The notes beneath the pieces were generated by a model. That model was not told the DNA's origin. It did no database searches and saw only the letters and a list, made by a program, of their open reading frames with translations. This document shows, piece by piece, positions 1 to 53,046 of a stretch of DNA of 53,046 nucleotides (position 1 is the stretch's first letter; each line of letters starts with the position of its first letter). A program made the position numbers and the translations under genes. Source of the stretch: Patescibacteria group bacterium (GTDB taxonomy: Bacteria > Patescibacteriota > Minisyncoccia > Phycocordibacterales > UBA2100); assembly GCA_038057405.1 (NCBI GenBank), contig JBBUDH010000005.1, positions 1-53,046 of the forward strand, read 5' to 3'.

Positions 1-220
1 CGTCGTGATACGACTTGGAGGTGTGTATCGGGTGCAATCCGATGGTCGCAAATACGTTGTCGTATTGCTCCGCGAGCGCGACCGCGGCCTTGGAAGTATC
101 GAGTTGCGTCCCGACGACGTTCATCCCCACCCCCGCGTCCTTGGCACGCAAAATGGTCTCCTCGCGGTCGCTGTTGTAAGCGACAAAATTCATATGCGTA
201 TGCGCATCGAAGTACTTCAT
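1..220 (-). CDS. TatD-family metal-dependent hydrolase, N-terminal fragment running off the window start
   Basis: Absent from the ORF track because it is open at the window edge. The reverse-strand ATG at 220-218 translates to MKYFDAHTHMNFVAYNSDREETILRAKDAGVGMNVVGTQLDTSKAAVALAEQYDNVFATIGLHPIH. This is the FDxHxH metal-binding N-terminus typical of TatD. The start lies 2 nt after the metG stop. Confidence 0.75.
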   Translation of the reverse strand, partial: MKYFDAHTHMNFVAYNSDREETILRAKDAGVGMNVVGTQLDTSKAAVALAEQYDNVFATIGLHPIHTSKSYHD

Positions 221-222
221 AT

Positions 223-1755
223 TCAAGAAAAATCGAGGTCGCCTTTTTTCTTTTTCTTCTTCTTGGGCAACGCAAAGTGCGGCGGGGTTTCCTTCGCCGC
301 GCGGCGCACAGCTTCTTTCCTTGGGAAAAGGTTGGTGGGTTTTTTGTTGGCGAGGACGGCAGCAAGTATCGTCGCGCTTGTCTCCGGCATGAAGGGCTCT
401 ATGGCTTTCGCTATCCACGCCAAGTGCTTAACCATCTTCACTATCATTTCGGCGCCACGAGCCTTGTCGTCTTTCACGACCTTAAATGGCTGTTCCTTTT
501 GGATTGCTTCATCTATCTCGGAGACAGCCGCCCAGATGTTGTCCATCACGGCATTGAGGTCGTAGGCTTGCATGGCATCGCGGATTTGAGGCGAGTATGC
601 AAAGACGAACGTTTCGCCACCCTCAAACACGGGTTTGTCGAGATTGGATTCAGCAAGCTGCATCACGCGCGCCGCGAGGTTGCCGAGACCGTTGGCGAGG
701 TTGGCGTTGTACACATCTCTGAATTTCTCCATCGTGAAATCCGAATCCTCGAACGGGTGGACATGCCGCGCCAGGAAATAACGGAGTGCGTCTATCCCGT
801 ATTCATCGACGACGGCGAGCGGGTCGATGACGTTGCCGAGCGATTTCGACATTTTCTTTCCCTCGCTGGTGATGAAGCCGTGATAGAGCACTGTACCGGT
901 GGCTTTGAGGCCCGCCGACATGAGCATCGCCTGCCACATGATGGATTGAAACCGCACCTGGTCTTTTCCGGCTAATTGCAGCGTCGTTCCGTTCGTCCAG
1001 AATTTTGCAAAATTGCCGCCCGTATCCTCGGGCCACCCCAGCGTCGAGACGTAATTCGTGAGCGCATCGAACCACACATACATCACTTGGGAATCGTCAT
1101 CCGGCACCGCGACACCCCACGGCATCTTTTCTTTGGTGCGGGAAATGCTGAAGTCTTCCAACCCCTGTTTTACAAAATTAATCGCCTCTTCGCGGCGCCA
1201 CTCGGGGACGACAACACCCGGCTGCGAGAGATAGGCGAGCAATTTGTCCTGATACGCGGAGAGTCTGAAGAAGTAATTTTCTTCTTCTATCTCAATGGGC
1301 TCCATCGTCGGGTGATTCGGGCATTTGCCGTCCACAAGCTCAGTCTCTTTGATGAATGCCTCATCACCCACGCAGTAGAGGCCTTTGTATTTTTTCTTGA
1401 AAATGTCGCCTTTGGCGAGGCAGCGGCGCCACATCTCCTGTGCCGCGGTCTTGTGACGCGGCTCGGTCGTCCGGATAAAGTGAAGCTGCGGATGCAAACC
1501 GAGTCGTTCCTTCAGACTCTTGAACTTCGCCGCATACTCATCCGTGTATGCCTGTGCGTCCTTCCCCTCTTCTGCCGCCTTGCGGAATATTTTGAGGCCG
1601 TGCTCGTCGGTGCCCGTGTTGAAAAAAACTTCGTCGCCGAGGAGCGTGTGATAGCGGGCGATTACATCCGCCTGCACCATCTCCAGCGCGAAGCCGATGT
1701 GAGGTTCCGCATTGACGTACGGCAGTGTCGTCGTTAGATACAGTGGCTTGCCCAT
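223..1755 (-). CDS. metG: methionyl-tRNA synthetase, short form without the C-terminal tRNA-binding domain and ending in a poly-Lys tail
   Basis: MGKPLYLTTTLPYVNAEPHIGFALE (HIGH region) and KMSKSLGN (KMSKS) are present. The start is moved to the internal ATG at 1755 so it clears the upstream gene's stop at 1763. The C-terminus reads ALPKKKKKKKGDLDFS. Confidence 0.95.
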   Translation of the reverse strand: MGKPLYLTTTLPYVNAEPHIGFALEMVQADVIARYHTLLGDEVFFNTGTDEHGLKIFRKAAEEGKDAQAYTDEYAAKFKSLKERLGLHPQLHFIRTTEPRHKTAAQEMWRRCLAKGDIFKKKYKGLYCVGDEAFIKETELVDGKCPNHPTMEPIEIEEENYFFRLSAYQDKLLAYLSQPGVVVPEWRREEAINFVKQGLEDFSISRTKEKMPWGVAVPDDDSQVMYVWFDALTNYVSTLGWPEDTGGNFAKFWTNGTTLQLAGKDQVRFQSIMWQAMLMSAGLKATGTVLYHGFITSEGKKMSKSLGNVIDPLAVVDEYGIDALRYFLARHVHPFEDSDFTMEKFRDVYNANLANGLGNLAARVMQLAESNLDKPVFEGGETFVFAYSPQIRDAMQAYDLNAVMDNIWAAVSEIDEAIQKEQPFKVVKDDKARGAEMIVKMVKHLAWIAKAIEPFMPETSATILAAVLANKKPTNLFPRKEAVRRAAKETPPHFALPKKKKKKKGDLDFS

Positions 1756-1762
1756 ACCTTGC

Positions 1763-2824
1763 TTAAGCGTTGGCCTGCTCCCGCAGGCGGCCGCTCTCGA
1801 TATCACGCACGAGCTCCTGTATCACGGCTGCCGCAGGTACCGAAAGCAGGATGCCGAGGAAGCCTGCGAGCTCGGCTCCGACGATGAGCGCCAAGATGAT
1901 GAGCAGCGGAGGCACCCCGACGACACGGGTGACGACGAGCGGATAGATGAGGTGATTTTCGAATTGCTGAAGGACGATATAGAGCACGATGACCACAATG
2001 CCCATCGTGACGCCGCCATCCGCGAAGCCGATAAGTATCGCCGGCACCGAAGCGAGCGTGGGACCGAAGACAGGGATAATTTCGAAAATGGCGGCGAGAA
2101 CGGCGAGGAGAAGCGCGTGTTTAACGCCGAAAATAGTGAGGCCGAGATAGACGAGCACCCCCATGATGACCGCGAGAATGAGCTGCCCCTGCATCCACAA
2201 ACCAATCTTTGTCTGCGAGCGGCGCCATAGGTCGAGCAGGTATTTTTGGTACTTTTTCGGCGAAATAACGCGGAGGAAATCATCGACGCCTGTCTCGATG
2301 ACCGCAAAATAGAATGAGAATACGACGATGAGGACGAGCGAGAAAACTCCCCCGAAGATGCGTGCGACCGCGCTGAAGGCATTACCGAACGTCCCGCTGA
2401 TATCAAACGCGCTCCTGATATTCGCCATGATGTCGTTCGCGGAAATCGCCGAAGGCGCAGGGACACCCAAGATGCTGGCGTACGCATCAAAAGCGCCCGC
2501 ACGCGTAAATGATTCTAGGTATGCCGGCAACGTGGCAAGGAAGAGCGCGAGGTCTTCGAGCACCGAGGGGAAGAAGAAATAGAAGAGCCCGAAAAATACG
2601 CTAAAGAGAACGAGGTAGATGAGAATAACCGCGAGCACGCGGGGGATTTTGCGGCGCACGAGCGAAGCGACACCAGGCTCAATGGCGGAGGCGATGACGA
2701 TGGCGGTCACCACGTCGAGGACGATGTGGCGGAGCGTAAAGATAAACCAAGCACCCACTAAAATGACGACAATTTTGAAAACGGTCCCTGCGGTGATGGA
2801 AACGTGTATAGAGCGGTCTTCCAT
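1763..2824 (-). CDS. AI-2E family transporter (PerM/UPF0118-like permease)
   Basis: 353-aa polytopic membrane protein. Its spacing and motifs (e.g. FEIIPVFGPTLASVPAILIGF) are typical of the AI-2E/PerM family. Confidence 0.85.
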   Translation of the reverse strand: MEDRSIHVSITAGTVFKIVVILVGAWFIFTLRHIVLDVVTAIVIASAIEPGVASLVRRKIPRVLAVILIYLVLFSVFFGLFYFFFPSVLEDLALFLATLPAYLESFTRAGAFDAYASILGVPAPSAISANDIMANIRSAFDISGTFGNAFSAVARIFGGVFSLVLIVVFSFYFAVIETGVDDFLRVISPKKYQKYLLDLWRRSQTKIGLWMQGQLILAVIMGVLVYLGLTIFGVKHALLLAVLAAIFEIIPVFGPTLASVPAILIGFADGGVTMGIVVIVLYIVLQQFENHLIYPLVVTRVVGVPPLLIILALIVGAELAGFLGILLSVPAAAVIQELVRDIESGRLREQANA

Positions 2825-2849
2825 GCGGCAATCGTAGCATAGCAGCCCC

Positions 2850-2889
2850 TAAAAAGAAGCCGCGCCTGCCCGAATGCCGGGCAGGCGCT
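2850..2889 (-). terminator. rho-independent terminator after the 214-aa orphan gene
   Basis: On the minus strand GCGCCTGCCCGG-CATT-CGGGCAGGCGC is followed by GGCTTCTTTTT. Confidence 0.6.
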
Positions 2890-2901
2890 CTGATGTCGCG
2901 G

Positions 2902-3546
2902 TCAATGAACGACAAGCTGTCCTTCGACCGCCCTGATGAAGGTGTCCAGGCCTCTCATCGAGGCCAGGTGCTTCTCGCGATTTTCAATGGTGTCGGTGAC
3001 GAGCCATCCTACCTTCGCGAGGAACGATTGCGCACTGAACGGGTTACTGAATATCTTCTTGACCGTTCTGCCCTTCGCCAGGCGTACCTTGCTACGGATG
3101 GCAATCTCGCGCAGTCCCCGCTCCGTCCGCTCACAGCGGGCGAACCAGTCCCACACGAGGATGTCGCCTTCTCTGGTGAGGAGTAGCTCCTGGCGGTAGA
3201 CGCATCCCTGCTTGCGGGAACGTCGACTCCTTGGCTGCCCCAACCGTTTGAAAGCTGACCTTCTGAACGGGATGCAGAACGAACTGCCGTTATAACCTGC
3301 TGGCAGGTCGTATGTGCGACTTTTGTCGTCGCGATCACGACGCGCCATGCCGTTGTCGTCCATTCGTGCATCTTCCAGATAGTCACCGAACTCAATGAAG
3401 CCGGCGAGGAATTGTAGACTACTGACGCTTGCACCAAGTACTTCCAGCGCCATCACCTCCGCCTGCTTCGGGGTCATCGCCCCTATCTTGACAGGACTGT
3501 TGCCAAACGCGTCCTGAATGCGCTTCAGTCTGATGGACGTATCCAT
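2902..3546 (-). CDS. hypothetical protein (214 aa), no recognisable family
   Basis: Long ORF on the same strand as its neighbours, with its own downstream terminator. The shadow ORFs overlapping it are Arg/Ser-rich and look non-coding. Confidence 0.6.
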   Translation of the reverse strand: MDTSIRLKRIQDAFGNSPVKIGAMTPKQAEVMALEVLGASVSSLQFLAGFIEFGDYLEDARMDDNGMARRDRDDKSRTYDLPAGYNGSSFCIPFRRSAFKRLGQPRSRRSRKQGCVYRQELLLTREGDILVWDWFARCERTERGLREIAIRSKVRLAKGRTVKKIFSNPFSAQSFLAKVGWLVTDTIENREKHLASMRGLDTFIRAVEGQLVVH

Positions 3547-3596
3547 TGCCAGACCCTCTTCTCAAGGAACAGGGAATCATTCCCTATTCGGCGTTA

Positions 3597-4817
3597 CTAT
3601 GCTACGCGTGTGAGCAGGTTGTCAATGGAAACGCGCTCCTGCTCCCCCGTATCGCGGTTGCGGATGGTGACGGTATCCTTCAATTCGGGCTTTTCGCCGA
3701 GTGTGTCGAAGTCTACCGTGATGCAGTACGGTGTGCCTATCTCGTCCTGCCTGCGGTAGCGCTTGCCGATGTTGCCGTTGTCGTCCCACATGACCTGCGG
3801 TATTTGCTTTTTGAGCATTGCGTATACCTCGCGCGCCTTTGCGACGAGTTCGGGCTTGTTTTTGAGAAGCGGAAAGACGGCGGCTTTGATGGGCGCGACG
3901 GCCTTGTTGAGTTTGAGATACGTGCGCGATTCGCCGCCGAGTTCATCTTCCGTGTAGGCGGAAGCGAGAAGGGCGAGGACCGCGCGGTCCACGCCGAATG
4001 ACGGCTCAATGACGTGCGGCACAAACCGTTCGCCTGCGTCTTCGAGGTATGAAAGGTCGACACCGGAAGCTTTCGCATGCGCGGACAGGTCGAAGTCGGT
4101 GCGGTACGCAAGACCCGAGAGTTCTTTTCTGCCAAATGGGAAATCGAATTCAAAATCTATCGTGCGCTTCGAGTAGTGGGCGCGGTCGGGGTCGGCGACC
4201 TCGACTTCGTGGACACTCCCGGAGGCGATGCCGACCGCTTCGTTGAAGGCATGGACGTTTTGTCTCCACTCTTCGAACGCGGTCTCCCACTCTTGCGGAC
4301 GGACGAAATATTCTATTTCCATCTGTTCGAATTCACGCGCGCGAAAAATGAAATCCCGCGGAGCAATCTCGTTGCGGAAGGCCTTCCCTATCTGCGCGAT
4401 GCCGAACGGCAATTTGGGGTGCAACGAGTCGACGACATTCTTGAAATTGACGAATATGCCGCCGGCGGTCTCCGGCCGCAGATACGCATTGGTCGCTTCA
4501 GCCGCCGCACCGACCGACGTCATGAGCATCGTGTTGAACATTTTTCCGTTCTCGAGCGGGTCCGCAAATCCCGACACGTGGCCGCTCGCCTTCCACGCCT
4601 CCGGGTTCATCACGATAGCTGCGTCCAATCCGCACATATCGTCACGCTCCTGGACAAACATTCTCCACCAGAGCTGCTTTACATTGTTCTTAAGCTCGAC
4701 GCCAAGCGGGCCGTAATCCCAAAAACCGGAAAATCCCCCGTAAATCTCCGAACCCTGGTAAATAAAGCCGCGCCGCTTGGCGAGAGAAACTATCTTTTCC
4801 ATCGTTACGTCAGCCAT
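3597..4817 (-). CDS. glyQS: glycyl-tRNA synthetase, class II alpha2-dimer type
   Basis: MADVTMEKIVSLAKRRGFIYQGSEIYGGFSGFWDYGPLGVELKNN is the canonical GlyQS N-terminus. The ATG at 4817 is preferred over the GTG at 4829. Confidence 0.93.
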   Translation of the reverse strand: MADVTMEKIVSLAKRRGFIYQGSEIYGGFSGFWDYGPLGVELKNNVKQLWWRMFVQERDDMCGLDAAIVMNPEAWKASGHVSGFADPLENGKMFNTMLMTSVGAAAEATNAYLRPETAGGIFVNFKNVVDSLHPKLPFGIAQIGKAFRNEIAPRDFIFRAREFEQMEIEYFVRPQEWETAFEEWRQNVHAFNEAVGIASGSVHEVEVADPDRAHYSKRTIDFEFDFPFGRKELSGLAYRTDFDLSAHAKASGVDLSYLEDAGERFVPHVIEPSFGVDRAVLALLASAYTEDELGGESRTYLKLNKAVAPIKAAVFPLLKNKPELVAKAREVYAMLKKQIPQVMWDDNGNIGKRYRRQDEIGTPYCITVDFDTLGEKPELKDTVTIRNRDTGEQERVSIDNLLTRVA

Positions 4818-4825
4818 AGGTGCGC

Positions 4826-6853
4826 TCACTTTATCACAGTTGAATTAGCGGATGTGAAGCCGGGGTCGCCTAGTATATTCGTCGTCACATCCTTCACACT
4901 CTTCAGCACTTCGGGGACGATGACCGCGGCGGGATTCGCCTTCTTTTTCTCCGCGGCTTTCAGAGAGTCGATACCTATGAGTTTGATGTTCTGCAGAAGC
5001 GGGGGTTCCTGGCCTATCTGCGAGGTCGACGGCATGAAGCCGATAGCTATCGCGGTCTGCCGCGGAGCCGTCCCATTAAGGCCGACCCCCGGCTCGATGT
5101 CGCCCATATTCCACGTCAGCGTGCCGTCTTCCTGATTGAAGGTGAGCTTCTGGGTATCGGGGTCACATTCGGTGCGGGGGCTGCAAATGCCGACGTACCG
5201 TACGTATGGCGGAAAGTGCGCAGTCACCTTCGCATCAGTTATCTTGTTGGTGGTATTGGTGACGGTAAGGACGATGGCGTAGGTCGTCTCCGTCCCCGCT
5301 TTCGGCGGCATCGGACCGACGCTTCCAAATGGATTGGCGTAGTAGAGACCTTGCGCGGTGAGTACGATGTCGCTCGCGAGCGAGATGCGCTGCTTTGCGG
5401 TGGCCTGCAGATTTTGGGGTACGCCTGTCTCCCCCGTGCGCTTCCCGGCAGCGCTGATGGAAATCTCCATGCTCGGATTGATGATGTTTTTGAGCGCGTC
5501 ACTTTTCGGCATCTGGAAGGAAAACCCGACTTTGCCGCGCGCTCCCGGAAGCAGGGTCGCGAGCGCGCCGTTGCTCGTAGTCTTGTCCCAAATCACGACG
5601 TCGTCGTTGGAACGGTAGAAACCGTCGGAGCTGTGCACGGTCGTCCCGTCAATGGGAAACCCCGAGAGCTTCGCGACGATGACCGCATCCGTAATTGCGG
5701 TCGGGAGGTTGTTCTGCCAATCGATGGATACCGAAACGTTGTCTCCCGGCGAGACGACGATGTTGGAGCCTGTAGCGCCACCCACCGAGACCGCAAGCCC
5801 CAGGAACGGTTTTGATATCGAAACGGTAAATATATTATTCGCGAGCGGAGTCTCTATCGCGGTCGATGTCGCGACCGTATCCTTACGGGTCCCTGCGATG
5901 AATTGAAACACCCGGTCATCCCCCTGCTCGCCGCTCAAGACGCCGCGTATCGTTACCTCCCGCTTTTGTCCGGGAAAAATATCTCCCAGCTTCCAGGTGC
6001 CCGATGAGCCGGGAGTCGCGGCTGACGAGGGCGCGGGATCCGCGGAAGAGAATTTGAATCCGAACGGATATCGTGCATTGAAGAGTACGTCCCGCACGGG
6101 GGCGTTAGCATTCGATGCGACTGCTATCGTCATTTCGACCGGCTGGCCGGAAATGGTTTCGTTGTTGCCCGTGACCACGAGCGATAGCGGCGACGAACTG
6201 AAGACGATGCTGTAATCCGCCGAGGCTGCAAAAATGGCGCTTGAGCCGCCGATGCGGTACTCGAGTTCTACCTTCACGTCGGCGTGGTCGCCTTCATTGC
6301 CGGCAAAAACGGCGGAGACGGTCCCCTGCCTGGTCCCACCCGCCTCGATGACGCCGAGCGGGATGCGTTGATTCTGCAGGTCGGTGGCAAAATCCGTCGG
6401 CGAGCGCGTACCTTTGGGATACGTCACTACGAGGTCGGCGAGTTCGAGCGGCACTTTATTCCTGTTGACGACGACTATTTGGAGCTCGGCAGGCGCGCCT
6501 CCCTCTATTTGCGGCGGCCCCGAGATGGAGATGCCGATATTGCTCGGCGATGCGGAGAAACTCCCGCCGCCGAAAAGGAAGTAGTAGCTGAAGAAAGCTA
6601 TCGCGCCGACAAAGAAAACGATTGCGGCACCGAGAAGCCACCAGAGCGCCTTGCGGGCGACCCCTATCGCCCGCGGTGCGACGACTAATCCTGAAGCGAC
6701 CTCCTGTGGATTAACGAATTCGTTGCCGACGGATGACTGCTCCTGCCCGAGAGGCCGGCGTTCCCGATCGTGTATCTTTGGCGAAAGCGAGCGGCTGTAC
6801 ATCGCCCGCCGCAGACGCTCTACCTTATCCTTCTCGTGCTCCGAAGGCTCCAT
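4826..6853 (-). CDS. membrane-anchored large extracytoplasmic protein (675 aa), function unknown
   Basis: It has a charged N-terminus, one TM helix (ALWWLLGAAIVFFVGAIAFFSYYFLF), then roughly 570 aa of repetitive, beta-strand-like Ser/Thr/Val/Gly-rich sequence. The stop abuts the glyQS start. Confidence 0.8.
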   Translation of the reverse strand: MEPSEHEKDKVERLRRAMYSRSLSPKIHDRERRPLGQEQSSVGNEFVNPQEVASGLVVAPRAIGVARKALWWLLGAAIVFFVGAIAFFSYYFLFGGGSFSASPSNIGISISGPPQIEGGAPAELQIVVVNRNKVPLELADLVVTYPKGTRSPTDFATDLQNQRIPLGVIEAGGTRQGTVSAVFAGNEGDHADVKVELEYRIGGSSAIFAASADYSIVFSSSPLSLVVTGNNETISGQPVEMTIAVASNANAPVRDVLFNARYPFGFKFSSADPAPSSAATPGSSGTWKLGDIFPGQKREVTIRGVLSGEQGDDRVFQFIAGTRKDTVATSTAIETPLANNIFTVSISKPFLGLAVSVGGATGSNIVVSPGDNVSVSIDWQNNLPTAITDAVIVAKLSGFPIDGTTVHSSDGFYRSNDDVVIWDKTTSNGALATLLPGARGKVGFSFQMPKSDALKNIINPSMEISISAAGKRTGETGVPQNLQATAKQRISLASDIVLTAQGLYYANPFGSVGPMPPKAGTETTYAIVLTVTNTTNKITDAKVTAHFPPYVRYVGICSPRTECDPDTQKLTFNQEDGTLTWNMGDIEPGVGLNGTAPRQTAIAIGFMPSTSQIGQEPPLLQNIKLIGIDSLKAAEKKKANPAAVIVPEVLKSVKDVTTNILGDPGFTSANSTVIK

Positions 6854-6879
6854 CGGGCAATTCTACCACGCAGCGGCGC

Positions 6880-7314
6880 TTAGAATTTCAAGCGATAGTT
6901 ATTGGTTTCGCGTTTCTCAAAGCCGAGTTTTTGATAGAGCGCATTGGCGGCGGTACGGCCGTCGCGACTGGTGAGATACAGCTGACGTACGCCGCTGCGT
7001 TTCGCCTCGTCGATAATCTTCTCAAGGAGTTTTCTGCCGAGACCTTGGCCGCGGTGAGTCTCGTTGACGATTACATCCTCGACGTACCCGATGGTCTTTC
7101 CGAATTTCCCGACAAGGTATGCGGTCGCCATACCTACTGTCTTCTCGTCATCTTTCGCCACGGCGAAAATAGTTTTCGGACCGGAAGAAATCGCGTCCAA
7201 ATCCGCCTGTGTCGCGGGAGGGTCTTTGCGGTCGCGGTGGAGCTGCGTCAGGAGTTCGTTGATATCGGACAGTGCGATACCTGCGGAGGATGAAATGCGC
7301 TCAATCGTAGCCAT
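6880..7314 (-). CDS. GNAT family N-acetyltransferase
   Basis: The acetyl-CoA motif A is present (VIVNETHRGQGLGRKLLEKIIDEAK), followed by ALYQKLGF. The start is trimmed to the ATG at 7314 (MATIERISS) to avoid overlapping recO. Confidence 0.85.
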   Translation of the reverse strand: MATIERISSSAGIALSDINELLTQLHRDRKDPPATQADLDAISSGPKTIFAVAKDDEKTVGMATAYLVGKFGKTIGYVEDVIVNETHRGQGLGRKLLEKIIDEAKRSGVRQLYLTSRDGRTAANALYQKLGFEKRETNNYRLKF

Positions 7315-7330
7315 AAGAGAGAGCCTACCG

Positions 7331-7903
7331 CTAGAGATGCGTTTCCGCAATCGCTTTATTGATTGAGGAAAGGATTTGTGCGCGTTTGGCTTCCGCTTCG
7401 AGGACATGCTCGCGGTCGTATGCGGTATGGGTAAAGAGTGCCGTTTCGAGCGCCTCGGTCGAGAGATATCCGAGTGCGTAGAGAATGCGTGCGACACAGA
7501 CTATTTCTATGGTGGCACTCGCCTCTACATGCTTACGCATGAGCGCATCGTGCGCTTCCGCCAGTACTGCGAATAAATAATCGTTCTTCTCCTCCCCGTG
7601 GACGAGCCGCATCGTGAGCTCCGCGATACGCGCGAAGGTGGCTACGCACTTTCTGTCACCCGTCGCCGATTTGAGCGCCGAGGCTCCCGCGAGCCGCCAC
7701 CCGCGTTTACCTTTTACGAGCGACACATTTGCCCGCGCATAATCTTGTATCGCATAGCGCATCTTGGAGTGCTCGGTGCGGATGGCGGAAGCGCGGGCAC
7801 GCACGAGCCCAAAATCACGGCTAAAGAGAGCCACTACCCTATCCGCCTCGCCCATCTCGCGATTTCCTAGCACAAGCACCTCGGTGTGGTATTTCTCGTA
7901 CAT
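7331..7903 (-). CDS. recO: DNA repair protein RecO (compact form)
   Basis: The N-terminal OB-fold region MYEKYHTEVLVLGNREMGEADRVVALFSRDFGLVRARASAIR matches the RecO pattern. Confidence 0.8.
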   Translation of the reverse strand: MYEKYHTEVLVLGNREMGEADRVVALFSRDFGLVRARASAIRTEHSKMRYAIQDYARANVSLVKGKRGWRLAGASALKSATGDRKCVATFARIAELTMRLVHGEEKNDYLFAVLAEAHDALMRKHVEASATIEIVCVARILYALGYLSTEALETALFTHTAYDREHVLEAEAKRAQILSSINKAIAETHL

Positions 7904-7906
7904 GCT

Positions 7907-10747
7907 TTACTCGAATTCAATGATGGTACTCGTTGATTTCTGTAATTCGGCGAGATGCTTTTCAAGCACCATTCGGCTCTCTGGTGATACTTTAAGCCGG
8001 TGTGTAGCGGATTCTCCCGGCTTCATGTTCTGCGATTTCCTGAACGCCTGTATTTCGCGGATGGTGTCCCGAACTAATCCTTCTTCCTGCAACTCTTGCG
8101 TGATGTTCGTATCGAGTGCGATCCCGTCACCCGTCCGCTCCACTTTTTTCACATTCACCTCATCGGCAACGATGGAAAGATATTCATCCGGTAGCTTCGA
8201 ACCGCGCGGAATCGAAAGCGAGGCGAGCGGCTGACGCACCTTAATCTTCGCTGCATCGCGCGCTTCGAGCGCTTTCGTCACAATCGCACGAGCCGTTTGC
8301 ATCGCGTCGAGGAGTTGTTTGTCTTTATTTGCCCCGCCGAAAAGTCGCGCAAGGAATCCCGTCCGCACAGAAACTTCGGGCCACATGGCCAGGTGCACAC
8401 TCTCTTCGTCTTCGCCCTCGCGCACCGACTGGAAAAGATGCTCCGCAAAGAACGGCATTGAAGGAGCCATGACGAGCGCGAGACGGTGAAGTACGTATCG
8501 CAAGGTAGCGAGAGCGTCATTCTTATCCTTTCCTTCCTCTTTGAAACGGTCACGGCTTCTCCGCAAATACCACACAGACAGGTCGTCGATAAATTTCGGA
8601 AGTGGTCGCGTCGCCGAATCAAGCTGATAATTTTCATATCCTTGAGTTGTCTCGATGACAAACTCATCGATTCGCGCGATTATCCAGCGGTCGAGAACAT
8701 TCTCACTCTTCCAATCACGCGCGGTTTCGTTTTCATACAATTTGTAGAAAGCGAGCACATTGCCGAGGCGGCCGATGTTTTTCTTCGCTACTTCATCAAC
8801 GCCGCTTTCTGAGAAGCTCAGATTTTCCGCCTGCATGACGGGCGAAGAAAGCAGGTAGAGCCGAAGCGCATCGGCCCCGTATTTCTCCACGATTTCCATC
8901 GGGTCGGGATAGTTCTGAAGTTTCTTCGACATTTTCTTGCCGTCTTCGGCGAGCACGATGCCGTTCACAATGACGTTTTGAAATGTATTCTTTCGGAAAA
9001 GCGCTCCGCCGAGCACGTGCAGGTAGTAGAACCATGCGCGCGTCTGGTCGAGACCTTCGGCAATGAATTGCGCGGGGAAGGTGGCGTCGAAACGTTCTTT
9101 ATTTTCAAACGGGTAGTGCTTCTCACCGTAGGGCATCGAGCCCGAATCGAACCACGTGTCGAGCACATCGGGAATACGGCTCATGGTTGAGCCACATTTG
9201 CAGGGCACCGTGACCCCATCGACGATGTGTTTGTGCAGGTCATCTATCTTCTTGCCGCTCGCTTCCTCAAGCTCTGCGGCGCTGCCGAATACTCTATCTT
9301 TCTTACATGCGGCGCATCGCCAGACAGGAATGACGCTCGCCCAGAAGCGCTGGCGGGATATGGACCAGTCGCGTGCTCCCTCGAGCCACTTGCCGAATCT
9401 TCCCTCTTTGATATGTTCCGGCGACCAGGTGACCGCCTCCGCATTCGTGAGCAAATTTTCTTTTATCTTCGTGACGGAGACAAACCACGATGATGTCGCG
9501 TAATTGAGAAGCGGCGTGTCGCAACGCCAACAATGCGGGTATGAGTGAGTGACATTCTCCTTGGAGAAAAATAATCCCTTTTCCTGCAAATATTTAAGAA
9601 CCGCGATATCGGTGCCGAGCCGCACCTTGTCTTCTTCCGAGCGTGGTTTCACCTCCATTCCCGCAAAATCTTTTACTTCGGGCTTCATCGTGCCGTCCAT
9701 ATTGACGTGCTGTACGAACGGAAGATTCTCCCTCTTGGAAAGCTCCCAGTCGTCCGCACCAAAAGCAGGCGCTTCGTGCGCGATACCCGTACCTGCATCG
9801 ATTGTAATGAAATCCGCCGCGTAGACTTTCCATCCGTTCTCGCGATTCTTGAGCGTCGTGTCGTTGGTGTAGTAATTGAACGGTGGTTTGTATTTTTTAC
9901 CAACGAGCTCGCTGCCTTTCATCTCTGCGATGACCTCCGCGCCCTGTAAATCCTTTGCATACCGCTCAAGTGCCGCCTTTGCGAGAATATAGGTGCCCGA
10001 CTTCGTCCGGACTTTCACATAGTCGATATCTCCTTTCACCGCGAGTGCGGTATTTCCGGGCAACGTCCACGGAGTCGTGGTCCAGGCGAGGAAGTACGTT
10101 CCCGACTCATCGACAAGCTCAAACTTCAGTGTGACTGAAATATCTTTTACATCCTTGTACCCTTCCGATACTTCCTGTTGGGAGAGCGTTGTCTCGCAGC
10201 GCGGGCAGATGTGCATCGAGCGATAGTCCTCGTACACCAACCCCTTGTCGTAGATTTGTTTGAAAACCCACCACACCGATTCCATGAACGGTTTGTCCAT
10301 CGTGCGGTACGCGTGCTCCATGTCTGCCCAGCGACCAATTCGCGGGATTATTTTCTCCCACTCCTCTGCGTAGGTGAGCACGCGCGCGCGGCACGTTTCG
10401 TTGAATTTATCGATGCCGTATCCGAGAATGTCTTTCTTGTGTTTGAAGCCGAGCTCCTTTTCGACGATATTCTCGATGGGTAATCCGTGGCAATCCCAAC
10501 CCCATACGCGCGGTACCGAGTAGCCGCGCATCGTCCAGAAGCGCGGCACCGCATCCTTGATAACGCTCGCGACAATATGGCCGTAGTGCGGAAGCCCCGT
10601 CGCGAAAGGAGGACCGTCGTAAAAAACGTACTCACCGTTCGGCGCGTCCCGCTCGACGGATTTCTTGAAAATATCCTCGTCTTTCCAGAATTTTAGCGTC
10701 GTTTCTTCCCGCAAAGCGGTATCTGATTTTTGCGGTTTTTCGGCCAT
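7907..10747 (-). CDS. ileS: isoleucyl-tRNA synthetase
   Basis: 946 aa with PPFATGLPHYGHI (HIGH), KMSKKLQN (KMSKS) and an editing-domain-sized insert. Confidence 0.97.
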   Translation of the reverse strand: MAEKPQKSDTALREETTLKFWKDEDIFKKSVERDAPNGEYVFYDGPPFATGLPHYGHIVASVIKDAVPRFWTMRGYSVPRVWGWDCHGLPIENIVEKELGFKHKKDILGYGIDKFNETCRARVLTYAEEWEKIIPRIGRWADMEHAYRTMDKPFMESVWWVFKQIYDKGLVYEDYRSMHICPRCETTLSQQEVSEGYKDVKDISVTLKFELVDESGTYFLAWTTTPWTLPGNTALAVKGDIDYVKVRTKSGTYILAKAALERYAKDLQGAEVIAEMKGSELVGKKYKPPFNYYTNDTTLKNRENGWKVYAADFITIDAGTGIAHEAPAFGADDWELSKRENLPFVQHVNMDGTMKPEVKDFAGMEVKPRSEEDKVRLGTDIAVLKYLQEKGLFFSKENVTHSYPHCWRCDTPLLNYATSSWFVSVTKIKENLLTNAEAVTWSPEHIKEGRFGKWLEGARDWSISRQRFWASVIPVWRCAACKKDRVFGSAAELEEASGKKIDDLHKHIVDGVTVPCKCGSTMSRIPDVLDTWFDSGSMPYGEKHYPFENKERFDATFPAQFIAEGLDQTRAWFYYLHVLGGALFRKNTFQNVIVNGIVLAEDGKKMSKKLQNYPDPMEIVEKYGADALRLYLLSSPVMQAENLSFSESGVDEVAKKNIGRLGNVLAFYKLYENETARDWKSENVLDRWIIARIDEFVIETTQGYENYQLDSATRPLPKFIDDLSVWYLRRSRDRFKEEGKDKNDALATLRYVLHRLALVMAPSMPFFAEHLFQSVREGEDEESVHLAMWPEVSVRTGFLARLFGGANKDKQLLDAMQTARAIVTKALEARDAAKIKVRQPLASLSIPRGSKLPDEYLSIVADEVNVKKVERTGDGIALDTNITQELQEEGLVRDTIREIQAFRKSQNMKPGESATHRLKVSPESRMVLEKHLAELQKSTSTIIEFE

Positions 10748-10771
10748 ATTATGCCTATCGTAACAGAAAAA

Positions 10772-12448
10772 TTACATTCGTTCAGGCGCGGGGATGCCAA
10801 GTATCCAAAGACCATTTTTGAGCGTGCGGCGCACCGCATCCACGAGCGCGACCTTATGGGCGGCCCCTGCAGTACCGTCAAGAATTTGCTCTTGCGCGTA
10901 CCAACTGTTGAAACGTGCCGCAACTTCCAAAAGATAGCTCGTGAGTAAATGCGGCTCATGAAGTGACGTCGCATATTCAACGATCTCAGGAAAGCGATGC
11001 AAAAAGCGCGGAAGCTCACCGGTCGTCGCATTCAGATCGGTTTTCGCAGCAATATTTTGTTCCTTCGCTTTCTCAATGATTGCATTGGTGCGCGCATACG
11101 CATATTGCAAATAGGGTCCGGAATCGCCTTCGAGCGAGAGAGCACGCTCGCGGTCAAAAATAATATCCTTGCCCGAAGCTTGTCTGAGTATCTGATACTT
11201 AATCGCCGCCACGGCAACTTGTTGTGCAAGCGCATCTTTATCGTCCGCTCTGCTCTCCGCAGCGCGCTCTTTTGCGGCCTCTGTAAGGTCGGCGAGCAAC
11301 GATTCCCCCGTTATCACATTTCCTGTGCGCGAAGACATCTTCCCTTCTGCAAAACGCATCATGCCGTGCGACACGTGCTCGATTTTCGCGGCAATGTCGG
11401 GCATGACCTTCCGCATTGCGGCAAGAACAACTTTGAAATAATCGCTCTGTTCATGCGCGGTCACTGTAATTGATACATCCACCGTGCATTTCTCCGCCTT
11501 GAGCTCTGCGAGCCCCAGCTCTTTGGTCTCATACGTCGGCAACCCCTTCGACGTGATGAACACGCGTGTGTGAAGACCATCTTTTTCACCCTTGTACACG
11601 ATCGCACCATCACTCTCCTCAAATACTTCCGGATGTTTCTTCACGAGCTCAACACCACGCGCGGCAGTCTCACTTTCGAAAAAATAGAAATCGAATTTCG
11701 TACCGAGTATTTTGTAAATCGATTCGAAATGCGCTAACGACGCTTCTCTGCCCTGGTCGTAGATGTTATTGATGACCGGGTCACTGCGATCGTATACCTG
11801 CGTATTGATTTTATCGATTTGCTCTTTTGCAGCCTCGTCACTCTCATATGCTGTTGCGCCTTGAGAATACGCGCGGCCCAGGGGCCAAACCTTTTTATCT
11901 CCCACATTAAGTCCGAACTTTTGCAATCCCCAAATCGCTTTCGCAACATGCGGTCCGACATCGCCCTGATAGTTGGCACGCTTCACATCCGCGCCTGAAA
12001 ATTGCATAAGCCGTGCGATTGATTCGCCGATTGCGTTGCTCATCAAATGTCCTATGTGAAATTCCTTGAATGGGTTCGGGTCGGTGTATTCCACCATTAT
12101 CTTTTTCCCGGCATTAAATGTGCCACTTCCCCACATATCTTCTTTGCGCGCGGTCTCGACTGCCTCGGCGAGTGCGCCAGGGGTGAGATAAAAATTGATG
12201 AAGCCCGCTCCCGCGACTTCGACTTTCGAAACGCCCTCAGGGCTACCAAACGCCGCAACTATTTTCTCCGCAAGCGCCCGCGGAGCTGTTCCCGCTTGTT
12301 TGGCATATTGCAATGCGACGCCGGAAGAATAATCGCCGTTGCGCAGCTCGGCCGGATGTTCGAGCGGAACTTTGTCTGGCTCAACAACAATGCCGAGTCC
12401 GCTGAGCGATTTTGCAATTGAATCTTTCAAGCTGCTCCTGATATCCAT
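10772..12448 (-). CDS. argS: arginyl-tRNA synthetase
   Basis: 558 aa with the EYTDPNPFKEFHIGHL (HIGH) motif, an N-terminal Arg-tRNA add-on domain and a DALR-like C-terminus. Confidence 0.95.
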   Translation of the reverse strand: MDIRSSLKDSIAKSLSGLGIVVEPDKVPLEHPAELRNGDYSSGVALQYAKQAGTAPRALAEKIVAAFGSPEGVSKVEVAGAGFINFYLTPGALAEAVETARKEDMWGSGTFNAGKKIMVEYTDPNPFKEFHIGHLMSNAIGESIARLMQFSGADVKRANYQGDVGPHVAKAIWGLQKFGLNVGDKKVWPLGRAYSQGATAYESDEAAKEQIDKINTQVYDRSDPVINNIYDQGREASLAHFESIYKILGTKFDFYFFESETAARGVELVKKHPEVFEESDGAIVYKGEKDGLHTRVFITSKGLPTYETKELGLAELKAEKCTVDVSITVTAHEQSDYFKVVLAAMRKVMPDIAAKIEHVSHGMMRFAEGKMSSRTGNVITGESLLADLTEAAKERAAESRADDKDALAQQVAVAAIKYQILRQASGKDIIFDRERALSLEGDSGPYLQYAYARTNAIIEKAKEQNIAAKTDLNATTGELPRFLHRFPEIVEYATSLHEPHLLTSYLLEVAARFNSWYAQEQILDGTAGAAHKVALVDAVRRTLKNGLWILGIPAPERM

Positions 12449-12478
12449 GTCGTTCTATTATAGCCGAGCGGAGAGAGC

Positions 12479-12505
12479 GAAGTGCGACCAGCATGGTCGC
12501 ACTTC
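12479..12505 (-). terminator. 11-bp GC-rich stem-loop between the TrmB-like gene 1 stop and the argS start; no clear U-tract
   Basis: GAAGTGCGACC-AGCAT-GGTCGCACTTC. No T-run follows on the minus strand, so its role as a terminator is uncertain. Confidence 0.35.
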
Positions 12506-12536
12506 CGAACGAGCGCTGGTTATATGAGCATAGCGA

Positions 12537-13310
12537 TTATGCCTTAGCCGTGGGCTCAAGGCGATTCCACAATTCCTGCCATGCCACCCGCACCGCAGTT
12601 GCGATACCTTCGTCTTCAATAATGACCCCGAACGGATTTTCTTTGTCCCAGCGGAAAAATGCGACTTTGTTGCCGAAGACGTTGATTTCCGTTCCGAATT
12701 CTTCAGAATCTACGAAGCGCGTCTCGCGCATGAACGTGACATCGTTCTTCTCCGTCCACTCATGTGCGAATTTTGAGTCCCTATCAATGCACCGGGCGGC
12801 AATCTTCTTGGCAACACGTTGTGCCACATACCAATTGAGGAAACTCCACGGAAGCGTCCCCACCGCAGCGTCGAGATCTTCCCACGCGTAAATGATCTGT
12901 TTATCGCGCAACGTCACCCGGTAAATCTCTTTTAGCCCTTCAAGTCCCTGATAGAAAGAAACTTTCGGCTTGTTGCGCACATTATTCTGTATCGCGAGCA
13001 GCTGCGGTATGAGCCGCTCCATGGAAGCAACTTTTGATTTCTGTTCGTCTACCAAATGATGCGGACTGACTGCCGAATAGAGTTTGCGTTTTCCTTTCTT
13101 TATCTCCGAGAGCAGCTGTCGCTCCTTCAGAGTGTCGATGAAGTTGTAAATACTCGTACGCTTCACGCCGGATTTGCGCGAGATTTCCTGAATGTTCGCC
13201 TCGCCGAGCTCAAGTGCAGCGAGGTATACGGCGATTTCCTGCTCGGACAATCCGAGCGTTTGCATCAACTCCGCCTCGTTTTCGCTCAAAAATGACGTGG
13301 ATTTAGACAT
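12537..13310 (-). CDS. TrmB-like winged-helix transcriptional regulator, paralog 1
   Basis: N-terminal wHTH: LGLSEQEIAVYLAALELGEANIQEISRKSGVKRTSIYNFIDTLKERQLL. The C-terminal domain is shared with the genes at 15223-15993 and 32714-33469. Confidence 0.85.
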   Translation of the reverse strand: MSKSTSFLSENEAELMQTLGLSEQEIAVYLAALELGEANIQEISRKSGVKRTSIYNFIDTLKERQLLSEIKKGKRKLYSAVSPHHLVDEQKSKVASMERLIPQLLAIQNNVRNKPKVSFYQGLEGLKEIYRVTLRDKQIIYAWEDLDAAVGTLPWSFLNWYVAQRVAKKIAARCIDRDSKFAHEWTEKNDVTFMRETRFVDSEEFGTEINVFGNKVAFFRWDKENPFGVIIEDEGIATAVRVAWQELWNRLEPTAKA

Positions 13311-13336
13311 ATTTCTATATATCCGAATTGTGAAGC

Positions 13337-13366
13337 ATTATAAGCATAATATGTTCAGTCTGTCAA
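13337..13366 (-). promoter_or_regulatory. consensus sigma70-type promoter for TrmB-like gene 1
   Basis: On the minus strand, TTGACA (13366-13361), an 18-nt spacer, then TATAAT (13342-13337). The -10 box ends 26 nt upstream of the ATG. Confidence 0.6.
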
Positions 13367-13503
13367 CCAATTCTGTGCAATATGACGTATTTTCTAAACA
13401 TCTAGTCAAAATCAGGCAACATGTCCATAACTCTGGCAAGTTGATTGCCGAGTGATCGTTGACACCTGTGCCGCTCAGCAAGCGGCCAAACAAGGAGCGT
13501 TCC

Positions 13504-14265
13504 ATGAACGACTGTAAACGAATTGACGTACTGACGCAGGCGCAATGCGCGCTCCTGACCGCCAGCACTCCCCTCTTGCAAGGAATGAGTGAAGACGATC
13601 TTGAGCGGCGGATTATCCGTCACCCTGAATTGCAGAATAATCTCGCTGACGTGTTCCGAAGGCAATCGGGCTTCCCCGGGCTCCCAGGAACGGGGATAAA
13701 AATCCTTCGCGCGTTACAACTCGAGGAGGTTCCCGGTAAGAAAACTGCCGACTGCTTCACGAAAAAGTGGAGTGAAGATCGGAACCTAACTGCATTGGAG
13801 CAATATCTGCCGGAAGAGCAACGCGCTCAATCTGCCAGTTCCGTGCTCGTGTTCGAGCTCGGACCGAACAACAAATCCTCTACCATTCTGAGTGTTGCAA
13901 GTTGTGCTCTCCGTCTGGCATGGGATGTTCTCGAGTTCGGCTTTCCGTTGGAATCGGTTTCGAAGTTGCTCATCAGGCGCGGACACACGATGACCCTGCC
14001 GACACTGGAACACCTCGTCGAGCGACAGATGAGGGGTGAAGATGTCGGCTTCAAAAGGACCGGCAGCTGGGCGCCTGAAATCTGGTCGTTTGTCGAGAGC
14101 AAGAACGGCGATGTCGTGATTTGCAGACTCTACAGCGAACCGAACAGCCTCGGCAAAAAGTGGCAGATAAATATTCCGTTCGGTAGCGACTTCGAGTACT
14201 GGCGGAAGTACGACCTGTGCTATCCCGGACTGAAGTTCGTGATCCCGAATTGGACTCGCAATTAA
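13504..14265 (+). CDS. hypothetical protein (253 aa), cargo A of cassette 1
   Basis: AAGGAG lies 6 nt before the ATG at 13504. No recognisable domain. Confidence 0.65.
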   Translation: MNDCKRIDVLTQAQCALLTASTPLLQGMSEDDLERRIIRHPELQNNLADVFRRQSGFPGLPGTGIKILRALQLEEVPGKKTADCFTKKWSEDRNLTALEQYLPEEQRAQSASSVLVFELGPNNKSSTILSVASCALRLAWDVLEFGFPLESVSKLLIRRGHTMTLPTLEHLVERQMRGEDVGFKRTGSWAPEIWSFVESKNGDVVICRLYSEPNSLGKKWQINIPFGSDFEYWRKYDLCYPGLKFVIPNWTRN

Positions 14266-14278
14266 CGGAGGTTACACG

Positions 14279-14539
14279 ATGTCAAAGAACATCTGGAAGA
14301 TCTACTTCTTCGCATTGCTCATCGGAAGTTTCGGCGGGCAACTAACGAACGTAGGCATTGGCTACTACCTCAATCTGCCGCCGCAGCCAACTTACGAACA
14401 GCTGGTGCGTTGGCACGTGCGGGACCACTGCGGATTCCCCGCACACATTGACGCGTGGGCGACCTGCGCCGCCCGCGAAAGTGACAAGTTCCGCGAGCAG
14501 CAAATCCAGCTCGCGGTCGAAAACTGGCAAAACATCTGA
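14279..14539 (+). CDS. small membrane protein (86 aa), cargo B
   Basis: GGAGG lies 7 nt before the ATG. The N-terminal TM helix is IWKIYFFALLIGSFGGQL. Confidence 0.6.
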   Translation: MSKNIWKIYFFALLIGSFGGQLTNVGIGYYLNLPPQPTYEQLVRWHVRDHCGFPAHIDAWATCAARESDKFREQQIQLAVENWQNI

Positions 14540-14550
14540 AGGAGCGAAAC

Positions 14551-14832
14551 ATGCCGAAGTTCAACTTGGTCGTAGCTAACCCGGATGAGGACGTGGGTGA
14601 TGTTGCGACACGAGAATTCGACTGGCCCGCCCTGCCTCGTATCGGCGAAGAGATTAGCGTCTCTACGGTAGGTTCGGGATTACAGGGCGCAGAGGTACAA
14701 ATCTACCGAATAAAACACTGGTTCGAGAGCAGCGAAATCGAGATCTACTGCAAGATTACGGAGGGAAACGTCGAAGCGAACAGGTGGTCTTTCGAATACC
14801 TGATCACCGAAAACGGTTTCACCAGGCAGTAA
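14551..14832 (+). CDS. small hypothetical protein (93 aa), cargo C
   Basis: GAAGGAG lies 6 nt before the ATG. It is a distant paralog of the next gene. Confidence 0.6.
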   Translation: MPKFNLVVANPDEDVGDVATREFDWPALPRIGEEISVSTVGSGLQGAEVQIYRIKHWFESSEIEIYCKITEGNVEANRWSFEYLITENGFTRQ

Positions 14833-14847
14833 TCGGTCACGACGCGA

Positions 14848-14879
14848 AGCGGCGCGGAAAAGAACTTTTCCGCGCCGCT
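14848..14879 (+). terminator. perfect 15-bp stem-loop between cargo C and D (attenuator or terminator-like, no U-tract)
   Basis: AGCGGCGCGGAAAAG-AA-CTTTTCCGCGCCGCT. Confidence 0.45.
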
Positions 14880-14907
14880 AAAACTGCAACACTTCAGGAG
14901 AAGCGCC

Positions 14908-15162
14908 ATGATCACGTTCCACCTCGACATTAGTTACCACGACAGTTCACGGGACCAGATCACAAAGCAAGTGAGCTGGCCTGTAGTTCCGTCCAAAAAG
15001 CAACGCATCATGATCGGTGAATGCTTTCTGACGGTTGGCTGGGTCCTGCACGATCTCGACAGCAACGAGATCAGGGTCCACTGCAACCTTGGCCGAGCGA
15101 ACTCCAAAGAATTGTTCGAGCTGCTGCTGAAGCAGCACGGCTTTCGGGTCCGTGGCACTTAA
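14908..15162 (+). CDS. small hypothetical protein (84 aa), cargo D, paralog of cargo C
   Basis: AGGAG lies 7 nt before the ATG. It shares with cargo C the pattern F-L...WP..P...SxEI..xC...FE.L....GF. Confidence 0.6.
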   Translation: MITFHLDISYHDSSRDQITKQVSWPVVPSKKQRIMIGECFLTVGWVLHDLDSNEIRVHCNLGRANSKELFELLLKQHGFRVRGT

Positions 15163-15187
15163 GTACGTGCCGGTCGAATCTAACTCA

Positions 15188-15225
15188 AACGGCGCGGGAA
15201 ACATACCTCCCGCGCCGTTTTTTTA
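15188..15225. terminator. rho-independent terminator between convergent cargo D and TrmB-like gene 2
   Basis: AACGGCGCGGGA-AACATACC-TCCCGCGCCGTT followed by TTTTTTATTT. Confidence 0.75.
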
Positions 15226-15993
15226 TTTCGCAATCGGGGCGAGCTGGTCCCACTGTTCTTGCCAGATTATTTTGAGTGTGCGGGCGAGACCGGGGTCTTC
15301 GATGAGGACGCCGAAGGGAGAATCTTTGCGCAAACTGAAGAGCGCGACTTTATTGCCGAATATTTCGATGTCTGTCCCGAACTCCTCCGCCGCAAGCAGC
15401 CGCGACTCGCGTGAGTAGCCGATATTTTTCTCAGTAATGAATTTCCGTGCGAATGGCGTGTCGCGAGTGATGGTACGAAGCGGGATTTTCTTTGCGGAAC
15501 GCTCTTCAGGATAATTCTTAGTAAACGACTGCGGCATGATGTCGAACATGCGATCGAGGTCTTCCCACGCGTAAATCGTCTGCTTGTCATGCAGCATGAC
15601 GTTGTACATCTCTTCCATGCCCGCTATCCCCTCGTGATACGTTACTTTCGGTTTTTTCTGTCCGCTGTTGTCTATCGCGAGCAGTTGCGGAATGAGTTTC
15701 TCCACTGCCGCGATGCGCGCACGCTCTAATTGCAAAAGTTGCGAGGGATGCGCCGCCGCATACACGTGCCGCTTCCCTTTTTTGGTCTCGGAGACAAGTT
15801 GGCGTTCTTTAAGAGCCGCAAGGTGGTTGTAGGTGCTCGCGCGGGTCACACACGATTTGCGCGAAATATCTTGAATATGCGCCTGCCCGAGCTCTAGTAG
15901 CGCGAGGTAGACGGCAAGCTCGCCCTCACTCAATCCGAGGCTACGAAGCAATTCCGCGTCCTTTTCTTCCAGAAATGACACATTTATTGTCAT
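15223..15993 (-). CDS. TrmB-like winged-helix transcriptional regulator, paralog 2
   Basis: LGLSEGELAVYLALLELGQAHIQDISRKSCVTRASTYNHLAALKERQLV. It aligns along its full length with paralog 1 (IYAWEDLD, EEFGT.I..FGNKVA.F, PFGV.IED). The start is set at the ATG at 15993 (MTINVSFLEE). Confidence 0.85.
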   Translation of the reverse strand: MTINVSFLEEKDAELLRSLGLSEGELAVYLALLELGQAHIQDISRKSCVTRASTYNHLAALKERQLVSETKKGKRHVYAAAHPSQLLQLERARIAAVEKLIPQLLAIDNSGQKKPKVTYHEGIAGMEEMYNVMLHDKQTIYAWEDLDRMFDIMPQSFTKNYPEERSAKKIPLRTITRDTPFARKFITEKNIGYSRESRLLAAEEFGTDIEIFGNKVALFSLRKDSPFGVLIEDPGLARTLKIIWQEQWDQLAPIAK

Positions 15994-16018
15994 ATTTCCC
16001 TTTGCCACGATATGATTG

Positions 16019-16048
16019 ATTATAAGCATATTTATTGCATATAGTCAA
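16019..16048 (-). promoter_or_regulatory. near-consensus sigma70-type promoter for TrmB-like gene 2
   Basis: On the minus strand, TTGACT (16048-16043), an 18-nt spacer, then TATAAT (16024-16019). The geometry matches the paralog 1 promoter. Confidence 0.6.
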
Positions 16049-16157
16049 CTAGTACGACTCAAAACAACACTATTTCTAAACAATAGAGACAAATTGAGCA
16101 ACAATCCCCTCGAGTCCGGCAAGTCCCCTTGCCTGACCTGCACATTGGGAGTTGAAC

Positions 16158-16346
16158 ATGGCTACTCAGAATGCGTTGAAGAAGCCCGACGTACGTGATG
16201 CGCCCACGCCTGAAGACATTGGGCAACTCTTCTTGCGAAATAAGGGCATATCGCAGTTCGTCGTCTCGTCACCGGGAGATATCTTGGTCGAATGCAAGCT
16301 GAACGACCAGCAGGCCATTGAGCGCAAAGTCGCCGACGAGCGCTGA
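16158..16346 (+). CDS. small hypothetical protein (62 aa), cargo E of cassette 2
   Basis: GGGAG lies 6 nt before the ATG at 16158. No recognisable domain. Confidence 0.5.
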   Translation: MATQNALKKPDVRDAPTPEDIGQLFLRNKGISQFVVSSPGDILVECKLNDQQAIERKVADER

Positions 16347-16370
16347 ACGGGCAATCCGCCCGGTCACCTT

Positions 16371-16399
16371 GGCAGGAACGACTGCCAGTCGTTCCTGCC
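16371..16399 (+). terminator. 13-bp stem-loop after cargo E (attenuator or terminator-like)
   Basis: GGCAGGAACGACT-GCC-AGTCGTTCCTGCC followed by CTTGATTG. Confidence 0.4.
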
Positions 16400-16474
16400 C
16401 TTGATTGAGTTCGCGAACATCCGTTCGTTGGCTCTGAGAGATCTTGATCGTTGACATATCAAAGGAGCATGAAA

Positions 16475-17482
16475 ATGGAAAAGTTTGACCTTGATGCAGC
16501 TATCAAAGACTGCGAGCTGCACGAATGGACACCGGAGGCGATCGAGGCGTACAAACGAGCCGCAGTGGCCAAGGCGCCTCCACCAAGCACCGCATGGGAA
16601 CATCGAAAGGCTATCGTCGTCTGCGCTCGAATCGCTGTCACCGTCGGACTGATGGCCGTCTGTGCAATCATCATCGGTTTCGTCTATTCGGCATGGTTTG
16701 TGGTGCTGGTAAGTATCACAGCCTTCGTTGGAATGGGTGTCGGGACTCATTTTCTCGACAAAGCGATGAAAAGTACCGTAAAGCCCGCAATTTGGGAAAC
16801 GGAACACTTCAACTTCCACGGCGACATACCAACGGGGGCGAACATCCTCTTGCGACGGATGCGCGATTCCGGTGATTCCGATACGAATGCTGAGGTCTTT
16901 GTGCTGAGGCAGTATCGAGCATCCGGCCGTTCAGAGTGGCTCGGCTCGATTTTCTGCTTCGGAGGGCGGTATCTTGCGGTGTCCGATGAAAAACGCAACA
17001 TCGTTCTGCCGCCCGGAATTGAGCCTGACGATGAGTCGAAACACACTCTTGTCGTGGACGGCTCGATGAAACTTCACGACATGATCCGAGCGGCACGAAT
17101 GCGGCGCGATGATACCGAAATCAATGCGAAACGATTTCCGGTTGACCCGTCGCTGGCAGGTCGTTGGCTATGGAAGATATATCCATGGCAAGAGGAGATG
17201 GAATCGCCGGAAGCGGTGGCCGCAATCATGGCGAAAAACGGTTTCGTGCTGGCCCGCCATGAGCACGGCCTTGCCTTCGAGGCTCAGTTCCCGATGCGGC
17301 ACCCGAGTTGGCTATTAATCTGCGCGGGATGGCAGTCTAAGCACTCGTGGCACAACTTCGAGGAAGTGCTTTGCTTCTCGACAATGTACGGTCGGGTGAC
17401 GATGGAGCTAATAGATGATATCGGCTGGTACCGAATGGAAGACCGAGGAAATTACTTCCTCGGTGTCCGCCGGGCTACCTAA
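16475..17482 (+). CDS. membrane protein (335 aa), cargo F of cassette 2, function unknown
   Basis: AAGGAG lies 7 nt before the ATG at 16475. Two adjacent TM helices (IVVCARIAVTVGLMAVCAIIIGF and WFVVLVSITAFVGMGVG) precede a Trp/His-rich soluble domain of about 230 aa. Confidence 0.7.
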   Translation: MEKFDLDAAIKDCELHEWTPEAIEAYKRAAVAKAPPPSTAWEHRKAIVVCARIAVTVGLMAVCAIIIGFVYSAWFVVLVSITAFVGMGVGTHFLDKAMKSTVKPAIWETEHFNFHGDIPTGANILLRRMRDSGDSDTNAEVFVLRQYRASGRSEWLGSIFCFGGRYLAVSDEKRNIVLPPGIEPDDESKHTLVVDGSMKLHDMIRAARMRRDDTEINAKRFPVDPSLAGRWLWKIYPWQEEMESPEAVAAIMAKNGFVLARHEHGLAFEAQFPMRHPSWLLICAGWQSKHSWHNFEEVLCFSTMYGRVTMELIDDIGWYRMEDRGNYFLGVRRAT

Positions 17483-17493
17483 TGGCTTAACGC

Positions 17494-17537
17494 AAAGCGG
17501 CGCGGGATTCTATCCCGCGCCGCTTATTCTTTTCCTT
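17494..17537. terminator. rho-independent terminator between cargo F and convergent rplK
   Basis: AAAGCGGCGCGGGA-TTCTA-TCCCGCGCCGCTT followed by ATTCTTTTCCTTTATT. Confidence 0.75.
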
Positions 17538-17547
17538 TATTCTGGAA

Positions 17548-17970
17548 TTAAATGTCCGAGTCGATGCCCATGCTTCTCGCGGTGCCGGCTATGGTCTTCT
17601 TCGCCTGCTCCATGTCGTTGGCATTCATGTCCTCCATCTTCTCTTTGACGATATCCTCAAGCTGCTGATTCGTGAGTCGGCCTACCTTGTTCTGCGCCTT
17701 ATCAGAGCCCTTTTCCATACCCATCGCCTTGAGAATAAGGCGGGAGGCCGGCGGCTTCTTGACGATAAAGGTGAACGTGCGGTCCTTGTAGACGGTGAGC
17801 AGTACCGGGACGATAGAGCCCGCCATCGGACGCGTGAGGGTGTTGAACTGGTTGACGAACTCGCCGATGTTCACGCCTGCAGGCCCGAGCGCGGTACCGA
17901 CCGGAGGCGCGGGTGTCGCGGCGCCTGCAGCTATCTGCAATTTGATTATTTTTGTGATTTCTTTTGCCAT
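17548..17970 (-). CDS. rplK: 50S ribosomal protein L11
   Basis: [43 protein letters not shown]. Confidence 0.97.
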
Positions 17971-18011
17971 GGTGAAATAGTTTTTAGTTTGTAGTTTTCA
18001 GTTTTTAGAAA

Positions 18012-18554
18012 TTAGACTCTTTGGACTTGGTCGGCTTCGAGCTCCACGGGAGTCTCGCGGCCGAACATCGGAACTAAGACTTTAACCTTTCCACGCTCTT
18101 CGTCAATCTCCCCTACCTTGCCCTCGAGGTCTTTGAACGGTCCGTCGATAATAATGACCGCATCGCCCTCGGAGAGGTCAATCGCGTGGCGTACGGTGTC
18201 ACCGCCCGCGCGCTTCAATATCTTCTCGACTTCGTCGGGAAGGAGCGGCACGGCCTGATTCGCGGTACCGACGAATCCCGTGACCTGCGGCGTGTTGCGC
18301 ACGACGCTCCACGCGTCATCCGAAGCAATCATGTCTACGAGCACATACCCTGGGAAGGTCTTCTCCTTGGTCTCTGTGCGGCGGCCGTTCTTTATCTTTA
18401 TCTTGTTCTCGGTCGGGACGACGACCTGAAAAATCTTGTCCGTCATGCCGAACGACTCAATGCGCTGCTTCAGATTGCGCGCAACCGCATCCTCATACCC
18501 CGAGTACGTGTGTATGGCGTACCACTGGCGCTCTTCACCGTGTGTCTGCTTCAT
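18012..18554 (-). CDS. nusG: transcription termination/antitermination factor NusG
   Basis: WYAIHTYSGYEDAVARNLKQRIE forms the NGN domain. The C-terminal KOW region reads GDAVIIIDGPFKDLEGKVGEID. Confidence 0.95.
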   Translation of the reverse strand: MKQTHGEERQWYAIHTYSGYEDAVARNLKQRIESFGMTDKIFQVVVPTENKIKIKNGRRTETKEKTFPGYVLVDMIASDDAWSVVRNTPQVTGFVGTANQAVPLLPDEVEKILKRAGGDTVRHAIDLSEGDAVIIIDGPFKDLEGKVGEIDEERGKVKVLVPMFGRETPVELEADQVQRV

Positions 18555-18555
18555 A

Positions 18556-18831
18556 TTATTGCTGCGAGGTCGTCGCGAAGCCCGTAAACTCCAGCGCGGG
18601 ACTTGAGGTCGAGAGCGGCTGCGCGGTGCTTACGGGTTCAACTCCCGGCAACACCAGCAAGAAGCGTGAGAGACCCGTGGTGAAAATGTAATCGAAGAGT
18701 CCGAGATAGAGAGATACACCGACGGAAATAGCGACGACGAGTATCGTGTAGACGATGGTCTGCAAGCGCGTCGGCCATGCGACGTGCCGCAATTCACCCT
18801 GAGTATCTTTGATGTATTGTATGAAGGACAT
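18556..18831 (-). CDS. secE: preprotein translocase subunit SecE with a C-terminal extension
   Basis: ELRHVAWPTRLQTIVYTILVVAISVGVSLYLGLFDYIF, in the canonical position directly upstream of nusG. Confidence 0.85.
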   Translation of the reverse strand: MSFIQYIKDTQGELRHVAWPTRLQTIVYTILVVAISVGVSLYLGLFDYIFTTGLSRFLLVLPGVEPVSTAQPLSTSSPALEFTGFATTSQQ

Positions 18832-18847
18832 AGAGATTATTCAGTCA

Positions 18848-18871
18848 TTTTAAAAACGCCTCTCGGCGTTT
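18848..18871 (-). terminator. small terminator-like hairpin about 20 nt upstream of secE
   Basis: On the minus strand, AAACGCC-GAGA-GGCGTTT is followed by TTAAAATG. Confidence 0.45.
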
Positions 18872-18937
18872 CAGATATAGTATTCCAACGGGTACGGAAG
18901 TCAAGCGACGCATTTCCAGCCGCCAAGTGAGGGGCGG

Positions 18938-19020
18938 TGCATTGCGAGGGTGTCTCGCAGGCCGACGGGCCGAGAGGCAGCGCTGCCGCAGCAGCGGCAG
19001 ACAGCGACCCTCGCAGTGCA
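18938..19020. ncRNA. structured intergenic element, copy A (candidate ncRNA or structured repeat)
   Basis: A 14-bp closing stem (18938-18951 pairs with 19007-19020) encloses two hairpins: GGCC-GACG-GGCC (18960-18971) and CTGCCGC-AGCA-GCGGCAG (18983-19000). It is homologous to copy B at 35601-35696, with compensatory changes. Confidence 0.5.
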
Positions 19021-19032
19021 TTGCCCTGAGCG

Positions 19033-19848
19033 CTATCGTATCTCGTACGTGACCGTCACGTTCGATACAATTTTGTTCTGACCGAGGGCAATTTCGGGAG
19101 ACGGCGGCATCGCGGCATCCGAGGCACCTCCCATACCGAGCGCCATTGTCTTTGCGTAATAAACCCGTCCGTCCCCACCCTCGCTGAAGCCCACGACGCG
19201 CACGATACTTACCCCGAGCGCATCGGCGAGCGCCTCTGCCTTTTCCTTTGCCTTTGCGATGGCTTTGTCGCGCGCCTGTGCGTCTAGCGCATCCTGGTCG
19301 TCTATCGTGAATGAGAGACCGGAAACCGACGACGCGCCTTTCGAACCGACACCCGCGAGCAGGTCGCCCGCCTTCTTCGTGTCGCGCACCTTTACGGTCA
19401 ACGTCTCCGATACTTGGAATCCGCGGAGAACTTGTTTACCCGGCGGGCAGTAGCCTCCCGAGCACACGGTGTTGGTGTAATCGTACTGTGGGTACACGCT
19501 GTAATCGGTAGTCTGAATATCTTTTTCATCGACACCCTGTGACTTCAGATAGGATTTGATGTCGTTGCCCTTCTTGGTCGCGACTTCCTGCGCGGCTTTT
19601 ACGTCTTTTGCTTCTTCCTGCACCGTGACCGAGAACGTCGCGGTGTCGGGCACCGCAAAGACTTCGCCGTCACCCGAGACAGTGATGGTATTCGAAGCGG
19701 CTACACCGCTGCCGATGTAGTGATATTGCTTGAGCGAGGAAATGGTAAGGACAAGCAGAAACAATCCGAGCATGGCGAGGGCAAACATGCCCGCCGTCTG
19801 CATCCGCTGCGGCGGCACGATGTGTATCTCTTTCTTTTCAATATCCAT
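19033..19848 (-). CDS. SIMPL/DUF541-domain periplasmic protein
   Basis: An N-terminal TM/signal anchor is followed by a pattern typical of SIMPL proteins: ITVSGDGEVFAVPDTATFSVTV...AKDVKAAQ...NKIVSNVTVTYEI. Confidence 0.85.
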   Translation of the reverse strand: MDIEKKEIHIVPPQRMQTAGMFALAMLGLFLLVLTISSLKQYHYIGSGVAASNTITVSGDGEVFAVPDTATFSVTVQEEAKDVKAAQEVATKKGNDIKSYLKSQGVDEKDIQTTDYSVYPQYDYTNTVCSGGYCPPGKQVLRGFQVSETLTVKVRDTKKAGDLLAGVGSKGASSVSGLSFTIDDQDALDAQARDKAIAKAKEKAEALADALGVSIVRVVGFSEGGDGRVYYAKTMALGMGGASDAAMPPSPEIALGQNKIVSNVTVTYEIR

Positions 19849-19917
19849 AAAAAAGGACGTGAATATATAATGAACCTAGTATACCTCCTTCTGACGCGCT
19901 AAGCGGGCGAAACTTAC

Positions 19918-20118
19918 TCAAATGGCACCCAGATCGGCATATCCCGAAAGGAGCGCGGGAATAGCGAAGACAAGGCCCAAGAGCGGCAACACGAAGGCCA
20001 CGACAGAAACGACAATGACGGCAAGAAAATACTTGCGTGTCTTTTCCGCCGACACATAGGTCGCGTCGAGTCTCTTCTCAAGCGCATCAAGCTTTTGTCG
20101 CAGCTCTGTATCCTCCAT
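19918..20118 (-). CDS. small membrane protein (66 aa)
   Basis: An amphipathic N-terminus is followed by one or two TM segments (YFLAVIVVSVVAFVLPLLGLVFAIPALL). No clear SD. Confidence 0.45.
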   Translation of the reverse strand: MEDTELRQKLDALEKRLDATYVSAEKTRKYFLAVIVVSVVAFVLPLLGLVFAIPALLSGYADLGAI

Positions 20119-20130
20119 ACAGACAGCGTA

Positions 20131-20838
20131 TCACGCTTCCTCTCCCTCGTCGGCGAGAAAGATCGCGCGGTCTTTCGGGAAGAGCCACTCCGCGATATGG
20201 AAAATGCCGTAGGTGATGAAAAACGCCGAGGCGACATCGATGGAGTAGTGCAGGTGGCCGAGAAGGACAATCGCGCCGAAGTAGACGGACGCCGCGAGAA
20301 AGAAGTAGCGAGCCCGTTTTTCATGCCAAAACATAAGTGCCATGAGAAATGCGAGCCCCGTATGGCCGGAGAAAAAGAGGTCGCCGCCGAAGAACATCCG
20401 GCCTATGACAGTCCCAAAATCGAAAGAATCTACTCCGCTCATCGGGAACGGCCCCAAGTGGGTAAGCGTAATGAAGGCTGCCCGGATGAAATAGAATAGC
20501 GCGATGGTGTGGAGCGCGAACGGAATGCGCTTGGGATGCGCCGCGATGAGCGCCGCGCCCAGAACGATAAAAAAGAAAGTCCCGTAGACGAAGAGACCGT
20601 CCACATCGAATATCGGGGTGTTTGAAAGAATGATATCCGTGACAGGATTGCTCGCACGCTCGGTCGAGTATCCGATGGCAAAAAATGAAACGATGAGGCT
20701 CGCCGCGAAGGTGAGGACGGAAAGCAGCACGGAAACGCGGAATTCCTGTTGCGCACCGTAGTGCCTGTAGCGCCGCCAGAGCTCCGCATGGGGGCGCGGA
20801 TGACGATGAAGCGGCACCGGTGTACGGGTCTCAGTCAT
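20131..20838 (-). CDS. PAP2_C / sphingomyelin-synthase-like membrane phosphotransferase-family protein
   Basis: Polytopic protein with the paired motifs FSGHT (LFFSGHTGLAF) and HYSIDV (GHLHYSIDVASAF). Confidence 0.75.
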   Translation of the reverse strand: MTETRTPVPLHRHPRPHAELWRRYRHYGAQQEFRVSVLLSVLTFAASLIVSFFAIGYSTERASNPVTDIILSNTPIFDVDGLFVYGTFFFIVLGAALIAAHPKRIPFALHTIALFYFIRAAFITLTHLGPFPMSGVDSFDFGTVIGRMFFGGDLFFSGHTGLAFLMALMFWHEKRARYFFLAASVYFGAIVLLGHLHYSIDVASAFFITYGIFHIAEWLFPKDRAIFLADEGEEA

Positions 20839-20858
20839 GCAAAGAGTATACTACTCGT

Positions 20859-21464
20859 ATGTCCGTCGAATCCATAACCCCCCTCATCATCGAGTACCGC
20901 TACTGGATACTCGTCCCACTATCAATCGTAGAAGGACCCATCGTGGCTTTCGTGGCCGGGACCCTCGCCGCAACGGGTTACTTCAATATCTACGCCCTCG
21001 GTGTCTTTTTCTTTGTCCGTGACATGGTCATGGACGCGCTGTATTACGCCCTGGGCCACTTCGGCGGACGTACGATCCTGGCGCAGCGGCTGCTGCACAG
21101 AATAGGCATACGGCAGAACCATCTTGAGGAGGTGCGGACGCTCTGGGAGCGTCGCCCGGGTGTGACTATGTTCTTGGGAAAACTCTCCTATGGCATCGCA
21201 TCAAGTTTTATTGTGGTGGCAGGAATGGTACGGATGCCGCTCGGCAAATTTTTCGGATGGGGAGCGCTTGCCGCCGTCGCCCAATACGGAGTGTTATTGT
21301 TGCTTGGCTATTTTTTCGGCAATACGCTCGGAGGCGGAGCGGTAATAGTATTTGAACGCGCACAATATGTGCTCGCAGCGATCGGGCTCGTCGCGGCCAT
21401 TTATTACATTGGAAGCCGTTACGCGCGCAAACGTCTTATGTCAGAAACCCACCACCATGGATAA
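20859..21464 (+). CDS. DedA/VTT-domain membrane protein
   Basis: YWILVPLSIVEGPIVAFVAGTLAA...FLGKLSYGIASSFIVVAGMVRMP. The start is set at the ATG at 20859. Confidence 0.8.
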   Translation: MSVESITPLIIEYRYWILVPLSIVEGPIVAFVAGTLAATGYFNIYALGVFFFVRDMVMDALYYALGHFGGRTILAQRLLHRIGIRQNHLEEVRTLWERRPGVTMFLGKLSYGIASSFIVVAGMVRMPLGKFFGWGALAAVAQYGVLLLLGYFFGNTLGGGAVIVFERAQYVLAAIGLVAAIYYIGSRYARKRLMSETHHHG

Positions 21465-22155
21465 CTCCGCCAAGCAAGTTTCGTGCATCATCGCGGCATA
21501 CAATGAAGGACCGCGTATCGCCCATGTGTTACGCGCGGTAATCGACCATCCGCTCGTACATGAAATTATCGTAGTTGATGACGGATCTGCGGATAACACT
21601 AAGGAGGTCGTGTCGCAGTTTCCGCAAGTCCGCTTGCTCGCGCTGGAGAAAAACGGCGGCAAATCACACGCCGTTGCGGAAGGTATACAGAGGGCCACGG
21701 GAGAATTCATATTCTTGCTCGACGCCGATCTCGCCGGGCTGAGCCCTGAATATCTGACGAACCTCATTGAACCCGTCGTCTCGGGCAAGGCTGATATCTC
21801 AATCAGCTTGAGGGGCAACACATTCATCGTATGGCGCTGGATAGGAATTGATTATATTTCCGGTGAACGTGTTTTCGCGAGACGGTTCATCGAACCGCTT
21901 CTTGAACGCATATCAAGACTCCAAGGATTCGGCCTTGAAGTCTATATGAATAAATTCATCTTAAAGCAGCAGCTACGCATTGCGGTAGTGCGCTGGGACA
22001 CTGCAGAGAGCGCATTCAAGCACCAAACGCCCGGACAATGGTGGTTGCTCGGCATAAAGAAAGACTACATCCGCATGGCCTGGCTCGTCATGAAGACCAT
22101 CCCGCCGTGGGAGGCACTCTGGCAGATATGGTCGATGCGTCGCCAACGCATTTAA
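21457..22155 (+). CDS. family 2 glycosyltransferase
   Basis: VSCIIAAYNEGPRIAHVL...IIVVDDGSADNT...FLLDADL. The ATG overlaps the dedA-like stop (ATGGATAA). Confidence 0.85.
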   Translation: MDNSAKQVSCIIAAYNEGPRIAHVLRAVIDHPLVHEIIVVDDGSADNTKEVVSQFPQVRLLALEKNGGKSHAVAEGIQRATGEFIFLLDADLAGLSPEYLTNLIEPVVSGKADISISLRGNTFIVWRWIGIDYISGERVFARRFIEPLLERISRLQGFGLEVYMNKFILKQQLRIAVVRWDTAESAFKHQTPGQWWLLGIKKDYIRMAWLVMKTIPPWEALWQIWSMRRQRI

Positions 22156-22313
22156 TGAACGATATTCATATTAGAACCCGTGCGGACGAGTGGCGAAAAA
22201 ACTACCTCACGACTCATTGACTCTTCACAAAAGAGTTGTACGCTGCTGGCTGGTACTGAATCAGACTTTGACATTAACGTTGCAAATCCGCCCCGCGCGG
22301 AGAAGGAGGCAAA

Positions 22314-22946
22314 GTGGACTTCACCCTGAATCAATACGTGCTGTGGGTAGAATACACGGCATGCCAGTGGTTATTCCTGATTTCGCTCGCGATGCGGGCG
22401 AATCACGAAGGCTACTGGACGATGAAACAGGTTCGCGTGCATCAAAAGCGCGACCCGCACGATAAAATCGCCTGCCTCAACCAGCATCCAGGATATTGGA
22501 CCGGCTACGGAGTGGCCGTGCTCATATCCTTCATACTGGTACGACACGCCGGCGAGTGGTCGTTGCCGGTAGTGTTACCGATGGGCTTCGCGTCCGCCGC
22601 GATCATCGCGCTCGGCCCCGTAAGAGCGTGGGCAAAGGACACGGAGAACAACAACCTCCTGGAATCGCTGGCTCGCTACGGACTGGTCAGCATTTCAGGC
22701 GCGATGCTTAATGCCCAATACTTGGCATTCGTCTCGACGGTGTTCGTTCTGTACTTCCTCACACCCGGTCTGGGGTCGATTGAGGTTGTGGTGGCCGGCT
22801 TCCTGGTCACTGCCTCACTTGCACTAGGCATCCTCGTGCCATCGAGGGTGACCTACAAAAGGATCACCCCAACGGCGGGAATGTTCTTCACGCTGATGGC
22901 GGCAGTAGTGATCGCAATCACGCTTGAGCGGTTCTACTTCGGCTAA
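22314..22946 (+). CDS. polytopic membrane protein, function unknown
   Basis: GTG start with AAGGAGG 4 nt upstream; at least 5 hydrophobic helices. Confidence 0.65.
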   Translation: MDFTLNQYVLWVEYTACQWLFLISLAMRANHEGYWTMKQVRVHQKRDPHDKIACLNQHPGYWTGYGVAVLISFILVRHAGEWSLPVVLPMGFASAAIIALGPVRAWAKDTENNNLLESLARYGLVSISGAMLNAQYLAFVSTVFVLYFLTPGLGSIEVVVAGFLVTASLALGILVPSRVTYKRITPTAGMFFTLMAAVVIAITLERFYFG

Positions 22947-22997
22947 GCGCAACAAGCAGCATAATCGAATGGTTGCGAGTTACGGTCTTGAAGTCTA

Positions 22998-23028
22998 CGG
23001 ACGGCTTTCCCAGCCGTCCGGATTTTTT
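22998..23028 (+). terminator. rho-independent terminator
   Basis: CGGACGGCT-TTCCC-AGCCGTCCG followed by GATTTTTT. Confidence 0.75.
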
Positions 23029-23554
23029 ATGGAGACAGGCGGTACATCGGCTTGATGCGGAGCAGGTAGATGTTGGCGAGGGTGAATCCTATCGCGAAAA
23101 GCCATGTGGCTTCGAGTGCGTAGCCCAAAAACACGCCCAAAATGAACACCGCGCACGCGAACGCTCCGAGCGCATCAATACTAGTCTTACGTTCCACGGT
23201 CGCCTCGTAAGGAGTACGACCGCGCATAAGGACATATTTGACGGTCGCGAGAGCAAAAAGCGTGAATGCCGCGAAGGCAAAGTATGTCGGCTCGCCCATT
23301 GAGAACGCGAGTGCGAGGTAGGCTAAGACGAGGATGGCATCTATGAGAAATTGCCGCGAATCCTGCGGCTGCAGTGCGCTCCAGAAGCGAATCGAGAAAT
23401 AGGTATTGATGACGAGAACCGCGTAGATAACAACATGCGGCAGAAGAAACGGACCCACGACGGAATAAAAGAGGAGCGATACGATTCCCGAGAGCGAAAA
23501 CACGCTTGTCGCAAAAACGGCCTTTGCGGTCGGATTTCCCATACTCCCAATCAT
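23027..23554 (-). CDS. polytopic membrane protein, function unknown
   Basis: The start at MIGSMGNP overlaps the upstream GT2 stop as ATGA. The rest of the protein is hydrophobic throughout. Confidence 0.6.
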   Translation of the reverse strand: MIGSMGNPTAKAVFATSVFSLSGIVSLLFYSVVGPFLLPHVVIYAVLVINTYFSIRFWSALQPQDSRQFLIDAILVLAYLALAFSMGEPTYFAFAAFTLFALATVKYVLMRGRTPYEATVERKTSIDALGAFACAVFILGVFLGYALEATWLFAIGFTLANIYLLRIKPMYRLSP

Positions 23555-24258
23555 CGCACATCCCGATACTCTTTGGTAAAGGGGCGTCCGAATAACGCGG
23601 GCCACAGGTAGTTGAAGACGTAGCGGATGTTGACTGTCCAGATGCCCTCCTTTTCAAAGCGGCGCGCGGAAGCGTAGGTGTAGAAGTCCATGCGAAATAG
23701 GGTCTTCCCTACCTTGCTCAAGCGGCGTGCGAGGTCTGTGTCCTCGCCATAGAATTTTATCGAACGGTCAAAGCCCCCGATCTTTTCGAGGGCCGAGCGC
23801 TTCACGACAAAATTGCCGCCCAATATCATGTACCCCACGATGTAATACGCGAGCGGCGATATGTACCACATCGCATTCAAAAGCCATCGCCGGTACCATA
23901 CCGTACCGAAGTAGCGGCGGGGACCGCTGAGCGAGACGATGCCCGGCCGCTCGCGAAACGACCGCTCCACCACGCTCATCCAGTGCTCTGTGATAAGCGT
24001 ATCGGCATCGATATAGGCGAGATATTCGCTTGTTGAACTCTCAAAACCCCGCTGGCGCGCACTCGGAAGCCCTTTCTCCGGCTCGAAGACCGCGCGAGCG
24101 CCGTGCAGGCGGGCAACCTCGGCTGTACGGTCCGTAGAGACATTGTCTACAACGATGATTTCCTTGAACTTCCCTCCCGAGTTCTTTCTCGCAACATCTA
24201 TCGTCTCGCCGAGGACGGACTCCTCATTGTGAGCACAAATAATCAGGGTGATGTCCAT
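23551..24258 (-). CDS. family 2 glycosyltransferase
   Basis: ITLIICAHNEESVL...IIVVDNVSTDRT...AYIDADT. Confidence 0.85.
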   Translation of the reverse strand: MDITLIICAHNEESVLGETIDVARKNSGGKFKEIIVVDNVSTDRTAEVARLHGARAVFEPEKGLPSARQRGFESSTSEYLAYIDADTLITEHWMSVVERSFRERPGIVSLSGPRRYFGTVWYRRWLLNAMWYISPLAYYIVGYMILGGNFVVKRSALEKIGGFDRSIKFYGEDTDLARRLSKVGKTLFRMDFYTYASARRFEKEGIWTVNIRYVFNYLWPALFGRPFTKEYRDVR

Positions 24259-24264
24259 AGAAAA

Positions 24265-24606
24265 TCACGGTAGATATTTCTCAATTATCAATACTCCGCG
24301 TTTTATCGCCACGAATACGTACGCCCACAGAAGCGGCAGCCAGAGCGGCATGACACCGAGGAGACTCCGTCGCTCAAAGGTCTCAACGCCCGTGGAAATG
24401 AAGAAATACTCCGAGACAAAAAGAACGAGGCAGCCGATGATGAGGTAGGTGAAATCATGGCGTTGATATCTGAAAGAAGATACGCCGATAATCGCGATAT
24501 AAATTCCGGTGAGCAAAAAGTCATTGCGCACATACGGGATGAGTGCGATCATGAAAAATATAGGGGCAGCTATGGCAACGAGGCGCACCACTACCAAGGT
24601 CGGCAT
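24265..24606 (-). CDS. small polytopic membrane protein (113 aa)
   Basis: Four hydrophobic segments, in operon position upstream of the GT2 gene. Confidence 0.6.
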   Translation of the reverse strand: MPTLVVVRLVAIAAPIFFMIALIPYVRNDFLLTGIYIAIIGVSSFRYQRHDFTYLIIGCLVLFVSEYFFISTGVETFERRSLLGVMPLWLPLLWAYVFVAIKRGVLIIEKYLP

Positions 24607-24629
24607 CGCGTCATTATACCCTCTTCATT

Positions 24630-24705
24630 TGGGGCGACTATCGGGAATTGAACCCGAATCGAGAGCTCCACAAGCTCCAGTGTTAACCGTTACACCATAG
24701 TCGCC
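24630..24705 (-). tRNA. tRNA-His: tRNA-His (anticodon GTG) with encoded G-1 and CCA
   Basis: Cloverleaf folded by hand: G-1, acceptor GCGACTA/TAGTCGC, D-stem GTGT/ACAC, anticodon loop TTGTGGA, T-arm TCGGG-TTCAATT-CCCGA, discriminator C, then CCA. Confidence 0.9.
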
Positions 24706-24725
24706 ATCGAACTCTTGAGTTATAG

Positions 24726-24764
24726 CAAAAATGCCACCGTTGCGCGACTTTACGCGCCACGGTG
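24726..24764 (-). terminator. rho-independent terminator after the 368-aa membrane protein gene
   Basis: On the minus strand, CACCGTGGCGCG-TAAAGT-CGCGCAACGGTG (one mismatch) is followed by GCATTTTTGC. Confidence 0.6.
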
Positions 24765-24767
24765 CGG

Positions 24768-25874
24768 CTAGTTCTGTACGTCGGTTTGCGCGACGGGAAC
24801 GTCGACGTCGACGACCGAAAACGATATCCTTCCGATGAGCTGCCCGTATTGCGTGATGACGTTGACGCGCCATTTCCCCTCTACGACGCTTTTATAAAAC
24901 GAGTACCCCCGGTATCCCCCGTCGCGCCCGCCGATAATCGGGTAACGCACCGTCGCCTTCGTGAGCCACTCGCCGACCGGGGCATCATAGTATTGCCATT
25001 CGTGGAGAATGACCGTGGAGATGCCCGACGGCGCAAAGACGGCGCTGTAGGCGTACGCGATGCCGTCCGGCGTGTGGTGGAAGACCACCTCATGCGGCAC
25101 GTAGCCCCAATACCACGGCTGTGATTCGGCGCCGAGGTGGAAGACGCCGTCCTGCGTGCGTTCGACACTGTGATAGATGCCCGCCGCTTTGAGCGCAAGC
25201 GGCAAAGGCGGTATAGCATTTGAAAAGAAAAGGATATTGAAAATGACGAAAATGACGGCAATGATACGCGCGATGCGGGTGCGTTCGCGCTTGAGCAATT
25301 CCGGCATCAGGTATCCGATGAAATGCAAAAAGAGCGCGATGAGCGCAAGGCTCACAAGGCCGCTTGCGACGAACATCCACGGGCCGAGGGAACGGAAGAT
25401 GACGGGCAGAAAGAAAATGAGAAATGAAAAGAGGACGGCGAAGAACATCGACATCTGAAAAGAGAATTTCATGTACTGACGCACGAAACGTTCGTTGCCC
25501 ACGAGAAGCGCCGCAACGATAAGGACAAATATCCAGGAGAGTGGAAAGCTCGCACTGCGGCTGTAGAGCGAGAGGTAGCCCGAGAAGAGACCGCCGAACG
25601 CGAATTGCGCGACCACGGGAATGAGCGGCGTGATTTTGATGACCCACGGGGCACGGATGCGCCCGGTCGTAATCAGATTGAGGACGACAATGCACAGGGC
25701 TGCGAGTACGAGATAGGAAAAGAGGAGCGCGTGGCTTGTCCAGACATCCACGCGCCGCAGCAGAATCAGATTGTCCGCAAAAAATCCGGCGATGAGTGCG
25801 AGAGGCGAAATGTACCGCATGTACCAGGCGGCCAGCTCTTCCATTTCGAAGCTTTTTGGAAGGTATTTTCTCAT
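24768..25874 (-). CDS. polytopic membrane protein with a C-terminal soluble beta-rich domain (possibly DUF2914-type)
   Basis: About 8 TM helices precede a 130-aa C-terminal domain (HEWQYYD...GGYRGYSFY...GKWRVNV). The family assignment is from memory only. Confidence 0.7.
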   Translation of the reverse strand: MRKYLPKSFEMEELAAWYMRYISPLALIAGFFADNLILLRRVDVWTSHALLFSYLVLAALCIVVLNLITTGRIRAPWVIKITPLIPVVAQFAFGGLFSGYLSLYSRSASFPLSWIFVLIVAALLVGNERFVRQYMKFSFQMSMFFAVLFSFLIFFLPVIFRSLGPWMFVASGLVSLALIALFLHFIGYLMPELLKRERTRIARIIAVIFVIFNILFFSNAIPPLPLALKAAGIYHSVERTQDGVFHLGAESQPWYWGYVPHEVVFHHTPDGIAYAYSAVFAPSGISTVILHEWQYYDAPVGEWLTKATVRYPIIGGRDGGYRGYSFYKSVVEGKWRVNVITQYGQLIGRISFSVVDVDVPVAQTDVQN

Positions 25875-26443
25875 TGATTGCCATCATCCTGATAATTCGG
25901 CTGTCTTTCTTCGATGCCCGCGCGGTGGTTCGCGAGGCGCGTGAGCGCGTAGAGGAGCGAAGAGAGCCTGTTGGCGTATGCGCGACTCGATTCGCTGATG
26001 AGGCGCTCGCCCGATTCGTGCAACGTGACAAGACGCCGCTCGGCGCGCCGTGCGACCGCCCGTGCGATGTCGAGCCGCGCGGAGAGCTCGGTGCCTCCCG
26101 GCACGAGGAACGTCTTGATGGGCGGCATCTCCCCTTCAATTCTATTTATCATTACCCCGAGCATCTCAACGCTCGAGAGCGGTACTGATTTCGGTGCACC
26201 TGCAACCTCGGCTTGCAGTGTGAAGAGGTGGTCCTGCACATCGTGCAAAATCATTTTCATGCGGCGTTCCTGCACTAGAAAATCCTCCGGGCAACCCGCC
26301 TTGCACCACCCGACGAGCGTATTGAGTTCGTCGAGCATTCCCAAACATTCAAATATCGGGCTCGATTTGGAAGCACGCTTCCCCGGGCCGGAATCAAAAA
26401 GTTTCGTTGTCCCTCCGTCCCCTTTCCCAGTGAACAAGGCCAT
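25871..26443 (-). CDS. PduO-type ATP:cob(I)alamin adenosyltransferase
   Basis: The N-terminus MALFTGKGDGGTTKLFDS carries the signature T-G-x-GD-x-G-x-T, and the protein has a helical-bundle length. Confidence 0.9.
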   Translation of the reverse strand: MALFTGKGDGGTTKLFDSGPGKRASKSSPIFECLGMLDELNTLVGWCKAGCPEDFLVQERRMKMILHDVQDHLFTLQAEVAGAPKSVPLSSVEMLGVMINRIEGEMPPIKTFLVPGGTELSARLDIARAVARRAERRLVTLHESGERLISESSRAYANRLSSLLYALTRLANHRAGIEERQPNYQDDGNQ

Positions 26444-26505
26444 GGAGTAACTATAGCAAACCGCCCTTCAACATCTGTGCGGGCGAGTGAACGAAGCTAA
26501 AACCT

Positions 26506-27078
26506 CTACTTGTGTAAAGTCTGCAGATCCGCCTCATATTTACGAATAAGGTTCCGTCTCCATTTCTCAGCCTCCCACCAAGTAATACCGAAAACTCCTA
26601 CTGTAAATACGGACTGGAAAAAACCTAAACCATCTAGATCGATAAACCTTACCGGTTGGCTAATAGAAAGAATCTGGGCAAGTAACGAAACCATGAGCAA
26701 AACAAATCCTGTTACCGTGTCGGCCTTTTGACTAGCGAAATTCTTACCAATTTCCAGATTAAACCCCAATCGTGCCCCAGACATTTTTGCCATTTCCGCC
26801 GGAGAAAATTTCATAACTCCTCTTATCATAAAAAATGAGGAGAGACCTGTGACGAGCAAAATGTAGAGCTGAAACATGGGTTGGGTGAGTAATCCGAACA
26901 GCAAACTAACAAACTGACCAAAGCCCATAACATCACCGACGGCTTGGTAGCGAAATATTTTATGAGCCCCGTAAAACCCCGCGGCAGCTACAATCAGTAC
27001 AAAAGGAAGCCAATATCGACGGAGAATATCTTTCAAATTAAGCACAGAGGCAGTATATCTCGCTTGGAACCGCCACAA
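26506..27078 (-). CDS. membrane protein (about 190 aa), function unknown, in a patch that looks AT-richer
   Basis: TTG start in the ORF track, so the start is uncertain. Four to five hydrophobic segments. Composition differs from its neighbours by eye. Confidence 0.55.
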   Translation of the reverse strand: MWRFQARYTASVLNLKDILRRYWLPFVLIVAAAGFYGAHKIFRYQAVGDVMGFGQFVSLLFGLLTQPMFQLYILLVTGLSSFFMIRGVMKFSPAEMAKMSGARLGFNLEIGKNFASQKADTVTGFVLLMVSLLAQILSISQPVRFIDLDGLGFFQSVFTVGVFGITWWEAEKWRRNLIRKYEADLQTLHK

Positions 27079-27132
27079 AAGCCGCTAACTAGCGGCTTTC
27101 AACATTCATAACGTTCACAATATTCACTTCTG

Positions 27133-27214
27133 TGCCCGGGACAGGAATCGAACCTGCACGCCTTGCGGCCTTAGCACCTCAAGCTAAGTAGTCTACCAAT
27201 TTCTACACCCGGGC
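27133..27214 (-). tRNA. tRNA-Leu: tRNA-Leu (anticodon GAG), long variable arm
   Basis: Acceptor GCCCGGG/CCCGGGC, anticodon arm TTAGC-TTGAGGT-GCTAA, long variable arm, T-loop GGTTCGATTCC. Confidence 0.9.
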
Positions 27215-27226
27215 ATTATTAAAGCT

Positions 27227-27904
27227 TTACAGCTTCTCCCCCACTGTACTCAATATTCGCTCTACTTTCAATCTTTTTCGAGACAAGCTAATGACACGCC
27301 TCTTGTAGTACATGGCGTGGAGTATTGGCAAAGAATCCTTCTTCGCATACTTAAGCTGATATAAAACTCCTCTGGGAGCTCCGCACGTAATGTGCCCTCT
27401 GGCACCGGTACGTTTATAAACCTCCGCTTGCAACCAATCAATAAATGTTCTGCTAGCTGAGGCAAATATCGTGTAGAACATATAGCTCGAACGCCAACGT
27501 GGATCCCAATAGGAATGCGAGCAACCGTCTCCGTCATACACGCCGCGCAGAAAATCCCAAAAATATTTAGGTGGAATCTTTATTGCGCCAATCGTTTTCG
27601 ATTTCGCGGGTGTCAACCCGATAGATAGAAGGAAGTTGTAAAAAAGAACGCTCCTAAATTGAATGCGCAGGGCTTTTTTCGTCGTCGATGATTTCTTGAC
27701 GGTAATCCGAAAATCAACGCGTACACACCGATTGAAATTCTCAAGCTGCTCGCGATCGACAGAAGTTAAATCAATAAGTGTCGACTTCGAGGCTAGACAG
27801 CCGTCGGTCGCCAGTAACCCAATAGCGTATGCAAGTTCCGCCGACCACGCAGTATTGATTCTTCTTTTCGCATTAAATCCGGGCTTTGGACCTCTCTTCC
27901 CCAT
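27227..27904 (-). CDS. free-standing double-motif LAGLIDADG homing-endonuclease-like protein
   Basis: Two LAGLIDADG motifs are present: LAYAIGLLATDGC and FLRGVYDGDGC. The N-terminus is basic. The stop lies 12 nt upstream of the tRNA-Leu 5' end. Confidence 0.85.
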   Translation of the reverse strand: MGKRGPKPGFNAKRRINTAWSAELAYAIGLLATDGCLASKSTLIDLTSVDREQLENFNRCVRVDFRITVKKSSTTKKALRIQFRSVLFYNFLLSIGLTPAKSKTIGAIKIPPKYFWDFLRGVYDGDGCSHSYWDPRWRSSYMFYTIFASASRTFIDWLQAEVYKRTGARGHITCGAPRGVLYQLKYAKKDSLPILHAMYYKRRVISLSRKRLKVERILSTVGEKL

Positions 27905-27970
27905 CCGCTCATTCTACCATGCCTCAAGGTAATAGCGTCTACCAATTGTTGATAAATAAAAAAACGCCGG

Positions 27971-28420
27971 TTATTCTGCTTTTGCTTCCGTCGCAGTTTC
28001 CGCCTCGGCGACAGCCGGCGCTTCTTCTTTTGCGACAACTTTCGTGACTCCCGATACGTTGACCATCATACGGGTACGGCGCAATTGACGACGTGCCTCG
28101 CGGGCGACTTTGTCGCGGATGAAGTAGAGTTTTGCGCGGCGGACGCGGGAACGCTTCACGAGCTCGATTCTGTCTATCATCGGCGAGTAGATGGGATATA
28201 CCTTCTCAACACCCACGCCGGAGGCAACGCGGCGCACGGTGAAAGTGCCACCCGCTTCTGTGCCGTGTTTGCGTGCGAGTACGAGGCCTTCAAATGCCTG
28301 AAGACGAGTCTTGCCCTTCTCTTCGATTTTCTGCCAGACGCGCACGGTATCTCCCGGCCGGAGGTCGAGATTCTTGCGCGCTTCCATGTCTACAGGTGAG
28401 ACTTTGACTGCGTTTTTCAT
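27971..28420 (-). CDS. rplS: 50S ribosomal protein L19 with an Ala/Glu-rich C-terminal extension
   Basis: LRPGDTVRVWQKIEEKGKTRLQAFEGLVLARKHGTEAGGTFTVRR. Confidence 0.95.
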   Translation of the reverse strand: MKNAVKVSPVDMEARKNLDLRPGDTVRVWQKIEEKGKTRLQAFEGLVLARKHGTEAGGTFTVRRVASGVGVEKVYPIYSPMIDRIELVKRSRVRRAKLYFIRDKVAREARRQLRRTRMMVNVSGVTKVVAKEEAPAVAEAETATEAKAE

Positions 28421-28486
28421 GTCGCGGCACTATACCATCGGTGGCGTCAGAAAACAACTTTTTGTGCACGTATCTCGCGCAGTCCG

Positions 28487-28515
28487 TTGACCACATGCCT
28501 CCGCACAGCTACTCT
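28487..28515 (+). promoter_or_regulatory. candidate promoter for the tRNA-Arg/tRNA-Val pair
   Basis: TTGACC (28487-28492), a 17-nt spacer, then TACTCT (28510-28515), about 20 nt upstream of tRNA-Arg. Confidence 0.35.
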
Positions 28516-28534
28516 GTCCAAGTATCCGAAGACT

Positions 28535-28606
28535 GCCCTCGTAGCATAATGGATAGTGCAGGACTCTTCTAAGGTCTTGATGTAGGTTCGATTCCTACCG
28601 AGGGCA
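28535..28606 (+). tRNA. tRNA-Arg: tRNA-Arg (anticodon TCT)
   Basis: Acceptor GCCCTCG/CGAGGGC, D-stem GCAT/GTGC, anticodon loop CTTCTAA, T-arm GTAGG-TTCGATT-CCTAC. No CCA is encoded. Confidence 0.85.
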
Positions 28607-28622
28607 CCTGCAGGATACGGAA

Positions 28623-28696
28623 GCGCGCTTAGCTCAGTTGGTTAGAGCATCTCATTTACACTGAGAGGGTCGGGGGTTCGAATCCCTCAGCGCGCA
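28623..28696 (+). tRNA. tRNA-Val: tRNA-Val (anticodon TAC)
   Basis: Acceptor GCGCGCT/AGCGCGC, D-arm GCTC-AGTTGGTTA-GAGC, anticodon arm TCTCA-TTTACAC-TGAGA, T-loop GGTTCGAATCC. Confidence 0.9.
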
Positions 28697-28706
28697 CCCA
28701 ATGCAC

Positions 28707-28735
28707 AAAGTGCCCCTTGCGGGCACTTTTGCGTT
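28707..28735 (+). terminator. rho-independent terminator after the tRNA pair
   Basis: AAAGTGCCC-CTTGC-GGGCACTTT followed by TGCGTT. Confidence 0.7.
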
Positions 28736-28776
28736 GGGAGCAGGGATTCGAAGGCCGGAGCGCGTCGGCGCGAGGC

Positions 28777-28834
28777 GGGGTCGCGGGTTTCGCCAACAGG
28801 CAAAAACCTGTGACCGAATCCCTCAGCGCGCACC
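28777..28834 (+). pseudogene. duplicated 3' half of tRNA-Val, interrupted by a 22-nt hairpin insert
   Basis: GGGGTCGCGGGTTTCG, then the insert [CCAACAGGCAAAAACCTGTGAC], then CGAATCCCTCAGCGCGCACC. The last 20 nt (28815-28834) are identical to tRNA-Val positions 28679-28698. Confidence 0.5.
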
Positions 28835-28853
28835 GAAGCGAATTCTAACTGGA

Positions 28854-29186
28854 TTAAATACTCGGATCTTTTACGGTGGCGGAGCGGTTTGCTTTCAGAG
28901 CCTCGAATGCCGCTTTGCGGGCATCGAACGCGGCGACCGTGGCATCGAGCTGCGCGTGATTGAGCGCAGGCGGAGGCGGTGCGGATGTATCGAGCGCCAC
29001 ACTAAGGCCGCTTAGAATGCGCGTGAGATTAAAAAGGCCGTACGTAAACACCGACGCCACGATAACAAACGCGACGAGAAGCATCCCTTTCCAGTACCAG
29101 TCTGCGAGCAGATGAACGCGATGTGGATCACTCCTGTCACCGAATACCTCCCTGACGTTTCTCCACCACGTGCTAAAGAATTTCAT
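28854..29186 (-). CDS. small single-pass membrane protein, last gene of the pilM operon
   Basis: MKFFSTWW..., one TM helix (GMLLVAFVIVASVFTYGLF). The start lies 2 nt after the upstream stop. Confidence 0.55.
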   Translation of the reverse strand: MKFFSTWWRNVREVFGDRSDPHRVHLLADWYWKGMLLVAFVIVASVFTYGLFNLTRILSGLSVALDTSAPPPPALNHAQLDATVAAFDARKAAFEALKANRSATVKDPSI

Positions 29187-29188
29187 AA

Positions 29189-29734
29189 TCAGATCTGTGC
29201 GGTTGTAATGACCCGTATGTGCACATTGAGGTGCCACAGGCCGGATGGGGTACCCGGAGACTTCGGAGCGCGTTCGATATCAAGCCGGGTCACGCTGGAC
29301 GGTATCGGCAAAGATTCAAATAAACGGACGGCATGTAGAAGCTCGGGGAATTTCCCGTCGGCTGTGACGACGAAACCGACTGCCCGCAGCGGAAGAATAT
29401 CGGTTCCTACCTCTCCTTCAGGCTGAGCATCAGAGAGCCGCATCTTCACACCGGCTGCCCTTCCCACACCTTCTATCATGTAGGACGCCGAAACGACATC
29501 TACATTGAGCAGCTCTTTGAGCTTCGCGTTATCGGGAGCCGCGTCAACCACAAGTGCGTGGGTCCTCACAGACTGGGCGTTCTTGACAGCCGTCAGTTGT
29601 GCATCTCTCGCGTCCGCCGCGCGTTTGTTCTCGTCGCTATTTATCGTCCACGCGAAATAGCCTACGATACCCCATGCAAGAAATGCGAGGCCAAGTACGA
29701 GTATCGCTGTTGATGTACGGTAACGCATACGCAT
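29189..29734 (-). CDS. PilO-like type IV pilus assembly protein (bitopic)
   Basis: An N-terminal TM helix, a coiled segment and an alpha/beta domain, positioned after PilN-like and PilM. Assigned from topology and gene order rather than motifs. Confidence 0.5.
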   Translation of the reverse strand: MRMRYRTSTAILVLGLAFLAWGIVGYFAWTINSDENKRAADARDAQLTAVKNAQSVRTHALVVDAAPDNAKLKELLNVDVVSASYMIEGVGRAAGVKMRLSDAQPEGEVGTDILPLRAVGFVVTADGKFPELLHAVRLFESLPIPSSVTRLDIERAPKSPGTPSGLWHLNVHIRVITTAQI

Positions 29735-30252
29735 TAAAAGTCGCCCGAAAGGGACATCGAGAAACGGGCCCCCGGCTCACCCGTGAGGTCACCGACAGGG
29801 ACGAAGACTGTCTTCCACAGGGAATTTGCGGATAGTGCCTGCCGGTACCCGCCTAAGGCTTCTCTGGTCGCAGCGGTACCCGCCAGGATGAGCATGCCGG
29901 GGCTGTCCGCGGAATACGTGATGTGGTCGATCGAAATAGCGGACGGTCGGGCGGAGAGAGCCTGTGTGATGGCCGCAGCCGGGGTCGTGGTGGCGATGAG
30001 CGGTGAGAGTGTCTCCACCATTGCCCGGACAGATGTGAGTGCGGCACGGTCTGTCTCACTGCCTGCACTTTTCGCCGTATTCGAGGGCGCGCTCACCGGC
30101 TCTGCGGCATGAAGCGCAAGATAGCTCGGAAGAAGCGCGAGTGCGCTTAAGCCCGCCGCAGCGAGCGCCACCAGAGATCCCGCGATGACGAAGCGTGCGC
30201 GGTACATCCTCCACGCCGCTTTCTTCGCCTCTTTCGGGAGAACGTTACTCAT
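29734..30252 (-). CDS. PilN-like type IV pilus assembly protein
   Basis: The N-terminus NVLPKEAKKAAWRMYRARF is followed by a TM helix, resembling the PilN NLLP motif. It overlaps the pilM stop by 4 nt. Confidence 0.6.
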   Translation of the reverse strand: MSNVLPKEAKKAAWRMYRARFVIAGSLVALAAAGLSALALLPSYLALHAAEPVSAPSNTAKSAGSETDRAALTSVRAMVETLSPLIATTTPAAAITQALSARPSAISIDHITYSADSPGMLILAGTAATREALGGYRQALSANSLWKTVFVPVGDLTGEPGARFSMSLSGDF

Positions 30253-31406
30253 ACGGAAAATGAGCGCAACGCGAGACCCGCGGCCGTCGCGTATTGCAGA
30301 GAGTCGCGCGAATTGACGGGCGGAATGTACTCGTCGAAATTACAAACGCGCCGCCAGACATCCGCAACGGAGGTCGGCGCCTGCACACGGCCTGCGAGGT
30401 AATCGGGAAGCCCCTTGAGATTCGCGCTGCCGCCAACCAGGACCACGCGCCCGACCGGCGTCATACGCTCACCTTTTTCGTTGCGTCTGGTGTCCCAATA
30501 GTGATAGTGTCGTGCGACTTCATCCGCCAGAGCCGATGCGGTCCCGATGAGAGCCTCCATACCCTCCGGCTTCGCATCCGCGTCCGGGAAAAGCCCTTGC
30601 TCATTCTTGAACTTCTGCGTCTCTTCCGGAGAAAGCGAGAGCTGCTCTGCCACGGTTTTCGTTATACCCTCACCGCCGACCTCGACCGTAGAAGTGAAGA
30701 TGGGAATGCCCAATTTCAATACCGCGAAACCCGTACGCGCGCGGCCGAAATCCACGAGAAGCGTCACCGGCTCGTCGGAAGCCGTAGAAGATATGGTGCG
30801 CGCGATAGAACGCGCTTCCACCTCAAGCGAGAGCAGTTGCATGCCCGCCGCGTCAAAGGCGGCGACATACGCTTCCGCAAGTTCACGGGAGAACACTGCA
30901 ACTCCGATGTCCGCCCCCTCACTCTCATCGTGTCTCTGTATAACGTCAAAATCATACACAGCCGCTCCGGGAGCAATGGGGACCCGGCCTTCAAAGCCAA
31001 ATTCAATCATGCTGATGACCTGGTCGTGTGCGGTGCCGTCCGGCACGTGCATTTCGAACACGTAAGCGGCTTCCTCCGGAAGCGCTGCGTGAGCGCATGC
31101 GACTCCGCCGAGCCGTTTCTTGACCTCGCTTAGCGCATGCGCAAGTCCGTCCACATCATGGACGGTTCCGTTGACCACAATGCCCGGTTCGATGACCATT
31201 TCACCGTACGAGGCGATGCGGTAGCGGCTTTTATACGGCTGGAGCAGAAGCCATTTGATTGACCCGTCGGAGATGTCGATGCCGGCGGCGGGCGGATACA
31301 GCATTGCGGGCGTGGGAAACCACCTTGCGAGCGATCGCGAGAGTTTCTGTGCTCCGCTCCCAACGTAAGAGCTACTCTTGAAGAGCTGCATCACTGAATT
31401 ATACAT
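30249..31406 (-). CDS. pilM: type IV pilus assembly ATPase-fold protein PilM
   Basis: Actin-like fold motifs are present: AGIDISDGSIKWLLL, DFGRARTGFAV, VVLVGGSANLKGLPDYL. Confidence 0.85.
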   Translation of the reverse strand: MYNSVMQLFKSSSYVGSGAQKLSRSLARWFPTPAMLYPPAAGIDISDGSIKWLLLQPYKSRYRIASYGEMVIEPGIVVNGTVHDVDGLAHALSEVKKRLGGVACAHAALPEEAAYVFEMHVPDGTAHDQVISMIEFGFEGRVPIAPGAAVYDFDVIQRHDESEGADIGVAVFSRELAEAYVAAFDAAGMQLLSLEVEARSIARTISSTASDEPVTLLVDFGRARTGFAVLKLGIPIFTSTVEVGGEGITKTVAEQLSLSPEETQKFKNEQGLFPDADAKPEGMEALIGTASALADEVARHYHYWDTRRNEKGERMTPVGRVVLVGGSANLKGLPDYLAGRVQAPTSVADVWRRVCNFDEYIPPVNSRDSLQYATAAGLALRSFSV

Positions 31407-31430
31407 CGCCCGCGGACACGGCGAGCGGAT

Positions 31431-31763
31431 TTACTTCAACTTTGTTCCTTTCGGCACCATGCGTTCCGCACTGATGAGCGCAACGCCGTCCTCATCCGAT
31501 GCGGCGAGCAGCATCCCCTGACTCTCGACGCCGCGAAGTACGCGGGGGGCGAGGTTTACGATGTACGGAAATTGCCGCCCGACTAGTTCTTCGGGCTTTT
31601 TCCATTGTGCAATCCCTGAAACGATAGTGCGCTGACCGAGTTCTTCGCCGAAGTCAACCGTACACTTGATGAGCTTGTCCGTTTCGGGCACGAGTTCGGC
31701 CGCCATGACGGTGCCGATGCGGATATCGAGTTTGGCAAAATCTTCGTATTGGATTTCTGGCAT
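31431..31763 (-). CDS. stand-alone tRNA-binding domain protein (Trbp111/CsaA/MetRS-C-terminal type)
   Basis: FAKLDIRIGTVMAAELVPETDKLIKCTVDFGE...RTIVSGIA...VNLAPRVLRGVESQGMLLAA is the OB-fold tRNA-binding signature. Confidence 0.85.
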   Translation of the reverse strand: MPEIQYEDFAKLDIRIGTVMAAELVPETDKLIKCTVDFGEELGQRTIVSGIAQWKKPEELVGRQFPYIVNLAPRVLRGVESQGMLLAASDEDGVALISAERMVPKGTKLK

Positions 31764-31772
31764 AGCAGTATT

Positions 31773-32162
31773 CTACTTGGTCCCTCGTGTATCTAAAAAT
31801 CGTTGCAGAATGATGGCGGCGGCGGAGGCATCGTTGTGCTCCTTCCCTTCCGGCGCATAGCGTGAGGCTTCTATCGAGCTCCACATTTCCCATACGCGCT
31901 CGACCGTCGTGGCGAGAGCCTTTTCTAGCGCTACAACAAACGCCTCCGCTTCAGCTGTGACGGGGTTATCTTTTCCCCCGTGCGAGCGTGTATCGCCCAC
32001 GACGATACAGGTGATTTTTTCGTTCTTGACGAGTTCCTCAAGCTGCGAGAAGAGTCGCGCGTCATTCTGCAGGGTCGCCCGCGGAAACGCGATGGTGCCT
32101 GCCGCATCGGATACAGCCACCCCGACGCGTTTCGCTCCATAATCAATACCGAGATACTTCAT
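31773..32162 (-). CDS. ruvX: Holliday-junction resolvase-like nuclease RuvX/YqgF
   Basis: MKYLGIDYGAKRVGVAVSDAAGTIAFP. Confidence 0.9.
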   Translation of the reverse strand: MKYLGIDYGAKRVGVAVSDAAGTIAFPRATLQNDARLFSQLEELVKNEKITCIVVGDTRSHGGKDNPVTAEAEAFVVALEKALATTVERVWEMWSSIEASRYAPEGKEHNDASAAAIILQRFLDTRGTK

Positions 32163-32309
32163 ACCCGGTTAGTAGAATGTGCCTTTGCGGCAGACGGCAT
32201 GCCGTTCTGCCGCGGCGTGGTACATGAGCGCTCGACCGTGGCACTTTGGATACGTTTGTTGTTTGTTTTCATAGGTTGTTTAAGCCGAAGGCACATTGAC
32301 ACTACCGGG

Positions 32310-32717
32310 TCATATGAGTTTGGATGTTTTATATGTTTCCGGCCGGAATGCCTGCAACCTCACCACCTTCGCCTTCACACCCGCATCCGTCAAGTCGCGC
32401 TCAAGCCGGTCGACGAATTCCCCCGATTGATCATATCCGAGCGCGATGATATCAGGCTTCGCATCCGCGATGTGTTCGATGTATCCGTCCTCCTGTCCGA
32501 GAATGACTTCGTCGACGAGCGTATTGCGCGAGAGAAGCGCATGTCGCTCCTTTTCAGACCGTCGCGGCTTGGCGCCTTTGATGCGTGTGACTACATGCTC
32601 CCGCGCGACGGAAACGATAAGGTAGGGGTCGGGAGCAAGAGCGCGGGCTTGGCGGAAAAAATCCACATGGCCCTCATGGACCATATCGAAAGTGCCGAAG
32701 ACCATGATGCGCGTCAT
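32310..32717 (-). CDS. cytidylyl/adenylyltransferase-fold protein (RibL/FMN-adenylyltransferase-like or TagD-like)
   Basis: [17 protein letters not shown] carries the (T/H)xGH nucleotidyltransferase motif. 135 aa. The start overlaps the stop of the upstream TrmB-like gene. Confidence 0.7.
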
Positions 32718-33469
32718 GCCGTCTTTGTACTCCCTCCGATGAGTTCCCACAACAGGTCGAACTTTTGTTTCTCCGCCTCCGCAATACTCTCGCTTTCGAT
32801 AACGACCGTCATCATCTCCTCCGCGCCCGAGACGATAATAATTTTGTTGTCATAAATAAGGCTACTTCCTTCGAACTCAAACTGCTGCGGCATGAAACGC
32901 ATCTCGCGAAATTCTTTTCCGTGCTCGCGCTCGGTAATATTTTTCTTCGTGTCCTGCGAATAGAGACACTTGATGGAGATGCGTTGCTTCACGCGGGTGG
33001 GAATGTAGTAATCAAGGTCATATTTTTCTCCGAGCATTTTATGTGTGTCTGTAAGCGAACCAATGTGCCGCAAAAGATTCCCCGGCTTCTTGAGTGAATC
33101 TTCTATCGCAAGGCGATATCCCTCTTGTCCTTCGAAGTAAGACAGCTTCGGCCGGGCGCCTTTTTTTGTTTCAAGCGCTTTCAGTTGCGGCAACGCGGCG
33201 GCTAGGTCGGCTAATTCTTTTTTACGCAGAGAATACAAAATCTCGGGGCTCATTGCGGCGAAGTGCATACCACCGCGCATTTTGAACGAACCCATGATGC
33301 CTCGCTTCTCAAGCCCCTTGAATATCTGATAAGCGGTCGAGCGTTTGATTCCCGCCTGCTTAGCGAGTTTCGTCATCGGCGCATCCCCCAAGTTTAAAGC
33401 GGCCATATAGAGCCCCGCCTCCTTGAGATTGAGACCTATCGTCTCCAAGATTTCCGTAATATTTTGCAT
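32714..33469 (-). CDS. TrmB-like winged-helix transcriptional regulator, paralog 3
   Basis: [47 protein letters not shown]. Its length and C-terminal layout match paralogs 1 and 2, but it is more diverged. Confidence 0.8.
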
Positions 33470-33602
33470 ATTGTCGTCTTTTCGGACAACATTAGACTAC
33501 CATAATGCACCTAAATATCAACACATTCCAGGACTTCGGATAATTACTGTCGTATTTTATAGCCCAGCTCCCCTTTTCGTTGCACAGTATCCCCCACGTT
33601 GG

Positions 33603-33618
33603 ACCGGCATCCGCCGGT
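33603..33618. promoter_or_regulatory. perfect palindrome ACCGGC-N4-GCCGGT in the leader of cassette 3 cargo (candidate operator or leader hairpin)
   Basis: It lies 28 nt upstream of the cargo ATG at 33647. An analogous palindrome, GGCAAG-N4-CTTGCC (16118-16133), lies 24 nt upstream of the cassette 2 cargo ATG. Confidence 0.3.
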
Positions 33619-33646
33619 TCACGCGAACATTCACAGGAGAAGAACG

Positions 33647-34057
33647 ATGCTAAACAGTATCGGCACGTATATCATCGCGACGTTTCCAGTTACGAGCGCC
33701 TTCGTTTCTACGCTGCTTCCAGGCGTCATCTTGATGTTCACGACCGTGTGGGAAGGCCGTCGCACTGACCACTGGGGTGTTGGCGTCGTCGGAACGATTG
33801 GTTTTGGGGCCACGTTCGCAGCATTTATCATTGGCGACCTCTTTAAGAATGACGTACTTGGTATCACGTTGCACGAATCTGCGATAACGAGTGTCATTGG
33901 GGTAGTACTTGGAGCCTGGGTTGGGCTATACATCGAATTGAAAGAGGCCGGCCAACGGAAAATCCAACGCCTGCGGACCAATGGTGTTGAGATGGATCCA
34001 TCGGTCTACAACACATATCGTCTCTGCCGCTTACCCGGCGAATGCAAGTGTCGATAA
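33647..34057 (+). CDS. polytopic small membrane protein (136 aa), cargo G of cassette 3
   Basis: AGGAG lies 7 nt before the ATG. Four hydrophobic helices and a Cys-rich tail (CRLPGECKCR). Confidence 0.6.
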   Translation: MLNSIGTYIIATFPVTSAFVSTLLPGVILMFTTVWEGRRTDHWGVGVVGTIGFGATFAAFIIGDLFKNDVLGITLHESAITSVIGVVLGAWVGLYIELKEAGQRKIQRLRTNGVEMDPSVYNTYRLCRLPGECKCR

Positions 34058-34076
34058 CCCTACAAAGGAGGTTTAC

Positions 34077-34529
34077 GTGGATCAGCAAGAAAGTCGAATG
34101 AGTAGGTTCCTACTTGCGCTCAAGATGGGAGCCGCCCCACTTATTGTCTTGGTTCCGTTCGTTATTCTCGTGCTCTTTGGCAGTTACCTGGAACAATTAA
34201 GCCCCTTAAACGACGCCGACCGGATGTACATTGCGGAAGTACGTCGAAAAATCGAGCAGGGGGTGCCCATTGGTTCCTTCGTGATCTTCCCCAACGGTAA
34301 CCTTCACGTAGTGGTCAAGCCGCGTGGAGGGGAATTATTGCGCACGTATGAGGCTATAAAAAACAGCGGAGGATACAACCACTGCTTTCACTTCACACGC
34401 AGTACATCAGATAGGCAAATAGGCTGGATTACTCGAATAGTTCTACCTCCAACGAGTAAGGAATATCAACGTCTGAACGAAATGCTGGTCGCTAAACTCA
34501 TTGAACCTCTTTGCCCGCCAGGGGAGTAG
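34077..34529 (+). CDS. membrane-anchored protein (150 aa), cargo H of cassette 3
   Basis: AAGGAGG lies 5 nt before the GTG at 34077; the ATG at 34098 is an alternative start. One TM helix (GAAPLIVLVPFVILVLFG) precedes a soluble domain. Confidence 0.6.
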   Translation: MDQQESRMSRFLLALKMGAAPLIVLVPFVILVLFGSYLEQLSPLNDADRMYIAEVRRKIEQGVPIGSFVIFPNGNLHVVVKPRGGELLRTYEAIKNSGGYNHCFHFTRSTSDRQIGWITRIVLPPTSKEYQRLNEMLVAKLIEPLCPPGE

Positions 34530-34533
34530 GCTG

Positions 34534-34562
34534 CCGGCCGCGGAAACGCGGCCGGGTTTTTT
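34534..34562 (+). terminator. rho-independent terminator of cassette 3
   Basis: CCGGCCGCG-GAAA-CGCGGCCGG followed by GTTTTTT. Confidence 0.8.
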
Positions 34563-35523
34563 ATGAGCGGGTTTCTTCGGTGAGGACTTCTCTATTCACC
34601 CTTGAGAGCATGAGCATTGCCACGAGCAGCAGGATAGTGCCGAGCCATTGGCCTATGTACAGGCCGAAGTAGGTGCCTGCTGCCTGATTGCCGGGAATGA
34701 AATACGCATTGACAAAGACTGCGGCGAGCGGAAAGCCGAGCTCGGCAATCGTTGCGATAGAGGCTTTGGTAAATTGGAGACCGTAGTAGTAGAGGAAGAG
34801 CGAGAAAACGCCCGACGTAAGCGCGACGATGAAGAGGAAGAGAATATCGGTGCCCGTAATAACGCCCGGAGCCGGGAATGTCCCCTGTGCTGCGTTGAGA
34901 ACGATGAGGAAAATGAGTCCGACGATGAAGCGCAGCGACGTGAGCGTCTGGAATGCCGCCGTGCGCAAGACATATTTGCCGAACACGGTCGAAGCACCCC
35001 AAAGCGCCGCGGCGGTGAGCGCCAAGAGCGAACCGATGAGGTTGGGGTTAAAAACTTCTCCCGCATAGAGTTGCGGTACGAGATTCGGGAAGCTCACGAG
35101 GTACGCGGCGCCGAGTGCAACGACGGCCCACATCCAGAAATTCTTGTGCATGCGTTCGCCGAGCATCCACCACGCGAGCGCGATGGCGATGAGGGGCTGG
35201 ATTTTTTGGAGCACGATGGAAACCGACGGATTGACGTAGTGGAAGGATTCGGTAAAGGCCACCGCCGCAAGCGCGGAGCCACAGACACCGATGAAAAGAA
35301 TCGCGAACCATTCGCGGGCGGAGATGTTCTTGAGATTTCCCCAATTGAAAAGTAGGATGGGAATCGCAATAAGGGCAGAGATAACGTGCTCGCCGAGGAC
35401 GATGAAATTGGAGCTGAGCCCCTGTGTGAGATGCGTACGGAAGGGAGCATCCGTCGCCCAGAGTGCTGCAGCGATGAACACGAGTGCGGGGCCAAAAAGT
35501 ACGATGGAGCGGCGCGGTGTCAT
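34561..35523 (-). CDS. EamA/DMT-superfamily transporter
   Basis: Ten predicted TM helices arranged as two EamA-like halves, 320 aa. Confidence 0.85.
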   Translation of the reverse strand: MTPRRSIVLFGPALVFIAAALWATDAPFRTHLTQGLSSNFIVLGEHVISALIAIPILLFNWGNLKNISAREWFAILFIGVCGSALAAVAFTESFHYVNPSVSIVLQKIQPLIAIALAWWMLGERMHKNFWMWAVVALGAAYLVSFPNLVPQLYAGEVFNPNLIGSLLALTAAALWGASTVFGKYVLRTAAFQTLTSLRFIVGLIFLIVLNAAQGTFPAPGVITGTDILFLFIVALTSGVFSLFLYYYGLQFTKASIATIAELGFPLAAVFVNAYFIPGNQAAGTYFGLYIGQWLGTILLLVAMLMLSRVNREVLTEETRS

Positions 35524-35600
35524 GATGAAGGGTATTCTACCCCATTAGAGAGCTTCTTAGAAGCCTCCCGAGCATGTTTGAAAGTGTTTAACCGGAGCAA

Positions 35601-35696
35601 GGGGCGGGCTTCTCCGCGGTCTTCGCAGCCGCGACGGCGGCGAGACTGAGCGCTGCATCAGCAGATGCAGATAGCGACCGTGGAGGAGCCCGCCCC
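35601..35696. ncRNA. structured intergenic element, copy B
   Basis: A 21-bp closing stem (35601-35621 pairs with 35676-35696, including two T-G pairs on the plus strand) encloses two hairpins: GCCGC-GACG-GCGGC (35628-35641) and CTGCATC-AGCA-GATGCAG (35653-35670). Confidence 0.5.
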
Positions 35697-35735
35697 GCGG
35701 TGTAGGTTTTCAAACGTGCTCTAACGGGGCAGGCA

Positions 35736-36077
35736 CTACTTTTTGAAGTATGCTCGCACGGCCGCAACATCCTCCATAATCGCCTCTTTCAAGTCCGTAT
35801 CGTCCGTAAACTTCTTGTTCTCGCGCACCTTTTTCAACAGGTGAATTTTCACATTCCATCCGTAGAGATCTTTGGAAAAGTCCAAGATGTGCGCTTCCAA
35901 GAGTTTGCGCCTCTGGTCGGCAAAGGCGACCGCCTCGTACTCTTCCTCACCCACTTTGACCAACGCCGCATAAATGCCCGACACATCCGTATCCGTGAGC
36001 GGAATATTTATCGTCGGATACCCAAGCGCTGCCGCACGCTTCGAGCCCGTCTCTACGATACCTGTGTACATGCTCAT
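35736..36077 (-). CDS. stand-alone riboflavin kinase domain protein
   Basis: GIVETGSKRAAALGYPTINIPL...GIYAALV...LEAHILDFSKDLYGWNVKIHLLKKVRENKKF matches the RibF C-terminal kinase pattern. The start is trimmed to the ATG at 36077. Confidence 0.75.
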   Translation of the reverse strand: MSMYTGIVETGSKRAAALGYPTINIPLTDTDVSGIYAALVKVGEEEYEAVAFADQRRKLLEAHILDFSKDLYGWNVKIHLLKKVRENKKFTDDTDLKEAIMEDVAAVRAYFKK

Positions 36078-36087
36078 GAGTTGGCTA

Positions 36088-37014
36088 CTAGCCGAAATAA
36101 GGGATTTTCCCCCATTCGTACGGATCCACGAGCCGCTCTCCCCGCTCAAGCGCCGCAATTGCCTCCATCTCTTTCGCGGAAAGCTCGAAATCAAAGATGT
36201 CGATGTTCTCCTGTATGCGTTCGCGGTGAGTGCTCTTGGGGATGACGACCGTATTCCGCTGTATACCCCACCGCAGCAGTATCTGTGCGGGAGTTTTCTT
36301 GTGAGCGTGAGCGATTTTCACGATTGTTTCGTCGTCTACGAGCTTGCCGGCCATCTCGGCGGCACCCGGCCGGCCGAGCGGTGAATAGGCGGTCACCGCA
36401 ATCTCGCGGTACTGGCAGAACTCAACAAGGCGCGACTGCTGCAAATACGGATGCAGTTCTACTTGATTCATCGCGGGACGTATCTTCGCATACGAAAGCA
36501 GGTCGATGAGTTGCGCGACGGAAAGATTGGCGACGCCTATCGCCTTTACGAGCCCCGCCTCCACCAATTCTTCCATCGCTTCCCACGTCTCGCGGTACGG
36601 GACCGGGTCAAGTGCAAGAACGCCGTTCTCATCAACAGCCCAGTGCGAATCGGACGTCGACATACCCCAGTGCACGAGATAGAGGTCGAGGTAGTCGAGC
36701 CCCAGGTCCTTGAGCGTCGCTTCGCACGCGGGACGCACCGCATCGCGTGCATGCGCCGTGTTCCAAAGTTTGCTTGTGATGAACACGTCTTTCCGCTGCA
36801 CCTTCCCACTCTTAAAAACCCGCCCGAGCGCCTCCCCTATTTCTTTCTCGTTGCCATAGGCGGCAGCGCAATCAATATGGCGGTATCCGGCTTCGGTGAG
36901 GGCGTACTCAACCGCATCTCCCGCCTCATTGGGGCCTGACTTCCAGGTCCCGAGGCCCATAAGCGGCATCTTGGCACCGGTATTCAGAGTGAGATATTTG
37001 AGCGAAGTATCCAT
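36088..37014 (-). CDS. aldo/keto reductase
   Basis: LNTGAKMPLMGLGTWK...GYRHIDCAAAYGNE...FITSKLWN. Confidence 0.92.
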   Translation of the reverse strand: MDTSLKYLTLNTGAKMPLMGLGTWKSGPNEAGDAVEYALTEAGYRHIDCAAAYGNEKEIGEALGRVFKSGKVQRKDVFITSKLWNTAHARDAVRPACEATLKDLGLDYLDLYLVHWGMSTSDSHWAVDENGVLALDPVPYRETWEAMEELVEAGLVKAIGVANLSVAQLIDLLSYAKIRPAMNQVELHPYLQQSRLVEFCQYREIAVTAYSPLGRPGAAEMAGKLVDDETIVKIAHAHKKTPAQILLRWGIQRNTVVIPKSTHRERIQENIDIFDFELSAKEMEAIAALERGERLVDPYEWGKIPYFG

Positions 37015-37036
37015 AAGCTGATTTTAGAACAAATTA

Positions 37037-38650
37037 TTATTTAGTCGACTGGAGACCGAGCTTTTCGAGACGCGCACGGATAGAACCGGCTTGCCGCCCC
37101 AACGCTTCCGCTATTACCTTTGTCTTGCCTCCCGCCTTGAACAACGCGGCGAGTTTTGCGTCCTCCTCTTTGCTCCACGGGCGATACGCATTGGGATATT
37201 TCTTACGCATCTCTTCGACCGAGTATTTCTTTGCGGCGACGTTCGGCACTGCCTCCCGGCGCGCAACCGGAGCGTTTCCCGCATCTCGCCCGCCGCTCGC
37301 ATGTACGAAATTGCGCGCGAGCGCCGCATGCTCTTTCTCCTCCATGGCCTCGAATGCCTTCCGCGCTGCGGCCGACTGAAGTTTGAAATCGCGGTCGCGC
37401 GCAGCGACTTCCGGATGCACTTCAAGTGCGCGCTCATTGAGGCCCGATAGAGAAAGCCCTGCAAGCGTCCGCACCCGCGAGAGCGCCACATAGCCTTGAC
37501 CGTACTCAAACGCCTGTGACAGGTCCATATGCGCCGCATCGAGCGACATCCCCTGACTTTTGTGCACCGTAATCGCCCACGCAAGCCGCAGGGGTATCTG
37601 CGTGACCTTCGCGAGTACCCGCCCGCCGTCTTCGATGTGCCATTCTTCAGGTTCGGCGATAACACTTCGCCCTGAGTTTATTTTAACAACGGGGTACCCG
37701 CCTTCTTTTACGAAACCCGTAACGGTACCGAGCGTGCCGTTCACATATTTGTGCTCGGTATCGTTCTTGGTGAACATCACGCGCGCACCAATCTTGAGCG
37801 CAAGCGTCTCCGGCGAGAGGCAGCCGCGTTTCAAACTCATTACGAGCGTGTCTTTGCCCTGCGATGTCATGGCAAAGGTGCGCATATCTCCCGAAATCTT
37901 TCCTATCTCCACATCGTTGATGCGGTCCACATCGGCATTGTGCGAATACAGCTGTGTCGTGCCATCGCGTCCCGACGCAGTGCGCCGTGAATCAAGAAGT
38001 GTGCGGTGAGCCGGCGAAAATGCGCCGCGACGGATGCCGGAGAGGATGTCGAGAAATGCCGCGTCTTCCTGCCGGTGCTGTTCGGACAGGTAGCAAACAA
38101 GCGGATTGAGCTCTTTCCACACCCGCGAGGAAAACGCGAAGTGCGACGGCTCCTCGATTTCCCCCGTTTCAAAAGATATCTGCGGCTCGGTTTCCTGATT
38201 CTCGTCGCGTCGCACTACGGGCGGTAGTTGGAAGAAATCTCCGACGAGCACGACCTGGAGCCCGCCGAACGGCACCTGCCTTTGCCGGATTTCCCGGCAC
38301 ACCGCTTCGGCCATTGCGAGCGTCTTGGACGAGAGCATTGAGACTTCATCGATGATGAGTATTTTCGCATCGCGTACACGACGCACGACGCGCTCATTTT
38401 GCGCTATTTTGTCGATGTCGTAGAGGCTCAAATCCTGCCTGATGCCGATGCCGCTCCAGGAGTGGATGGTCATGCCGTGAATGTGCGTCGCGGCGATTCC
38501 CGTCGAGGCCGTAATAGCGGGCTCGATGCCGCGCTCGCGCAACCACTGCACATACGCATTCACCGTATGCGTCTTGCCGCTACCCGGCTCGCCCGTGAGA
38601 AAAACATTCACCCCTGTCTGCAAAACCTTAAGCGCAGTCTCTTGCTTCAT
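37037..38650 (-). CDS. PIF1/RecD-like SF1 DNA helicase with a C-terminal helix-turn-helix-like tail
   Basis: Walker A FLTGEPGSGKTH, Walker B ILIIDEVSM, and the motif VHKSQGMS. Confidence 0.85.
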   Translation of the reverse strand: MKQETALKVLQTGVNVFLTGEPGSGKTHTVNAYVQWLRERGIEPAITASTGIAATHIHGMTIHSWSGIGIRQDLSLYDIDKIAQNERVVRRVRDAKILIIDEVSMLSSKTLAMAEAVCREIRQRQVPFGGLQVVLVGDFFQLPPVVRRDENQETEPQISFETGEIEEPSHFAFSSRVWKELNPLVCYLSEQHRQEDAAFLDILSGIRRGAFSPAHRTLLDSRRTASGRDGTTQLYSHNADVDRINDVEIGKISGDMRTFAMTSQGKDTLVMSLKRGCLSPETLALKIGARVMFTKNDTEHKYVNGTLGTVTGFVKEGGYPVVKINSGRSVIAEPEEWHIEDGGRVLAKVTQIPLRLAWAITVHKSQGMSLDAAHMDLSQAFEYGQGYVALSRVRTLAGLSLSGLNERALEVHPEVAARDRDFKLQSAAARKAFEAMEEKEHAALARNFVHASGGRDAGNAPVARREAVPNVAAKKYSVEEMRKKYPNAYRPWSKEEDAKLAALFKAGGKTKVIAEALGRQAGSIRARLEKLGLQSTK

Positions 38651-38674
38651 TCGAACATGATAGCAGAGTCGTTT

Positions 38675-40090
38675 TCAGGCATTTGCGCGGATGTATTGCC
38701 GCAGTTGCTCCGCATCTATATCAATGACGTGGAAGGCATTTTCCGGCAGCGCTTTTTCGAGGTCTTTGAATCTCGCGGACCGTTCCGGGATAAATCCGAG
38801 CGCTTCTTGTATCGTGTCTTCGAACTTCACCGGCAATGCCGTCCCCATACATACCATCGGCACAGAGTCCTGTTTTTTCTCGCGGAAACCTACCGAAACC
38901 GCGTCTGCCGTGTGCGGGTCAATGACGTACTTACATTTCTTGTATACATCCCGTATCGCCTGCAGGCGATTGGCGTGTGTCGAGCTATCGCTTGAGAATC
39001 CGAGTGCGGCAAAATCATCCGCGCTCGCACCATAATCTTTCAAGTCAACGCACTTCTTCGATTCGAATTCTTTCATGTACTTTGTGAGTGCCGCAGCGTC
39101 CCTCCTGAGCACATCAAACGCCAGCCGTTCATAATTCGACGCTTTTGAAATATCCATGGACGGGCTCGACGTTACCTGGGCCGACGCGAGCTCGTATACA
39201 CCTGTCCTGAAGAGCTTATCGAGAACGGTATTCTCGTTGGTTGCGACGATGAGGCGGCGGATAGGTACACCCATCTGCTTGGCGATATAGCCCGAGAGCA
39301 TGTCGCCGAAATTACCGCTCGGCACGACGAAATCCACAGGGTCGCCGACACGCGCCGCGGCCTGTAGATATCCCGAAACAAAGTACGGTACTTGCGATGA
39401 AATTCTTCCCCAGTTTATCGAATTGACCGCGCCGAGTTTCGAGAACTCCTCCTCCCCTTTCAGCTCCTTCACCAAGTCCTGACAGTCGTCAAAACGTCCG
39501 CGCACACTTATATTGAAAATATTGCCGCCCGAGAGCATGCCCATCTGCGCCTTCTGGAATGCGCTCATGCCCGCTTCGGGACTGAGCATAAAAAGCGTCA
39601 CGGTACCGAGCCCCTTGAAGGCGGCCTCGGCGGCAGAGCCCGTGTCGCCCGAAGTCGCGCCGAGAATGGTCAGGTGCTCACCACGCCTTTTGAGTTCATA
39701 ATCCATTTCTTGGCCGAGCTGCTGCATGGCCATATCTTTGAATGCTGCGGTCGGACCGAGAGAAAGCTGCTGCACATAAAAATCCTCTTCCACTTTCACC
39801 AACGGGACGATATTTCCTCCCTCTGCGGCACCAAAAGAGCTCTCCGAATACGCCTGCTCTACCATGCGGCGCAACTCTTCATCGGGAATATCACCCCCGA
39901 TTAATTTCTTCTTGACGGCATAAGCGATATCCAGATACGGAGCACTTTTGAGTGTCTCGAGTTCCGCGCGGGAAAGTTGCGGATATTCGGACGGAACATA
40001 TAAGCCCCCGTCGGGAGCCAGGCCCGCGAGTAGTACATCTTTGTACGACCATCCCACCTTCGCTGCATCCCGCGTGCTTATCATTTTCAT
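38675..40090 (-). CDS. thrC: threonine synthase (long form)
   Basis: GGLYVPSEYPQL in the N-terminal domain, PTAAFKDMAMQ (PLP-binding lysine), SGNFGD. Confidence 0.92.
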   Translation of the reverse strand: MKMISTRDAAKVGWSYKDVLLAGLAPDGGLYVPSEYPQLSRAELETLKSAPYLDIAYAVKKKLIGGDIPDEELRRMVEQAYSESSFGAAEGGNIVPLVKVEEDFYVQQLSLGPTAAFKDMAMQQLGQEMDYELKRRGEHLTILGATSGDTGSAAEAAFKGLGTVTLFMLSPEAGMSAFQKAQMGMLSGGNIFNISVRGRFDDCQDLVKELKGEEEFSKLGAVNSINWGRISSQVPYFVSGYLQAAARVGDPVDFVVPSGNFGDMLSGYIAKQMGVPIRRLIVATNENTVLDKLFRTGVYELASAQVTSSPSMDISKASNYERLAFDVLRRDAAALTKYMKEFESKKCVDLKDYGASADDFAALGFSSDSSTHANRLQAIRDVYKKCKYVIDPHTADAVSVGFREKKQDSVPMVCMGTALPVKFEDTIQEALGFIPERSARFKDLEKALPENAFHVIDIDAEQLRQYIRANA

Positions 40091-40094
40091 ATCG

Positions 40095-40748
40095 TCATGC
40101 AGGCAAGCGCGAACGTATGATAGCTATCGTCTCGCGACCGCTCTTGTCGTACAGGTCAGCGACGGGCACGTTTACATGCGCCATGCCCCGATATTTCTTG
40201 AGGCGGTCACGCAGGAGTGCGGGAAAACACCGTTCGAGTGTTTCTTTCTGCGTCTCACCCCGTTTTTGAACGTACATGCCGTTCCAAACCACCGGCTTCG
40301 GCTGCTCAAAAAACTTTTGTATCATTGTATCAATATACTTCTCGCCCGCTTCGAGATTTACGATGAGGCAATTTTCTTGCAGCCACTGCGTCGTCGGCTT
40401 CTCAAGGTAGATGACGCTCCCTGTCGTATCAAATACGAGATTCCGGTCGGTATCAATAAAATCCACTTTCGTGTGCTTCGCTTCCGAGTCGAGATACTCA
40501 CGCTCGCGCACCCCATACGTGGGACTGTCGGGAAGCCCGAGCCATTCGGCAATTTCTTCCATCCCTGAAAAACCGAGAGATTTTATTATTTCTTTGTCCA
40601 CCTGATACCAGTCGAACCCGAACTGGTCGCGGAGCACCTTGGAGCGATAGCTCTTGCCCACGTTCGACATGCCGACAAAGGCGATACGGAGCGAATTATC
40701 CGCAATATGCGCATCGTATTCGGCCTGCGTAAGCGGTGTGAGGTCCAT
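40095..40748 (-). CDS. P-loop NTPase/kinase-fold protein (shikimate-kinase-like size), function unknown
   Basis: Walker A is IAFVGMSNVGKS. The start is trimmed to the ATG at 40748 because the longer ORF runs through tRNA-Ser. Confidence 0.65.
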   Translation of the reverse strand: MDLTPLTQAEYDAHIADNSLRIAFVGMSNVGKSYRSKVLRDQFGFDWYQVDKEIIKSLGFSGMEEIAEWLGLPDSPTYGVREREYLDSEAKHTKVDFIDTDRNLVFDTTGSVIYLEKPTTQWLQENCLIVNLEAGEKYIDTMIQKFFEQPKPVVWNGMYVQKRGETQKETLERCFPALLRDRLKKYRGMAHVNVPVADLYDKSGRETIAIIRSRLPA

Positions 40749-40830
40749 TCGCGCAACATTACAATATTTTTGTGAAATGCAAAAACCGGATATGCACCGT
40801 CGTTTTTGGTATGCATCTATCACACAACTT

Positions 40831-40918
40831 TGGCGGAGGGGGTGAGATTCGAACTCACGAGGCCTTGCGACCTGGCGCATTTCAAGTGCGCTGGAATGAA
40901 CCGCTATCCGACCCCTCC
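40831..40918 (-). tRNA. tRNA-Ser: tRNA-Ser (anticodon TGA) with encoded CCA
   Basis: Acceptor GGAGGGG/CCCCTCC, anticodon arm GCGCA-CTTGAAA-TGCGC, long variable arm, T-arm GTGAG-TTCGAAT-CTCAC, then G-CCA. Confidence 0.9.
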
Positions 40919-40922
40919 CTCT

Positions 40923-41408
40923 TCAATCGCTTACAGTACCACTGAGCCAGCTATTTTCTAAGTAGTGTTCTTCCGCGTGGCAATTAGGGCAAATTAGTTC
41001 GAGATTGTCCATTTCATTGTGCGTTCTGTTCCTGTCCTTGTGATGTATATGCAAAATCTCGAGTTTAGCGAAACCGCATCGCTCACACTTCTTTCCCCGT
41101 TTTGAGATGAGGCGTAATTTTATGCTTCTCTGGTCTTTTACCTTGTCCCTTGGACTGCCAATCTTATATTTAATCCCAGCCCGGTTCTTATTCGCACATG
41201 TTCTGCTGCACGTTTTCTTGTTTGCACTGGCAAGAATTAACTTTCCACACATCACACACGGCCTTTCCTTTCGATTAGAAATCCCGTAACAGGCGAGGCC
41301 GCAAAATAATCGTCCTCCGTTTTTCTGCATTTCAATTGGCCTCCTGTAGATGGGTTTCTTGCAAACGAGGCATACCGTATTTGGATTTCTTTTATGTGAC
41401 TCGGCCAC
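40923..41408 (-). CDS. HNH endonuclease with N-terminal Cys-rich zinc-finger-like repeats
   Basis: The HNH core is HIHHKDRNRTHNEMDNLELICPNCHAEEH, and several CxxC pairs lie upstream. The stop is 4 nt from the tRNA-Ser 5' end. The gene looks AT-richer by eye. Confidence 0.85.
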   Translation of the reverse strand: MAESHKRNPNTVCLVCKKPIYRRPIEMQKNGGRLFCGLACYGISNRKERPCVMCGKLILASANKKTCSRTCANKNRAGIKYKIGSPRDKVKDQRSIKLRLISKRGKKCERCGFAKLEILHIHHKDRNRTHNEMDNLELICPNCHAEEHYLENSWLSGTVSD

Positions 41409-41507
41409 TCGTCCAGTATACCACTCCTTAGTCGAGGGTGACCCTTATACTCACCTTCTTCCGTCTTGCCTCAAATAGGTGTTGCAAAACGCGATACAAT
41501 AACCGCA

Positions 41508-41978
41508 ATGCCCCCACAACGAACCGTTTTGCGATGGAACGCGTACGAGCACGAGCACATACCGCGCAGCAGCGATTGGTATTGGGCGCTCGGTGTCGTC
41601 GCCGTTTCGGCAGCACTCACAAGCATCCTCTTCCACAACATCCTTTTTGCGATTCTTATTCTCATCGCCGCCGGCATCCTCGGCATGCTCGCCAACGTCC
41701 CGCCCGACCTTGTACGCTTCGAGATATCGGACCGCGGCGTGCGTATCGGCGACACGATGCATCGCTACGAAGAGATTGTCTCCTTCTGGGTGGAGGAAGA
41801 GGGGCTCGACCGCCCACTGCTCCTCATCGACACAACCAAGATCATGGCTCCGAATCTTATTATTCCGCTTGAAAATATTGATCCGCACGCGGTACGCAGC
41901 TTCCTGACCGAATATGCGGAGGAAGTTCCTATGAAGGAACCCGTCGCACACAAAATCCTCGAATTTTTTGGTCTGTAG
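41508..41978 (+). CDS. two-TM membrane protein with a C-terminal soluble domain, function unknown
   Basis: WYWALGVVAVSAALTSILFHNILFAILILIAAGILGML. The start is set at MPPQRTVLRW. Confidence 0.6.
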   Translation: MPPQRTVLRWNAYEHEHIPRSSDWYWALGVVAVSAALTSILFHNILFAILILIAAGILGMLANVPPDLVRFEISDRGVRIGDTMHRYEEIVSFWVEEEGLDRPLLLIDTTKIMAPNLIIPLENIDPHAVRSFLTEYAEEVPMKEPVAHKILEFFGL

Positions 41979-41981
41979 CGG

Positions 41982-43886
41982 TTAATCGCCAACCTCCACC
42001 GTAGTCGTCGCCTGCCTGTCTATACCTCCCTTTGTTATACAGTCCAATTGGAACATCGCCGAGCTCGTAATCGGCGAAGTCGTAGCCGCACCCGTCACAC
42101 TGGTGTTGGAGGAGTTGCGCAGGGTGAAGTCGGGTTGGTCGGGGCTTGAGATGATGCAGGAGTCCATGCCGGTCGTGAGCCAGGAGATGAGCGAGATCTC
42201 TCCCGGAGCTAACGTCCTCGGATTGGTGACGAGGAAGATGTTGGGGCGGTTCACCTTGACCGAGCACTGTGCGCCGGTCGTTTTGCCGTTGTCGGTACAG
42301 GCGAGGGTGTAAGTGGCGGTGTTGGTGCCCTGGGGCGGGGCTTTGACGGTTGTCGTGGCGGAGCCGCCCGGTTGGGTGGTCACCTTGAATGCGCTGCTGG
42401 AGGCGATGCCCGAGGAGCAGTTGTAGGTGAGGGCGAGTGTCTGGCCGACATCGGCGAGGTCGGGTTCACAGACGAGCTCCGCCTTGGGACCTTCGGTCGA
42501 GATACACTGCCAACCGGTGATACAGGCGCCGCTGTAGGTGGCGCGCCATGCGCCCGCGGAGCAGGCCGACGGTGGTGGCTGTTGAGGTTGGCTCTGGCAT
42601 TGGTTGCCGGTCGAGGGCGTGCAGGGGGTCGGTTGCGCGGGAGGCGGTTGGGTCGGCGGTGCGATGCCGCCGTTCTGCTGTGCGTAGTACTGATTCATCT
42701 GCTGTTGGTACTGGTACTGCTGGAGCTGGTAGTTGTACTGCTGCAATTGCTGTTGGTATTGAGCTTGTTGTTGGGCGTATGCGTCCCGGTCGGTGGCGCA
42801 GGCTTGTGCGGGAGCCGACGGAGGGGGCTGCGGCGCACCGAGTGCTTTCATGAGTCCTTGGAGCATGGAACCGAAGGCGCTCATGGGATTTGAGTTACCG
42901 CCCGTATTCTTTCCCGCGTTGGGGTCGAATGTACCGCTTCCATCCCGGCTACAATTCGGACCTGTACATCCGGGCTTTGGCGGACAGGCGCCAGTTTTTG
43001 AATCCATTTGTCCGTACTGACATGGCCCCTGATACGTCGGCGCCTTATCTTCCGGCGTCTTGGGCGGCACTACCGGCGTCTGTTCTTCGGCAAGTTTCCG
43101 CGTATCGATTTTGCTCAGGTTTGCGTTTTGCTCTGCAAGCCTCTTGTTTTCCTCTGCAAGCCTCTTGGCTTCCGGATCATTTTGTCCCAATGCTTGGATA
43201 GCGGCATAGTTATCGGCCTGTTTATTCTGCATCTTTGTTTGTTCATCATCCTTGGCCTCGCTAAAAGCAGCTTGCATATACGGGTCGAGCTTCGAAAGAC
43301 GAGCCTGTACCCCGGTGGGGTCGGTCTTCGCGTCTTCCAGAAGTTTTTGGATCGCCGGGTCATTCTTAAAGTACTCAGGAACAAGGGCCGCCTTCCCGAG
43401 TATTTCATCCTTTTTCTTCTCTGACCCCCCGCCGACGGCTTGGCAAGATCCTGCCGCCGCCCCGCACTGCGAGACCACGCACTGCTTCTCGGTCTCACAC
43501 TTCTTCTTGCTTGCGGCATCTGTTATATCCTTACAAGTATCAATTGCGTCTATGGTGGTGGGAGTTCCCGGATAGATTTTATACTGACATCCTTTCACGC
43601 AGACTGATTCAACACCCTTTTCGCCGTCGAGAGGCCCTTTCGCGTTCTTATCTTTTTTCACTTCAATGGGTGCATTACAACGACTTGCCCCCTTGAGTGT
43701 CGCCCCCGGCTTCTTCGCCGGCGCAGCTGCCGCGGGGGCTGCCGCTTCGGCGGTTTGTGACTCTACATTCGCATAGGGAGAAAAATACTGCACCGTGGTC
43801 GCTACCCCCGCAAGAAGCGCGACGAAAACAAGCGCGGAGAGGATTGTAGCTCCACGATTCAAAAGCCGCCCATGAGGTGTTGCCAT
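41982..43886 (-). CDS. secreted or membrane-anchored Cys-rich, Q/Y-rich surface protein (634 aa), paralog 1
   Basis: Signal anchor ILSALVFVALLAGVATTV, a Cys-rich module, coiled or charged spacers, the MLQGLMKALGAPQPPP motif, a QQYNYQLQQYQYQQQ tract and a C-terminal beta-sandwich-like domain. Confidence 0.75.
   Translation of the reverse strand: MATPHGRLLNRGATILSALVFVALLAGVATTVQYFSPYANVESQTAEAAAPAAAAPAKKPGATLKGASRCNAPIEVKKDKNAKGPLDGEKGVESVCVKGCQYKIYPGTPTTIDAIDTCKDITDAASKKKCETEKQCVVSQCGAAAGSCQAVGGGSEKKKDEILGKAALVPEYFKNDPAIQKLLEDAKTDPTGVQARLSKLDPYMQAAFSEAKDDEQTKMQNKQADNYAAIQALGQNDPEAKRLAEENKRLAEQNANLSKIDTRKLAEEQTPVVPPKTPEDKAPTYQGPCQYGQMDSKTGACPPKPGCTGPNCSRDGSGTFDPNAGKNTGGNSNPMSAFGSMLQGLMKALGAPQPPPSAPAQACATDRDAYAQQQAQYQQQLQQYNYQLQQYQYQQQMNQYYAQQNGGIAPPTQPPPAQPTPCTPSTGNQCQSQPQQPPPSACSAGAWRATYSGACITGWQCISTEGPKAELVCEPDLADVGQTLALTYNCSSGIASSSAFKVTTQPGGSATTTVKAPPQGTNTATYTLACTDNGKTTGAQCSVKVNRPNIFLVTNPRTLAPGEISLISWLTTGMDSCIISSPDQPDFTLRNSSNTSVTGAATTSPITSSAMFQLDCITKGGIDRQATTTVEVGD
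41998..42470. repeat. 473-bp direct repeat, copy 1 (identical by eye to 44233-44705)
   Basis: Compared line by line with no differences found; constant offset of 2235 bp. It encodes the C-terminal 157 aa of both paralogs. Confidence 0.9.
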
Positions 43887-44097
43887 GTCGCAATCATGCG
43901 CCCCATATGCCTAAGGCGCAATGCACAGAATCGCCAAAATGTGGAAAAAACTAGTGCACCCGGCGTCGGAGCGATGCTCCTCTCTGAGAACCCTCGGTTC
44001 TCAGCGTCCGCAAAACGGACTGCTCTCCGATACGGGAAACTACCGTTTCCCGACCCCTTCCCAAACCGGGAGCAATTCATTCGTTCCACTCACTCAT

Positions 44098-44169
44098 TGC
44101 TCCCGGTTGGAATCGAACCAACATCGTATCCTCCGCAAGGATATATCCTATCCATTGAACGACGGGAGC
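44098..44169 (-). tRNA. tRNA-Arg: tRNA-Arg (anticodon GCG)
   Basis: Acceptor GCTCCCG/CGGGAGC, anticodon arm TATCC-TTGCGGA-GGATA, T-arm TTGGT-TCGATTC-CAACC region, discriminator A. Confidence 0.85.
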
Positions 44170-44216
44170 GTTGCGGAAAATGTATCACATTTCTCCTCTT
44201 TTCCGTAACAGGAACG

Positions 44217-46820
44217 CTATTCCTCAACACTTACCGTAGTCGTCGCCTGCCTGTCTATACCTCCCTTTGTTATACAGTCCAATTGGAACATCGCCGAGCT
44301 CGTAATCGGCGAAGTCGTAGCCGCACCCGTCACACTGGTGTTGGAGGAGTTGCGCAGGGTGAAGTCGGGTTGGTCGGGGCTTGAGATGATGCAGGAGTCC
44401 ATGCCGGTCGTGAGCCAGGAGATGAGCGAGATCTCTCCCGGAGCTAACGTCCTCGGATTGGTGACGAGGAAGATGTTGGGGCGGTTCACCTTGACCGAGC
44501 ACTGTGCGCCGGTCGTTTTGCCGTTGTCGGTACAGGCGAGGGTGTAAGTGGCGGTGTTGGTGCCCTGGGGCGGGGCTTTGACGGTTGTCGTGGCGGAGCC
44601 GCCCGGTTGGGTGGTCACCTTGAATGCGCTGCTGGAGGCGATGCCCGAGGAGCAGTTGTAGGTGAGGGCGAGTGTCTGGCCGACATCGGCGAGGTCGGGT
44701 TCACATGAAAGAGTCGCGGTCGGAGCATCTCCGGTATTTGGGCAGTTCCAATTAGTGATACATGAACCGTTGTAGACGGGTCTCCAGCCGCCGGTACAGG
44801 AAGAGGCCGCCGGTTGTTGTGGTTGCTCTCTACACTGGCTCCCGGTCGAGGGGGTACACGCGCTTGGTTGAGGCGGCAGCGGTTGAACGGGCGGCGGAGT
44901 GGTCCCGTTGCGCTCGGCATAGAACTGATTCACCTGCTGCTGGTACTGCTGCTGTTGCATTTGGTAGTTGTACTGCTGCAGCTGCTGTTGATACTGCTGC
45001 TGTTGTTGGGCGTATATGTTGGGGTCGGTGGAACATGGCTGAGAGGGAGCGGCTGGTGGAGGCTGCGGCGCCCCGAGTGCTTTCATGAGTCCTTGGAGCA
45101 TTGAGCTGAGTGCGGAGCCGAGCCCGGAACCCGAACCGCCTTGGTTGTTGGTCTTATCGCCGTTGCCGTCGGGTGCGCCGCCCCCGCCCGTCGGCGTTTT
45201 GGCCGCTGGCGGTCCGCCCTGCCCGGGAGCTGGTGTGAACTTCTTTGCATCCTTACAACTTCCGAACTGGTCGCACCACTGATCGCCACGCTGAACGTAG
45301 TAAGGCTTGCTTGGGTCGGGTGCCCCTTTCGACTGTTCCGACTTCGCGAGAGGGTCATTCTTCGGGTCCGGGGCCTGTTCCGGTCTCGGTTTCGGAAGCG
45401 GCACATTAACAGCTTTTTCTTCAGGTTTCGGCGCAGATCCTCCTCCTTGCGCCCCTGCGTCCGTCGCTAACTTGTCAGCGTGCGCCGCTCGTATGTCCTC
45501 TCCATAATTATCGTGGAGTGCTTTCTTATCCTTATCCGAAAGTGAGTTGTACCAATCCATTGTCGGATCTGCCGGTGCATTTCTTCCCGTAAGCTCATCC
45601 AGCTCTTTTCGTTGTGCCGGACTAAAATCATTGGTACCTGCATTTGCGCCTGCCTCGGCATTTTTGAGTTCTTGTATTCTCGCATCCCTGTCGAGCGCGG
45701 CTTGATTGTTTGCCTCAGCCCATGCCGCCTGGTCGGAGCGAATTGTTTCCTCAAGTGCGGCTTGATTGTTTGCCCCAGCCCATGCCGCCTGGTCGGAGCG
45801 AATTGTTTCTTCAAGTGCGGCTTGTCTGTTTGCCGCATCCCATGCGGCCTGATCGGAACGAATTGTATTCTCCAGCTCTGCTTTTCTAAGTTCCTCTGGA
45901 GTTGCCGCGGGCCCGAACGTATCCTGGGGACCAAAAGCGTCTGCCAGTTTTGCGTAATCCGCTGCTGTCTGCTGCTCAGGTGTGAGTCTGACTGGGTTAT
46001 CACCGAGCGACTTATCCAGCGGTACGTTGTATGCCCCCACTCCGTCGTCGGTTTCAGTCAGCTTGGTTGGGCTACCGCCGGATTTCAAAATCTGGTCGTA
46101 GGCATCCTGCTGCCGTGCAAGTTCATTCTCTTGCATCTGAAGATTTGATGACAATCCGTTCAATTGATCTTCCTTTACTGGCGTCCAGCTAGTCAAGCCC
46201 TGAGTCGCTTTCCGATATTCCTCTTCCATGGCGGCAATACGGGACTTGGTCATATCAATACCACGCTGTGTATCTTCAAGGTCCGCAGGCGTAATATTCT
46301 CGCCCGTACCGCTTCCGCCATTGGGTAACTTTGTCTTTTCCGGATTGCAGCTATTTTCCGGAGCACCTTCAGTCGCGACCCGACACGTATTGCCGTGCTT
46401 TATGACCGAGCAACACTGCTTGAGTGCTCCGTTTGCCTCAACCAGGTCTGTACAAGACGAGATACAATCTGAATCCTTGGGGCACTGGTCTATTGTCTTT
46501 GTGTCTATTTTTTGACATTTGTTCTCAATACACGCCTTCCAGAGGAGATCACACCGATTCTCTGTCATTTTTGGATTGCTCTTGCATTTCGTGTACTCCC
46601 TCCCGCAGATACCGTCGTTGGGGTCGGTGGATGCTGGGTCGTTTACCGGCGCGGGAGCCTGCGCGAGCTGCGAGCGCGCACTTACGGCGTACGAAGCTTC
46701 AGGGGAAAGTACGGTGGCCAAGCTGACAACCCCGGTCGTACCGCCCAGTATCGCTATGAAAACGAGAGGGATTGCAAAAGAAAACTTCCGCTCGGGATTG
46801 AGCGATTCGTGGAAAACCAT
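44217..46820 (-). CDS. secreted or membrane-anchored Cys-rich, Q/Y-rich surface protein (867 aa), paralog 2
   Basis: Same architecture as 41982-43886, with a longer central region that contains 20-aa tandem repeats. Confidence 0.75.
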   Translation of the reverse strand: MVFHESLNPERKFSFAIPLVFIAILGGTTGVVSLATVLSPEASYAVSARSQLAQAPAPVNDPASTDPNDGICGREYTKCKSNPKMTENRCDLLWKACIENKCQKIDTKTIDQCPKDSDCISSCTDLVEANGALKQCCSVIKHGNTCRVATEGAPENSCNPEKTKLPNGGSGTGENITPADLEDTQRGIDMTKSRIAAMEEEYRKATQGLTSWTPVKEDQLNGLSSNLQMQENELARQQDAYDQILKSGGSPTKLTETDDGVGAYNVPLDKSLGDNPVRLTPEQQTAADYAKLADAFGPQDTFGPAATPEELRKAELENTIRSDQAAWDAANRQAALEETIRSDQAAWAGANNQAALEETIRSDQAAWAEANNQAALDRDARIQELKNAEAGANAGTNDFSPAQRKELDELTGRNAPADPTMDWYNSLSDKDKKALHDNYGEDIRAAHADKLATDAGAQGGGSAPKPEEKAVNVPLPKPRPEQAPDPKNDPLAKSEQSKGAPDPSKPYYVQRGDQWCDQFGSCKDAKKFTPAPGQGGPPAAKTPTGGGGAPDGNGDKTNNQGGSGSGLGSALSSMLQGLMKALGAPQPPPAAPSQPCSTDPNIYAQQQQQYQQQLQQYNYQMQQQQYQQQVNQFYAERNGTTPPPVQPLPPQPSACTPSTGSQCREQPQQPAASSCTGGWRPVYNGSCITNWNCPNTGDAPTATLSCEPDLADVGQTLALTYNCSSGIASSSAFKVTTQPGGSATTTVKAPPQGTNTATYTLACTDNGKTTGAQCSVKVNRPNIFLVTNPRTLAPGEISLISWLTTGMDSCIISSPDQPDFTLRNSSNTSVTGAATTSPITSSAMFQLDCITKGGIDRQATTTVSVEE
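44233..44705. repeat. 473-bp direct repeat, copy 2
   Basis: See copy 1. Confidence 0.9.
45697..45876. repeat. three 60-bp in-frame tandem repeats inside the 867-aa gene
   Basis: Units 45697-45756 and 45757-45816 differ at 2 of 60 positions; the third unit (45817-45876) is more diverged. They encode (A)ALEETIRSDQAAWAxANNQ. Confidence 0.9.
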
Positions 46821-46906
46821 ATCGCAATAATGCGCCCTGCGGGGCGAAGCTGCAACGCGGCAAAAGGGGAAAAGCTTAGGCCGTCTACAGGTGCCTAACT
46901 CAGACG

Positions 46907-47173
46907 TTAGGCCGCGAGTGAGCGGAGAGCCTTGGCTGCGCGCGACTTCATGCGCGCCGCGGTGTTCTTCTTGATGGTTCCCTCTTTGGCAGCCTTGTCT
47001 ATCGCCTTATAGACCTTGGGGAGCATGGCGGTCGCCTCTTTGGCGCTCTTGCCAAGCACGAGCTTGCTCATATCTTTGACCGCATCTTTCATCGCCTTCT
47101 TGCGGCGCGCATTGAAAACACGCCGTTTCTCTGCGGCGCGCATTGCTTTCTTTGCGGAACTCGTATTGGCCAT
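46907..47173 (-). CDS. rpsT: 30S ribosomal protein S20
   Basis: MANTSSAKKAMRAAEKRRVFNARRKKAMK. Confidence 0.93.
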   Translation of the reverse strand: MANTSSAKKAMRAAEKRRVFNARRKKAMKDAVKDMSKLVLGKSAKEATAMLPKVYKAIDKAAKEGTIKKNTAARMKSRAAKALRSLAA

Positions 47174-47232
47174 GTGCCGCGCATCCTAACGGATTACGCC
47201 CGAAGTAGCAAGTTTTTTGCTATGATTCGCTC

Positions 47233-47811
47233 ATGATAGGACGCCTCTCCGGAAATGTGTCGGCGATACGGGCGGGATACGCGATAGTCTCGGCCGGCGG
47301 CGTCGGGTACAAAGTGTTTGCGACACGCGAGCTTCTGCTCTCGCTCAAGCAAGGCACCGAGGCCGCTATTTGGACACACCTTGCCGTACGCGAAAGCATC
47401 CTCGACCTCTACGGTTTCTCCAATGAGGAAGAGCTCCGGCTCTTCGAACTCCTCCTCACCGTGTCGGGTATCGGTCCGAAATCCGCACTCGCCATTCTCG
47501 ACATCGCATCCGTCGAAACGCTGCGCAGCGCGGTCTCCGCGGGCAACGCGTCATACCTCACCAAAGTCTCGGGTATCGGCAAAAAAACCGCGGAGAAAAT
47601 TGTTCTTGAACTACGTGACAAGGTCGGGACCTCGCTAGACGGGAACGACGCCGTGCTCCAAGGAGACGAAGAAGCGCTCGAGGCGATGCGCGCCCTCGGC
47701 TACTCGCAGGGCGAGGCGCGGGATGCGCTGCGCAAAGTGCCACAGGAAATCGAGCGCTCCAATGAAAGGCTCCGCGAGGCGCTGCGTATCCTGGGCTCTC
47801 ATAAAAAGTGA
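47233..47811 (+). CDS. ruvA: Holliday junction DNA helicase subunit RuvA
   Basis: MIGRLSGNV...GGVGYKVF...LYGF...ELFELLLTVSGIGPKSALAIL...VSGIGKKTAEKIVLEL. Confidence 0.92.
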   Translation: MIGRLSGNVSAIRAGYAIVSAGGVGYKVFATRELLLSLKQGTEAAIWTHLAVRESILDLYGFSNEEELRLFELLLTVSGIGPKSALAILDIASVETLRSAVSAGNASYLTKVSGIGKKTAEKIVLELRDKVGTSLDGNDAVLQGDEEALEAMRALGYSQGEARDALRKVPQEIERSNERLREALRILGSHKK

Positions 47812-47839
47812 ACGCTCCGAAACCAGATATACTAGAGCT

Positions 47840-48817
47840 ATGATAAAACGTGTTCTCATTGTCTCCTTAATCGTCTTCATCATCGCGCTTATTCTCTTTT
47901 GGTTTATGACCGGCGGGTGGGCCGCCGCAGCGCGCACTGCGCGCTCGCTCGGCAATCCGCTCGAGCTTATTTTCGGGACGAGCACTTCGGGCTCTTTCAT
48001 CAAACTTCCCTGGCAACCCCCCGAGCTTGTCCGCGGTCCCGACATTGCCGACTACGCCGACGAGGCGGACGCCCGTATTCTCGCATCGGGCGATGAAGAC
48101 CAGTTCACGAACACACCGCCTGCGCCAAGAGGTGGGTTTGGTGATGCCTCCGTGTATTCGGGCAAAGTATCCATCAAAGAGAGTAGCGCGACGGAATCCG
48201 GTGTCGCACTGGAATTCATCCAACTCACCGCATCCGACGACAACAACCAGCCCATACCCGTTACCAATTGGGCTCTGCAGAGTGCGGTCACGGGCGCTCG
48301 TGGGGTAATTCCGCCGGCAGCGCCATTCTTCATTCTCGGTGTGGTCAATCCCGTCCAGTCCGTCTACCTCGAACCGGGCGCGTCCATTTTCGTGACGACA
48401 GGGGCGTCTCCCGTGGGCACCTCATTCCGCGAGAATATCTGCAGCGGCTACCTGACCGAGCTTCACACCTTCACACCCGAACTCGCGAATGAATGCCCTA
48501 CCCCACCCGAAATGCTCCCGATGAACGCGGACAACCTCCGTACCTACGGCAGCTCATGCTTCGACTATCTCGATACCCTGACGCAGTGCCATTTCCCGGC
48601 GACGCTGCCCGGCGAGCTGTCCGCCGCGTGCCGTTCGTTCATTTCCAACACAATGTCCTACAACGGCTGCATCAACGCCTCCCGCGATCGCACTCCATTT
48701 GCCCTCCCGGCTTTCCGCACCTATCTCGGCCTGCGCTCCGAGCTGTGGAGTAATTCGCACGACGTGATACGCCTTATTGACGCAGAAGGACGGACGGTGG
48801 ATATCTTAACGTACTAG
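47840..48817 (+). CDS. membrane-anchored protein with a probable lamin-tail-like (LTD) beta domain and a Cys-rich C-terminal region
   Basis: TM helix VLIVSLIVFIIALILFWF, then GKVSIKESSATESGVALEFIQLTASDDNNQPIPVTNWALQS. The LTD assignment is from memory of the family pattern only. Confidence 0.6.
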   Translation: MIKRVLIVSLIVFIIALILFWFMTGGWAAAARTARSLGNPLELIFGTSTSGSFIKLPWQPPELVRGPDIADYADEADARILASGDEDQFTNTPPAPRGGFGDASVYSGKVSIKESSATESGVALEFIQLTASDDNNQPIPVTNWALQSAVTGARGVIPPAAPFFILGVVNPVQSVYLEPGASIFVTTGASPVGTSFRENICSGYLTELHTFTPELANECPTPPEMLPMNADNLRTYGSSCFDYLDTLTQCHFPATLPGELSAACRSFISNTMSYNGCINASRDRTPFALPAFRTYLGLRSELWSNSHDVIRLIDAEGRTVDILTY

Positions 48818-48821
48818 ACAC

Positions 48822-48851
48822 AGCTTGTAGCTGGCAGCTTACAGCTTGTAG
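48822..48851. repeat. 30-bp inverted repeat, left arm (partner 49383-49412)
   Basis: AGCTTGTAGCTGGCAGCTTACAGCTTGTAG compared with the reverse complement of the right arm, AGCTTGTAGCTGTTAGCTTACAGCTTGTAG: 28 of 30 match. Confidence 0.85.
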
Positions 48852-49354
48852 GAGATGCAGGAAAAGAGAATAATCCCCGCAGCGACGGAAACGTTGAGTG
48901 ATTCTTTCCCCCTGCCAGAATGGCGGGGGTGGTGAGCTTGTCGAACCATTGCCCCCTGCATTGGGATTTCTACGACCGCATCGCATAGCTTGAGAATTCC
49001 TTTCGGAATCCCGCTCACTTCGTTGCCGAAAACGAATACGGTCTTGCTTTTTGCTTTGAACTTACGGTAATCGCGAGCACGGACATCTTGCTCGACGCCG
49101 ACGATACGCCACCCCTCGTTTTTTAGCCTCGCTATGAGGCGCGGCGGGAACGCATAATGCTCCCACGGAAGGAATTTCTCCGCACCGAGCGCCGTCTTCG
49201 CGATGTCTTTCCTTGCCCGCCCGAATCTATCGGTAGGTGTTGGGGTGTATCCCGTTAGGTACACACGAGAAACTCCTGCGGCATCCGCCGTGCGGAATAT
49301 GGAACCGACATTGTGCGTGCTTCGGATGTTATGTAGCAGTACAGCAACCTCCAT
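48839..49354 (-). CDS. SpoU/TrmH-family RNA 2'-O-methyltransferase
   Basis: LHNIRSTHNVGSIFRTADAAGV...FVFGNEVSGI...VEIPMQG...SLNVSVAAGI. Confidence 0.88.
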   Translation of the reverse strand: MEVAVLLHNIRSTHNVGSIFRTADAAGVSRVYLTGYTPTPTDRFGRARKDIAKTALGAEKFLPWEHYAFPPRLIARLKNEGWRIVGVEQDVRARDYRKFKAKSKTVFVFGNEVSGIPKGILKLCDAVVEIPMQGAMVRQAHHPRHSGRGKESLNVSVAAGIILFSCISYKL

Positions 49355-49382
49355 GTGAACACCATATGCTCTTGTTGTATTT

Positions 49383-49412
49383 GCTACAAGCTGTAAGCTA
49401 ACAGCTACAAGC
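49383..49412. repeat. 30-bp inverted repeat, right arm
   Basis: CTACAAGCTGTAAGCTAACAGCTACAAGCT, in the divergent trmH-like/doxX-like intergenic region, ending 1 nt before the doxX-like ATG. Confidence 0.85.
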
Positions 49413-49413
49413 T

Positions 49414-49812
49414 ATGTTATCTCTCTTCCCCCAGCTACTCTTCCTTGCTCCGTTTTCGACGACCATTCTCCGCGTCAGCGCGGGCGTCGTAATTCTCCTG
49501 GTCGCATGGATACACGTGAGCAAGCGCGAAGAGCTCTCGCACATTGACTTCTTCGCTGTCGGACGTGGCGCGTGGATACCCGTTGTGGCCGCAATTCTTG
49601 AATTCGCGATTGCAGCCGCTCTCATAGCGGGAATATACGCGCAACTCGCCGCGCTTCTCGGAGCCCTCGCCGCACTCAAGTCGCTTATTTGGAAATCCCG
49701 TTTCGGCGAATTCTTTCCGCTTCCGCAGTCTACAAGTGCACTACTCTTCGTCATTTGCCTTTCCCTGGTATTCAGCGGCGCGGGTATCTTCGCATTCGAT
49801 TTGCCGCTGTAA
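49414..49812 (+). CDS. DoxX-like four-TM membrane protein
   Basis: 132 aa with four hydrophobic helices and LRVSAGVVILLVAWIH... Family assignment is tentative. Confidence 0.6.
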   Translation: MLSLFPQLLFLAPFSTTILRVSAGVVILLVAWIHVSKREELSHIDFFAVGRGAWIPVVAAILEFAIAAALIAGIYAQLAALLGALAALKSLIWKSRFGEFFPLPQSTSALLFVICLSLVFSGAGIFAFDLPL

Positions 49813-49815
49813 AAT

Positions 49816-49891
49816 TGGTCCGCCCACCTGGATTCGAACCAGGGACCTTCTCCTTAAAAGGGAGCCGCTCTACCGACTGAGCTATGGGCGG
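49816..49891 (-). tRNA. tRNA-Lys: tRNA-Lys (anticodon TTT) with encoded CCA and a C1-G72 first pair
   Basis: Acceptor CCGCCCA/TGGGCGG, D-arm GCTC-AGTCGGTA-GAGC, anticodon loop CTTTTAA, T-arm CCTGG-TTCGAAT-CCAGG, then A-CCA. Confidence 0.88.
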
Positions 49892-49917
49892 TAGAAGCAA
49901 TATAGCATTGCGGCTTT

Positions 49918-51147
49918 TCAGCCGCGAGTTTTGAGCGCACCTTCAAGCCGTTCGAGTGCGAGCGCGAAAGCGGCGCGGCGGAGGTCCGTTTTCAGTTTCT
50001 TGCTGCGGCTGTAGACGTTCTTCGACTCGCGAGTAAGCAACATGCGGAGCTTCTTCAGCACTTCTTTCTCGCTCCAATGCTCTCCTTTCAGATTTTGTTC
50101 CCACTCGTAGGTCGAGACGACGACACCGCCCGAATTCGCAAGCACGTCAGGAATAACCGCGATTCCCTTCTTGAAGAGCACGTCGTCCGCTTCGGTCGAG
50201 GTCGGGCCGTTGGCGAGTTCGAGTATGACCTTCGCCTGTATGTTATTCGCATTCTTTTTTGTTATCTGATTTTCAAGCGCGGCGGGAATGAGCACGTCAC
50301 AGGGAAGCTCGAGGAGTTTCTCATTGGAAATTTGTTTTGTCCGTGGGAAGCCTTTGAGCCTTCCGTTCTCTTTTTTGTAGTTCTCCACCGCGTCCGGGTC
50401 GAGGCCGTCCGGAGAATAAATGCCGCCTTTTGAGTCTGACATCGCGAGGACTTTGTGTCCGAGCGCATGGAAAATCTTCGCGGCGTTGCCGCCCACGTTG
50501 CCCATGCCCTGTATGACCACGGAGACGGACTTCGGCAGTTTCAATTCTGCTTGAAGCGCTTTGAACACGTCGAAGCCGCCGGCGCCTGTCGCCGCACCAC
50601 GGCCTTCGGAGCCGCCGTAATCGAGGGGCTTTCCGGTAAACGTTCCGTTGCGTGAGTCGCCGGTGAGTTTCGCATATTCATCCGCCATCCACCGCATAAT
50701 TTCGGGCGTGGTGTTGACGTCCGGGGCGGGGACATCGCGTTCGGGACCAAGCACCGGGTAGAGCGCTTCCACCCATCCGCGGGAAAGCCGTTCGAGTTCG
50801 CCTCTGGAGAGCTCTTTCGGGTCGACTGTAATGCCGCCTTTGCCGCCACCCATAGGGATGCCGGCGACGGCAGTCTTGAACGTCATCCAAAATGCGAGTG
50901 CTCTCACTTCGTTGATATCGGCGTCGGGATGGTAGCGAATACCGCCCTTGTAGGGTCCGCGCAAGGAAGAATATTGTACACGGTAACCTTCGAATACTTT
51001 GACCGATCCATCATCCATTTTGACGGGAATGGAAACGGTCACTTCGCGTTCGGGATGCGCGAGGCGCGCGCGCAGGTCGTCCGAGACCGGATAGACCGCG
51101 AGGGCGCGGCGGAGCTGCTGCTGCGCCTCATCAAAAGCATTCGACAT
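49918..51147 (-). CDS. gdhA: NAD(P)-dependent glutamate dehydrogenase
   Basis: GPYKGGIRYHP, the catalytic GGGKGG motif and the Rossmann motif IQGMGNVG. The start is set at MSNAFDEAQ (ATG at 51147), not the 125-aa longer ORF. Confidence 0.93.
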   Translation of the reverse strand: MSNAFDEAQQQLRRALAVYPVSDDLRARLAHPEREVTVSIPVKMDDGSVKVFEGYRVQYSSLRGPYKGGIRYHPDADINEVRALAFWMTFKTAVAGIPMGGGKGGITVDPKELSRGELERLSRGWVEALYPVLGPERDVPAPDVNTTPEIMRWMADEYAKLTGDSRNGTFTGKPLDYGGSEGRGAATGAGGFDVFKALQAELKLPKSVSVVIQGMGNVGGNAAKIFHALGHKVLAMSDSKGGIYSPDGLDPDAVENYKKENGRLKGFPRTKQISNEKLLELPCDVLIPAALENQITKKNANNIQAKVILELANGPTSTEADDVLFKKGIAVIPDVLANSGGVVVSTYEWEQNLKGEHWSEKEVLKKLRMLLTRESKNVYSRSKKLKTDLRRAAFALALERLEGALKTRG

Positions 51148-52472
51148 TATATCTTCAGAGTTACGGTAACGGAGGCGGTCACTGGAGAGCCGTCGGGTGC
51201 GAGGCATGAGATGGAGAAGGTGGTCGCCGCCGTGAGGGCTTGCGTCGCCGCTCCGCCTGAGAGCGAATTCTGGTTGAAGCCGCCGTTCGGCGAGGTCTCG
51301 GTGCAGTTCGTCACTCCCTGCGTATTCCAGAAGATTGACGTGCGGCCTCCGAGCGGGACCGACGCGGGCACCGCCCAGATATCCACCTTGGGAGGCACGG
51401 TCGGAGCGGTACTCGTGGCCGCAGTCGTTGTGGCGGCCGTTGTTTTCGGTTTCTTCGTCTGCTCGAGCGTGACAGCGGGGGTAGCAGGCGGCATGCCTAC
51501 TTGGTAGCCGCGAGATTTGCAAATATTGTCGAAGAACGTCGGCGTGATTATTTTCGAAAGGAAATTAGTTGCCCACGGCCGCGATTTGCACCACGCGCCG
51601 ACGAGTCCTCCTCCTTGTCCGCTGAATGTTGACGCGCCGAAGAAACCGGCGACTTCGACATTGCCTTGCGTATCACGTGCTCCGGCGACGACGGTTGCAC
51701 CAATCGGCCGCGCATTGATGTCGCCGCGCAATCCTCCCGGCGGCACGACGAACGTGCCCGTGGTCGTCGAGAAAATGAGACGGGCTGCGGGTGTCGTGGC
51801 GGGAGGAGTGGAGGTCGTGCGCTGGTACGTATCCGCTTCGCAGGTATCGGGCCGCACACACCCGTTCTCGTCTGTGCCACCGGAGACGATATGTTTCCCT
51901 GTCGTACAAACTACGACAGGCACGTCGGGACAGTTATTTGGAGTGTCGGTGCAGAGTCCGAGCGCTTGGCTAAGCGGCGGGCATGCATTGGGGTCTGTGC
52001 TTGTAGGTGAAATGACGATAGGCTCGGGAGTGTAGTCCGCGCACGGATTTGAAATCTGCGTGATGTCGTGTGTCGGGAAACGCGTACCGGAACAGCCCTT
52101 GTTGTCCGTCGGCGGCGTAGGAGGCGGGCTCGATGGAGCAGACGGCTGCTGCATGAGCTTCCCGAAAAGGTCGCCGAGCGCTTTCATCACCTGGTCGAGA
52201 CCTACACTGCTAGATCCGCCAGTCGAAACTGCCTTACACTCGACAGGTGTCGCACAAAAACCGTTGGTTGGATATCCATTCGTTACGTCCATACACTGTA
52301 CTGTCTTACAGAGCGGCCGGCCTGGAGTCGGAGTCATAGTGCACCCGGAAGCGGAACAAATTATGTCCGCGGCCGTGCCGAGTGCATGCGCCGTACGAAC
52401 TTGAAACGTTAGGAGAGCGATAGTAAAAAACGCCACTGCGACAACGAGTCCGAGAGATAGAGTCTTTGACAT
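51147..52472 (-). CDS. secreted Cys-rich surface protein (441 aa), distant paralog 3 of the 634/867-aa proteins
   Basis: Signal peptide LGLVVAVAFFTIALLTFQVRTAHA, a Cys-rich N-terminal module, VMKALGDLFGKLMQQPSAPSSPPP, and a C-terminal beta-sandwich-like domain (TSIFWNTQGVTNC...TTFSISC). Confidence 0.7.
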   Translation of the reverse strand: MSKTLSLGLVVAVAFFTIALLTFQVRTAHALGTAADIICSASGCTMTPTPGRPLCKTVQCMDVTNGYPTNGFCATPVECKAVSTGGSSSVGLDQVMKALGDLFGKLMQQPSAPSSPPPTPPTDNKGCSGTRFPTHDITQISNPCADYTPEPIVISPTSTDPNACPPLSQALGLCTDTPNNCPDVPVVVCTTGKHIVSGGTDENGCVRPDTCEADTYQRTTSTPPATTPAARLIFSTTTGTFVVPPGGLRGDINARPIGATVVAGARDTQGNVEVAGFFGASTFSGQGGGLVGAWCKSRPWATNFLSKIITPTFFDNICKSRGYQVGMPPATPAVTLEQTKKPKTTAATTTAATSTAPTVPPKVDIWAVPASVPLGGRTSIFWNTQGVTNCTETSPNGGFNQNSLSGGAATQALTAATTFSISCLAPDGSPVTASVTVTLKI

Positions 52473-52487
52473 ATACCCAAAATAGTA

Positions 52488-53046
52488 TCACATTCCAGAC
52501 AACACAAACCGCTCAAGTGCATATTCCAGTTCCTCTCCTTGTCTGCGTGCTTCATGAGGTAGCTCCGCAAGCCTCGTAATAAGGTTCTTAGCCCGATTTT
52601 GCTGTTCCAGAGAACCTGATTTGAGAAACATATCTTTGGCCGCCCAAAATAAAACGCCGTGTATCGCCTCGGGTGCGGCGTTTTCCGCAAGCTGCCGTTG
52701 GTAATTTACCCACAGCGCTTTCTTGTCGGCGCGGCGCAATGCATTGGCTATTGCAAAGATATCCCCGCCTTTTTTCTCGCCCGCTTTGTCGTACCGCTCC
52801 GAGCCCTCGGCATACTTCTCTATCTGTTTGCGTGTCGCCGCATCGGGCTTCTCTTCGAGCACGAAAAATGTCTCCTCCGAATCGCGGATTTGCGCGAGAG
52901 AGTCGAACAGCATGGTACGCATTTCTTCATTGGCGAGAATGCCGTTCAGCACGACAACGCGCGACTCTTCAAACATGCCGCCGCCCCGAAGCGCCGCCGC
53001 AAGGTCGGCGGGTGCATTCGCGTCGGTGATGCGCACGACGTGTGTG
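52488..53046 (-). CDS. holA: DNA polymerase III delta subunit (HolA), C-terminal part; the gene runs off the window end
   Basis: GGGMFEESRVVVL...DIFAIANALRRADKKALWVNYQRQLAENAAPEAIHGVLFWAAKDMF resembles HolA domains II and III. The frame stays open to position 53046. Confidence 0.65.
   Translation of the reverse strand, partial: THVVRITDANAPADLAAALRGGGMFEESRVVVLNGILANEEMRTMLFDSLAQIRDSEETFFVLEEKPDAATRKQIEKYAEGSERYDKAGEKKGGDIFAIANALRRADKKALWVNYQRQLAENAAPEAIHGVLFWAAKDMFLKSGSLEQQNRAKNLITRLAELPHEARRQGEELEYALERFVLSGM

Follow-up and report, generated by a model that had tools for sequence, protein, structure and literature searches.

Gene conversion is a well-known mechanism in bacteria. In tufA/tufB of Salmonella and in rRNA operons, it keeps the copies within a genome near-identical, including at synonymous sites. 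In Neisseria pilE/pilS, Borrelia vlsE and Mycoplasma genitalium mgpB/MgPar, silent and truncated donors feed variable segments into a single expression site. In the babA/babB and homA/homB adhesin genes of Helicobacter pylori, it is the 3' segment that undergoes concerted evolution, via RecA-dependent gene conversion (Pride & Blaser, 2002, summarised in PMC3960876).

Here we describe a fresh example, comparable to babA/babB, in an uncultivated groundwater bacterium of the Candidatus Kaiserbacteria (CPR/Patescibacteria) from Hainich groundwater. The analysed stretch of DNA (53,046 nt in full, hereafter the window) encodes two neighbouring paralogs, genes A and B, that belong to a previously undescribed protein family. 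As in the H. pylori pairs, to the extent that they are covered by the above summary, two full-length paralogs of predicted surface proteins (expressed in H. pylori) have 3' segments that are closer within than between strains, the other parts follow gene or allele identity, and chimeric genes arise by intragenomic conversion. The H. pylori 3' segment is an outer-membrane beta-barrel anchor and the loci are dispersed, whereas here the genes are in tandem on either side of a tRNA gene, and the segment codes for a pair of soluble Ig-like domains that lack an anchor signal. The A/B and bab/hom genes share no sequence homology, and the host of A/B is a CPR bacterium. In tufA/tufB and rRNA operons entire genes are homogenised, in contrast to the one module of otherwise unalignable proteins in A/B.

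The pair is like pilE/pilS, vlsE and mgpB/MgPar in that non-reciprocal recombination acts on surface-protein genes with conserved segments beside variable ones. Unlike in those systems, A and B are both complete with their own conserved leaders, the converted part is the conserved module, and conversion homogenises rather than diversifies. For these reasons, and because a repeat search of positions 40000-49000 found no silent cassettes or further copies, we rejected a cassette-type antigenic or phase-variation system. A literature search on gene conversion in CPR bacteria and on Kaiserbacteria surface proteins found nothing relevant.

The gene pair and its surroundings

The product of gene A begins with a hydrophobic signal/anchor segment, followed by a Cys-rich helical centre, the amphipathic sequence MLQGLMKALG, a Q/Y-rich helix, a Cys-rich knot and two Ig-like domains (Table 1). 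Gene B differs in its N-terminus (MVFHESLNPERKFSF...) and central region, and has the C-terminal module in common with gene A. The predicted proteins contain 24 (A) and 26 (B) cysteines and a single hydrophobic segment each, located at the N-terminus. They are predicted to be large, disulfide-rich, secreted or surface proteins. The exact product of gene A recurs in ENA contig L001 and that of gene B in L055 and L056. B-type orthologs were identified in ten related sequences (L007, L008, L010, L011, L022, L023, L026-L028 and L032).

Table 1. Positions of the two paralogs, their shared and divergent segments, and adjacent features in the window.
Feature	Position	Strand	Description
Convergent neighbour	41466..41978	(+)	170 aa, conserved, no family match; marks the A-side flank in all relatives
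Gene A	41982..43886	(-)	634 aa, intact ORF; orthologs at the equivalent position in relatives
Block copy in gene A (putative recipient)	41998..42470	(-)	both Ig-like domains (1 and 2), with a B-type tail (MFQLDCITKGGIDRQATTTV) that clusters among other tails of this type
Gene A segment upstream of block	42471..42880	(-)	~75% to gene B; MLQGLMKALG island, PPP, Q/Y-rich helix, Cys-rich knot
Gene A 5' leader, conserved	43884..43960	(-)	TTTTCCACATTTT..CATTGCGCC..N10..GGGGCGCATGATTGCGACATG
tRNA-Arg(GCG)	44098-44169	(-)	separates genes A and B
Gene B	44217..46820	(-)	867 aa, intact ORF; paralog of A
Block copy in gene B (probable donor)	44233..44705	(-)	nearer to L022_B (dS 0.32) than to L022_A (dS 0.47); B-type tail
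Gene B counterpart of the upstream segment of A	44706..45115	(-)	from sequence alignment
Tandem repeat within gene B	45691..45870	(-)	3 x 60 nt; 20-aa units ALEETIRSDQAAWAxANNQA; 100%, 93%, 82%
Gene B 5' leader, related to that of A	46818..46890	(-)	TTTTCCCCTTTT..CGTTGCAGC..GGGCGCATTATTGCGATATG

The leaders next to the two start codons had been noted to match, and they do. The motif GCGCAT[G/T]ATTGCGA[C/T]ATG at 43884-43901 and 46818-46835 has just these two matches in the window with up to 3 mismatches, where 0.19 are expected. Between genes A and B, Rfam at permissive settings identified the tRNA alone, and scans of positions 41900-47000 for sigma-70 promoters and terminators gave no excess over shuffled sequence. 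The tRNA-Arg(GCG) lies between the paralogs, in either orientation, in all two-copy genomes checked for tRNAs except L041. CGC and CGT together account for 57% of the Arg codons used by 13 genes of the window. A prophage or mobile-element setting was rejected in view of the genes nearby, namely rpsT, ruvA and thrC, those for a Pif1 helicase and a SpoU methylase, and tRNAs. Other than ruvA (47233-47811), no recombination genes were identified in the window, and a six-frame search for a single RecA Walker-A motif gave no match; recA may simply be located outside the window.

A block without differences between the paralogs

The longest exact run between genes A and B is 473 nt, its two copies being offset by 2235 nt. 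The second longest is only 29 nt (42838-42866) and corresponds to the MLQGLMKALG island. The 5' edge of the block coincides exactly with the Cys codon at which Ig-like domain 1 begins. Its 3' edge is 4 codons ahead of the stops, where ..ATTTV is followed by EVGD in A and by SVEE in B. Upstream of the block, about 410 nt can be aligned at about 75% (282 nt at 75% in the repeat search), and this segment of gene A was not converted in this genome. A longer alignment of the two genes has 86% identity over 882 nt, and all of its 102 mismatches and 8 gap openings fall outside the block. If the 102 differences were evenly spread over the 882 positions, the chance that a given 473-nt stretch contains none of them would be ~(409/882)^102, roughly 1e-34. 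The rest of the genes is unalignable as DNA. At the protein level, there is only a weak match beyond the module, at the start (residues 19-148 of A versus 19-158 of B, 29% identity, E 9e-5). Exact-run analysis and inspection of the edges bear out the original observation of a 473-bp identity with abrupt ends and different final codons, accompanied by a second conserved island and by patchy similarity elsewhere.

The identity extends to silent positions. Across the 137 codons of the block, the paralogs differ at 0 of 105.7 synonymous sites (Nei-Gojobori); by the same method, dS in the adjoining flank is 1.57, and thus saturated, with a dN of 0.25. Orthologs from the window and from its closest relative, L022, have a dS of 0.32-0.47 and a dN of about 0.03 in the block. 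The two paralogs of L022 have a dS of 0.28 in the block and a saturated flank. The low ratio of dN to dS between orthologs (about 0.03 / 0.32-0.47) points to constraint on the Ig module at the protein level, and it could be proposed that extreme purifying selection or codon constraint maintains the block with no transfer of DNA. We assign this explanation a negligible probability: synonymous sites diverge between orthologs but not between paralogs, and protein-level selection accounts neither for synonymous identity nor for the B-type tail of gene A that is described below.

The GC3 of the block is 0.80, compared with 0.55 for the remainder of both genes and 0.65 for 11 other genes of the window. 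Enrichment of GC3 in the last 165 codons was found in all seven of the other genomes checked (7/7). The high value may be a consequence of GC-biased conversion.

Evaluation of the assembly

A perfect repeat may also be made by an assembler, through graph simplification or a chimeric path, from C-terminal regions that are merely similar or from a gene A that truly has an A-type tail. The contig names indicate low coverage (cov 7-8), and a repeat of 473 bp exceeds a typical read. Related contigs L009, L018, L023, L045 and L047-L053 break inside the domain or at its edge, frequent breaks that we attribute to the exact repeat, and in L025 the tRNA cassette is found at either end, indicating that assemblers struggle at this locus. 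Merging of copies that are ~98-99% identical (bubble popping), with the path traversed twice, could slightly overstate identity. We compared the window with ENA assemblies from the replicate samples Hain_H43_02um_R1 (L001, 12.7 kb) and R3 (L055, 51 kb). Both contain the same gene pair and the same 473-bp block and have 17 and 6 differences from the window, respectively, all of them outside the block. The three agreeing assemblies represent replicate samples from one well and probably one pipeline, but they are alike base for base in the block and unlike elsewhere. Further, the position 4 codons before the stop lacks the long shared k-mer that a chimeric junction there would require. Assemblies of relatives by other groups show the region at 95-100%, in one case on a 588-kb contig (L032), and the near-identical yet imperfect blocks of L009, L022 and L032 could not be produced by collapse. 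We therefore consider an artefact improbable. At most, the true identity would then be in the high 90s rather than 100%, and the conclusion would be unchanged.

Two SNPs of L055 beside the block (42480 and 42483) were considered as evidence for a polymorphic tract edge. This was rejected because they are not B-derived.

Homogenisation in related genomes

The order B-tRNA-Arg(GCG)-A is kept across Candidatus Kaiserbacteria and relatives (L007-L014, L022/L026, L032 and L040); L041 has a tandem pair without the tRNA. In a neighbour-joining tree of the block, A pairs with B of the same genome in nine of ten genomes (bootstrap 0.76-1.0). Nucleotide identity of A and B within a genome, given as Ig1/Ig2core, is 0.98/1.00 in the window, 0.88/0.96 in L022, 0.99/0.95 in L032, 1.00/0.99 in L008 and 0.98/0.95 in L009. 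Between genomes of the clade it is 0.59-0.91, or 0.70-0.91 if the Ig2core of L007, which is not homogenised, is set aside. Ordinary divergence of the C-terminal domains among orthologs was not found; the relatives are homogenised likewise.

Whereas the block groups by genome, the grouping of the tail and Cys segments follows gene position. For the last ~24 codons this separates an A-type (FLLHCET..) from a B-type (FQLDC..), with the exception of the tail of gene A in the window, which clusters with the tails of gene B in the window and of L022_B (bootstrap 0.98). As the tail of A has here been replaced by a B-type tail, the sequence comparison indicates that conversion probably proceeded from B to A. 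Support for this direction comes mainly from the 24 tail codons and from the modest difference in dS (0.32 versus 0.47).

A tract in which a B-type tail overwrites the tail of A itself was seen in this window only. The tract of L008 (780 bp at 100%) starts in the proline-rich PPPAAPAQAC just upstream of the Q-rich region and ends before the tail, and that of L009 is at least 341 bp long at 97%. In L009 and L032, identity in the homogenised region is about 95-99%, and in L022 it is 88-96%. Judging from these alignments, the tracts in relatives arose independently and have different ends.

Lineage-specific duplications would likewise pair the copies within a genome, so that it could be suggested that the entire gene, or just its C-terminal segment, was duplicated very recently and that fast divergence ensued elsewhere. 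This is very unlikely given that the N-termini of either type, the 5' leaders, the order of B, tRNA and A, and the two kinds of tail are each orthologously conserved across genomes, that dS between the A and B flanks is saturated, and that tract ends vary among lineages. In the deep lineages L040 and L041, pairing could reflect independent duplications instead of conversion.

We conclude that A and B are, with high probability, ancient tandem paralogs in which recurrent gene conversion keeps the C-terminal module near-identical within each genome, and that the last event transferred ~473 bp from B to A. Recent gene conversion or concerted evolution, as originally proposed, is strongly supported by the contrast in dS (0 versus ~1.6), by pairing within genomes (9/10) and by the independent tract ends. 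Non-reciprocal homologous recombination, presumably of the RecA type, between direct copies 2.2 kb apart would homogenise the Ig module. The latest event would have covered everything between the Cys codon at the start of Ig domain 1 and a point 4 codons before the stop, overwriting the lineage-typical tail of A. Crossover products that delete the tRNA-Arg(GCG) may be purged by selection, in which case conversion outcomes alone would persist.

The central regions are cassette-like mosaics even among close relatives, with discordant central 'allele classes'. This lends support to the idea that the conserved domain carries variable exposed parts, and goes beyond what could be seen in the two genes from which it was proposed. 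The family comprises 268 clusters at 50% identity (E <= 1e-30). When the 334 aa that form the N-terminal and central parts of the gene A product were used in a word-index homolog search, 1 partial match was returned.

Predicted structure and localization of the proteins

The common module consists of the Q/Y-rich helix, the Cys-rich knot and two Ig-like sandwiches. An AF2 model of it (pLDDT 86) has strands throughout, arranged as two Ig-like sandwich domains, with the Q/Y-rich helix at residues 38-76 of the model. This confirms the earlier description of the domain as beta-sandwich-like with conserved Cys. Foldseek identified 126 matches in the PDB at E <= 1e-3, all of them Ig-like tandems (best E 1e-5), and the best match in BFVD had an E of 8e-9. 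TM-scores are 0.3-0.4 and sequence identity is 10-20%. The best matches are two consecutive beta-sandwiches in the tandem Ig-like domains of adhesins and of phage decoration or tail proteins (Yersinia InvE 5n40, Aureispira GhpA, cyanophage virion proteins), a likeness of generic fold only, without a significant Pfam match. For A, B and the shared module, Pfam gave nothing above threshold (best BatD, E 0.16) and NCBIfam nothing significant. There were 0 matches in a PDB sequence-profile search, and no significant profile match to Pfam Big_1/2/3 or to invasin/intimin-type Ig families.

A role of the shared domain in anchoring, as initially suggested, is unsupported. The sole hydrophobic window of A and B is at residues ~8-40. 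No C-terminal sorting or anchor signal (LPXTG, C-terminal TM, T9SS-type CTD) was found, the proteins ending in ..TTTVEVGD and ..TTTVSVEE, and several orthologs have extra domains beyond the Ig pair (cupredoxin, Kre9_KNH-like). Because of the lack of a C-terminal signal and the presence of further downstream domains in orthologs, a distal or stalk position of the Ig pair is more likely than a function as C-terminal anchor. The N-terminus RGASILSALVFVA is one that we took as a lead to a type IV pilin or a TadE/TadG-like pseudopilin. This assignment was rejected, since A, B and nine orthologs have no Pfam match to N_methyl, TadE or Tad (E <= 0.1-1). A pilin gene occurs nearby in L002 and L005 only.

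The proteins are probably located on the cell surface, where the mosaic centres may face the environment, a host or phages. The common Ig module would then have a shared structural or partner-binding role.

Implications for CPR surface proteins

The current view of CPR/Patescibacteria is that they live attached to other cells, and hardly any of their surface proteins have been characterised. The locus defines a sizeable unannotated family that has conserved ends and a mosaic middle, usually occurs as a tandem pair, and includes an Ig module in concerted evolution. These traits make A and B candidates for a role in interactions with a host or with phages. It is further evident from the locus that such small genomes undergo active, recurrent homologous recombination. 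A tree of the C-terminal domain should not be read as a tree of species or orthologs.

We tentatively suggest, as a speculative extension, that the locus might be a dedicated CPR surface-variation module. The leader with the N-terminus on one side and the 3' Ig module on the other could serve as recombination handles that swap central cassettes between strains or paralogs, and the essential tRNA-Arg(GCG) could protect the paralogs from being lost through crossover. If so, A and B would form a system for host attachment or phage evasion that is specific to Kaiserbacteria-like episymbionts.

Tandem genes sharing an identical block

Position-by-position comparison of genes A and B (offset 2235 nt) confirmed the identical block of the original prediction as one exact run of 473 nt; the second-longest run is 29 nt, in the MLQGLMKALG island. 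Read along the genes, the block begins right at the Cys codon with which the first Ig-like domain opens (TGT GAA CCC, C-E-P), and it ends after ..ACG GT, four codons ahead of the stops (EVGD* in A, SVEE* in B). Over ~410 nt upstream of it, A and B are ~75% identical, and a BLASTN alignment (86% over 882 nt) places 102 of 102 mismatches outside the block. Were the differences spread evenly, a given 473-nt stretch would be free of them with a probability of ~1e-34. The proteins are 84% identical over the last 293 residues and match weakly near the start (A residues 19-148, 29% identity, E 9e-5).

Coordinates of features in the window and in loci of relatives (L-numbers)
Feature	Location	Strand	Remarks
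Gene A	41982-43886	minus	634 aa, intact ORF
Gene B	44217-46820	minus	867 aa, intact ORF
tRNA-Arg(gcg)	44098-44169	minus, as A and B	between A and B
Identical block	41998-42470 (A), 44233-44705 (B)		473 nt
Central regions	42900-43780 (A), 45150-46660 (B)		cassette-like
Q/Y-rich stretch	42700-42800 (A), 44935-45035 (B)		AYAQQQQQYQQQLQQYNYQLQQYxYQQQ
5' leader	43884-43960 (A), 46818-46890 (B)
60-nt repeats, gene B	45691-45870		three in tandem (100%, 93%, 82%)
HNH-endonuclease gene	40923-41408		between 170-aa neighbour and tRNA-Ser
364-aa ORF	47723-48817		listed start overlaps ruvA 3' end by ~90 nt
Type IV pilin (N_methyl) gene	L002 2597-3025, L005 2578-3018		at window's HNH position
Small ORF	L022 3730-4140		between tRNA and gene A leader
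tRNA cassettes	L025 2-108, 2006-2112		at both contig ends
Orthologs with appended or inserted domains	L014 6098-11278, L007 4715-7600, L040 8812-11220, L014 12180-14834

Genomic context and conservation of the pair

Relatives occur in GTDB genomes labelled Candidatus Kaiserbacteria, Nomurabacteria, Paceibacterota or Parcubacteria, with a few labelled 'Saccharibacteria'. Neighbours in the window include rpsT, ruvA, a SpoU methylase, Glu/Leu dehydrogenase, thrC, a Pif1 helicase, an HNH protein and several tRNAs. These housekeeping genes indicate a chromosomal location, and a mobile-element context was rejected. The HNH position is occupied by a type IV pilin gene in distant relatives. The 364-aa ORF has a Lamin Tail Domain match below the curated cutoff (E 1.4e-5); given its overlap with ruvA, its true start is probably further downstream.

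Two tandem copies were found by tblastn with the shared 213 aa in L007-L014, L022/L026 (the closest relative), L032, L034/35, L038 and L040-42. N-termini are B-type (MVFHESLNxERKFSF...) in the upstream copy and A-type (..RGASILSALVFVA..) in the downstream copy. tRNA-Arg(GCG) lies between the copies at every tandem locus scanned for tRNAs except L041, and some lineages (e.g., L015) have the tRNA-A unit alone. The A/B pair is thus old and conserved. The small ORF of L022, a Rifle relative, is absent from the window.

The predicted leader match beside the two starts is real. This family-specific 5' leader, with nucleotide-level conservation far beyond the coding sequence, has the layout TTTTCCACATTTT - N~10 - CATTGCGCC - N10 - GGGGCGCATGATTGC(N3-4)ATG, and is also present in L005, L007-L011, L013, L015, L022, L024, L025, L028, L032, L033, L039, L040 and L052. 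Its core motif has 31 matches in 520 kb of loci: 23 directly adjoin the annotated start of a family gene, and three more precede truncated A-type genes. An imperfect inverted repeat (TGCGCC..GGCGCA) lies within the motif, which lacks an obvious Shine-Dalgarno sequence. Such a pattern could reflect a shared operator or translational element.

Concerted evolution of the shared module

Within individual genomes, A versus B nucleotide identity varies strongly by segment and is 0.88-1.00 in Ig1 and the Ig2 core, where orthologs between the same five genomes share just 0.70-0.91 identity. A neighbour-joining tree of Ig1+Ig2 core codons pairs A with B within the genome in 9 of 10 genomes (bootstrap 0.76-1.0). 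Unlike this core, the tail (last ~24 codons) and the upstream Cys-rich segment group by gene position, and the tail tree splits A-type (..FLLHCET.AGG.KDATTTV) from B-type (..FQLDC.T..G.D.QATT.V) sequences.

A versus B nucleotide identity and synonymous divergence (Nei-Gojobori dS) within genomes
Genome	Ig1 identity	Ig2 core identity	Block dS	Flank dS
Window	0.98	1.00	0 (105.7 synonymous sites)	1.57
L022	0.88	0.96	0.28	saturated
L032	0.99	0.95	0.056	saturated
L008	1.00	0.99	0.018	0.085
L009	0.98	0.95

Between window and L022 orthologs, block dS is 0.32-0.47. Flank dS is low in L008 because the conversion tract reaches into the flank; in that genome, saturation is confined to the tail. Tract ends vary by lineage: the L008 tract (780 bp, 100%) starts in a proline-rich stretch (PPPAAPAQAC) directly upstream of the Q-rich region and ends before the tail, that of L009 covers 341+ bp (97%), and in L007 the Cys knot and Ig1 are homogenised and Ig2 is not. 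Ordinary divergence of the module in relatives was looked for and not observed, as these are homogenised too. The proposal of recent gene conversion or concerted evolution is therefore upheld, and the comparisons establish that sequence has been transferred non-reciprocally between the two direct repeats, a process that recurs in many lineages.

The exact identity in the window may have arisen if the assembler merged two copies that are ~98-99% identical. The exact products of both genes occur in two short-read ENA assemblies of ~7-8x coverage, R1 (12.7 kb, L001) and R3 (51 kb, L055), from replicate samples of the 0.2 µm fraction of Hainich groundwater well H43. Each has the same 473-nt repeat, and the window differs from L001 at 17 positions and from L055 at six, none in the block. 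The imperfect blocks of relatives, however, are no collapse artefacts, and L032 sits on a 588-kb contig. With these comparative data, the qualitative conclusion no longer depends on copy merging. On L025, a 2.1-kb Rifle contig, the tRNA cassettes enclose an A-type gene with a B-type tail; L025 and L024 reflect one of three things: additional tandem copies, variants produced by conversion, or graph paths through the repeat.

Direction of conversion in the window

In all other close-clade genomes the tract ends before the tail and A retains an A-type tail. The tail of window gene A is B-type (0.74 identity to L022_B, 0.56 to L022_A) and groups with that of window gene B (bootstrap 0.98), yet its last four codons are still A-type (EVGD, compared to EVSD in L022_A and P0001), as is the 3' flank. 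Over the 137 codons of the Ig1+Ig2 core, the block is nearer to L022_B (dS 0.32) than to L022_A (dS 0.47). The simplest reading of these sequences would be a recent B-to-A conversion of ~473 bp. Conversion can possibly also run in the opposite direction, as suggested by L024, from another aquifer population, where a B-position gene has an A-like Q/Cys region.

Possible mechanism and the intervening tRNA

The transfers would involve homologous recombination; ruvA adjoins the locus, and recA was not found in the 53-kb window. Block GC3 is 0.80, compared to 0.55 in the rest of both genes and 0.65 in 11 other window genes. A GC3 excess in the last 165 codons of family genes was also found in seven other genomes (L007-L013, L022, L032 range), where the module has values of 0.61-0.84 and the rest of the same genes 0.45-0.64. 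This excess fits, but does not prove, GC-biased gene conversion.

Were the repeats to cross over, the tRNA-Arg(GCG) gene between them would be lost. CGC and CGT make up 57% of Arg codons (13 window genes), and deletion products would be lethal if this tRNA is single-copy, which could account for its presence between the paralogs, in either orientation, in nearly all genomes checked. The orientation of the tRNA cassette (the tRNA with ~30 nt to either side) also varies: comparing L002, L009, L011, L032 and L040 with L007, L008, L012-L014 and L022, about half of the genomes have it inverted with respect to the flanking genes, including close relatives with identical tRNA sequence.

Block dN/dS is ~0.07-0.08. 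Homogenisation may be selected, either because A and B share a partner or because they co-assemble through the Ig pair or helix. Alternatively, it may be a neutral by-product of similarity kept by purifying selection.

Protein architecture and mosaic central regions

Pfam, NCBIfam and PDB profile searches returned nothing significant for the module or the proteins. In an AlphaFold2 model covering the final 213 aa (12-sequence alignment, mean pLDDT 86), a small Cys-rich beta element precedes two beta-sandwich domains. Foldseek matched the model to generic tandem Ig-like proteins alone (TM 0.3-0.4), including Yersinia InvE, titin Z1Z2, ICAMs and GhpA in PDB, and cyanophage virion proteins in BFVD. 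A 305-aa model adds, with moderate confidence, a long helix for the Q/Y-rich stretch, which may be an oligomerisation element. This stretch is conserved across the family in sequence itself, beyond composition. A and B each have one hydrophobic segment, which is N-terminal, and an even number of cysteines (24 and 26). From this we infer extracellular, disulfide-bonded proteins that are either secreted or held by an N-terminal anchor. The 60-nt repeats in gene B encode 20-aa units (ALEETIRSDQAAWAxANNQA), and related units occur in L007_B and L011_B.

Some orthologs carry a cupredoxin (E 3.6e-9) or Kre9_KNH-like Ig domain after the Ig pair, or a PKD domain inserted before it. These arrangements speak against a module devoted strictly to C-terminal sorting or anchoring, and leave the anchoring function first proposed for this domain unsupported.

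The idea of variable exposed parts fared better. The window and L022/L026 share 80-90% nucleotide identity in the flanking genes and in the 5' ends and 3' modules of A and B, and no nucleotide match exists across ~0.9 kb in the centre of A and ~1.5 kb in the centre of B (14-32% identity in forced global protein alignment). The central region of window A is 63-67% identical at the protein level to those of L008, L009, L028 and L052, which have more distant ends, and that of B is a patchwork common to L011, L026, L027, L023 and L007, so that the conserved ends bracket exchangeable central cassettes.

Relation to known systems

The closest analogue is the concerted evolution of the 3' segments of babA/babB and homA/homB in Helicobacter pylori by RecA-dependent intragenomic conversion (PMC3960876), although in that species the genes lie at dispersed loci and share a homogenised membrane-anchoring barrel. 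Cassette-type antigenic variation, unlike the A/B system, uses silent donors and diversifies the variable part. Our literature search turned up no publications on Kaiserbacteria surface proteins or on gene conversion in CPR bacteria. When 1.84 billion representative proteins were searched by HMM, 268 clusters reached E <= 1e-30 and 773 reached E <= 1e-3, with the module mostly at the end of 600-1000-aa proteins; the family is thus substantial and without annotation. The A/B locus adds a clear new case of a known evolutionary process, from an uncharacterised family of CPR surface proteins.
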